A DNA stretch of 49,169 nucleotides from assembly GCA_943704425.1 (NCBI GenBank), contig CALSCP010000335.1, forward strand, positions 1 to 49,169, in the 5' to 3' direction. Under the pieces are notes generated by a model that saw nothing but the letters and a program-made list of their open reading frames with translations, made no database searches and was not told where the DNA came from. This document shows positions 1 through 49,169 of this stretch, one piece after another. Numbering within the stretch: the first letter of the stretch is position 1; each line of letters starts with the position of its first letter. This DNA comes from Ministeria vibrans ATCC 50519 (Eukaryota > Protista > Filasterea). The position numbers and the translations under genes are program-made.

Positions 1-135
1 TACTTCGTCGAGCGAGTGTGATGCGGCGGACACAATGAGGTGTGCACAGCGGTCAGTAGGCATTTTGGAGACATTGCTCTCCTGTGCGGAAGTCCCCACT
101 TCGTTCGCTGATGCCCCAAACAAACGCACTACACA
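1..135 (-). repeat. Duplicated copy of a DHRS7-like exon region (matches 3169-3299)
   Basis: Near-identical to 3169-3299, differing by 2 substitutions and a 4-bp indel. The copy probably continues left of the window. Confidence 0.9.
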
Positions 136-142
136 CGTTTCA

Positions 143-360
143 ATGAAAGGGCGCACAGTCATCACCATCGCACACCGTCTGAGCACCATCCGCACAGCCG
201 ACTCCATTGCCGTTCTCGGCGACACTCGCATTGTCGAGCCGCCCGACTCGAGCGTGGCTCATACCATCAGCTTATGCAATATGATGACGGTGCTTTTAGG
301 CGTTTGGTTGAACCTCAGACATTCTCTCCTCTCTGGATTTTCTCCTATCTATATGAATAA
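143..360 (+). pseudogene. C-terminal fragment of an ABCB-type ABC transporter, frameshifted
   Basis: Translates as MKGRTVITIAHRLSTIRTADSIAVLGDTRIVE (H-switch AHRLST). After removing 14 nt (239-252) it continues RGSYHQLMQYDDGAFRRLV. No upstream Walker motifs; the fragment abuts the DHRS7 duplicate. Confidence 0.75.
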
Positions 361-1821
361 TTATCATTTCACTTTTTTTTTTTTGTGTTTTTTTGTTTAT
401 GATGTGATCTTTTTAAATGAATCAATTCGTTCGTGCTGCGGATCGACAGACGCCTCGTCGTGAGCAGGCCAAGCCTGTGGACGGAATGTCACCACCCGAT
501 TCGGGCGTGTGCTATGCGGGGGAGGACGCGGAAGACGACTCGACGATGTGATGGTGGAGAAGGAAGTAAAAAGGAAGGAAGAAGGAAGCGTTGCGGGCGG
601 CGCGAGTCGCTCGCTGGCAACGTCGGCTGCTCGTGGACACCATCGAGTTGTGTGGCGACCCCGAGTTTGCCGGTGTGCTTCAGAAGCGTATGCCCGAGCT
701 GCCCTGCTTTAGGCTGTAGGGTGGTGTGGGAGGGAATGGTGTGTTCTCGTGTGAGACGGTTTGTTTTGTGATATACGTGGAATGCACCGACAGAAAATTT
801 GAATAAGTCTTCCTTGCTTGGGAACTTCCTTGCTTGGCTGTATTGCTTCGCACCAACTCGTTTTAGGTGACAATCGTTTCTGTTTTCGACAGAAGTGTGC
901 ATGTGGCAGACGTAACACTGCCGCCGGGAGTCGTGGTGTCGCCAACAGCCATGGGAGAGTCGGTAGAGTCGGGGTTAGTTCCGCGATCCTCGTCAAAGTC
1001 GCAAGTACCACCCGGCTTGGCATCGACGTTAACGATATCGTTATCTCCATCGTCCTCAACCCAGAGAACGGTTCCCAACCCCAAGTTCGTCGCCTCAAGG
1101 AAGCAGAAGTAGAAATTAGTGGCCAACTCCGTGCAGCGACCACGGTTGAACCGGGAGGAGTCGGCAAAGGACGCGAGCTGACCAGCATCAAAACTACTGT
1201 CAGACTCAACACCAATGTTGCTGCCAGAACTGTGAGAAAAGGGATTAGTATCAAACAAGACGAGTCAGTCTTCTATACCAGTAGAACTCAGCACGGCAAC
1301 GAGTGAAGCCCGCGTTGACAGCGGTCGTGGCGACCAAAACAACGAGAAGAACTTTCCTGCGAAAGAAAACCGGTTCACAACCAAATCACATCAGACAAAC
1401 TCACTCAGACACCATGTAAGTAAATGTGCGACGAATATAAGCGATAAAAACAAGCCAGAGGATGGAAGAAGGATGCAAAAAAAGGCAAGGCAAGAAGGAA
1501 GGAAGAAGGAAGCAAGAAGTGCCAAACTTTTGCAAAAATGCTCGGGGTATGGCGTGCACCAAACACCGACAGTCTGTTACAACCAAAACGCCAATTTAAG
1601 AAACGGAAGGTGTATCAGAGCGAGAGGGATAAGGACACTCCCATTTTTTTTTTTGATGTTGAGATTTCGTTGAGATTGGTTGCAACCGATCGTGGATGCA
1701 GCGAAGAGAAGGCTCATCCAAACACTGTACAATCAAGTGTTATCACGAATGACATCACTTGTCTCAGAGTGGGTGTGGTTACTGCAAATAGACGCAGGCA
1801 GAGGGACAGACCATGTTTGAG

Positions 1822-1860
<39 letters not shown>

Positions 1861-2230
1861 CGTATCAAAACTATTCGCAGCGTATCGTTGACGAATGCAA
1901 CGCACGAGGATTCAAAACAAGATAAACAGCGACTATTGGGGAAAACCCACACGAAATTCAGCGAGTAAGACGAAAATGAGGGAAAAGGAAGGGAAAAGAT
2001 CCGGAAAAGGAACTTAAAAGGAACATGTATTCGATTCACTCTATCTCTCTGAAGTCTTTCAAGTCTAATCACTCTAATGGGTCAAATTCGTGCATAACTT
2101 ACAGAAGAGCAGTCATGAACAAAGGAAAGAGGATGAAAAGAGGTCAAGTAGGAATAAATCTGTAAAATCAGTAAAATATTCAGAATTCAGAATTGTCAAA
2201 ATAATTATAATAATTATTGCGATTGTGACA

Positions 2231-2331
2231 ATGGTGGACCTACGTCGTGCGTTCGACTCAGTCTGGCGGCCGGGCTTGTACTACCAGCTACTCACAGCAG
2301 GGGCGTCAGCGGGGACGGTAGCGATGATCAG
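2231..2331 (+). mobile_element. Non-LTR retrotransposon (LINE) reverse transcriptase fragment, cut by an assembly gap
   Basis: MVDLRRAFDSVWRPGLYYQLLTAGASAGTVAMI matches the LINE RT 'D(L/F)xKAFDSV' motif and the following helix. It runs directly into the N gap at 2332-2533. Confidence 0.7.
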
Positions 2332-2533
2332 NNNNNNNNNNNNNNNNNNNNNNNNNNNNNNNNNNNNNNNNNNNNNNNNNNNNNNNNNNNNNNNNNNNNN
2401 NNNNNNNNNNNNNNNNNNNNNNNNNNNNNNNNNNNNNNNNNNNNNNNNNNNNNNNNNNNNNNNNNNNNNNNNNNNNNNNNNNNNNNNNNNNNNNNNNNNN
2501 NNNNNNNNNNNNNNNNNNNNNNNNNNNNNNNNN

Positions 2534-4299
<1,766 letters not shown>

Positions 4300-4490
4300 G
4301 ACGAGTCACGAGTGGACGACAAGGCAAAGAATACAAAAAAGTATACTATTCACTGTTGAAAGGTAACAAAGAAAATGAATCGTAATTCGTATAATCGTAT
4401 GACGTATCGTAATTCGTCGTAGTAGTAAGTAAAGTGTGTGTGTATTTCCTGTATAAAACTTTTTTTGCACGTCAATGACTCAATGATTAA

Positions 4491-5300
4491 TCACTTATCA
4501 ATGTGTTTGAAATACAAGGAGCAGAGTGTGTGGGTTGTAGGATTCGTCATATTGATAATACAGTCGCGTGTCAGTCGGTGGTGCAGAACTCCCGCATGAT
4601 GAAGAGCGGCAATGTGGTGGAAGGCGCTCATACGCTCGTCGACTCGGTCTTGTCCCACAGCCAATCGAGCCAGGTGAGCGGGAATGTGAAGCGCTGAGTT
4701 CACCACATCAGTCGACTGTGGCTCATACAAATGGCGAATGTGTTCTTCACCTGCCGCCAAAAAATCATTCTTCCCCAACGCCTTCTCGCCAAGACGTAAC
4801 TTGCGTTCAAGCCGTGCGTTCAGAAAGGACAGACCGCAGCTTTCAGTCAGGGTCAGGCGCGATGGAAAGGCCGAGTACAGAGCTTGCTCAAAAGCACTTG
4901 CGACTGTACCCGAGAACACACGACAGAACAAATGCGTGACAGCCCTGCCTTGACGCACAGTGCAGATGAAGTCGCTCTCCTGGAAGTGCAGTCCACTGAG
5001 TCCAGTCTCCTCTTTGAACTCCCGAGTCATTGTGTCGTAAGCTGACCTGTCGCGTTTGTCGACTTTGCCGCCTGCAAACGCATGCTCGCCCAGGTAATTC
5101 GTCAGCGTGAGGATGCGGGGTGCAGGGGGCTTGAAAAACGTGCCATCAGTCTCGTCTGCTCCGTCAGGGGCAACCGGAATGGTCGAGAAGCACAAATCAG
5201 GCACTAGGACGACTGTTCCGTAGCATTTCGCTCCTTTTCTAGCGCCATTCGGAGGCCGTAAGTCTAATTCAAACTTGGGCTCGCTCGCAGCCGCACACAT
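4491..5300 (-). CDS. Nudix hydrolase, NUDT16 (U8 decapping enzyme)-like
   Basis: Nudix box FAGGKVDKRDRSAYDTMTREFKEETGL. The flanks (FQESDF..., VTHLF, ESCGL) resemble NUDT16. Intronless 269-aa ORF. Confidence 0.75.
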   Translation of the reverse strand: MCAAASEPKFELDLRPPNGARKGAKCYGTVVLVPDLCFSTIPVAPDGADETDGTFFKPPAPRILTLTNYLGEHAFAGGKVDKRDRSAYDTMTREFKEETGLSGLHFQESDFICTVRQGRAVTHLFCRVFSGTVASAFEQALYSAFPSRLTLTESCGLSFLNARLERKLRLGEKALGKNDFLAAGEEHIRHLYEPQSTDVVNSALHIPAHLARLAVGQDRVDERMSAFHHIAALHHAGVLHHRLTRDCIINMTNPTTHTLCSLYFKHIDK

Positions 5301-5390
5301 GACTGTGAAAAATTAAAAATCACTCAAAAGTGAATCATTATAACATCATATTGATCGTACTATTTACTCAGCACAGTTCGACGAACTTCG

Positions 5391-6636
5391 ATGAGTAATT
5401 TCTTGTTCTTTATGTGGTCGTTTGTCGCGCTGGCACGCACCTTGGCGATTGCAACACACGGCCGCTTGTTTGGTTCGAGAGCAGTAGCAGCAGCAGCAGG
5501 CGCAGTGTCGTCGAGATCCAAAACGACAGCGAACCATCAGCAGAGCAATGGCGCCGAGACGGACGCTGCCGAGGACTACGACGGAGCCTTTATGTACGTA
5601 GCCGAACCCGACCCTCTTGCCGGGCCGTTGGTGGACTTTGCCGTGCTGCCGCTTGCCTACGAGCGGACGGTGTCGTATCGGACGGGAACGGCAGACGGAC
5701 CGTTGGCCTGCATTGCATCAACGGCCCAAGTAGAGCTGTTTGACGAGCGACTGGCGACGGACATGCCCTGTGGCAAGCATGTGTGCACAGCAGACGAGTG
5801 GCGCTGGAAGGGGACGACGGAAGCGAGTGTGGAAGAGCAACTGGACAGCTTAGTGAACCATCTGCGGCCCTGGTTCAACGGATCGCTCTTTCCACTCGCA
5901 CTCGGCGGCGAACACGGCATTCTTCCGCCGCTCCTTCGTGCCGCGCAGCTGGAACACCCGCTGCTTGAAGGCTCGCTCTCAAAGCTCACATTGGTCCAAA
6001 TTGATGCACATTGCGACTTGCGCGATACTTATGACGGCGAACGCTACTCGCACGCGTGTGCCCTGCGTCGCGCACTTGATCTTGGCGTTGCGCACTTGTA
6101 CCAGTGCGGCATGCGAGCCGTGTCGCGCGAAGAGCACGAGTACGCCGCACAGGATGCGCGCGTGACAACACTCTCTGCGCGCACCATGCACAGCCATCCC
6201 GAGGCGTTTGCCGCGTTTCTCAACACGCTGCGCTCCCTCAAGGGACCCGTTCACCTGACACTTGACATTGATGGTCTCGATGCGCCCCTGGTGCCCCATA
6301 CTGGCACGCCCGTGTACGCTGAGCGCGCATGTGAGCCTGATCCCACTGATTTGTTGTTCTTGTTCTTTTGACAGGCCTGGCGGGCTCACCTACTGGCAAG
6401 CAGTGGACGTAATTGAAGCGGTGTTTTCAGCGCCTCTTGCTCAAGTGATCTCGGCCGACATCAACGAGATCGTGCCTGGCCGTGAGACGGTTGTGACGCA
6501 GTTCACGTCGGCGATGCTTGCTGCACAGGTGTTTGCAAGTCACCTGGTCGCTCGCGCAGAGGGTCGCTGGACCTCAACCGGTGCTGGCGCCGGACGAGTA
6601 CGTGCGCCAACGCACGGTGTGTATTTCACTCAATAG
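5391..6636 (+). CDS. Agmatinase / ureohydrolase family (one intron 6314-6374)
   Basis: Motifs LGGEHG, QIDAHCDLRD, YSHAC, TLDIDGLD, TGTPV|PGGL and DINE. The N-terminus looks like a targeting peptide. Confidence 0.9.
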
Positions 6637-6855
6637 ATCAAACAACCTTGTATTTCTATTTGATTCATGATTGATCTCACTGATGACTTGGCTCTATGAT
6701 CTTATTCGTCTCCACAGTCCAGACCTCTCTTTTTTCTTCTTTGCAGTGATTAAATAAGTACGCTGATATAACAAGGTATGCACGAATGGTGTTGGGAGGA
6801 GTGCCTTTGGTCTTGTTTGGACAGCGAAGAGAAAAGGACCAAAAAAANNNNNNNN

Positions 6856-6973
6856 CTCTAACCCTAACCCTAACCCTAACCCTAACCCTAACCCTAACCC
6901 TAACCCTAACCCTAACCCTAACCCTAACCCTAACCCTAACCCTAACCCTAACCCTAACCCTAACCCTAACCCC
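6856..6973 (+). repeat. Telomeric repeat tract (CCCTAA)n = (TTAGGG)n
   Basis: About 19 perfect hexamers immediately after a short N gap. Confidence 0.95.
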
Positions 6974-7267
6974 AATGTTTACAAAAGTTTTCTCATAACT
7001 GGTGCCGTGCGTGCAACCACTACTCTGGATCAACTGTTAGTGGTATGTTATGGTTATGATACCCAGTTAATAAACCAGGCTCGGATCATTTGGTTCACAC
7101 TGGTTTATAGCCTGAACTAATAACTGGAGAATCTAATCTGCGACGGGGGCGCCACGACTCCACCAACGACAGCGACCCCAGGCATTGGCTACAGTCACTC
7201 TTTATTACTACTTTGCTCAGCCAATAGTCGACGCACTAACCGGATCGTGTTCGGCGTAACCGGAACG

Positions 7268-8042
7268 TCAGGAAGTTAGCGCTTTTAATAGTAGTTGCGA
7301 TTCCTCTTCTTCTGAGAAATCAAGATCATCTTCATCAGTACGGTACTTTCCAGGACGGTAAGTGAGCTGCCCGATAGTGATATGGGCTTTTTGCTCAATT
7401 ACGAGGTGTAGTTTGTCGACATCGGCACGTGCTGGATCGAGGGCCGCAGGGTTTGCACCGTTTGTTTGAAAGGACTGCAGCCACATGGTGAAGTGCCAGT
7501 GAATCCACTCTTTTCCTATCGTCGTGCCCTTATCGTTAAAGGCCCGCTTTGTCTTGCTTGATGAGAGTCCGACAGGATAAATATTGGCTGGCAACGTAAG
7601 TGCCGACATCGTATCGGCGAATTGATCGCCATAGCACTGGGTGAAAGCGAGGACAATCATACGGTTTTGATTAATGAGAGGCTTAAGGAGAATTTGCAGC
7701 CCCTTGAAGAAGCGAATGCCCCCCCAGAGGAGGCTGGCTGTCCAACGGATGACGGAACTTGGAAGCTCCCTGGCGAAAAACTCGCCGTTAGAGCTCTTGA
7801 TGCCGTGACCAGACACGGAGAACACAAAGGGCACGCTGATGTCGAGATTCTTGGCCTGCTCAACAAAGGCTTCGAGCGTGTCGTTGAGTTCGCTTAGACG
7901 CCCACTACGTATAGCGTATAGCGCCGCCGCCGCCTTCTTTGTACGGGTAAAACTCGTCGTTGCAAAACAGCTTGACGCGCATTGCAAGCTCGTCGCCTTT
8001 ATGTGGGCTCTGGGGGCAGTACTGAACCACAAATGGCTTCAT
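7268..8042 (-). pseudogene. Caspase/metacaspase-like (clan CD peptidase fold) gene frameshifted by a 7-bp tandem duplication
   Basis: ATG 8042 gives MKPFVVQYCPQSPHKGDELAMR... Removing one GTATAGC copy (7909-7922) yields one 255-aa ORF with FVFSVSGHG and VLAFTQCYG, a His-Gly/Cys dyad pattern. Confidence 0.55.
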
Positions 8043-8797
8043 AATTGTGCTACTCTAAGAATTTGGAAAATTTTGATGAACGCAGTTATCGATACAACAA
8101 TCCATACTTAACTCGTTCTGCAATCGCAATCCCATAACCACTCTACACCCTCTGCGCAACACGGCACGTTGTAACATGCGCCGACAGAAAATCGAACAAC
8201 CGCAAACAAAAAAAAAAAGGAAATAAGCGAGAATGCCAGCCACGCAAAATCCCCGCCCTCTCACGCCCCGCCACCATGCCATTTGCACAACTAGTAACAC
8301 ACACAACCCATACAACCCCTGCGCAACACGGCACGCTGTGGCATGCGCCAATTGGAAATTTCGTGAGCAAGAGGTAAAGGCAAAAGCGCACGCAAACCCC
8401 TTGTATTTGCACCCCAGGGCATATACACCCCCTGGATCCAATAGTGGAGAAAAAATTGACTTACTGTTGAGTATTAAAGAAAATTGAAAATTGTGAAATG
8501 TGAATTTTGAATTGAAGTTGTGACTGTTGAGAGTCTTATGTTGGCTTAAATCAATAAAAGTCACTTGAAAGTTTATTTAAATAAATAAAAATCTTGACTC
8601 TTCCACAAAACCCCTCAAAAACCTCTTCAACGATCGATTTGACTGAAACGAACACAGATGCCCGTGTCAGTTATAGGCTTCCACAGTGCCTTGAAAAATG
8701 ATTTGTGTGGCTGTTAACATGGAATTAGAGTGAAAATCGAGAGAAACAAAAACGAAACACTCATTTTCATAACATACCACCTGTGACGCCTGAAATC

Positions 8798-8873
8798 ACT
8801 CTCTCTCTTTGTCTCTCTCTCTCTCTCTTGAACTCTCTCTCTCTCTTTCTCTCTGTCTCTGTCTCTCTCTGTC

Positions 8874-8932
<59 letters not shown>

Positions 8933-9053
8933 AACTCTTGAACTCTTGAACTCTTGAACTCTTGAACTCTCTCTTGAACTCTTGATCTCTCTCTCTCTTG
9001 AACTCTCTCTCTCTCTTGATCTCTCTCTCTCTCTTGAACTCTCTCTTGAACTC
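8798..9053. repeat. Compound microsatellite (CT)n/(CTCTTGAA)n
   Basis: Directly visible tandem repeats. Confidence 0.9.
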
Positions 9054-9074
9054 TAAATCATATGTGTATTGCAG

Positions 9075-10491
9075 TGTTCATCTCGGAGATGGAACACGCA
9101 CAGGAGCTCAAACGTCGCTCGACTTTGTTGCGCCGCACAAAGACACTCTCGCTTGTGCCGGGCGGAAAGGTAAGTTAATATTGTTCTCTACTTCACTTTG
9201 TCCAACCCTCGTGTTTCTTCTTTTTTTTTTTTTTGAAGACTCGAGTGCAGAGCGATGCGATGATTGAGCGACAGATGCCGTTGAAGCAAGGTTCTGTGTT
9301 GAAGCAGGCGGGTGAAGGAGGCAAATGGCGACGGAAGTACATTGCGCTGTTGCCCAGTGCGCTCGAGTACTACGCCAGCGAGAGTGACTATCTGCAAGCG
9401 GAAGGGGGTAAACGCATTGAACTGGTCAGTTGCACTGTCAAAGTACCCGTGACGCGTGCGTCCCAGGCAGCAGCGGCTGCTGCCGCGTCAGCAGCTGCGT
9501 CTGCCGCCGCCACAGCCGACGATGCCACTCCTCACACTCCCCAGCACTCGTCCACGAGGAATTCACTGCCCCCAACTCCCATCACTGCGTCCTCCCCGAT
9601 CTCCGCCGACTCTAACAACCACACGCACACCACTAACAGCAACAACAAGCGAGTCTCAATGAGCATGGCGTCCGTCGACGACGACGATGACTCCGACACC
9701 GACTCATTCCCTCTCCCCGTCCCCATCAGCTCCCCCTCCTCCTCCACCACCACCTCCTCCGCCCGTCTTGGCAAAGGCTTCTTCTTCTCCATCATCAGCA
9801 TGCGGGGCACCAGCTGGAGCTTTCAGACTGGCTCGCAGGCCGAAAACGACATGTGGATCGAGGCCATCAACAAACAAATCTACATCTCTCTCACCGCAAA
9901 CACAAGCGACAAAACCAGAGTATGCGTTGCTGTTTTGAGAGACTACCTCGTCTCCCTGAGATATATTTTTACCTCCGTCTTTCCGTTTTAGGCGTCTTCT
10001 GGTGGCACCGCATCGGTGCAAGTGTCGCAGAAGAACCCGGAGCACATGAAAACGATTCAGGCAGTGCCGGGCAACGACAAGTGCGCCGACTGCGGTGCGC
10101 CCAATCCCGTCTGGGCCTCCATCAACTTGGGCACTCTTATATGCATTGCCTGCTCTGGCATCCATCGCAATCTGGGGGTGCACATTTCCCGTGTGCGCTC
10201 TCTCAATCTCGACGATCTCCCCGATGAAGTGATTCGCGTCATGTGCTACATTGGTAATGATGTTGCCAATGCTGTTTGGGAGGCAGTTGTGCCCCCAGAG
10301 GTCCCCAAACCCTCCCAGGAGTCAACTCGGTACAAATATTGTGAATCAAACCTGCCTCTCGTCTGCTCACCTTCTTTTTTTGCGCCTGCGTGTGTATTAG
10401 TGAGATGAAAGAGGCTTGGTGTCGTGCAAAATATGTTGAAAAGAAGTTTTTGGACTTTGCCAAACTCGATGCGGGTCTCAGTATTGGAAAG
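9075..10491 (+). CDS. AGAP/centaurin-gamma-like split-PH + ArfGAP protein (multi-exon; both ends unresolved)
   Basis: PH domain [13 protein letters not shown]...WRRKYIAL...[11 protein letters not shown] with a long low-complexity insert, then [14 protein letters not shown]. ArfGAP zinc finger CADC...[31 protein letters not shown], followed by KEAWCRAKY. Confidence 0.8.
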
Positions 10492-10518
10492 GTCAGTTGC
10501 AAATGACACTCTCCCCGC

Positions 10519-10551
<33 letters not shown>

Positions 10552-10773
10552 GGTTTTTGGCTGTCGCTTGTCGTAGGCGTCGACTGGGTCTGCGTGGGCG
10601 CCCGTGTGCAGGAGATATCCATCATACGTTGGATGGCGTGTTGCATGGTGTCGTTTTCCTGTTATGAAATCATTTTTATTTCAATCTGTTGAGCAACTTT
10701 TTTTTTTTTTCTCTCATTGAACATTATTTTCTCTCTCTCCCTCTCTCTCTTTCTCTCTCTCTTTCACCATTAG

Positions 10774-11158
10774 ATGCGCTACATCGCTGCCTACCTGCTC
10801 CTCGCCAACGCCGGCAAAGAGGCCAACGCCGCCAACATCAAGGCTGTCCTTTCCTCCGTGGGAATCGATGCGGACGAGGAGGCGCTCAACAAGGTAGGGA
10901 GGAAAACGGAGAACGAGGCATTGTGTGACAGACGGCTGCAACGCATTGTAGGTTGTCTCTGAGATGAAGGGCAAGACCGTCGAGGAGATGATCGCTGCCG
11001 GCAACGAGAAGCTCGCCGCTGTGCCGTCGGGTGGCGCTGCTGCCGCTGGTGGTGCTCCGGCTGCCGCGGGGGGTGCTGCGCCCGCCGCCGAGGCCAAGAA
11101 GGAGGCTGTCAAGGAGGAGTCGTCCGACGACGACATGGGCTTTGGTCTTTTCGACTAA
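10774..11158 (+). CDS. RPLP2: 60S acidic ribosomal protein P2 (intron 10894-10951)
   Basis: MRYIAAYLL..., an Ala/Gly hinge, and the C-terminal [14 protein letters not shown]. Confidence 0.97.
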
Positions 11159-11234
11159 AAATACACACCCCACAGTCCTTTGTCACTCTTTTATGTCTTC
11201 AAATTGGGTGCTTTGATAGTAAACATTAATATTG

Positions 11235-14310
<3,076 letters not shown>

Positions 14311-14467
14311 GGATGAGTGAGCAACTCTGAATATGATCAATATGTGTGGCACAATGACTCTACTTTCTCGTTCTACTCTGTCACAGAATAGTTACAGATC
14401 AGTCGAGTTGTGTTTCTTTTAACTCCACCACCTTTACTTAACATCTGCATTTGATACGTGACCCACC

Positions 14468-16207
14468 ATGTGCTTCGACCAGAAAACCTCGGCCTTCTTC
14501 ACGCTGTGTGGCGTTGCCATGACGGTCTACGCGTACCGCCGCTACAAGAACTTCTACATGGCCGTCGGCATCGGTTGGTTCACCCTTATGGAATTCCGTA
14601 AGTCGTCTTTTGCGCCAGAGTGTGTGTGCATTGGTGACATGTGTGCACTGAGAGAGAACGAGAGAAAAAAAAAATTTGTGCTGCTACACCGCAAAATCTG
14701 TTTTTGCTGCGTTTTTAAGGGTGGTTTCTTGTCCATGGAATAGTGTACACGTGGTGAATGCGTGTGGTAGTGTGCGCGGGTGTTAAAAGCGAACAGAATC
14801 TGCGCAAAACTTGTTCAGAGGTTTGTTCCGACCTCCATGCACATTCCGCCAACTTCAAGCGATTGAGGGTGTTTCACGCCGATTTTCGCACGCATGTGTA
14901 CTGTACACGTTGTGAAAGTGGCTATCCAGCGCAACGTGCTGCGCTGCGCTGCTTCCAGCGTCCGTTTGCGACTGTCACGAGAATCGTTTGCCGGTCTTCA
15001 CGTGTTGCCCTCTCCTGCCTCTCGTCCGTGTTGTCTCTGTCCAGCTATTGTGTTGGTGCCCTTAGACCAGTGTGTTCCACCCTTTACGCAACGAATAGGG
15101 CTGTTTTACGCTGCGGTTGTTGAACGCGGTGTTCGACATGAATTTTTTTTTTTTTTTCGTTGACCGTCTGACTTTTCTCTTTTCGGAATTTATTTCAGTC
15201 CAAGCAATCAGCTACAACTACATCAATGACTGCGAGAGCACCGGCAACAAGGTGGTTACCATTCTGGGCTTCCTCCACATCTGCTTCCAGCCCTTCTTCA
15301 CGCATGTCCTCAACTCGGCCATGTCGCGCAGCACCAAACTGCAAGCGCAGGTACACACTGCACCGCACACACATGCATGCACACACACACACTCATCTAC
15401 ATGCACACACACACTCATCTACATGCACAGCTATGCAACCCTTACACTCATCTACATGCACAGCTATTCACACCCTCACACTCATCTACATGCACAGCTA
15501 TTCACAAACACACACTCATCTACATGCACCCATTTCTCTTATTTGCAGTACACCATCATTCTTCGCCTGTCTCTCCTCGCCGGCATCCTCTTCTTCAGTC
15601 GCTACATCATGTACTTTTTCATCCCCTCGATTCCCATCACGTCTGATTTCACCGACTGGAGCGGTGCTTCCCCTGTCAACGGATCCTACCGCACCCCCGA
15701 ATGTAAGAGAAGAACAAGAGAAACTACACTATTTATACCAAATTGTGACGCTAAATCGTACGCGAATGAATTAGGGATCCGTGGCGAGAAGCTGTGCACG
15801 TTTGATGGCAAGTACCACCTGGCGTGGTCCATCCCCATGACCGATCCTTCCTACCTCACCGTCTCCTCGTCCATCCACGCCTTTATGATGTAACACACCA
15901 CGCAAAGCACTAAGCTCACACGCTGACTCACCCATTTATGTTCAGGTTCGGTCCCTTCTTTGTCATGCGTTGGCAGATGATGCTGCAGGGTGCCTTCCTG
16001 TTCCTGTTCGGCCCCTACCTGGCCTCCCTCATCACCCCCAACCTGTGCGAGCAGGCCTCCATCTGGTGCTTCTTCAGCATTGCCCAAATCTTCATCATGG
16101 TCTTTATCGTTGCTCCGTCCCTCGCCAGCAAGAAGGCCCCCGCCGCTGTTGAGGCCAATGGTCATGCCAACGGTGTTACCAACGGCCGTTCCAAGAAGAT
16201 CGACTAA
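14468..16207 (+). CDS. DUF5765-like multi-pass membrane protein (multi-exon)
   Basis: MCF...MEFLQAISY..INDC...LGFLHICFQPFF...CTFDGKYHLAW...GPYLA..T.N..EQASIWCFFSI matches the DUF5765 pattern as recalled. Confidence 0.7.
15388..15530. repeat. Intronic minisatellite, 5 copies of ACACTCATCTACATGCAC
   Basis: Directly visible, with 23-34 bp spacing, inside a DUF5765 intron. Confidence 0.85.
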
Positions 16208-16430
16208 GCTAAACACTTTACTCACTTTAATAATACACGTTATATACATTACTACTCAATTCAAGAAGGAACCGCGTGTTGTCTTTGTACATATTTGTAA
16301 GAAGTAATAAGTCATGTCTAATGTCTAATGTCTTTCTTTTATATTCATTTCTGTCTTCTGATTCTCTGTTTTAAGTGTTTTCTCAGTTCTCACTCTCTTT
16401 TTTTTCTCTCTCTCTCCATCTCTCCTCAAC

Positions 16431-17022
16431 ATGTCTTTCAACTTCGCCGTCGCGTCCATCCCTGCTGCCCTCTTCCTGGTGTACGTTCCCCATGTGCTTC
16501 GTCACCTCCGCTACTTCTCAGCCTTTGGTACGATTGAGACTCGTTTTGTTTTGCGGCGCAAACCCCACAGACGACTCTAAATGCGATCGTTTGCGCAGGC
16601 AAGCTGGTCAACAACACGAACCCGCGCCGGGGATTTGATGCGGACGCCAACCCGGCGCTCAAGGACGAGAAGAAGAAGGTAAGCGCGCACACTCTATTTT
16701 GGCCATTGAGTGGTCCCCTCTCACCCTAACCCCTTTCCTTTTGCAGCAAGAGGCGCGCATGATTGCCCAGTGCAGCTCGTGCCACGCCAACAGCTGGGAG
16801 GCCTTTAGCATGTACTCGGCCGGCATGATCCTGTCGCTGACCACCTCCAACAGCATTGCGAGTGCCGACCGTGAGTTCCTCGCTAAGCTCTTCCTTGCCG
16901 CTCGCGTTCTCTACACCCTCATCTTCTGCTACACCAGCTCCCAGCCGATGGCCGCTCTCCGCTCTCTCCTTTTCGGCGTGGGTGCGTACGCCTCCGTCGC
17001 GCTCATGCTGCATGCAATGTAA
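16431..17022 (+). CDS. MAPEG family membrane protein (two introns)
   Basis: NNTNPRR, CHANSWEAF, FLAARVLY and LRSLLF with hydrophobic helices. Confidence 0.8.
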
Positions 17023-17280
17023 ACGAACCAGATTGTGTGTGTGTGTGTGTGTGTGTGAATGCACGATGGACATTAGCATAGCACACAGGGACAGGAAGCA
17101 GTGGCTCTCTCTATTATGTTTACTTTCCTCTCTTCCTTCTTGCTCTACATCTTTGGGAATTCGTGCTTTTAGAGTTCTCTTACGCTTGATCGTCAGAATA
17201 TTTATTTTCGTCAAGTGAGTCTGTACATTTATTCGATAATTAACCACAACAAATCAACAATAATATCAATCAAAATATCG

Positions 17281-19789
17281 ATGAGACCAACGGCAACTCC
17301 TGTGCTCCTTCTCGTTGCAGTGTGTGCTGTGACTGCGACATATGCTGCCCCACCCTTGAGAGACGCATTTCTGGTCCGTGCCAAGAGTTATCTTGCACAA
17401 ACGGCGCAAGACCCGTCGCAGTCTGGAGCCTTTGCAGACTTGGCTCGGGCTGCGACCGGCCTGGGAGGACCTTTAAATGGCTCGGACCTTGAGTCTGCAG
17501 CACAGAAAATGGTGAAAACAAAGGGATAGAGACGAAAGGAGTTGTTTTTTTTTAAAAAAAACTGTGTGTGAAACAACAAACTCACTCACTCGCACACACA
17601 CACACTCTCTCTCACAGAACGAACGAGTGGACTGCTCGGACTTTGCAACGGCGGCCATGACGCACCTTCTCATTTCGTACGGCGACAGCCCACAGCTGTC
17701 GGCGTCGCTTGCGCGCACAGTGGAGAGTGCGCTTGTGCAGTGGCAGTACTGGATTGACCAGGCCAACGGCTTCCAGGGCAACATGATGTTCTGGACGGAG
17801 AACCACCAGTTCAACTTTCACACAGCCGAGTACTTGGCGGGCTCGTACTTTGCGCGTCGCAACGGCAGCGCTTTTGTGTTTCCCGGCACAAACATGACGG
17901 CGAGTGCGCATCTTGCTCATGGACGCGCACAAGTCGATTTGTGGATGTCGCGTCGCTTCTTGTGGGGTTTCAGCGAGTGGAAGAGTGAAACATACATGCA
18001 ATTTGACATTACGGCACTTGCGACGCTCGCGACCATTGCGCCGGACTCTCTCATCCGCACTCGCGCCCAAATGGTTCTCGACCTCATTCTCTTCGACGTG
18101 TCCATCCACGCCCACAAGGGAATGATTGCTTCGTCCCGCGGGCGCTCTTATGGCCACAACAAGTTTAACATTGCCAGTCAGGTACACAGAGAGACAGAAA
18201 GAGAGGAAGAGCGAACGAGTGAGTGAGAACACCCCCCTTTTCTGTTTCTTTTTGCAGGCAGTGTCGACAACCGTGCAAATGCTGAGTGGAATGGAAGGAC
18301 ATTCGTCGCTGGGAAGCAATGCAGCTGTGTCGCTTGCCATTGCTGCGGTGACGGGTGCGTATACAGTACCTGAAGCGATTCTGAGAGTGGCGCAGGAGCG
18401 ACCGGACGCACTGGAGAACCGCGAGCGCATAGGCGTAGGACCCAGCGAGGGAGCGGAGGTGCTTGGGGCGGGGAATCTGACGCTGAGCACTGCCGAGGAT
18501 GGCATTGCGTGGTTTGGCTTCCAGGGCTATGCGCACCCGCTGACGGTCGAGTTGGGCATCACAATGGGTCAACAGTGGTCTCTCTTCGACTCCAACGAGA
18601 CCATCTTTCGCTACTACCAGCTCGCCATTCCCCTTCGCGATCTGGGGCTGCTCAAGCCCCTTGCTCAGGCGCTCAAGCCACTGTCTACATCTCTCATTGC
18701 TCCCTCTTCAAGGTATAACGATCTGTCTTTGAAGCGGAGCCCACCTAAAATCGTTCTTTGATTAGCTACATCTATCGAACGCCAGACGTTACACTGGCGA
18801 GTGCGCTTGACTTCAAAAAGGGCGTGGTGGGGTTCCAGCAGCACGCATGGCAAGCGACGTTAAATGGCACCGTGGTGGTGTTCACGACGGCACCCGGACC
18901 CAATGTGGATGTGCAGGTCGAGCGGAGGCGCACGGCCGCTGTGGTGGAGCGCGTGGTGCGCGAGACATTGGAAGGGCAGAAGGGAGATGTGGGTCGAGAG
19001 GTGCATGTGGATGAAGTAGTGGCGTGTGCCGTGGCGTTTGTGGAAGGCATGGATGAGTGGCGCAAGGCAAGCAGTGTGCGCGAAGGGCGTGCACTTGGCG
19101 ATGCCAACACGGATGACTATGCCGACGGCACGTGGACTGGCTCGGCGTCAATGCCGCGTGTGGGTCAGACGCAGGATGTTGCTATTGTGATGTACCAGCC
19201 GCCTTGGCTGGGTGAGCCGCGTCTTCTTTTTCCGCACAAAACACACGCGTACTTTCCACTTGATCTGTTTGACGAGACGCGCGACGCGCTTGCCGAGTCG
19301 CACTGGATCTTTGGACGGCAGGCCCGTGGCTATGTGGGGCTCTTTGTGAGCGCAAGCAATGTGTCTTTCAATGCCAATGCGAGCGACTTCTTTTTTCGTC
19401 GCGAGCTCATTGCGACCACGCACAACATTGGCGAGCACATCGTCTATGTGGCGGTGATTGGCCGCGAGGCAACTCATGGCTCCTTTGCCAATTTCACGTC
19501 GACTCTGCTTGCCGCCGATGTGCACATGCCATCACTGCTGGACAAGCGGCAAGTGCGCATCACGTGGAAGGGGAGCGGCAGGAGCATTTCGTTTGGTTGG
19601 GATGACCCTCTGACGGTGGTGGACAGGACGGGCATGCCGGCACGCACAGTACCACTCGTCGTGCACAATCGCTTTGAAAACAAGTATGTGCAGTCGCCCT
19701 TTCCCGCGCGCAATCTCACCATTGCAGCGGGGGATGCGGGCAGTGTTTTTATGGACTATGGGGCTGGGACAAGAGTTTTACATGAATAA
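17281..19789 (+). CDS. Secreted uncharacterised protein of a mainly bacterial family (alpha-toroid/lyase-like), 3 introns
   Basis: Signal peptide, then RVDCSDF, FWTENHQ..HTAEYLAG, GFSEWKSETY, SRGRSY, YRTPD, QQHAWQATL, WTGSASMPRVGQ and THAYFP. Exons join in frame at GT-AG sites. Confidence 0.7.
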
Positions 19790-19977
19790 ATAAAAAAATT
19801 AAAACGTCTTAATGATAGTATATTAATAAAAATAATCAGAATACTGATATTATTATTATTATGATTATTATTATAATATTATTATTATTATTTTTATAAT
19901 GATTATTAGCGGTTGAGAAAAAAAACTGAAAGGCACGAATTGAAGATACGAGTCAGGAACATGAACCAAAAAAGTAC

Positions 19978-19986
19978 AAAAAAAAA
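19978..19986 (-). terminator. Pol III-type T9 terminator after the tRNA 5' half
   Basis: Nine T on the minus strand beginning 2 nt after G37. Confidence 0.6.
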
Positions 19987-19988
19987 CA

Positions 19989-20105
19989 CCGGAGGGCAGC
20001 GCCTTATCCATTGGGCCATGGTCGCTGACAACAAACGGAAAGCGGCCACTGGGACTCGAACCCGTTACTTTTCAAAAAAGACGTTCTGAAAAAGAGTCTC
20101 TGCCT
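19989..20105 (-). tRNA. Circularly permuted, intron-containing tRNA-Arg(CCG)
   Basis: Minus strand order: 3' half (20105-20093 + 20063-20041, with a 29-nt intron at 20092-20064), a 15-nt linker, the 5' half (20025-19989), then TG-T9. Joined: GCGACCA UG GCCC AAUGGAUA AGGC G CUGCC CU CCG GA GGCAG AGACU CUGGG UUCGAGU CCCAG UGGCCGC U (73 nt). Anticodon and T stems are perfect and the acceptor stem has 6/7 pairs. Confidence 0.85.
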
Positions 20106-20135
20106 CACTCGAGGGGGCAAATTCCCTTAAAATGG

Positions 20136-20142
20136 TATATAA
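20136..20142 (-). promoter_or_regulatory. Putative TATA element upstream of the permuted tRNA
   Basis: TTATATA about 31-37 nt upstream of the first tRNA nucleotide (A38). Confidence 0.35.
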
Positions 20143-20484
20143 CGGTATTTTGATATCCAAATGCTTTTTCTTAGCTGTACCGTCAGGACAAAGAGGACAG
20201 TATGCTTATACAACTAATGCCGGTGCCCTTTGGAAATGCCCGCGTGCTATTCGCCACATTAATTTTGCCTTTTTTGTTTTGAATTTTTTCTTTGTTGCAT
20301 CATCTTCTACTCCGTAGGCGGTGGCGGAGTAAAAGTATGAACTACAGGTCTACAGAGCAATCCACGGGAAAGGGTTCCACCTTATTCTTTATTTTTCAGT
20401 TTCGATCTGACAAAGAAAGCCATGAACCAAAAATCATTAAAATGATTAAATCAAATAGACTTACTTACTTTTGAACTTTGAGGC

Positions 20485-21364
20485 ATGTCACGTGAACGCC
20501 TGGAACTGGGCTCACCAAGTACACGACGAAGTTGAATCCGAAGTATTTTGAGCTGACGGTTTAAAACACATTGGTTACAGAAAAGTCTGACTTACTGATT
20601 GTGTCGCGGAACACGCTGGGTGACGAGGACGGTGACGCCGACAGCCCTGCTGCGGACCACGAGACCGTCGTTACGTCTCGCGTTGCACCTGTTGTAAAGC
20701 AAAAGCCTGTCATGGGCCCAGTCGGGCCAAGTGCGCGTAAGACGCGAAAGCAGCGACAATGAGTTGCTCTCTTCTGTCTACCAACTGACATGGTTTTCAT
20801 GGCACTCTGTTTTTTTGATTGGCACCTGCATGATTGATAGTTCTACAGACGGCGGCGTCCTTTCTGGAGCGTCTTGCGACTGACAATGCAGCACTTGAGC
20901 GGGAAATGCAGGATCCTGAAGTGAGGAAGCGACGGACCATTGACATTGTGTGTACAGGAGAGGGGAGCGACGGCGATGGGGATAATGATGGAGAAGAAGA
21001 CGGAGAAGAAGACGGAGAAGAAGGGACGGGAGATGGGAAGGAGAAGGGGAGTGTGAGCGGTGCAATGGATACGGTATGGTTTGAGTCATTTCTGCGGCGA
21101 CAAGTCGGACGCTGACTTTTTGTTGATGTGGTTTTCTTTTACTTCTCCAGAGCGGAGATGGCGAGGACAAGCGAGTGATTGAAATGGTAATATTGTTATT
21201 TTTGTTATTTGCTCTGTCTCTTATTGTTTTTCATCAACTGACCTGGCACGTAGAATCTCATGTTGGGTGTGATGGAAACCGTTGCACCGGTGACAGAAGA
21301 GACTTTGCGGCTACAAAAAGATCAGGGTGAAAAGGATAAAAGAAAGCTCATCGAGGAGATGTAA
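20485..21364 (+). CDS. NOPCHAP1/DUF4598-like protein (multi-exon)
   Basis: LLQTAASFLERLATDNAALEREM, an acidic loop, RVIEM|NLMLGVME and C-terminal KRKLIEEM. Confidence 0.65.
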
Positions 21365-21686
21365 AGCCTGTAAAATAATATTTGAGCTGATTCATGTACG
21401 AGGAGATGGAGATGGTGGCGACACTTGTGGGTGGTGACATTTGTATTGGGTACAGACTACAGACACTAGTCAATACGGAGTGCTCAGTACTGAGTACAGA
21501 GGGGTTGACTCTCCGCACTCTGTGGGAATGACTAAACTAGTAGCGTTAGTTAGTATGTCAGATATCAACTTGTATTGCATTGAAACTTGAGTTTCAACTT
21601 TCACTTCATGAATTCATGTCTCATGATTCAGTAATGAGTAATTTCAGTTCGTTTTACAACTTGGCAGTATATCGACGCGCGCCCGT

Positions 21687-22597
21687 ATGGGCAAGGTATC
21701 ACACTTGCCTGTGTGTCAATTCATAATGTATCAACTCTCCTTTTTTGCGTTGCAGAAAAAGTCAAGAAAGCGTCGCGCGAACAGTGAGGTCTCGTCCGTC
21801 CCCTCTGAGGTCAGCGTTGGGCGCGGCCTCATGAACACCGTGCCCGTCTCGTTTACATGGCGTCACTGGAAGATCCAGCCCGACGCGGTCCGCCTTGCCT
21901 TCCACCGCGCCGCACAAATCGGCGACGACACCATTTCCGAAAAGGTCATTCTTCATAATAATATTATACAAATACGATACAGTGTACATGGGGTGTTGTA
22001 TGTACGCCTGGAGTGGTAGCACATACGACTCGTTTGTGCTCATTTGCTGTGATTCGCGACATTCACCACTCCAACACTCACAACATAATAATAATAATAA
22101 TAATAATATTGTTGTGTTTGTGTGTAGTCGGCCATTTCAATGATCCCCGTCGAAGGCGACCAGTATGCCGTCACACTCAACCTTCCTCCTGGAATCTACC
22201 ACTATCTCTTTCTTGTCGATGGCGAATGGATGTACGTCGATGAAAAGAAAAGACGAAAGTCCCTCTGTCGTTTGTCTCACTGTACCAATGATGTTCATCT
22301 CAGGCAAATGGACGATCAGCCACGCACGCACACAGCATCGGGGCGTCCTGTAAACTATGTTGAAGTGCTCAATCAGGACGAGAAGAGGCACAGGCAAAAG
22401 GCGTCGTGTACTTTCACACTTCTCATCACAATCACCTCACGCACGACTCATGCACTCATACTGTATTTGTAGATGGAATTGAGTCGCTGGAGAACACACC
22501 GCTGCTGTCGGATGTTGATGCGCACGGGGCGACCGCACAGGGCATTGTGACAGAGCCCACTCCCGCTCCTTGCTGTGCCTGCTGTACCATCCTATGA
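21687..22597 (+). CDS. CBM48/AMPK-beta-type glycogen-binding domain protein with C-terminal CaaX (multi-exon)
   Basis: VPVSFTW...YAVTLNLPPGIYHYLFLVDGEW..D..P.....G..VNYVEV. Begins MGK|KKSRKRR and ends CCACCTIL*. Confidence 0.7.
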
Positions 22598-23475
22598 TTA
22601 TTACACACGCAAGTTGAACTGTACAACATTTGAGCCATCAATTTAGAATTGAAGATCCGCACAGACAGCAACAAGTCCAACACTCACAGACCACAGTCCA
22701 CACTCCACAGCAGAATGAAGATATCCCACCCAATGCAATTTGCAATGCGAAGGTATTTCGCATTAATGGCAACTGCTGTGCAACACGTTTCGCTTTTCAG
22801 TGAGTGGTGTTGACACCTCTCGTGTGCTCAAGTGCCTTCGCCTGTCTCTCTTGCAAGTACACCCCGCTCGCTGCGCCGTGTACACTCATATCAATACCGA
22901 CTATTCTCCCGCTTCCATTTCTGACTAGCTTTGCTTCTGAGACGCGACAGAGAAGCTCAATAGTCAATGGAATTCGCTTTTTTTTTTTTTTTTTGGATCA
23001 CATCGAAGATTCACAACGAGTCAACACGACCGCAGCAGGCGTCGCGCTGAGGCCACTGGGTCCGAGTCTCCGAGAGGGTCGGTATCGACCCGTCCGTGCC
23101 GAAGCTGCCGATGGACTCCGATGCTTCTGGTCAACACTGGGGGACACAGAAGAACAGGAGAAATAAAAAGAAAAACGAGGCGCAAAAGAAGACGTTCGCT
23201 TATTTTATTTTTCTTTCTGCCCGAAAACACGTAGAAGCGCAGAGAGAGGCGCCGGGACAACCGTGACACAGTATATGACAGCGGACATAAAGCAGGGAAT
23301 GAATAGGCAGCAAGAGTAGACACAGGAAGGCGGGAGGGTGACACATCGGAGGGGGCTTCGCGCGACCAAACTTTCGGGAGTTGACCATATCAAACGATTC
23401 AAACCACTCAATTCTCTTTCCTTACGCTTTTTCTGGCCGATCGCCCCCAAGCACAATAGTGGCATACACTGAATA

Positions 23476-24672
23476 ATGGCTGATACTCTAGCTGAAGCGG
23501 CAAAGAGCTCTCCTATCGCCTTGTCAGGCGTGAACTTTTTTGTTCACCTCACCAACTCTCACCTTCAAAGCGCCCCCGCGACTTCTGTGCATCTCCACGG
23601 ACCACATACGTCTGGAGAAGTCACTGATGAAGCCCGGATGCTTCTCCAATCGACGCCGGTCGTCGACGGGAGCTCGGACGAAGACGAATCGACAAACACA
23701 CGAAACCACTCTGCAAACACAGGCGCAGGCGCCTCCAGCAGCGACACTCCCGCCAACACCCCCGCCAAAATATGTCACTTGCCTTGTAACGAAATGGACG
23801 GCACTGACAGGCCGTCTTCTGCCTCGGCCCAATCAGCTCCGACTTATCCGAATTTCTTCTCTCGAACCACACCCACAGAGACCTCACCACCACATGATAC
23901 AGCCGCCATCACGCCTACCGTATGGTATATGGGGAATGGCATGCACTCACTCACCATAACCAACGCCGCGCCGGACGCCCTTACCAACTTATTTGCCAGT
24001 CAACCACGAAAAAAGGCCAGTCGAAAAACTCGTCCAAATGAGTTCGACACCGATACCAATATTGCACTCTGTACGGCGGCCTTTCGTGGAGATGCCGCCG
24101 AAGTCAAGCACATCCTCATATTGTGCCCGACCATACATGTGTCCCAACAGGTCCTGTACAACGCCTGTCGCGCCGGCCAGTTTGCAGTTGCGTACCTGCT
24201 CATTCGACACGGTCGAGTCAAAGCCGACCAACGTGCACTGCTCCTTGCCTGCGGCGGCCCTTGCGCAAAATGTGTCGCGCTCATGGCAGAGGATCAACGT
24301 CCAACCAACGCGTGTTTGCTCGCCGCCCTGGAGAGCCAGGCCGACTCGGTGATGCGCTTTCTCCTGTATCATCCTCGTCTGTGCGCTCGCAAACGCACCA
24401 TCTTCGAATGTTCGGTCAACATGCTCGCACGCTCACGTCTCACGCCGTACCTCCACGCCGGCGGCCACCTCTCGCCTCGCCGGCTCTTCCACGCTCACGA
24501 ATACGCCTTGCACGAGATCGCAAAGACGCTGCAGTCGTGTCACGAACTGCGTCTCCTTCGCGCCGCCACCAAAGCCAGCCTCCACAGACTCCTCACTTCG
24601 CCCGTCCCTCACTATGCCCTGCATGCCTGTAAGCAGGGCCCCGCCCATCGCGCCACGTCGAACCGTGCCTAA
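23476..24672 (+). CDS. Hypothetical protein with degenerate ankyrin-like repeats
   Basis: 398-aa intronless ORF with ALCTAAFRGDAAEVKHIL, LYNACRAGQFAVAYLLIRHG and ALLLACGG..KCVALM. Confidence 0.65.
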   Translation: MADTLAEAAKSSPIALSGVNFFVHLTNSHLQSAPATSVHLHGPHTSGEVTDEARMLLQSTPVVDGSSDEDESTNTRNHSANTGAGASSSDTPANTPAKICHLPCNEMDGTDRPSSASAQSAPTYPNFFSRTTPTETSPPHDTAAITPTVWYMGNGMHSLTITNAAPDALTNLFASQPRKKASRKTRPNEFDTDTNIALCTAAFRGDAAEVKHILILCPTIHVSQQVLYNACRAGQFAVAYLLIRHGRVKADQRALLLACGGPCAKCVALMAEDQRPTNACLLAALESQADSVMRFLLYHPRLCARKRTIFECSVNMLARSRLTPYLHAGGHLSPRRLFHAHEYALHEIAKTLQSCHELRLLRAATKASLHRLLTSPVPHYALHACKQGPAHRATSNRA

Positions 24673-26124
24673 ATACACAACGGTTGCATGTTTTTTACTT
24701 TTGAGTCAACACCCAGAAAATAGCATTGACGAAATTCACGAAATAGCGAAATAGCGCGACAAACGGCTTCATATGCCGCACTAGAAATCAACCCCGCACA
24801 ATATCCGACTGACTAGCAGCGTTTCCTCCCTCAAGAAAGCAGTGCTCTGTCGCTCGTGAGTTTTGAAGCAATTTTTTTTTCTTCCCTCTCTAACAAGACA
24901 TGGGTACGAAACGACACGCCTTCGAACGGGGAAGCTATGCTCAACACAAACAATCCCATTGGCGGGCAGAGACGAGCGGTGCAACGCAGGGCTTTGCGTG
25001 CGCTCGAACTTCGCGCGAGAGCGAGAGAAAAAAAAAACTCACATAAGCGACACGACATTCGTATACGCGAAGGACGCTATCTGGTGCACAGTGGTCGGCA
25101 ATTGTAACCATGCTCGTCACAGTAACGGCGTCGATTGCTCCTCTTTCGGTGGGGGGAGAAAACGCTTTCGCTTTTTTTTTCTTTTTTTTTCTCTTTTTCT
25201 CGTGTTTTCACAATAATAACCCCATGCCACGCCAGATAAAAGACACCATATGATTTATTGGCCTCTATTTATCAAGCATAGAGAAGTAGAGCAGGGTAGT
25301 ACCGTGAGATTTTTGGGGGGGGAAGAATAAAATATAAAATATTATGACGAAAAAAATTAAAATTAAAAATATGATAATTATAAGAACTATAAAATTAAAA
25401 TAATTACTAATAATAAATGGAGAAGTGTCTCTTTTCGTCTGTAGTTTGTATTCATAAATTATATTCACATAATATTATATCAATCAATAATCATTGGAAT
25501 AAATGGCATTTCGAGTTCATATCGAGAAATCAATTATAGTTGTACTTCCGTGGTACTTCATACATTGTATGAATGGTGTCAGGCGCCACGCAAAGAGTGG
25601 CCGTTGAAGACACATCACACATGTACAGTGAAAATTAGCCAGACCTGCAGACCGTCTTGCAAACTCAACCAAAACTCCTTAGAGCCTCGAGGAGACAAGA
25701 TAATTAATAATAATATTATAATGATTATAAAGAAGTGTCAAGCAAAACCGCACAGGTTTGTCCCTTCCAGCCAGTTGCATGCGACATTCGCAAAAAAGCA
25801 ATTACAAGGACCGGGCTAAGACCCAAGAGCAAGATGAGTTATTCATGGGTAAGCATTAAGCCCGACCATTTTACCTTCATAGACTATCGTGGCTATTTCT
25901 TGCGTTGTCATACGAAAAGTCTGAGGGGGAATCGGATCTGGTATTGTGTTCACTGTTTGCTCTTCACGGACTCCAGCAGGCAAGTGAAAGACAACTGAAA
26001 CAATCAGACGTGAGACGAGGCTTCCGAGAGCCTGCCAAACCCCGTTGAATATACGTATATACCAATTGCTTGATAGTTTATAAACAATGGGCAATATTAC
26101 ATTTTTCTCTTTTTCACAAAAATA

Positions 26125-28575
26125 ATGAAGATTGTCGTCTTGTACCGCAACACGTCGTACCCCATTGAGATAGAGGCGGATATGACCGTTGAATGCTTGC
26201 GCGGCGTGGTCTTTTCGCTTACTGCAGTTGCGCCCAACGAACAAAATCTTGTTGGGATAAATCTTGGGGCTCGTTCCGACGAATCGTCGACGCTTCTACG
26301 CACCCTCGGCATTGCGGACAACACGCATGTGATCATGTCACGCATGCTCACAACGCCACAGACACCCGCAGCGACAGCACAGACGCCCACAGCAGCAACA
26401 ACAGCACAGGCAACATCATCATCAACATCAGCCGTGACGTGCACTCGCTCTCGCCTCGGCTCTCTGACCGCTCGCCAGCCTGGAGCACTCATTCATGGCC
26501 GTGCACTCGTGTGTATGGCATGTGCCACCAGCTGCCACTTGCCTGCGACCGTCTCTGCCTTGCCAGCGTCGCGTCTTGACGATGACTTTGCGTGTGACTG
26601 TGCCAACGCTGGCGCTCCTCTTGGCTGCCTGTTCGCTTCGCGAGCGCTGGCTCACGCCCCGGACCGTCACCAGATTGCAGCCTACCTGAACGAGCTCGGG
26701 GCAGCATCGGATCGTGCGGGTCAGGCAGCTCTGGTGCAAATGCAACGGCGCATTGCCGCGCATGTCGCCGCTGCCAAGCGATACGCGTCGCCGCTGGTGC
26801 AGGCGGCTTGTCGAGCAGTAGTACCTATTGATCAGCTGGAGGAGGAGGCGCGCAAAGCGAGCGGGGGTTGTCAGGCGCTTCATCGCGACGCGCTTCTCGT
26901 AGCGCTCACCCTCTGGTTCAAGCACCGTTTCTTCCAATGGACAAACTCTCCCGAGTGCGAACAGTGTGGCGATGCCTCGGCCATGCGTGCTATCAATGCC
27001 ACAGGTCCCTCCCTTGCGGACGAACATGAAGGACTTGCATCCACCGTGGAGCTGCATGCGTGCCAGTCGTGCGGCGGTCACACAACGCGCTTTCCGCGCT
27101 ACAACAATCCCATCACACTGATGCGCTCTCGTCGTGGCCGTTGCGGCGAATGGGCAAACGCCTTTGCGGCCATCTGCTGTGCTCTGGGCTTTCACGTGCG
27201 CCACATTGTCGATTGGACCGACCATGTGTGGGTGGAGGTGTACAGCGAACTGCGCGATCGATGGATCCACGCCGATCCCTGCGAGGCAGTGGTCGACGCA
27301 CCTCTCATGTACGAAGACGGTTGGGGAAAGAAACTCTCGTACGTGATGGGCTTTTCTCCCGACGGCACTGTGCGTGATGTTGCGCGCCGCTACACGCGTG
27401 ATTGGCCTGCAATGCGAGCGCGTCGCACTGCCATTTCCGAGCGCGCCCTTGCACGTCTCATCCCCGCTCCAAAAGACCACGCCACGCCTGGCGGTGCTGC
27501 CAGTCTCGCGCGCGAAGCGTACGAGCTCGATTACATGGTTCACGCAGGTGCAAATGCTCAGCCTAGCGAGATTGTGGGTCGCACCACGGGCTCGCTGGCT
27601 TGGCGTGCGGCGCGCGGCGAGCTTGGCCGCAGTGTCTTCGCGGCACGTAGTGACACGCCCACCAGTGCAAGTGGCTCGCTTCCCGCAACTGCATCACCTC
27701 TCAACGTAGAGCGCGTGCAAGAGCACCTCACGCGACTCACTGTGGTAGCATTGCACGGAGAGTTGGATGGCGAGCGCGGTGTGAATGGCTGTGCCCAGGC
27801 GTCGCTGTACGACGCGACGGCTCAAGCGTGGGTGGCATTGAGTGGTGACTTCAAACACCTGACGCGTCTCTCGGGCGAATTTGCAGTCGATTATGAGGCG
27901 GGGCGTATTTTTCGCATTGACATTGCGACACGCCAGCTTGTGTGTGTTGCTAGTGGACTTCAAGGACCCACTGGAGTGGCCGTGTGCGACAACAGAGTCT
28001 ATGTGGTCGAGGCGGATGCCATGCGTGTGAGTCGGGCGTTTTGTCAGCTGGATGGTGGCGAGTCCTTGCAGTTCGAGCCGGTTGTGTCGCTTGCCGTCTG
28101 GTGCGATGCCGACAAAGAGCACTGGACTCAGGCGGAGACGGGTGGCATTGCTGTCGACCAGCACTCCATCTATGTGGCTGTGCGGTCGCGTCTACTGCGC
28201 ATTCCTCTCGACACCCTCCGCGCCGAACCCATGTTCACCGGCTCCTTTCTCCATCGCATGGTCGACGGCGATGACGTGTCCCTGGCCACGACGGATGGCG
28301 CCGTGCTCCTCGTTGCCCCCACATTCGGTGCCATTGCTCGTTTCCACAACAGCCACAGCGACGCTCGTCGGCCCGGCACCTTCCGTGATCTGGTCGCGTG
28401 TGGCTCAGAGTCGCGTGGACTCAGTCTTGGTGCACATGCCATTGAGCGCGACGGTGTGCTCTACGTGGCGCACGGAGGACTCAGCGCACTTGCAGTGTAC
28501 GCCTATCCCTCTGGTACCTTCATTGGCTCTTGCGCCTTCCTCAACAGTCCTCTTCGTTCCATCACTCTCTTATAA
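26125..28575 (+). CDS. NGLY1: Peptide:N-glycanase (PNGase/NGLY1) with UBL, UBR-like zinc finger and C-terminal propeller-like region
   Basis: WFKHRFFQW, two CxxC zinc pairs, RFPRYN, RRGRCGEWAN, DWTDHVW, WIHADPCE, YEDGWGKKLSY, DVARRY and GRTTGSLAWRAARGELG. Confidence 0.92.
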   Translation: MKIVVLYRNTSYPIEIEADMTVECLRGVVFSLTAVAPNEQNLVGINLGARSDESSTLLRTLGIADNTHVIMSRMLTTPQTPAATAQTPTAATTAQATSSSTSAVTCTRSRLGSLTARQPGALIHGRALVCMACATSCHLPATVSALPASRLDDDFACDCANAGAPLGCLFASRALAHAPDRHQIAAYLNELGAASDRAGQAALVQMQRRIAAHVAAAKRYASPLVQAACRAVVPIDQLEEEARKASGGCQALHRDALLVALTLWFKHRFFQWTNSPECEQCGDASAMRAINATGPSLADEHEGLASTVELHACQSCGGHTTRFPRYNNPITLMRSRRGRCGEWANAFAAICCALGFHVRHIVDWTDHVWVEVYSELRDRWIHADPCEAVVDAPLMYEDGWGKKLSYVMGFSPDGTVRDVARRYTRDWPAMRARRTAISERALARLIPAPKDHATPGGAASLAREAYELDYMVHAGANAQPSEIVGRTTGSLAWRAARGELGRSVFAARSDTPTSASGSLPATASPLNVERVQEHLTRLTVVALHGELDGERGVNGCAQASLYDATAQAWVALSGDFKHLTRLSGEFAVDYEAGRIFRIDIATRQLVCVASGLQGPTGVAVCDNRVYVVEADAMRVSRAFCQLDGGESLQFEPVVSLAVWCDADKEHWTQAETGGIAVDQHSIYVAVRSRLLRIPLDTLRAEPMFTGSFLHRMVDGDDVSLATTDGAVLLVAPTFGAIARFHNSHSDARRPGTFRDLVACGSESRGLSLGAHAIERDGVLYVAHGGLSALAVYAYPSGTFIGSCAFLNSPLRSITLL

Positions 28576-29057
28576 ATAAAATTTGGAAAAAAACATTGTA
28601 CTTAAAAGCTGGGGAAATCGTGGAATGCACGCCTTCACTCTTCAGTTTTCAAAATGGGAGAATGCGCACTTCTTTTCCAAAGTTTCGCAGAATTAAAAAT
28701 TCCCAAAAATATGAATCCAATTAAGGTGTTCTGATTGTAATTTTGAATGTCACGACTGATACCTTTTCAACGAGATATTCACGGTATGGCGGCAATACTT
28801 TAGAGATATTAACGGAAGAATCATTAATTACAGATAATCCCGATGGTCAATCATTGACACCATATATTTTGTTCAAACTTCAAGAGAAGAGAAACAGTAG
28901 AGCCGCTAATAGGAATTACTATGAATGAAGTCAACCCGGCCGATACCAATTACTACGATGCCACAGTGCACATACGGAACAATTCAAGAGCTCACTTGAG
29001 AACTTACAATCATATGATATTTTTGACTCATTTGAAGTGATAATTTTTTTTATTTTT

Positions 29058-30020
29058 TCATTCGTCCATGAGCGGAAGAGGGTCTGCAACAGAGAAAGGC
29101 GCGTCGGTGGCAGCGCGCACTTGATCGACGGTGACACCATTGGCAATCTCAATGAGGGTCATTCCAACGCCAACGTCAATTTTGAAGACTCCCTAGTGAA
29201 CAAAACAAAACAAAAAAGAAATAGAGGTTTAGCAAACAATTCGTTTCCGTACGCGTGCTTTACCATATCAGTGATGATCATGTTAACACACTGAGTACCG
29301 GTGAGGGGCAGCGAGCACTCCTTCAAAATCTTGGGCGATCCATTCTACAACAATGAATCACAGTTTAGTAAAATAATAATAATACACAATTTTGTGAGTG
29401 TGTGGAGGTGCATGGGTACCTTTGCACAGTGTTCCATGGTCACAACAACCTTGGTGTTGGGAGACGCAACAAGGTCCATTGCGCCGCCCATGCCCTTGAC
29501 CATCTTCTTGGGGATCATCCAGTTGGCAATGTCACCCGTATGCGACACCTGTAACGTCCAAACGATGCAAATTACTATCATTATGTCGCTCTCGCTCGTA
29601 CCTCCATTGCTCCGAGCACAGTCAGTGCAATGTGACCACCGCGGATCATTGCAAACGAGTCATCGCTGCCAAAGAAGGAGCTGCCAGGAATCTGAGTCAC
29701 AGTCTGTTTCCCTAATGCATCAAAACTCCAAAGTTAGCAACACGTCGTACACATAAACTAAAAATACCCGCATTGATAAGATCGGCATCGACCTCGGAAG
29801 TGTCAGAAGGGAAGGGTCCAATACCCAGAATGCCATTTTCACTCTGCAGCGAGACGTTGTCTTCTGGCTTCAGGTAGTTACTCGCCAGCATAGGCATTCC
29901 AATTCCCACATTCGCATACGAGTTCTTCTCAAACTCCTTTGCCGCTCGGCGCACAATACGCTCGCGCATCTATCGCATATTATCATTATCATAATCATAA
30001 TCATCACACACACACACACA

Positions 30021-30063
<43 letters not shown>

Positions 30064-30070
30064 ACACACA

Positions 30071-30101
<31 letters not shown>

Positions 30102-31399
30102 ATCGCTTTGTTTCTTTCTCCCTCCTCTCTCTCTCTCGTATCTCTCTATCATTTTGTTTCTTTCTCTTTAGCTGTGTATTGTACCTTGTCTGCGTCGCTC
30201 TGAGCCGTCACAGTCTCCTCTGAGGAGGCCATGGTGATCTTCTCGATGCGCTTTTCCGGTTGCGGGTTAATCACAATCCGATCGACAAACACTCCACTCA
30301 AATGGATTGAGTCTGCATCCAGTGGCTCCTCCGACAACACCTCGGCTTCCACAATCGTCATTTTAGCCGCTCGAGCACACGCAGGATTGAAATTACGTGC
30401 ACTATATACCCACACAAAGATCAGTCTCACTCTTCCATTCTTCCACGTATCCTACGTCTTGTTGAACATGACGTTGCCCCAGTGGTCCACTTTGTAAGCC
30501 TTGACCAGCGCAATATCGCCGACAATCGCCTTCTCCATAATGTAGGGTCGTTCGGGTCCATGCAGTGTCGAAAACGAGCGAGATTCGCGCGCCTCAGACG
30601 CAATCTCAACTTCACCGTCGCTCGTGTACTTGATGGGCGCTCCACCATGGTGAATCACCTAAAGACAACAGCAAACCAAATGGTCATCACATCGCACTCC
30701 CTGCCTGCCCCCCTTGCCCTGACGTACCGTTCCGTAGCCAGTGGGCGTGTAGAACGCCGGAATGCCAGCACCGCCGGCCCGCAGTCGCTCCGCCAGCGTC
30801 CCTTGCGGCGTCAGTTCAACCTACAAGAGCCCGTGTCACTCACGCACACCCTCGCGCACCACCGCCGCACCTCCAGCTCGCCCGCAAGGTACTGGCGTGC
30901 AAACTCCTTGTTCTCGCCCACATAGCTCGACACCATTCGCTTCACCTGACGCGCCTTGAGCAGCAGCCCAATGCCACAGTCGTCGACCCCCGCGTTGTTC
31001 GACACGCACGTCAGGTTCTTCGTGCCCAGACTCAGCACCGCCCCAATCAGCGCAGACGGAATCCCGCACAGTCCAAAGCCCCCAATGAGCAACTGCGACG
31101 CGACACAAAAGTGAGACAGGACCCTTTCTCTTTTTACATCCGTTTTGTGTAGGGACAAAAAAAAAAAAAAAAAGATCGACAACGTATCACACACCAACAA
31201 GAAGCCCTTATGATCCATGGCGGATCCCACGCCCCCTCCGTACCGTGTCGCCATCCTTGATCCCCTCCAGCGCCTTGGTGGCTGCCGTCCCGGAAAACAC
31301 CGGTTTGGCGCCAGTGTTGATCAGACGCAGCCGAACAAGCCCCGCCGCCCGCACCGCCACGCTTTCTCTCACGCTTACAGCTGCACGCGACAGAATCAT
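29058..31399 (-). CDS. OXCT1: Succinyl-CoA:3-ketoacid CoA transferase (SCOT), multi-exon
   Basis: [65 protein letters not shown], with a mitochondrial-type presequence. Confidence 0.95.
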
Positions 31400-31505
31400 G
31401 CCCAGAACTATGACAAGAAAATTTGAGTTTTTTTTTAAAAAAAGCAAACGATCAAATAATGAACAAAACGGTTGACATTAATTTTATTAACTGTACTGAA
31501 ATATC

Positions 31506-31634
31506 ATGTCGGAGAGCTCACCCCCTCCTCCTTCAGATCCACCGGCGATAAACGTACGTCGCGGCGTCTCTCCATTTTTTCTTTCTATTGTTTCTCTGTT
31601 GTTTCTTTCGTTCTTTCATCCTCGACCAAAGTGT

Positions 31635-31672
<38 letters not shown>

Positions 31673-32845
31673 CGTCTTGTCGTATGGACTCTCGATGCTC
31701 TTCAATGGTCGGGTCACTTGGTCTGCTCTCCCGCACCTTGTGGTTTGCGTGTATTATTAGCGGACAGCGACGCAATGGACAAAAAAAAAGAAGACTTGTC
31801 TCAATTTTTCTTCTCTCGCCTTCTCTCGTCAGGTCTCTGCTCTCGAAGAGCTGTTTGGCGAGGCCATTGCCTCTGCCGTTCAAGCGCATGGTGCATCCCA
31901 CGACGCTACACACGCCCAGACGGCTGCTGGCGGCCCGGCACTCGGCTGGATGTCGAACGACAGTGCTGATGTTGCGACGGCTATGGATGCGGAAGACAGC
32001 GACAGTCTGGAGGCTGACGAGGACAACGCAGTCGGTGGCGTGCCGTTCTATTATGACGACAACGACAATGACTTTGTGGGCGACGACGATGACGAGGACG
32101 ACGACGACGATGAAGACCCGGACGACATTATGATGGACGGACCAGGGCCGCTGGCGCTCGAAGGGGACGTTGGAGAGCACTCGGGCGAAGACCCCCACCT
32201 TGCACGCGATCCTGCGGTCGCTCAGGTTCCTGCTCGTGCCCAGGTCGACACAAAGAGTTTGTTTGCCAAGGCGGAACAATTGCTCTCGGGCAATCGTGGA
32301 ATCGACGAGTTCATTCGCGAGTCGGAGCGTTTTGCCGCACCGCAAGCGAGCGCCTGTGGCTTCCTCTGGGAGGAAGGCACCATTGCCTATCGCTGTATCA
32401 CCTGCCAGAAGAGCCCATGCACTAGCATTTGCGCCGACTGCTTTCGCGCCGCCGACCACACGGGTCACGACTTCTACATGTTCAAGTCCCAGAGTGGCGG
32501 TGCTTGTGATTGTGGTATGGACGAAGTCATGCAACCCGCTGGATTCTGTCCCAGTCACGAAACATGGCGAAACGAAGGCAAGAGACCACACAAAAACAAT
32601 AATCATAGTCTCACAGACGTCGATCATTTCTGTTTTTTGTAGGCGTTCCTCCCTTGCTTGGTGTGCCAGAGAGCTTGAGCGACCCCGCTCGCAGTGTCAT
32701 CCGCTACATTGTCTTGTTTCTCTACAATTCCAAAGATCACGAAAAGGTATCAATATATTAAACAACAAAAAAAATTAACAAAACGATCATCTGACTGTCA
32801 CAATAAGACGTAGTAAATTTATTAATGATTGTTATATTTATTTTA

Positions 32846-32932
<87 letters not shown>

Positions 32933-35900
32933 TCTATTATTATTATTATTTTTATTGTTCTTCCTGTCGAATGAATGAATTGACATACTGATCAATTCCT
33001 TCTTTTTAGCAAACGTGGGACTCGATTATTGCACCGACGTTGAACTGGCTGGCTGAGCTCTGTCGTGTCTCTCGCATTCTGCGTCGCATTGTGGCAGAGG
33101 AGCTGATGGCAAGTCCGTGTGGACGGGCCATGGTGGACATGGCGGCCGAACGCGATCTTGACGGCTCCTTTTGCAATCTTTACTTGCAAATGTTGCCGGA
33201 ACGGGACTTCAAGAGTGCCTTTGCTGGTTGGTTCTGTGTGATTTATGGACGTCTGGTGGAGCGCATGCTTGATGTGAGTCGCGATGTACAGGGCCTCTCC
33301 AGTCGCATGATTCACGTCTCCGTACAGCTCTACTGCGGTCCCTCCATCACCATGCAGTGCATTCAGGAGAACCATCTTTTGCACGTTCTTGTGGACGCCG
33401 TAGGTGCCATCTGTCGTGGCATGTCGGCCAACGGTCAGTTCAACAACCAGAGTCTTTTGGTTGTCGAACATCGCTACTGGTGTGCTACCAGCGACCTCGC
33501 CAACGTGCTCACCTTCGACTTGGCAGCCGCCCTCATGCTGCGCAATATCAGTCCCCTTGTGGACGCTTGGCTCACCGCCCTGTCATCGCTTCATCGCATC
33601 AACCCAAACGTCCGTGAGCTGCTCACGCACGTCACCTACGAAACGGATGCCTGGTCGCGTGCCTTTTCCGTCGAAATGGAAATCTGCTCCAATGCCCTTC
33701 AGTTGCTCGCTCAGGGTGCTCTGTTACTCTCCGTCGACGAACTCTGTGCTCTCGTTGTTGCTTGTCGTCGTCACCTTGACCTCATTTACGATGCGCAACA
33801 GGATGAAGTCCAAAATGTACAAAGAGAAAGAGAAAAAAAGGCAAAAAAAGAACAATAAAATACTAATAGTTTTGCTTCCTCTTAGGGTATCTCGTACCAT
33901 TTGCCTCTGCAACGCCACTACAGCATGTTTGCCAGCCTACTCATGAGCAAACACAACGTTCCACTTGAGCGTGTGCTGGCCCTGGGCGAGCGCGAAGGCA
34001 GCGTGTTGGGTCTGCGTCGCTATGTGCAGGATATCATTCGCATTGTTGGCCTCAACACACAGGTGCGCGCCAACATGTGGCGACGCAACGGCTCCATCAT
34101 GATCAAACAGGCGTGGGTGTACACCAGCAGTACTTTCCATGATTCAGGCTACTCCCTTGACATGGCCCTTATGCAAATGGCCGCTGTTTCCATTCCACCC
34201 GCTGACTTCCTCTCCGACCTTCTCCAAGCAACTGCAGTAAGCCTAGCCACACCCCTCCTCCCCTCGCGGGAAACCGAGAACCTAATGACTCACAACTTTT
34301 TGCACGTTGTGTTGTTTCTCTTGTTGTTTCATTAGTGTTCCGACTTTTTTACGTACACCTTTGGCGAAGGAACTGCCCCAAGTGTGAACACGGACACTAC
34401 CGAGACAACCATGCTACTCACCAACGGCTTGCTTCAATTCATTCTCTCACTTATCACCGACTCGTGGCGTCTTCAGCCCGACTCGCCTCGCACCGCGCTT
34501 CGTCGCGAACTCTGCTGCCGTCTCTCCGTGCGCAATCTCACTCACAGCCAACTTGTCGACCTCATCCCAACGCGCCTTTCTCGTCTCGAATTTTTTCAAG
34601 ATGTCCTGAACGAAGTTGCTTCGTTTGAAAAGCCCAAAAAGGACATGTCTGGGGTTCTTCACCAAGTAGGTTTTTTGTTTTCTTTTTCTTTCTCTCACTT
34701 TTCTTCTTTCTCCCTCCTCTCTATCATCTATTTTTTTTTCTCACACACACTTACACGTATACATATATATATATATTCCAATTGCTCGTTAGGGATTCTA
34801 CAAGTTGACTGACGACGCTTGGCTCAACGACTACGACGCCGACTACGTCGCTTCACGCTACTATCTTCTGCGCGACCTCCAAGAGTCCACTTCTCGCTAC
34901 GCAGACTTTGCGACGGTCAAAGGACTTGCCGACAAGGCACCGCCCGTGCGCGTCTCGCCCTCCCTTTGTCTGCCCATGGAGGGATTTCCGGCCAACTTTC
35001 TCAATGCGCGCGAGGTGCATTCCATGGTGCTCTCCGTACTCTACCACGCCTTTTACACGCTGTACATAGTCGACGGTGGTGAGTCACAGAATCCTCCCAA
35101 CTCTACCGAGCTTGCGCTGCGTCTGCTTGAACACTGCTGCGCCGTGCGTCCTCCTCAGTGCGCGCAGCCCACCGACAACTCCTCTCTTCTCTGTCCTTGC
35201 CTCCGTCTGCCCCCTTGTGTCGATGACTCGTCTACCAACCACATGGTCTACGCTACCGACGACTGTATCTACACCAATGTGTGTTTGCCCCTGGTGGACC
35301 TCGACGTGGTACCTTTCCATTGGCGGCAGCATCACTCACAGGGTCGTTGGTCGCTGCTGTACATTCTTGTGGCTCTTGCCGAACGTCTCAATGGCAAATT
35401 TGCCGTGCAACGCATTATCACGCGTCTCTCCACCTGCAAGACGGTTGTCGCACACCTTCAAGCCATCGCGCCGACCGCAAGTATGTCGACATCGAGTGCT
35501 TCGGACAGTACCACCTCGGTCGCCATGGACATGGACAGTCCCAGCCAGCAATCGGACGGCTCGTCGTTGAGCAGCACAGCAACGGCTGCCGCCGATGCCG
35601 CCGCTGCCGATGCCGAGCGACAGCGCAAAAAGGAAAAGTCGCAGGCACGTCGTGACCGACTGCTGGCTGACTTTAAAAAGCGGCAACAGGCATTCCTTGC
35701 GAGTCAGTCGTCGGCGGGCGATGACGATGCCAATGCAGACGACATCGACGGCGACGGTGGCGGCAGCAACGATCTTGCCGATGGGGACACGAGTGTGACG
35801 CAGCAAGAGGAAGACACAGACGAGTTTGACAAGCGTGTGCACGAGCGCTGCGTAGCCGACGACTTTGATGCGTGGGACACACACGACTATGTCGCGCCTG

Positions 35901-38249
35901 ATTGTGTCATTTGCATGTCGGGTGCGCTGCCCGACGTGCCTATGGCACTCATTGCGTTGGGTCTGCACTCAAGCAGTCAAACAGGCCGCGCATGCGTGCT
36001 TGGGTACCGTTCTCAAAAGGCGGGTGCTCGGCGCCACGACCGCATACAGGCGGACCAACGTGCGTACAGCAAGTTACGACTCATTTTTGGCGACACCTCG
36101 TCCTTTTTCGGTGCACCTCGCATTGCGTCCAAGTTTCATATCCGATCCTGTGGCCACATGATGCACGTCAGCTGTGCGGCCACCTACATTGAGTCGCTGC
36201 ATCCCGAAGCGGTCCCCAACAGCTCGCTGAGCGTCGAATTTCGCTGTCCACTCTGTCGTCGTGTCGCCAACATGTACATTCCCATTGTGCCATCGTGTGG
36301 AATCGGTGCCGATCCTCGCACAACTGCACCCACCTCAACAACAACAACAACCAACAACAACAACAGCAACAGCAACAACGCCCGTCGAAGCGTCATCAAC
36401 TACAGCGGACGGTATTGGTAGTAGCGAGAGGCGTCGTTCGCCGGTGTTTGTGATGGAGTCGTCCTCTGGCGAGTCCGTCACGGTGTTTCGGAAGCGCAGC
36501 TTGAGCGGCCGTTCCCTGCGCGACACGCCATCACCTCGTGCTGCGGCGCGCCTCGCCTCCGTCCAGAATGACCGGCTGAGCATGTATCGACACTTGAAGA
36601 AGGGCACCCAAGACTTTGTCTCGAGTGTGGCCAGCCAGATCGGCTCGATTGAACCAGTGGTGTCGTTGCTCGAGCTGTTGCGCACGGTGGCGGTTGATGC
36701 AAGTGTGGCCGCGACGTCGCTCGAGAATTGCTCGCCTATTGCCATGCGCACCTACCGCGCACTGGTGTACAGTGTCGCCGGTGCGATTCCCGCGGCACTC
36801 GAACAATCGAATCGTCTTGTCGCCCCGTTTGGCCAACGCTTGCATGTCTACGACGAGCTTGTGTTGCAGTACGACCCGAACACACCGACACGTCGCTCCG
36901 AGTCACACCCGCTGACACTCCTCTCGCGCGACCAATCGATCTGTTTCCTCTATCTTTTGCTGCACCCATGCAAGGCCGAGGGTCGCACTGGACCGACGCG
37001 CGACGCAGTACGAGTGCGTGAGTACTTGCGCGGCTGCTTGCGAGCCACCTTGGTGCAGGCGTGCATTGTGGTATTGTCGAACATGACAGAGGATGAGCTC
37101 GCGCGTGTGCGCCTTCAGTCGTTCTGGCAGGCGTATGTGGGAGACGCGATGGAGGTGGACGAGGACGAGGACGACGAGGAGCTGCTGGTTGCTGCACACG
37201 AGCGCAAGTGTGCAATGGTGTTTTCCGAGGTGACGTCGTGGCTCAACATGGCTCAGTTTGTTGGAATGTCGACCAAGACTTCGTCTCTCCGTGAGCATCT
37301 GTCGCGTGCCCATGATGCGGTCGCCACTGCCGAGAAGAAGCCGAGTGCTCTAGCTCAATGGCAGCAGACAACCTCAAAAGCACCAGGCGCAGCTGCAGCA
37401 CTACCAACATCAGCAACAACATCAACAACAACAACAACAACAGCAGCAGCAGCAGCAGCAGGTGTAGAATTGGAGTCGAGTGACGACGATGCGTTGCGCT
37501 TGCGCATTCTGTCTCAATTGGATCGGTTGTGTACGCCTCTATTGCGACTGGCGCTGTGGTACACTCATGTGTTTGTGTCACGGCGAGGGAATGAGCGTGT
37601 TCCACGTCGCGATCGACCTTCGCCGCGTCTTGAGGACGACGTCAACGACACGGCCATCAATTATCTGTTGGCACTTGAGATGGCGCAGGACCCTGCCGGG
37701 GCATGGGATGTGCTGCGACGACGATGGGTTTGTCACGAGTGGCTCTACAGCATGTCGAGTGTGGCGCCCTCCCAGACGTGGGTCATTACGCCCCCTTTGG
37801 CGCTGTACGCCCGTCCGCGACTGCAGAACCTGCCGCGAGTCTACACCGACCTGCACGCGCGCATTGTGGGTGCCCCATGCAATCTGTGTCATGGCGTGCC
37901 CAAACGACCCTGTGTGTGTCTTCTCTGTGGCGCCATTGTGTGCGTGGCGGAGAAATGCTGCACCGTCAATCGACTGGGCGAGCTGACGACGCACTCTCGG
38001 TCCTGTGGTGGAGGCACGGGACTGTTTCTTGAAGTAGAGGCAACTACGGTTCTCATTGTCATTGGCCAGCGGAACTGCATTTGGAATTCACCCTATCTGG
38101 ATGCGCACGGCGAGGAGGACGTCAATCTGGCGCGTGGTCGTCCGCTCTTCCTCGACGAACAGCGCTACCAGTCGCTCGAGACGCAGTGGCTGGAGAGTAG
38201 TCTCAACGAGTCGGTGGGTCGGTGGCACTGGCACACGACGACCATGTGA
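31506..38249 (+). CDS. UBR3: UBR3-like N-degron E3 ubiquitin ligase (multi-exon; apparent frameshift near 36351; start uncertain)
   Basis: UBR box CGFLW..AYRCITCQKSPCTSICADCF..DHTGHDFYMFKSQSGGACDCG, WRRNG, split RING (CVIC...SCGHMMHVSC...FRCPLCRR), and a C-terminal CLLCG...YLDAHGEEDVNLARGRPL domain. Confidence 0.88.
32845..32950. repeat. (TTA)n microsatellite in a UBR3 intron
   Basis: Directly visible. Confidence 0.9.
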
Positions 38250-38337
38250 AAAAGAAGTAGCGAGCGACTGTGTGTGTTGAAAAAGAGAGAGTGAGAGCAA
38301 GTGCGAGAGTATGATGGAAATTGTATGGATTGATAGT

Positions 38338-41710
<3,373 letters not shown>

Positions 41711-41830
41711 GGCCGCAGTGCGCGAGACAAGGTTGTGTCGAAAACTTCGACGAGGAGGCTCCTCTTCGACGTGCAGTTCCGTTGACATTTTCAATGAATA
41801 AAAGTGATCTCAATTGTCTGTTGTTTATTC

Positions 41831-42504
41831 TTAGACAACGGTCGCGTTTCCAGGACTCGAGAATCCGCTCGGGTACCAGTTCTTGTCGACACCTGCGCTG
41901 CAGAAGGATGCGTCGCCCGAATACTGCTTCATAGCAGGAGAGCTCCAGCCACCAAAGGCACGGAAGTCGCTGAACGACTCTGATGAATCTACACAATTTT
42001 GCACAGGATGAGCAGAAGTATGATAAACATACGCACTATGTAGTCTTTTTTTTATGTTTTTTTTTTCTTCTTTTTGTTGATCCATGTTTGGGTTCGTACC
42101 GTAGTGAGCGTACCAGAGAGGGAGATGGGAAAAATCCTACAGCAACCAAACAATCAGAGGTTTAAAGTGATTTCTGTTGCGATGAGAAACATCTTGTTCG
42201 TACGTGGCTATCGCACGCAATGGGGCTCCACTGCGACTCGCTGGTGTACATGCCAACGGTGAGTCCATGCGACTGCGCGGTGGTCATAAGGGACTTGATG
42301 AAGGCGACGTGCGACGAACAGTCTCCAGACCAGTACTGAGTGCCTACCAAGGGAACACCCTTTCAAAACAGACACAATTCTAGGTTGTCTATGGTGAATG
42401 AGTACCCTCAATATCAAGCCAGACCGTTCCAAAGCGAGTGCCCTTGAAATGCTCAACAAAGTCGTTCATCTAAAAAAAAGTTTGTGCATTCCCCCAAAAT
42501 ATTA

Positions 42505-42542
<38 letters not shown>

Positions 42543-43001
42543 TAATACGTCTTATTATCAGTGTGGTGAAAAAGCGAAAAAAAAAAAAAGAGAGAGAGAG
42601 AAAGGGACAAAAACAAGAAGGACAGAGAGCGTACCTGGCCCTCGGGGTTGCCGCAGTGGGGGCACGGGAAGAAGTAGAGGTCCTAGAGAGGGTCGCGTGA
42701 GCTGCGGTTGACTGGAAACACAGTTTTTTGGAGAGAGGGAGAGAGAGAGAGAGATTGTTGTTGTTTGTCTTACAACGTGCGAAAAACCAGCAGCCCAGGC
42801 ATTTCCGACGCTGGCCTTGGCCGACGGATCGGTGTGTCCGACAGACTGGTAGCCACGGATGATGGCGAAGCTGTAGCCATCCTTCTTCATGCATTGGAAG
42901 GAGGAAAGCGAAGTGGTTTGGCTCACGTCCACACCGACCGTGGCAAGCGCCGGGACGATCGCAGCCGCGACAAGCGCCGAGAGGAGGAGAACAGTGCGCA
43001 T
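41831..43001 (-). CDS. Protist-type (GH25-like) lysozyme, secreted, multi-exon
   Basis: Signal peptide, GVDVSQ, FAIIRGYQS, YFFPC, VWLDIE, GMYTS..QW, LWYAHY, FGGWSSPAMKQY and GVDKNWY. Confidence 0.9.
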
Positions 43002-43085
43002 GCTTGTTGAATGGCTTTGCTCAATTGACTAAAGTGTCTGAATGTGTGGGAATTTGAATAGTGATCTTATTATTATTATTATTCC

Positions 43086-43995
43086 ATGATCGGACTAAAG
43101 GGAATTGTGCTTTTGAGCGCACTTGTAGCGTGCGCTCATGCGTTGGGCGAAACGGTGATGATTGAGATGCGCGATGGCATCAAACTATCGACTGTCATCA
43201 ACAATCGTCCGTTGGTCAAAACGGAGAAACGCGCAGCGCTCATGGACCGCTCGCCGTACGGGCATGATGGTACGTGCAGGTGGGGTGGCGTGGGGTGGTC
43301 TGCGCACGGCGTTATAAGGGGGAAAAAGGGGAAACAGAAAAAAAAAGAAAAAAAAAAAAGAAAAAGAAACAACAACGCATGACTAAGCTTAAGGGGCGGT
43401 GTTAGGGGGATTGGGGGTGGGGAGTAGAGTGGTGGGGAGGGATGCTGACGAGGGGCATGGGTGCGTAGCGATTGAGCTGCTGGCGGAGCTGGGAGTGCTG
43501 TTTGGGATGGTTGCGGTGCGGCAGGACCAGCGGGGCAGCGGCAAGAGCGAGGGCAACTACACGCTGTGGCACAATGCGGGCGACGATGCGTACGACACCA
43601 TGAAGTGGATCAGCGAGCAGGTCTGTGGCGCTGGGGTGTTCCAGTGGGGTTTTGGCGTTGTGAACTCGGGAGTTGTCTTTTGCAGGAGTGGTCGAATGGC
43701 GAAGTTCACATGATTGGAGGCTCTGCCGATGGTATTGCTGTGTTTGGAGCGGTGCAAGACCAGCCCAAGTGGCTCAAGAAGTGCGCCATTATCTGGGCGA
43801 CGAGCGAAGGTCACACCTTTGCGTTTCCGGGCGGAGCGTACCGTCAAGCACTGACGGAGGGATGGACGAAGCACTTTGGACCGCAGCAACCGATGCTGGT
43901 GAAGGAGGTGAAGGCGAACGAAGGAGCGGGCCCGTGGTGGTAAGAACAAGCCAGTGTGTCTTCTCTCTATCTGACTCCTATTTGTGTATGTGTGT

Positions 43996-44081
<86 letters not shown>

Positions 44082-44628
44082 CAGGGACAATCTCAATATG
44101 ACGGGCAAGTACGATCGCGTTGTGCAGCCGACCGTCATGTGGGCTGGTAATCACAGAGAGACTGACATGAGTAAAAAATTGGTATTTATATATGTTTTAT
44201 TGTTGTAGGCTGGTACGATATTTTTGCCAACGGAAACTTTTTGGGTTGGAACGGTAAGAGGTCGACAGCAGCAGAGGTGACAATCTGAATGAGATTGGTA
44301 ATGATCATCATTTCAAATAGGATACCAATACCAGTCTGATCCGTCGGTGCGCGGAAAGCAGAAGTTGGTGGTAGACCCGCTGGGACATTGCCAAGAGGCC
44401 ATGCTGGACTTCCCCAAGCACCTTGTTGCTGGTACCCCCCTCTCATTTTATGCGTGAATTTTGTGTTGTGATGTTTTTTTTTGTTGGTTGGTTGGTTTTC
44501 AGGACGCGCTGCGCTTCCAGTTCTTCTGTTCCTGGATCTGTTTGGTGACACGCACAAGTATGATGAAGGTGTCAAGGCAGTCACGTTCTACGTCGTAAGC
44601 GCAAAGTGACCACAAACACCCTACTCTC

Positions 44629-44714
<86 letters not shown>

Positions 44715-46284
44715 CCTTTATCTCTTTCGATACATTAGATGGGCCCTAACTACCAAGTGGACACGTCGGCCGGCAACTACTGGACAACAGTGGACCACTT
44801 CCCGTCCTTCATTCCTACTCCTTACTACCTCCATGCCAACGGTCGCTCCGTCTCCACTGCCGGTCCTCCTACCAACAGCCAGTCTGCGTCCATTATCTAT
44901 GATCCCAAAGGTGGGCGCTCTCATTTGTCGTGTTTCTGTTGGTGTCCTCTCACAGTCAGTGGTTTTATTTTTGGTAGATCCTGTTCCCTCTCAAGGCGGA
45001 AACAATCTTGAGATCAAGTGCGGTCCTCTCGATCAGGTATCACACTAAAACACATTAAATTTCTCTTTTATTGTTCTCATTTTTTGTATCCCTTAGACGT
45101 CTGTCGAAGAAGGACAGCGCAAAGATGTGCTCACATTTACCACAGAGCCACTGAAGGAGACAGTTGCACTGACGGGACCTATCGTGGCAGTGCTGTTTGC
45201 ATCCACCAACTGCACTGACACCGACTTTACTGTCAAGCTCACTGACGTCGTACGACACTCACGACCGCACTCACACGCATACTCATCTCTCTTTATCTAT
45301 TCCTTTTGGTTCTGTTTTTTTTAATCACTAATTATTTGTTTCTTATTCTCTTACTATCATTTGTTTCTCTCTTTCTCTCTTTATTACGTTATCGCTTTGT
45401 CTCTCTGTTTTGTGTCTGCCTGTCTGTCTGTCTGTCTCCCTCTGTATCTGTTTGTGTGTAGTACCCGGATGGCAAGTCGCATCTCATCCAGGATGGCATT
45501 GTGCGTCTTCGTTGGCGCGATGGTGGCGCGACTGCCAAGCTCGCCATTCCAAACCACATCTATCAACTTGAGGCATCACTTTGGTACATATAATTATATA
45601 ATATTATACTATTATTTTATTATATTATATACATACCTACATACACGCACATGCACAAATACATAATATGTCATAATGTACTCACACTCACGCATTTTAT
45701 CTGGCAGGAACTCGTCTTACGTGTTTAACAAGGAGCACCGCATCCGAGTGTCTCTGTCGTCGTCGAACCACCCGCGCTTCTCCGCTAACCCCAACAATGG
45801 CGAGTCCCTTCCTAATGCCGATGCCAAGCCTCATCAGATTGCCCACAACACCTTCTACTTCTCCGCTCAGCACCCGACTCGCATTGGTAAAGAATTTCAC
45901 ACAGTCATAGTATAATATTAAATTTTTTGTCTCCTCATTTGCTTCTTCCCTTTCAGAACTCCCTATTGTCACTCTGGACCAGCTCCCCGAGTTCCCTGTG
46001 CACGACATGCTCCCTCAGAGTACTTGACACGAAGCAAAGACAATTCCCTCTCAGCTTATTCTTCTCTCTCTCACTTTTCTCTATCACTTTGTTTCTCTCT
46101 ATCACTTTGTTTCTCTCTATCACTTTGTTTCACTCAATCACTTTTGTTTCTCTCTCCATCACTTTGTTTCTCTCTCCATCACTTTGTTTCTTTCTCTCTC
46201 CTCTCTCTCTCTTGTTCAGATGGTACTGATGCGCGTGCTGCGGAGATTCTGATGGAAATGGCACTTTTGCGCGCTCGGAAGTAA
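43086..46284 (+). CDS. CocE/NonD family serine hydrolase (peptidase S15), secreted, multi-exon
   Basis: MRDGIKLS, RSPYG, QDQRGSGKSEG, DAYDT..W, WSNG.V..IGGSADG, GWYDIF, DTDFTVKLTDV and HRIRVSLSSSNHPRF. Confidence 0.9.
46070..46212. repeat. Intronic tandem repeat of ~18-20 bp unit CTCTATCACTTTGTTTCT
   Basis: About 6 degenerate copies are visible in the last CocE intron. Confidence 0.8.
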
Positions 46285-46377
46285 AAGAACTCTTCCTTTC
46301 TCCTCCGCTGAAGTTCAATAAAGCACAAATCTGGGGACCATTTTTATTCTACATATCTAGTGGTGATGATACAGTTA

Positions 46378-47452
46378 TTATATGCCAAGAAGAGTCTTTG
46401 CGCCGGCCTGACTGCGGTGAATGCGTGTAGGGCGTCGACGACCACGCGCACCACTCGCACGCTACATATATAAACAGAGAGTAGAGTTACAACTCGCATA
46501 TAGTATAATTTATGTATACGTCGATCTATCTTACTTGGAGTGTGGAGAGAGTCGCCGATGCGTCATTCATACTGTCATCTGCCATAGCTATTCTTCCTTT
46601 TGTATTTGATTGACTCATCTTCAGCTCACGAGCGACAGTCAGTGCCATTTGTTTCTTGGCGGCCAGGTCGTTTAGCGTGCCTATTGATGGATAATCGTGT
46701 GGTTCTAAATGAACCGGTTGAGTGTTCAAGGGCGAGTCGGCAGTGCGCGAAAGAGTTGAGTTTGCAGTGGTTGTCGTTGCTGGCGAGACACGTCCCACTG
46801 TTTCAAACCGCTCAATGAGCGATCGTATTGGTGTTGCACGGCCTTGCGCTTGGCGGGTCACTGGGGAATCAATATGTATCACATTGCCATCGTCGCAGTC
46901 GACGTCGTCAATCTTCAGTGTGTCCTGCGAGACATCTGCAAGTGGGCGCTCTTGCGGATGAACTTTCATCCGTCTAGGTCGCGTCATGGCTCGCAGTGCG
47001 GCCCCGGCGCCCGTCGAGCCCCGATTTGATTTGATAGCCTGATCATGGTCATGCGTAGTCTGTTGCATGGGTGCACTAGTTGCAGCTGCACTAGTAGGGG
47101 ATTGCTGCTCTGCCTCTGTGTCGTCAATTCCCCATGACGCGACGATGACCTCTGGAGGCAGTTCGCTCTGAATGGACCGTCGCGACATTGTCTTCATGAC
47201 TCGTGATGGCGCCTTGGGAGGGTTTTCCGAGGACACGGCTGGCGTCATGCTTGTGTTGACTTGTCGGACACTCCCTCCGACCATGACAGCGGGCGCCATG
47301 GCTCCGTGCACGCACGATTTTTCCAACGCTTCAAATTGTGACAGCTTCGACTTCTCTCTCATCGTAACGTCCGTCCGTCTGCGGCGTTTGGTCACTTTAA
47401 GGTCATCGTCAACATTCTCAACAAGGTCATTCTCCGAGACGCCTCTTTTCAT
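46378..47452 (-). CDS. Hypothetical low-complexity protein (probable short last exon)
   Basis: 308-aa ORF ending at CAG|GTAAG. A downstream TAG acceptor gives RASGARGRRRPTRIHRSQAGAKTLLGI*. No domain recognised. Confidence 0.5.
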
Positions 47453-47711
47453 CGACAGGACAGGGCCTATGAACTATTGAGGACGGTTGCCATGGATATA
47501 AACAAAACGGAATGTTACCAGTCTCAACCACCGCTACGTTCCTCGAACTATTACATCCCATCACACGAATCTGAAATTTCAAATTTTCAATGGATCAATG
47601 ACTGCGCCTTCTGACTGGAGCAGGAGTCGGAGCACTAATTGATTGATGATTTGATGAAATCACAAGTCTCAAAATAAAAGTTTTAATTTTTATTGTATAT
47701 TCGTCTCTAAA

Positions 47712-49169
47712 ATGATACGATCAGTGCTGTCAAAGGTGGGATCCTTCTCGAAGGTGTCGGCCACGTTCAACCAGGACTCTATTTCACTGCACAACATCAT
47801 CAACGCGTACAAATTCAATGCGTTTTGGCTGCGCGACAACTGTCGCTGTCCCCAGTGCTTCCACAAGCCATCGGCGCAGCGCCTCGTCGACACATTCAAG
47901 TACACGATGCCCTCTTCCCTCCCTCCCTTTCCCTTTCCCAGCGTACCTTTGTGAAATGCTGTTTCTCAACGTTTTTCGGTGTGTGTGCGTTGCAGAATCG
48001 ATCCTGCCATTAAGGTTTCGAGCGCCAGCGTCGTCGACGCAACTACAAGCGTGCTGCTGAGCGACGGCCACGTGGTCGAGTACCCCACCGACTGGCTTGT
48101 GGAGCGCGGCGCCGCCCGCATGACGACCAACGGGAATATGGTGCCCAAGGAGTACTGGCCGACGCCGCTGCGCTTTGGCACGCTTCCGCACGTGAACCAC
48201 GACGAGCTCATGGCCGGACCGACCGACCAAGTCAACAGCGATGGCTTTCCCATCGAGAACGATGCCCATCGTGAGCTGTTTCGCAACCTGCATGTCCACG
48301 GCTTCAGCTTTGTGCACAAAGTGCCGCCGACAGTCGAAGCAACGCGCGCCATGGCAATGCGTCTCACCGGCGTCCTGCGCGACACCCACTACGGCCCCTT
48401 CTGGGACTTTACCTCAGACGGCGCCATGAGCGACCTCGCCTACACTAACAATGCCATTCCGGTGCACACAGACGGCTCTTACTTCAGCGAACCGCCAGGG
48501 TAAAATTCATTATGTACTTCACATTCACTCTCAGACACACATTGTAGTCTTCAAATGTTTCATTGCATCGAGTTTTCGGGCGAAGGCGGACTCTCGTCGC
48601 TTGTCGATGGCTTTGCAGCCATTGAGGATTTCAGAGAGGGTCGTCCAGAAGACTTTGACGTACGAGATTGTTTTGTGCGTTGAGCGAATGTCTTTCAACT
48701 GTCTCTTTGTCCCTGTCGTTTTAACTCTCTTGTTCCCAGTATTTGACGGACAATGCAGTTGGATGGCACACAATGGACCGTAAGCGTAATGTGCACTTTC
48801 GGGCGATTGCACCTGTCATTGAAGTGGATCTCTTTGGCCAGCTGTGTTTGCTGAGGTTCAGTAGCAGAGACACAACATTCAACTGTATTCATTATAATGT
48901 TTATTAAGGTTCAACAACGAAGACCGGTCGCCGGTGGACACGCTTCCGGAGCAATTTGAAGAGGATTTCATGGTCAACTACCGTGAGCTAGGGCTGCTCC
49001 TGCAGCGTCCCGAGCGCCATCTACAGTACCAGCTCATGCCGGGCTCGGCTGTCATCTTCGACAACTGGCGCATCCTCCATGCTCGCCAGGCCTTTACTGG
49101 CAAGCGACGCATTGCCGGCTGTTACATTCGTACGCCTTTTTTTTTTTTTTTGTGTGTGTGTGTGTGTGT
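47712..49169 (+). CDS. TMLHE: Trimethyllysine dioxygenase (GBBH/TMLH family), runs off the window
   Basis: WLRDNCRCPQCFH zinc site, THYGPFWDFTSD..DLAYT...HTDGSYFSEPPG|LQMFHC, LVDGF and FDNWRILHAR.AFTG.R.IAGCY. Confidence 0.85.

What the first reader, a model, noticed from the sequence alone, without database searches (positions are those of the whole stretch)
19989..20105. Circularly permuted tRNA-Arg(CCG) gene in an apparently non-algal eukaryote
Seen: on the minus strand the tRNA 3' half (A38 to U73) precedes a 15-nt linker and then the 5' half (G1 to G37), followed by a T9 run. The halves pair precisely: anticodon stem CUGCC/GGCAG, acceptor GCGACCA/UGGCCGC, and an Arg-typical D-loop AAUGGAUAA. 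The break is at 37/38, the canonical intron site. The leader ...CGAGUG|A38 pairs with C32-U33-C34 and leaves a 3-nt bulge at the cut, a relaxed BHB. Known: permuted tRNA genes maturing through a circular intermediate were described in Cyanidioschyzon merolae, prasinophyte algae, a chlorarachniophyte nucleomorph and Thermofilum. Inference: this genome looks holozoan-like, so it may be an undescribed lineage with a permuted-tRNA system that standard tRNA scans would miss.
Basis: partly seen in the sequence, partly recalled or inferred. Interest (0 to 1): 0.95.

Follow-up and report, generated by a model that had tools for sequence, protein, structure and literature searches.

The report
Permuted, intron-split arginine tRNA gene
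An arginine tRNA gene is written back half first and is also interrupted by a small archaeal-style intron; it is one of at least seven such scrambled tRNA genes in a non-photosynthetic relative of animals, whereas such genes were known only from a few algae and one archaeon.

Summary
On the minus strand the order is 3' half (20105-20041), a 15-nt linker, 5' half (20025-19989), then TG and T9. However, the 3' half is 65 nt, not 36. It carries a 29-nt insertion in the T stem (50/51) that fits bulge-helix-bulge geometry (2 of 20,000 shuffles do as well). The acceptor stem also has one A4.C69 mismatch. Only after both rearrangements does ARAGORN call a 73-nt tRNA-Arg(CCG).

The locus is not isolated. 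I verified six more permuted genes on other contigs. Their acceptor stems covary across the linker (7 of 7 pairs). Nucleotide 32 pairs with leader -3 in 6 of 6 genes broken at 37/38. They share an upstream TATA-type element and long T-run terminators with the ordinary tRNA genes.

No other Arg(CCG) gene was found, and CGG makes up 12% of Arg codons.

The assembly has integrin-beta and T-box genes, mitochondrial TGA=Trp and no photosynthesis genes, so the host looks holozoan.

No RNA evidence could be obtained.

The scan had already noted and followed up permuted tRNA genes at other loci of this genome.

Verdict: a real permuted tRNA gene of a known kind in a new lineage. Expression is unproven.

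The parts
20129..20157 (-). Upstream TATA-type promoter-like region, with two candidate elements at 20157-20146 and 20141-20129, about 24-52 nt before A38
   Evidence: A 12-nt motif learned only from 17 ordinary dispersed tRNA genes has the consensus TATAGCACATTT. The best match here scores 7.6, empirical p about 0.04, which is weaker than at five of the six other permuted loci (p 0.004 or lower).
20106..20117 (-). 5' leader. Bases 20110-20108 (GAG) pair with C34-U33-C32, and 20107-20106 (UG) together with A38 form the 3-nt bulge at the 3' cut site
   Evidence: the pair between nt 32 and leader -3 is present in 6 of 6 permuted genes broken at 37/38, with one covarying case (U-A). The transcription start itself is not known.
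20093..20105 (-). 3' half, first exon: A38, anticodon-stem 3' strand (39-43), variable region (44-48), C49-U50
20064..20092 (-). 29-nt BHB-type intron in the T stem (between U50 and G51), containing T5 and T6 runs
   Evidence: bulge CU|U, a central helix of 3 pairs plus a G.A mismatch, bulge AC|G, and an 8-bp outer helix, all in the exact register that restores the T stem. 2 of 20,000 composition-preserving shuffles do as well. ARAGORN calls the tRNA only when this segment is removed.
20041..20063 (-). 3' half, second exon: G51-G53, T loop, T-stem 3' strand, acceptor 3' strand (66-72), discriminator U73; no CCA is encoded
20026..20040 (-). 15-nt intervening sequence (linker) joining U73 to G1; its longest T run is 3
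   Evidence: The Lys(UUU) gene on another contig has the same layout and linker length.
19989..20025 (-). 5' half G1-G37: acceptor 5' strand, Arg-type D arm, anticodon-stem 5' strand, anticodon CCG, G37
19978..19988 (-). 2-nt trailer (UG) followed by the T9 Pol III terminator
   Evidence: Ordinary tRNA genes of this genome end in a median T9 run, and 16 of 18 have a first run of T7 or longer.

Best explanation
This is a circularly permuted nuclear gene for tRNA-Arg(CCG), junction type II (37/38), that also carries a bulge-helix-bulge intron in the T stem at 50/51.

Proposed pathway. RNA polymerase III starts downstream of an upstream TATA-type element. It reads the leader, the 3' half with its intron, the 15-nt linker, the 5' half and a 2-nt trailer, and stops at the T9 run. 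In this precursor the mature tRNA body is already folded, because the linker closes the acceptor stem. The tRNA splicing endonuclease (Sen2/Sen34-type) cuts after G37 and before A38, guided by the anticodon stem, the C32:G(-3) pair and the 3-nt bulge. It also cuts both sides of the T-stem intron at its two 3-nt bulges. The tRNA ligase joins G37 to A38, which makes a circular intermediate, and joins U50 to G51. RNase P and tRNase Z then remove the linker, and CCA is added.

Shown here: the gene anatomy, the fit of both cut sites to the required geometry, the shared flanking signals, six further verified genes of the same kind, and the presence of the endonuclease genes.

Inferred, not shown: transcription, the order of the steps, the circular intermediate, and aminoacylation.
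For: - Reassembling the halves and removing the 29-nt insertion gives a 73-nt cloverleaf that ARAGORN calls tRNA-Arg(CCG). G37 is as expected for an anticodon ending in G36 (my own knowledge).
- The junction model scores 67 bits at this locus. It recovers six other permuted genes at 48-70 bits on six other contigs.
- Across the seven genes, all 7 acceptor-stem pairs spanning the linker show compensatory changes. 95.9% of cells are paired, against 29-56% when the partners are slid, and 0 of 500 shuffles reach the observed covariation.
- The pair between nt 32 and leader -3 is present in 6 of 6 genes and covaries once.
- The T-stem intron fits BHB geometry in the exact register (2/20,000 shuffles). 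An independent T-stem intron in the Lys(UUU) gene does too (1/20,000).
- The upstream motif learned from ordinary tRNA genes is found at 5 of 7 permuted loci at p<=0.004 and at this locus at p about 0.04. A T9 run begins 3 nt after G37.
- A search for an Arg-type D arm joined to a CCG anticodon, allowing 2 mismatches, finds only this locus in the genome. No Arg(CCG) appears among the scored standard tRNA hits. CGG is 12% of Arg codons in the window's long ORFs.
- The D arm matches the host's ordinary dispersed Arg(CCU) gene and not the Arg genes in the tight arrays.
- Two endonuclease catalytic-subunit genes are present.
- The locus is intergenic.
Against:
- At this particular locus the promoter match is weak (p about 0.04). 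The TATA-like element lacks the conserved C of the motif.
- The acceptor stem has an A4.C69 mismatch.
- The T-stem intron holds T5 and T6 runs that could stop Pol III early. The argument that they are tolerated is indirect: ordinary genes use a median T9 run, and the Lys and C883 genes also have internal T5/T6 runs.
- The junction motif is relaxed: 3 of 4 central pairs and no leader-trailer helix.
- The tRNA census is incomplete. Only 63 of 508 candidates were scored, so a divergent linear Arg(CCG) cannot be fully excluded.
- A tRNA-Arg(UCG) could read CGG by wobble, so this gene need not be essential.
- No related genome was available, so conservation of this locus across species is untested.
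Confidence: 0.75

Rival explanations
1. A decaying or silent copy. The locus descends from a functional permuted tRNA-Arg gene but is no longer expressed or no longer gives a usable tRNA, and CGG is read by tRNA-Arg(UCG) through wobble.
For: This locus has one of the weaker promoter-motif matches among the permuted loci (p about 0.04; only the C491 Arg(ACG) gene is weaker at 0.088). It has an A4.C69 mismatch in the acceptor stem and internal T5 and T6 runs. A second Arg(ACG) copy on C883 has a T-loop insertion that I could not resolve into a normal T loop, so damaged copies may exist in this genome.
Against: The anticodon and T stems are perfect after processing, the acceptor has only the A4.C69 mismatch and the D stem one (C13.A22); the conserved D- and T-loop bases are intact, and G37 is kept. 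The BHB register of the intron is exact. The terminator is in place 3 nt after G37. It is the only CCG-anticodon Arg gene found, and CGG codons are used more than AGA and AGG together. Single acceptor mismatches also occur in Gly(CCC).
Confidence: 0.17
2. Foreign DNA or misassembly. The contig, or this junction, comes from a contaminating alga of a lineage already known to have permuted tRNA genes, or the swapped order was created by the assembler.
For: The assembly is a draft of 2,860 contigs. I could not link the marker-gene contigs physically to the contigs carrying permuted genes.
Against: No rbcL, psbA or LHC genes were found anywhere in the assembly. The same architecture recurs on seven different contigs of 38-284 kb. 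The permuted genes share the upstream motif and terminator style of the ordinary tRNA genes. A UBR1/PRT6-type protein encoded in the window is closest to fungal and chordate clusters. Prototheca, a non-photosynthetic green alga, was considered. It is excluded by mitochondrial TGA=Trp and by the integrin-beta and T-box genes.
Confidence: 0.04
3. Inert remnant of a tandem duplication. Two adjacent intron-containing tRNA-Arg copies lost their outer halves, leaving a 3' half next to a 5' half, with no promoter logic and no processing.
For: Tandem duplication followed by loss of the outer halves is the origin proposed for permuted tRNA genes in the original descriptions (my own knowledge). Tight tandem tRNA arrays do exist in this assembly.
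Against: An inert remnant would not be expected to keep a TATA-type element upstream of the 3' half, a T9 run 3 nt after nt 37, the 32:-3 pair, or full cloverleaf complementarity. The array Arg genes have a different D arm. This scenario describes how the gene may have arisen, not what it is now.
Confidence: 0.04

Closest known systems
[quoted passage not shown] 2007, 2013; reviewed in PMC3978253 and PMC3728597)
   Same: The 3' half lies upstream of the 5' half. An intervening sequence joins the acceptor ends. No CCA is encoded. An upstream TATA-like element is shared with non-permuted genes, and a T stretch follows the 5' half. The junction is at 37/38 (type II). Some genes carry an extra BHB intron, and 50/51 in the T stem is a recognised processing position there (type III junction). 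More than one junction position occurs in one genome: here 37/38, and about 20/21 on C2431.
   Different: The host here is a non-photosynthetic, holozoan-like opisthokont, not an alga. The junction motif is relaxed and has no leader-trailer helix at this locus. Internal T5/T6 runs are present. The circular intermediate was demonstrated in C. merolae and is untested here.
Permuted tRNA genes of green algae (Ostreococcus, Micromonas; Auxenochlorella) and of the Bigelowiella natans nucleomorph (Maruyama et al. 2010, as cited in PMC3978253; preprint PMC12633428)
   Same: Junctions are predominantly type II (37/38), intervening sequences are short (5-16 nt), and the genes were discovered because standard tRNA scans gave an incomplete set.
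   Different: All of those hosts are photosynthetic, or are green-algal remnants. In those lineages an extra intron in a permuted gene is rare (one gene in O. lucimarinus). Here two of the seven verified genes carry BHB-fitting T-stem introns, and two others carry extra insertions that I did not resolve.
[quoted passage not shown] 2011, PMC3218864)
   Same: They combine permutation with introns, and a BHB motif sits at the junction.
   Different: That system is archaeal. Its junctions are at 59/60, CCA is encoded, and it uses an archaeal promoter and endonuclease. This locus has eukaryotic flanking signals and a eukaryotic Arg-type D arm.
Canonical eukaryotic tRNA intron splicing at 37/38, with its anticodon-intron base pair
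   Same: The cut sites are after nt 37 and before nt 38. The 3' site lies in a 3-nt bulge closed by a pair between nt 32 and the base at -3. That pair is present in 6 of 6 permuted genes here, with one covarying case. The importance of this pair for the eukaryotic endonuclease is my own knowledge (Baldi et al. 1992), not tested here.
   Different: The 'intron' here consists of the two free ends of the transcript (trailer plus leader), so ligation circularises the RNA instead of joining two exons of a linear precursor.

Membership tests
Circularly permuted tRNA gene (criteria from PMC3978253) | The 3' half is encoded upstream of the 5' half on the same strand, and the swapped halves give a complete cloverleaf | tested here: met
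   the reassembled 73-mer is called tRNA-Arg(CCG) by ARAGORN once the T-stem intron is also removed
Circularly permuted tRNA gene (criteria from PMC3978253) | A short intervening sequence (1-74 nt) links the 3' end of the acceptor stem to its 5' end, and the two acceptor strands are complementary | tested here: met
   The linker is 15 nt. 6 of 7 pairs form here (A4.C69 mismatch). Across the seven genes all 7 pairs covary, with 95.9% of cells paired.
Circularly permuted tRNA gene (criteria from PMC3978253) | The junction lies at a recognised position (20/21, 37/38, 50/51 or 59/60), and the flanking sequences can form a strict or relaxed BHB motif | tested here: met
   The junction is at 37/38. 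There are two 3-nt bulges, 3 of 4 central pairs, and the anticodon stem serves as the outer helix. There is no leader-trailer helix, so this is the relaxed form.
Circularly permuted tRNA gene (criteria from PMC3978253) | A TATA-like element lies within about 50 bp upstream of the 3' half and is shared with the non-permuted tRNA genes | tested here: met
   The motif was learned from ordinary genes. This locus matches at p about 0.04 (weak), and five other permuted loci match at p<=0.004.
Circularly permuted tRNA gene (criteria from PMC3978253) | A T stretch (Pol III terminator) lies just downstream of the 5' half | tested here: met
   A T9 run starts 3 nt after G37. Ordinary genes have a median T9 run.
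Circularly permuted tRNA gene (criteria from PMC3978253) | No promoter or terminator signal lies inside the transcribed unit between the halves | tested here: inconclusive
   The linker itself has no T run longer than 3. The T-stem intron has T5 and T6 runs. Whether these terminate transcription in this organism is unknown.
Circularly permuted tRNA gene (criteria from PMC3978253) | Maturation through a circular RNA intermediate, with a mature CCA-tailed tRNA detectable | not testable with these tools
Circularly permuted tRNA gene (criteria from PMC3978253) | The gene supplies an anticodon that is otherwise missing from the genome | tested here: met
   It is the only Arg-type D arm joined to a CCG anticodon in the genome, and no Arg(CCG) appears among the scored standard hits. 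Caveat: only 63 of 508 candidates were scored.
BHB-type non-canonical tRNA intron (archaeal / C. merolae style) | Two 3-nt bulges separated by a 4-bp central helix and flanked by at least one further helix, with cleavage in each bulge giving the correct exon junction | tested here: met
   bulges CU|U and AC|G, a central helix of 3 pairs plus a G.A mismatch, and an 8-bp outer helix (relaxed HBh' form). 2 of 20,000 shuffles do as well. The predicted cuts restore a perfect 5-bp T stem.
BHB-type non-canonical tRNA intron (archaeal / C. merolae style) | The host has a splicing endonuclease able to cut outside the 37/38 position | not testable with these tools
   Two catalytic-domain genes are present. 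Their substrate range cannot be read from sequence.

The most novel reading that the evidence does not exclude
A unicellular relative of animals runs a full 'disrupted tRNA' system of the kind thought to be confined to a few algae and archaea. The system includes permuted genes with at least two junction positions and BHB introns inside the T stem. Every dispersed host gene found so far for the CGN arginine box (ACG, UCG, CCG) is permuted. If these genes are expressed, permuted tRNA genes are not an algal peculiarity. Either they go back to early eukaryotes, or they arise repeatedly wherever tRNA genes are driven by an upstream TATA-type promoter and not by the internal A and B boxes. The opisthokont splicing endonuclease would also have to cut BHB substrates at non-canonical positions in vivo.
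Probability: 0.6. Interest if true: 0.85.

Novelty: new member of a known kind. Interest (0 to 1): 0.72.

Why it matters
Permuted tRNA genes have been reported only from red and green unicellular algae, a green-algal nucleomorph and one crenarchaeon (PMC3978253, PMC13578239, PMC12633428). The held literature contains no report from opisthokonts.

Finding them, together with T-stem BHB introns, in a heterotrophic holozoan-like protist would widen their distribution to the animal-fungal side of the eukaryote tree.

It would also reopen the question of whether such genes are ancestral or convergent.

It would offer a test of the idea that promoter architecture (upstream TATA versus internal boxes) is what permits tRNA genes to be scrambled.

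On the practical side, tRNA annotation of such genomes with standard tools is incomplete and could be misread as codon reassignment or tRNA loss.

Tried and rejected
- **Reads.** No read-level test of expression, junctions or assembly was therefore possible.
- **Mis-specified pattern.** One search used a 6-nt gap where 5 nt is correct, so its result means nothing. One search is the corrected search.
- **Narrow first scan.** The first reversed-order pattern was too narrow in D-loop spacing and missed the focal locus. It was widened.
- **Alignment.** A plain MAFFT alignment of the junctions (A1) misaligned the acceptor strands and was discarded. A two-sequence seed model followed by structural realignment replaced it.
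- **Standard models.** Rfam at gathering and at permissive thresholds gives no tRNA hit at the locus.
- **Taxonomy by protein neighbours.** This gave little. The agmatinase-like ORF hits marine metagenomes and Poseidoniales archaea. HSP90 is too conserved to resolve placement. PNGase neighbours are scattered at 35-45% identity. The look-up of encoding contigs had no record. The RHD family was not found, but the tool's own control was uninformative.
- **Environmental relatives.** Of 59 metagenome contigs with a B box followed closely by an Arg-type D arm, 56 are ordinary tandem arrays, 2 are cut off by the contig end, and 1 is a permuted Arg(CCU). None is a relative of this locus.
- **Prototheca-like host.** This idea, prompted, was rejected on mitochondrial TGA=Trp, integrin-beta and T-box.
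- **Second motif site.** A strong promoter-motif site at window 8054 (minus strand) has nothing tRNA-like downstream and lies inside an ORF.
- **Letter allowance.** The new model candidates could not be inspected, and I did not try to obtain them in another way.

Full report
**1. What is at the coordinates**

Reading the minus strand gives the following order:
- A segment that begins with A38 and the 3' strand of the anticodon stem and ends with the 3' acceptor strand and U73 (20105-20041).
- A 15-nt linker (20040-20026).
- A 37-nt segment from G1 to G37 with an Arg-type D arm and anticodon CCG (20025-19989).
- TG, then nine T (19986-19978).

First, the upstream segment is 65 nt, not about 36. 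Between U50 and G51 there is a 29-nt insertion (20092-20064) that splits the 5' strand of the T stem. Second, the acceptor stem has an A4.C69 mismatch.

In one search I rebuilt the product from window coordinates. With the halves swapped but the insertion kept, ARAGORN finds nothing. With the insertion removed, the 73-mer is called tRNA-Arg(CCG). So the locus needs two processing events, not one. ARAGORN and Rfam see no tRNA anywhere in the window, even at permissive thresholds over this stretch. The locus is intergenic.

**2. The insertion is a BHB-type intron**

I placed the cut sites where the T stem requires them. The insertion then shows:
- a 3-nt bulge CU|U;
- a central helix of three Watson-Crick pairs plus one G.A mismatch;
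- a second 3-nt bulge AC|G;
- an 8-bp helix closing a 6-nt loop.

Cleavage after the second base of each bulge gives exactly the mature T stem. Only 2 of 20,000 composition-preserving shuffles of the intron reach this. A Lys(UUU) gene on another contig has an independent 44-nt insertion at 51/52 with the same geometry: four central pairs and a 6-bp outer helix (1 of 20,000). Position 50/51 is a recognised processing site in Cyanidioschyzon merolae.

**3. The junction**

At the 37/38 break the leader bases -3 to -5 pair with C32, U33 and C34, and UG|A38 and GG|U form the two bulges. The anticodon stem is the outer helix. There is no leader-trailer helix here, so the motif is the relaxed form.

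Across the six genes broken at 37/38 that I could read, nt 32 pairs with leader -3 in every case. Five are C-G and one is U-A, which is a compensatory change. The central helix has 2-4 pairs (standard or G-U) in each of the six genes. This pair corresponds to the anticodon-intron pair that the eukaryotic endonuclease is known to need for the 3' cut (my own knowledge, not tested here).

**4. It is one of a family**

I scanned the whole 29.7-Mb assembly for a B box followed closely by an A box, which is the reverse of the normal order. I then rotated each hit and ran ARAGORN. This gave:
- Lys(UUU) on C437
- Arg(ACG) on C491
- Gly(UCC) on C2280
- Gly(CCC) on C2647
- a gene on C2431 that reads as Arg(UCG) broken in the D loop, with a further short insertion beside the anticodon

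A pattern search added a second Arg(ACG) on C883, whose T loop is interrupted.

I built a covariance model of the junction, bootstrapped from two genes of identical layout and realigned structurally. It scores these seven loci at 48-70 bits. It also finds five further candidates outside the tandem clusters: C1897, two on C1769, C1993 and C2350.

On the structural alignment of the seven genes, all seven acceptor pairs that span the linker show changes on both sides. 95.9% of cells are paired, against 29-56% when partners are slid, and no shuffle out of 500 reaches the observed covariation. That alignment was fitted to the model, which favours the structure. The slid controls and the independent ARAGORN calls answer that concern.

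**5. Transcription signals**

Seventeen ordinary dispersed tRNA genes of this genome share an upstream element about 30-70 nt before the gene, with consensus TATAGCACATTT. This motif was learned from those genes alone. I scored the permuted loci against random windows:

| Locus | Empirical p |
|---|---|
| Arg(UCG) C2431 | below 0.0002 |
| Gly(UCC) C2280 | 0.0006 |
| Gly(CCC) C2647 | 0.0006 |
| Arg(ACG) C883 | 0.002 |
| Lys(UUU) C437 | 0.0036 |
| Arg(CCG), focal locus | 0.04 |
| Arg(ACG) C491 | 0.088 |

So the focal locus has a recognisable but weaker element. Its TATA-like box differs from that of the Lys gene at the conserved C.

Ordinary genes end in a median T9 run, and 16 of 18 have a first run of T7 or longer. 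The two with a short first run have a longer one just behind it. The permuted genes have T7-T15 runs starting 3-13 nt after nt 37. This makes it plausible that the internal T5 and T6 runs of the focal gene are read through. The Lys and C883 genes also carry internal T6 and T5 runs. This remains an inference.

**6. Is there another Arg(CCG)?**

A search for the Arg-type D arm joined to a CCG anticodon, allowing two mismatches, finds only this locus. The other hits are the two Arg(ACG) genes and an ordinary intron-containing Arg(CCU) (one search was mis-specified and is void). None of the standard tRNA hits I could tabulate is Arg(CCG). However, only 63 of 508 candidates were scored, so the census is incomplete.

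CGG is 12% of Arg codons in the window's long ORFs, more than AGA and AGG together. The D arm of the permuted Arg genes matches the ordinary dispersed Arg(CCU) gene and not the Arg genes found in tight arrays.

**7. The host**

- The assembly has no rbcL, psbA or LHC genes.
- Contig C1523 is a 55.9-kb, 24% GC mitochondrial genome. Its long ORFs contain 14 and 23 in-frame TGA codons against one TGG each.
- There are three strong integrin-beta genes and two T-box loci. As far as I know, that combination occurs only in Holozoa.
- A UBR1/PRT6-type protein of the window is nearest to fungal and chordate clusters.
- HSP90 and PNGase neighbours did not resolve the placement further.
- Two endonuclease catalytic-subunit genes are present, one with the N-terminal domain, as expected for Sen2 and Sen34.

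I did not identify the species.

**8. What is known**

The 2014 review lists 34 permuted genes, all in unicellular algae or Thermofilum pendens, and gives the criteria used in the membership table. A 2026 review and a 2025 preprint add only algae. No paper in the held library joins permuted tRNA genes with Holozoa or opisthokonts. The library is not complete, so 'first' is a statement about what I could search.

Other agents of this scan have followed up the Lys, Gly(CCC) and Arg(ACG) loci of the same genome and read them the same way. I reached those loci independently by pattern search and re-tested them.

**9. Verdict**

The sequence evidence that this is a real permuted tRNA-Arg(CCG) gene with an extra T-stem intron is strong. 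The evidence that it belongs to the host's own tRNA gene set is good. Its expression and the circular intermediate are inferred by analogy with the algal systems.

The features that lower confidence for this gene in particular are the weak promoter match, the A.C mismatch and the internal T runs.

It is a new member of a known kind. Its interest lies in the lineage, and in the combination of permutation with non-canonical BHB introns in a relative of animals.

Noticed in passing
G000 contigs C585 (about 36035-36900), C2093 (about 9024-9400), C2083 (about 7140-8070 and 38150-38540); loci L003, L002, L089, L090: There are tight tandem arrays of 4-9 standard tRNA genes with 25-60 nt spacers and no T-run terminators between them. 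They mix A34 anticodons (Pro-AGG, Arg-ACG) with G34 ones that are unusual for a nucleus (Val-GAC, Arg-GCG, Ser-GGA). Their Arg genes have a different D arm from the host's dispersed Arg genes. An ORF on C2083 has a weak, sub-threshold match to the NCLDV major capsid protein (E 6e-4), among compact ATG-started ORFs at 40% GC. This may be giant-virus-derived DNA.
   Followed up: partly
G000:C2431:223936-224002 (minus); locus L055: A permuted gene reads as tRNA-Arg(UCG) with the break in the D loop (about 20/21) rather than at 37/38. It has a further short insertion next to the anticodon in its upstream part, and it has the best promoter-motif match of all the loci.
   Followed up: partly
G000:C883:103519-103648 (plus); locus L091:220-349: A second permuted Arg(ACG) gene has exons identical to the C491 copy but a roughly 50-nt insertion inside the T loop. 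I could not find cut sites that restore a normal 7-nt T loop, so it may be a damaged paralogue or may carry more than one intron.
   Followed up: partly
G000:C1897:10815-10878 (+), C1769:25770-25836 (-), C1769:29549-29615 (+), C1993:66459-66554 (+), C2350:47625-47722 (-): These are further hits of the permuted-junction covariance model at 23-43 bits, outside the tandem clusters.
   Followed up: no
L117:1009-1064 (+), metagenome contig VFQN01002046.1 (32 kb, 41% GC): This was the only true permuted gene among 59 metagenome contigs with a B box followed closely by an Arg-type D arm. It is an Arg(CCU) with an 8-nt linker and a break near 37/38. The organism is unknown.
   Followed up: partly
G000:C1523 (55,949 bp); loci L057-L059: This is the mitochondrial genome: 24% GC, TGA read as Trp (14 and 23 in-frame TGA against 1 TGG in two long ORFs), about 30 tRNA genes, and one open frame of about 2,000 codons under that code.
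   Followed up: partly
window 5391-6371 (+): An agmatinase/arginase-family ORF has its best matches, at 50-58% identity, in marine metagenome proteins, several of them named as Poseidoniales (marine group II) archaea. This could reflect gene transfer or merely database composition.
   Followed up: no
G000:C1793:34874-34983; locus L086: An ordinary-order tRNA-Thr(CGU) gene has a 29-nt intron that ARAGORN places one position off the canonical site. It also has an unusually long 23-nt trailer before its T9 terminator. It may be another non-canonical intron.
   Followed up: no

What the first reader, a model, noticed from the sequence alone, without database searches (positions are those of the whole stretch)
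20064..20092. Non-canonical 29-nt intron in the tRNA T-stem (50/51) with bulge-helix-bulge geometry
Seen: removing TTTTCAGAACGTCTTTTTTGAAAAGTAAC restores a perfect T stem, CUGGG/CCCAG. Independently, the precursor folds as a central helix GACU/AGUA (3 of 4 paired), bulges CU|U and AC|G, and an intron hairpin UUUCAGAA/UUUUGAAA. Cutting after the second nucleotide of each bulge gives exactly these splice sites. Known: eukaryotic tRNA introns are almost always at 37/38, and ectopic BHB introns typify archaea and C. merolae. Inference: this organism has a position-independent, archaeal-like tRNA endonuclease specificity.
Basis: partly seen in the sequence, partly recalled or inferred. Interest (0 to 1): 0.8.

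Follow-up and report, generated by a model that had tools for sequence, protein, structure and literature searches.

The report
T-stem intron in scrambled tRNA-Arg gene
A 29-base insert splits the T-stem of an arginine tRNA gene whose two halves are also in swapped order; it has the fold cut by tRNA-splicing enzymes, a gene design so far described only in a few algae and archaea, here in a non-photosynthetic protist with animal-like proteins.

Summary
On the minus strand, removing window 20064-20092 joins CU to GGG and gives a perfect five-pair T-stem. The cut sites fall after the second base of two 3-nt bulges that flank a 4-position helix (3 of 4 paired), next to an 8-bp intron hairpin.

Positions 38-73 (20041-20105) lie upstream of positions 1-37 (19989-20025), with a 15-nt spacer between them. 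A promoter-like motif shared with other tRNA genes lies upstream, and a T9 run lies downstream.

The gene is single-copy and is the only tRNA-Arg(CCG) gene I found. In the same 29.7-Mb genome I verified further permuted genes and ectopic inserts with the same geometry:
- D-arm 22/23
- T-stem 51/52
- T-loop 55/56 and 59/60
- a 29-nt insert in the only U6 hit

The genome has Sen2, Sen34, Sen54, Sen15 and RtcB, and no photosystem or LHC genes. Its Sen2 is most like animal Sen2.

This is a new member of the Cyanidioschyzon-type disrupted tRNA genes, apparently outside algae. The same scan had already noted T-stem and other ectopic introns on other contigs of this genome.

Weak points:
- there are no RNA data
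- T5 and T6 runs lie inside the predicted transcript
- the outer helix h is missing
- there is one acceptor mismatch

The parts
20129..20140 (-). Upstream TATA-like promoter motif (ATATACCATTTT). It starts 35 nt before position 38.
   Evidence: A strict form of the motif is found within 90 nt upstream of 11 of 30 nuclear tRNA genes (intact, intron-bearing and permuted), against 0.007 expected per 90 nt.
20106..20128 (-). 5' leader of the predicted precursor. Its last bases (CGAG, then UG) pair with anticodon-loop positions 32-34 and form the 3' bulge of the terminal 37/38 motif.
   Evidence: H is 3/4, including the C32-G pair 3 nt before the cut. The bulges are GG|U and UG|A.
20093..20105 (-). 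Exon a of the 3' half: tRNA positions 38-50 (A38, anticodon stem 3' strand GGCAG, variable loop AGACU, C49, U50).
   Evidence: Pair-by-pair cloverleaf check by coordinates.
20064..20092 (-). The finding: a 29-nt ectopic intron between positions 50 and 51. Layout: 1 nt, an 8-bp hairpin with a 6-nt loop, 4 nt of the central helix, then 2 nt.
   Evidence: It is single-copy in the genome. It contains a T6 run and, together with U50, a T5 run.
20041..20063 (-). Exon b of the 3' half: positions 51-73 (GGG, T-loop TTCGAGT, CCCAG, acceptor 3' strand UGGCCGC, discriminator U73). CCA is not encoded.
20026..20040 (-). 15-nt spacer between the 3' end (position 73) and the 5' end (position 1). It would be removed from the circular intermediate by RNase P and RNase Z.
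   Evidence: Other permuted genes of this genome have spacers of 5-15 nt.
19989..20025 (-). 5' half: positions 1-37 (acceptor 5' strand, D-arm with A14, G18, G19, A20, anticodon stem 5' strand, CU-CCG-G).
   Evidence: The D-arm is nearly the same as in the other Arg genes of the genome.
19978..19988 (-). Trailer UG followed by a T9 run, the probable Pol III terminator.
   Evidence: In 20 other nuclear tRNA genes the first T-run after the gene is mostly T8-T12 or longer.

Best explanation
Window 20064-20092 (minus strand) is an ectopic, relaxed bulge-helix-bulge (HBh'-type) tRNA intron. It lies between positions 50 and 51 of the T-stem of a circularly permuted nuclear tRNA-Arg(CCG) gene (19989-20105).

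Inferred pathway:
1. Pol III starts downstream of the shared TATA-like motif and stops at the T9 run. The transcript reads leader, positions 38-50, intron, positions 51-73, 15-nt spacer, positions 1-37, trailer.
2. The intron hairpin and the GACU/AGUA helix present two 3-nt bulges. The splicing endonuclease (Sen2/Sen34 with Sen54/Sen15) cuts after the second base of each bulge, and RtcB joins CU to GGG. Only then can the T-arm form.
3. Leader and trailer form an ordinary eukaryote-style 37/38 motif (anticodon stem, C32-G pair, 3-nt bulges). Cutting and ligation there give a circular RNA.
4. RNase P and RNase Z remove the spacer, and CCA is added.

Shown here: the sequence anatomy, its recurrence in the genome, and the presence of the enzyme genes. 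Inferred: transcription, every cleavage and ligation, and the order of steps.
For: - The cloverleaf is complete. 19 of 21 stem pairs are standard. U8, A14, G18, G19, the T-loop TTCGAGT and U33 are present, as are A20, C35 and G36, which I know as arginine identity elements (from my own knowledge).
- The cut rule gives exactly the boundaries that restore the T-stem. The loose motif occurs at about 0.4% of random cut-site pairs.
- The same rule holds at cloverleaf-defined boundaries in other genes. Lys(UUU) 51/52 has H 4/4 and h' 6. Gln(CUG) 22/23 has H 4/4.
- Arg(ACG) on C883 carries inserts at 55/56 and 59/60. Their removal reproduces the T-loop of its intron-less paralog on C491.
- Permuted-order pattern: 13 hits against 1 in the control. 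Normal-order pattern with an insert: 11 hits against 0.
- The upstream motif is shared and the T9 terminator is in place.
- The gene is single-copy and the insert is not a repeat. It is the only CCG gene among the Arg-type D-arms. CGG makes up 12% of Arg codons in the sampled ORFs.
- Sen2, Sen34, Sen54, Sen15 and RtcB genes are present.
- Precedent exists in C. merolae: 42 introns including one in the T-stem, four genes both permuted and intronic, and a TATA-like element plus T-stretch (PMC3728597).
Against: - There is no RNA evidence of any kind.
- T5 and T6 runs lie inside the predicted transcript and could stop Pol III before the 5' half is transcribed.
- The central helix has a G.A mismatch and there is no outer helix h. 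The BHB conformer is about 1 kcal/mol above the local MFE, and the whole precursor does not fold better than shuffles.
- The acceptor stem has an A4.C69 mismatch.
- A permuted tRNA-Arg(UCG) gene on C2431, and another UCG gene in a tRNA cluster, could read CGG by wobble. The CCG gene is therefore not demonstrably essential.
- No ortholog was found for a conservation test.
Confidence: 0.7

Rival explanations
1. This is a dead or dying gene. A once-functional permuted tRNA-Arg(CCG) gene was inactivated by a 29-nt hairpin insertion, or is not transcribed through its internal T5/T6 runs. CGG is read by tRNA-Arg(UCG).
For: - Internal T5 and T6 runs.
- The A4.C69 mismatch.
- A weak BHB: H 3/4, no h, and not the MFE fold.
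- Arg(UCG) genes exist.
- There are no expression data.
Against: - Every other cloverleaf feature is intact, and the promoter motif and terminator are in place.
- The insert sits in the exact register of the cut rule that holds in four other genes.
- Internal T6 runs also occur in the Lys(UUU) intron and the Arg(UCG) spacer, while terminators are mostly T8 or longer. This suggests short runs are tolerated.
- The insert is not a repeat.
Confidence: 0.2
2. The insert is a real intervening sequence, but it is removed by something other than the TSEN/RtcB pathway, for example another nuclease-ligase pair acting on the hairpin.
For: - The outer helix h is absent and H is imperfect.
- The subunit set looks like that of organisms whose TSEN is known (from the literature, PMC3728597) to measure from the mature domain to 37/38.
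Against: - The 3-nt bulge / 4-bp helix register recurs at all well-defined ectopic inserts. That register is the signature of splicing-endonuclease substrates.
- C. merolae processes such motifs (PMC3728597).
Confidence: 0.07
3. This is a chance resemblance. There is no tRNA gene here, only two tRNA-like fragments near each other.
For: ARAGORN and Rfam report nothing.
Against: - All four stems, the conserved loop bases, the promoter motif and the terminator line up.
- The permuted pattern is found 13 times against 1 in the reversed control.
Confidence: 0.03

Closest known systems
[quoted passage not shown] 2007; 2013, PMC3728597)
   Same: [quoted passage not shown]
- An extra intron sits in one half (there: Leu(UAA), Arg(CCU), Gly(CCC) x2).
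- Introns occur outside 37/38, including one in the T-stem and several in the T-loop.
- The motifs are relaxed BHB types (hBH, HBh').
- There is an upstream TATA-like element and a T-stretch in place of usable A/B boxes.
   Different: - The host shows no photosystem or LHC genes, and its Sen2 is animal-like.
- A Sen15-family gene is present. None was found in C. merolae.
- T5/T6 runs lie inside the transcript here, whereas the paper reports no termination signal between exons.
- The anticodon (CCG) and intron position (50/51) differ.
- A 29-nt size class recurs.
Archaeal non-canonical BHB introns and permuted tRNAs (Crenarchaeota; Thermofilum pendens, PMC3218864)
   Same: - Introns occur at many cloverleaf positions and are cut at 3-nt bulges flanking a 4-bp helix.
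- Some are nested or ordered introns.
- RtcB-type ligation is used.
   Different: - Archaeal broad-specificity enzymes are (alpha-beta)2 or epsilon2 EndA types (PMC5829648, abstract).
- This genome has the four eukaryotic subunit families.
- Archaeal motifs are usually the strict hBHBh' form, whereas this one lacks h.
Atypical tRNA introns of Chondrus crispus and of the Guillardia theta nucleomorph; permuted tRNAs of Ostreococcus/Micromonas and chlorarachniophyte nucleomorphs (reviewed in PMC13578239)
   Same: These are eukaryotic nuclear-type tRNA genes with ectopic BHB-like introns or permuted order.
   Different: - All are algae or algal-derived nuclei.
- According to the review, the green-lineage cases have permuted genes with canonical introns, and Chondrus has atypical introns without permuted genes.
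- This genome has both, as C. merolae does.
Canonical eukaryotic 37/38 tRNA intron
   Same: The termini of this permuted gene mimic one: anticodon stem, a pair between position 32 and the base 3 nt before the 3' cut, and 3-nt bulges.
   Different: The finding itself lies at 50/51. A ruler measured from the mature domain cannot reach it, and the T-arm cannot even form before the intron is removed.

Membership tests
BHB-type (splicing-endonuclease) tRNA intron | Two 3-nt bulges on opposite strands, separated by a 4-bp helix, with cuts after the second base of each bulge | tested here: met
   The bulges are CU|U and AC|G. The helix is GACU/AGUA with 3 of 4 pairs, a relaxed form. The register is identical to Lys 51/52, Gln 22/23 and Arg(ACG) 55/56 and 59/60.
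BHB-type (splicing-endonuclease) tRNA intron | Strict hBHBh': both flanking helices h and h' have more than two pairs (definition in the PMC3728597 Fig. 2 legend) | tested here: not met
   h' is 8 bp but h is absent. This is therefore the HBh' / BHB-like class, which the same paper also lists for C. merolae.
BHB-type (splicing-endonuclease) tRNA intron | Removal restores a canonical cloverleaf | tested here: met
   The T-stem has 5/5 pairs and a 7-nt T-loop TTCGAGT. All stems were checked by coordinates.
BHB-type (splicing-endonuclease) tRNA intron | Cleaved by the splicing endonuclease and ligated in vivo | not testable with these tools
   Only the genes are shown: Sen2, Sen34, Sen54, Sen15 and RtcB.
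Circularly permuted tRNA gene (C. merolae type) | [quoted passage not shown] | tested here: met
   Positions 38-73, a 15-nt spacer, then positions 1-37.
Circularly permuted tRNA gene (C. merolae type) | Leader and trailer form a BHB-like motif at the junction | tested here: met
   Junction at 37/38: H 3/4 with the C32-G pair, bulges GG|U and UG|A, anticodon stem as h, and no h'. Four other permuted genes give H of 2/4 to 4/4 at the same junction.
Circularly permuted tRNA gene (C. merolae type) | Expressed through a circular intermediate | not testable with these tools
   No RNA data are available.
tRNA pseudogene inactivated by an insertion | Loss of invariant bases or stems; the insert belongs to a repeat family or has target-site duplications | tested here: not met
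   The cloverleaf is intact except for A4.C69. The insert is unique in the genome, and its flanks (CU / GGG) are not duplicated.
Spliceosomal or group I/II intron | GU-AG ends with a branch site, or a large catalytic fold | tested here: not met
   The insert begins UU and ends AC and is 29 nt long. No Rfam intron family matches.

The most novel reading that the evidence does not exclude
A heterotrophic protist with animal-like proteins carries a genome-wide system of BHB-dependent scrambled genes. It includes permuted tRNAs and introns in the D-arm, T-stem and T-loop (some needing ordered removal), and even a 29-nt BHB-type insert in the ACAGAGA box of its only detectable U6 snRNA gene. All of these would be handled by an ordinary four-subunit eukaryotic TSEN plus RtcB. 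If so, position-independent (and possibly substrate-independent) BHB splicing is not an algal or archaeal peculiarity. A canonical TSEN could then do it, perhaps with a preferred 29-nt intron architecture.
Probability: 0.5. Interest if true: 0.85.

Novelty: new member of a known kind. Interest (0 to 1): 0.62.

Why it matters
In the library searched, including a 2026 review, ectopic tRNA introns and permuted tRNA genes in eukaryotes are described only for algae and algal-derived nuclei. They are used to argue either for retention of archaeal features or for lineage-specific invention.

A T-stem intron in a permuted gene of a non-photosynthetic organism that has animal-like TSEN2, Sen15 and RtcB would have three consequences:
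- It would widen the phylogenetic range of these gene designs.
- It would give a system in which a canonical four-subunit TSEN can be tested on substrates that a ruler mechanism cannot explain.
- It would warn that standard tRNA finders miss a large part of the tRNA set of such genomes. ARAGORN and Rfam saw nothing here.

Tried and rejected
- ARAGORN and Rfam on the window and on the 300-nt region, exon pieces included, found no tRNA call.
- A DNA search of the own genome for paralogs found only the gene itself.
- A metagenome scan for orthologs (exons fixed, intron 0-30 nt, spacer free) gave 0 hits.
- A generic permuted-Arg pattern gave 23 loci. Nearly all are ordinary tandem tRNA clusters, and only L089 looks permuted. 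No comparative or covariation test was therefore possible.
- Organism identity stayed open. The exact-protein look-up found nothing. The best PNGase hits are 33-45% identical and spread over several supergroups.
- The mitochondrial cox1 and cob ORFs are full of UGA=Trp codons, so they could not be searched by reference.
- The boundaries of the Glu(CUC) D-arm insert and of the Asp(GUC) 12-nt insert could not be resolved with the cut rule.
- The whole-precursor fold is no better than shuffles (z = +0.98), so global folding energy is not evidence here.
- The joined step was left out. The spliced, un-permuted mature tRNA was not assembled for any search or tRNA finder, and the cloverleaf was checked pair by pair on window coordinates. 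The only in-script joining was index arithmetic on locus L104, to ask whether the second T-loop insert of Arg(ACG) gains its helices once the first is removed.

Full report
**What is there**

Read on the minus strand, the region 19978-20140 is a complete but scrambled tRNA-Arg(CCG) gene. From 5' to 3' it contains:
- a TATA-like motif (20129-20140)
- a 23-nt leader
- tRNA positions 38-50 (20093-20105)
- the 29-nt insert of the finding (20064-20092)
- positions 51-73 (20041-20063)
- a 15-nt spacer (20026-20040)
- positions 1-37 (19989-20025)
- UG and a T9 run (19978-19988)

A pair-by-pair check on window coordinates gives these stems:
- acceptor stem 6/7 (A4.C69 mismatched)
- D-stem 3/4 (C13.A22, shared with the Arg(ACG) genes of this genome)
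- anticodon stem 5/5
- T-stem 5/5

The loops are D-loop AAUGGAUA, anticodon loop CU-CCG-GA, variable loop AGACU and T-loop UUCGAGU. The discriminator is U73. CCA is not encoded.

ARAGORN and Rfam detect nothing, as expected for a gene that is both permuted and split. That joined step is left out.

**The observation**

Removing 20064-20092 joins C49-U50 to G51-G52-G53 and gives the stem CUGGG/CCCAG. The bases flanking the two boundaries differ, so no shifted pair of cuts gives the same product.

I applied the standard rule: each strand runs central helix, 3-nt bulge, next helix, and the cut falls after the second bulge base. The 5' site then lies in CU|U and the 3' site in AC|G. Between them is the helix GACU/AGUA (A-U, C-G and U-A paired, G.A not). 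Beyond them is an 8-bp intron hairpin with a 6-nt loop.

There is no outer helix h, so by the definitions in the PMC3728597 Fig. 2 legend this is an HBh' (BHB-like) motif and not a strict hBHBh'. Its energy is -4.6 kcal/mol against -5.7 for the local optimum, in which the hairpin is simply two pairs longer.

A loose form of the motif appears at about 0.4% of all cut-site pairs in shuffled precursors (about 23 of 5670). Finding it at the one pair that independently restores the T-stem is therefore unlikely by chance. On its own, however, the motif would not pick out the cut sites.

**Is the gene real and alone?**

- The 166-nt region matches only itself in the 29.7-Mb assembly. The gene is single-copy and the insert is not a repeat.
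- A search for the Arg-type D-arm finds four genes: this one, two Arg(ACG) genes and one Arg(CCU) gene. A fifth Arg gene, Arg(UCG), turned up in the permuted-order search.
- None of the 64 best Rfam tRNA hits is an Arg(CCG) gene.
- CGG makes up 35 of 297 Arg codons in sampled ORFs of the window.
- A strict form of the motif upstream of this gene occurs within 90 nt upstream of 11 of 30 nuclear tRNA genes of all kinds, against 0.007 expected (by eye). In the four permuted genes split at 37/38 that carry it, it starts 34-41 nt before the first coding base, and here 35 nt.
- Terminators of this genome's tRNA genes are long, mostly T8-T12 or more. This gene ends in T9.

**The genomic context makes the case**

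A pattern for T-arm, 19-49 nt, then D-arm (permuted order) hits 13 times against 1 for the reversed control. I set aside the mitochondrial contig, the tRNA clusters and one chance hit. Six permuted genes then remain:
- this Arg(CCG) gene
- Lys(UUU)
- Arg(ACG)
- Gly(UCC)
- Gly(CCC)
- Arg(UCG), which is split in the D-loop

Their acceptor stems pair 6-7 of 7. The five that are split in the anticodon loop are all cut at 37/38, with A38 and a pair between position 32 and the base 3 nt before the cut.

The normal-order pattern with a 42-72 nt gap hits 11 times against 0. It yields canonical 37/38 introns of 12-29 nt and D-arm inserts.

At boundaries fixed only by the cloverleaf, the same cut rule holds:
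- Lys(UUU), T-stem 51/52, 44 nt: H 4/4, h' 6 bp.
- Gln(CUG), D-arm 22/23, 29 nt: H 4/4.

The strongest case is a pair of Arg(ACG) paralogs with identical exons and spacer. The copy on C491 is uninterrupted. The copy on C883 has two T-loop inserts. One is 29 nt at 55/56 (H 3/4, h' 9 bp, h 5 bp). The other is 22 nt at 59/60, whose full motif (H 4/4, h' 4, h 5) appears only after the first is removed. Removing both reproduces the paralog's T-loop exactly.

The T-stem intron of the finding is thus one of at least five ectopic inserts that obey one rule in this genome. Every nuclear Arg gene I found is disrupted in some way.

**The machinery and the host**

The genome encodes:
- two catalytic endonuclease subunits; the one on C1078 is a Sen2, and nearly all of its best 120 named relatives are animal Sen2 at 40-49% identity
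- a Sen54-family gene
- a Sen15-family gene
- a multi-exon RtcB ligase gene

This is the ordinary eukaryotic set, fuller than that reported for C. merolae, where no Sen15 was found.

No photosystem reaction-centre or LHC family member was found in the whole assembly. A PNGase of the window has no close relative in 5.8 billion proteins (best 33-45% identity, scattered over supergroups). A 55.9-kb, 25%-GC contig with about 27 tRNAs and a tRNA-Trp(UCA) looks like the mitochondrial genome.

I could not name the organism. Notes of other agents in this scan call it a filasterean-like relative of animals. My own data show only that it is non-photosynthetic and that its Sen2 is animal-like.

**Weak points**

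- No RNA evidence exists.
- The predicted transcript contains a T5 run (U50 plus four intron bases) and a T6 run. In several model eukaryotes, to my own knowledge, runs of this length terminate Pol III.
- Against that, the Lys(UUU) intron and the Arg(UCG) spacer also contain T6, one Arg(ACG) insert contains T5, and real terminators here are much longer. This fits a higher threshold for termination but does not prove one.
- The central helix has a mismatch, h is missing, and the acceptor stem has an A.C mismatch.
- Arg(UCG) genes could cover CGG by wobble.
- Two metagenome scans gave no ortholog, so conservation could not be tested.

**Comparison with what is known**

The closest known system is the set of disrupted nuclear tRNA genes of C. 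merolae. It has permuted genes, 42 introns at many positions including one in the T-stem, four genes that are both permuted and intronic, relaxed BHB motifs, and a TATA-like promoter and T-stretch (PMC3728597).

A 2026 review still lists only algae and nucleomorphs for such eukaryotic genes (PMC13578239). The 40 papers from 2015 onwards listed in a full-text search for 'permuted tRNA' (46 hold the term) include none whose title or abstract opening concerns a non-algal eukaryote.

The finding is therefore a new member of a known kind. The notable points are the host, the full four-subunit TSEN set, and a recurring 29-nt intron size. That size is seen here, in Gln 22/23, in Arg(ACG) 55/56, in Ser(CGA) 37/38 and in U6. 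These inserts show no obvious sequence similarity by eye and share the layout 1 + stem + loop + stem + 4 + 2.

**Related lead checked in passing**

The only U6 snRNA match in the genome has a 29-nt insert without GU-AG ends inside ACAGAG|A. It shows H 4/4 (ACAG/CUGU), 3-nt bulges and a 6-bp hairpin. If that insert is removed by the same enzyme, recognition does not depend on the tRNA body at all.

**Verdict**

- Observation: confirmed.
- Interpretation as an ectopic BHB-type intron: likely (0.7).
- The claim about enzyme specificity: plausible but untested.
- The same scan had already noted T-stem and other ectopic introns, and this very permuted gene, on this genome.

Noticed in passing
L104 (G000:C883, about 103450-103640) versus L051 (G000:C491:39600-39760): These are two permuted tRNA-Arg(ACG) paralogs with identical exons and spacer. 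One is uninterrupted. The other has two T-loop inserts, 29 nt at 55/56 and 22 nt at 59/60. The second gains its full BHB only after the first is removed. This implies recent intron gain or loss and ordered splicing.
   Followed up: yes
L106 1474-1502 (G000:C648): The only U6 snRNA hit in the genome carries a 29-nt insert inside the ACAGAGA box. It has no GU-AG ends and shows tRNA-intron geometry: H 4/4 ACAG/CUGU, 3-nt bulges and a 6-bp hairpin.
   Followed up: partly
L060 (G000:C2431:223900-224130, minus strand): This is a tRNA-Arg(UCG) gene permuted in the D-loop, not at 37/38, with an additional insert at the canonical site. Its spacer contains a T6 run. All five nuclear Arg genes found are disrupted.
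   Followed up: partly
Several loci: window 20064-20092; L071 (Gln); L104 (Arg ACG); L106 (U6); L072 (Ser CGA): Inserts of exactly 29 nt recur with no obvious sequence similarity by eye but the same layout: 1 nt, an 8-9 bp stem with a 4-6 nt loop, 4 nt of central helix, then 2 nt. This may be a size constraint of the enzyme or a common mode of origin.
   Followed up: partly
G000:C585:36000-36600, C2083:7100-8100 and 38100-38550, C2093:9000-9400 (L001-L009, L020-L025): These are dense clusters of 5-9 uninterrupted tRNA genes with no T-runs between them. Their anticodon sets are unusual for a eukaryotic nucleus (GCG, GAC, GGA), and they include 74-nt 'Leu' tRNAs. The origin is unknown (viral, bacterial-like or a special nuclear array).
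   Followed up: no
G000:C1523 (about 55.9 kb; L004, L006, L010 and others): This is a probable mitochondrial genome: 22-28% GC, about 27 tRNA genes including tRNA-Trp(UCA), and cox1 and cob ORFs with many UGA codons.
   Followed up: partly
L073 (G000:C2263:35960-36070) and L064-L066 (G000:C313): tRNA-Glu(CUC) has a D-arm insert of about 23-29 nt, and three tRNA-Asp(GUC) copies have a 12-nt anticodon-loop insert. I could not fix their boundaries with the cut rule. They may be nested or have non-standard motifs.
   Followed up: partly
L089 1009-1064 (public record VFQN01002046.1): This is a candidate permuted tRNA-Arg(CCU) gene (T-arm and acceptor 3' strand, spacer, then 5' half ending in CU-CCU-AA and a T-run). 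It lies in an unrelated public contig of 41% GC.
   Followed up: no
L012, L040/L041, L044 (upstream and downstream of intact tRNA genes): Several uninterrupted tRNA genes have long leaders or trailers (15-55 nt) between the promoter motif or terminator and the mature ends. Some contain hairpin-like repeats.
   Followed up: no
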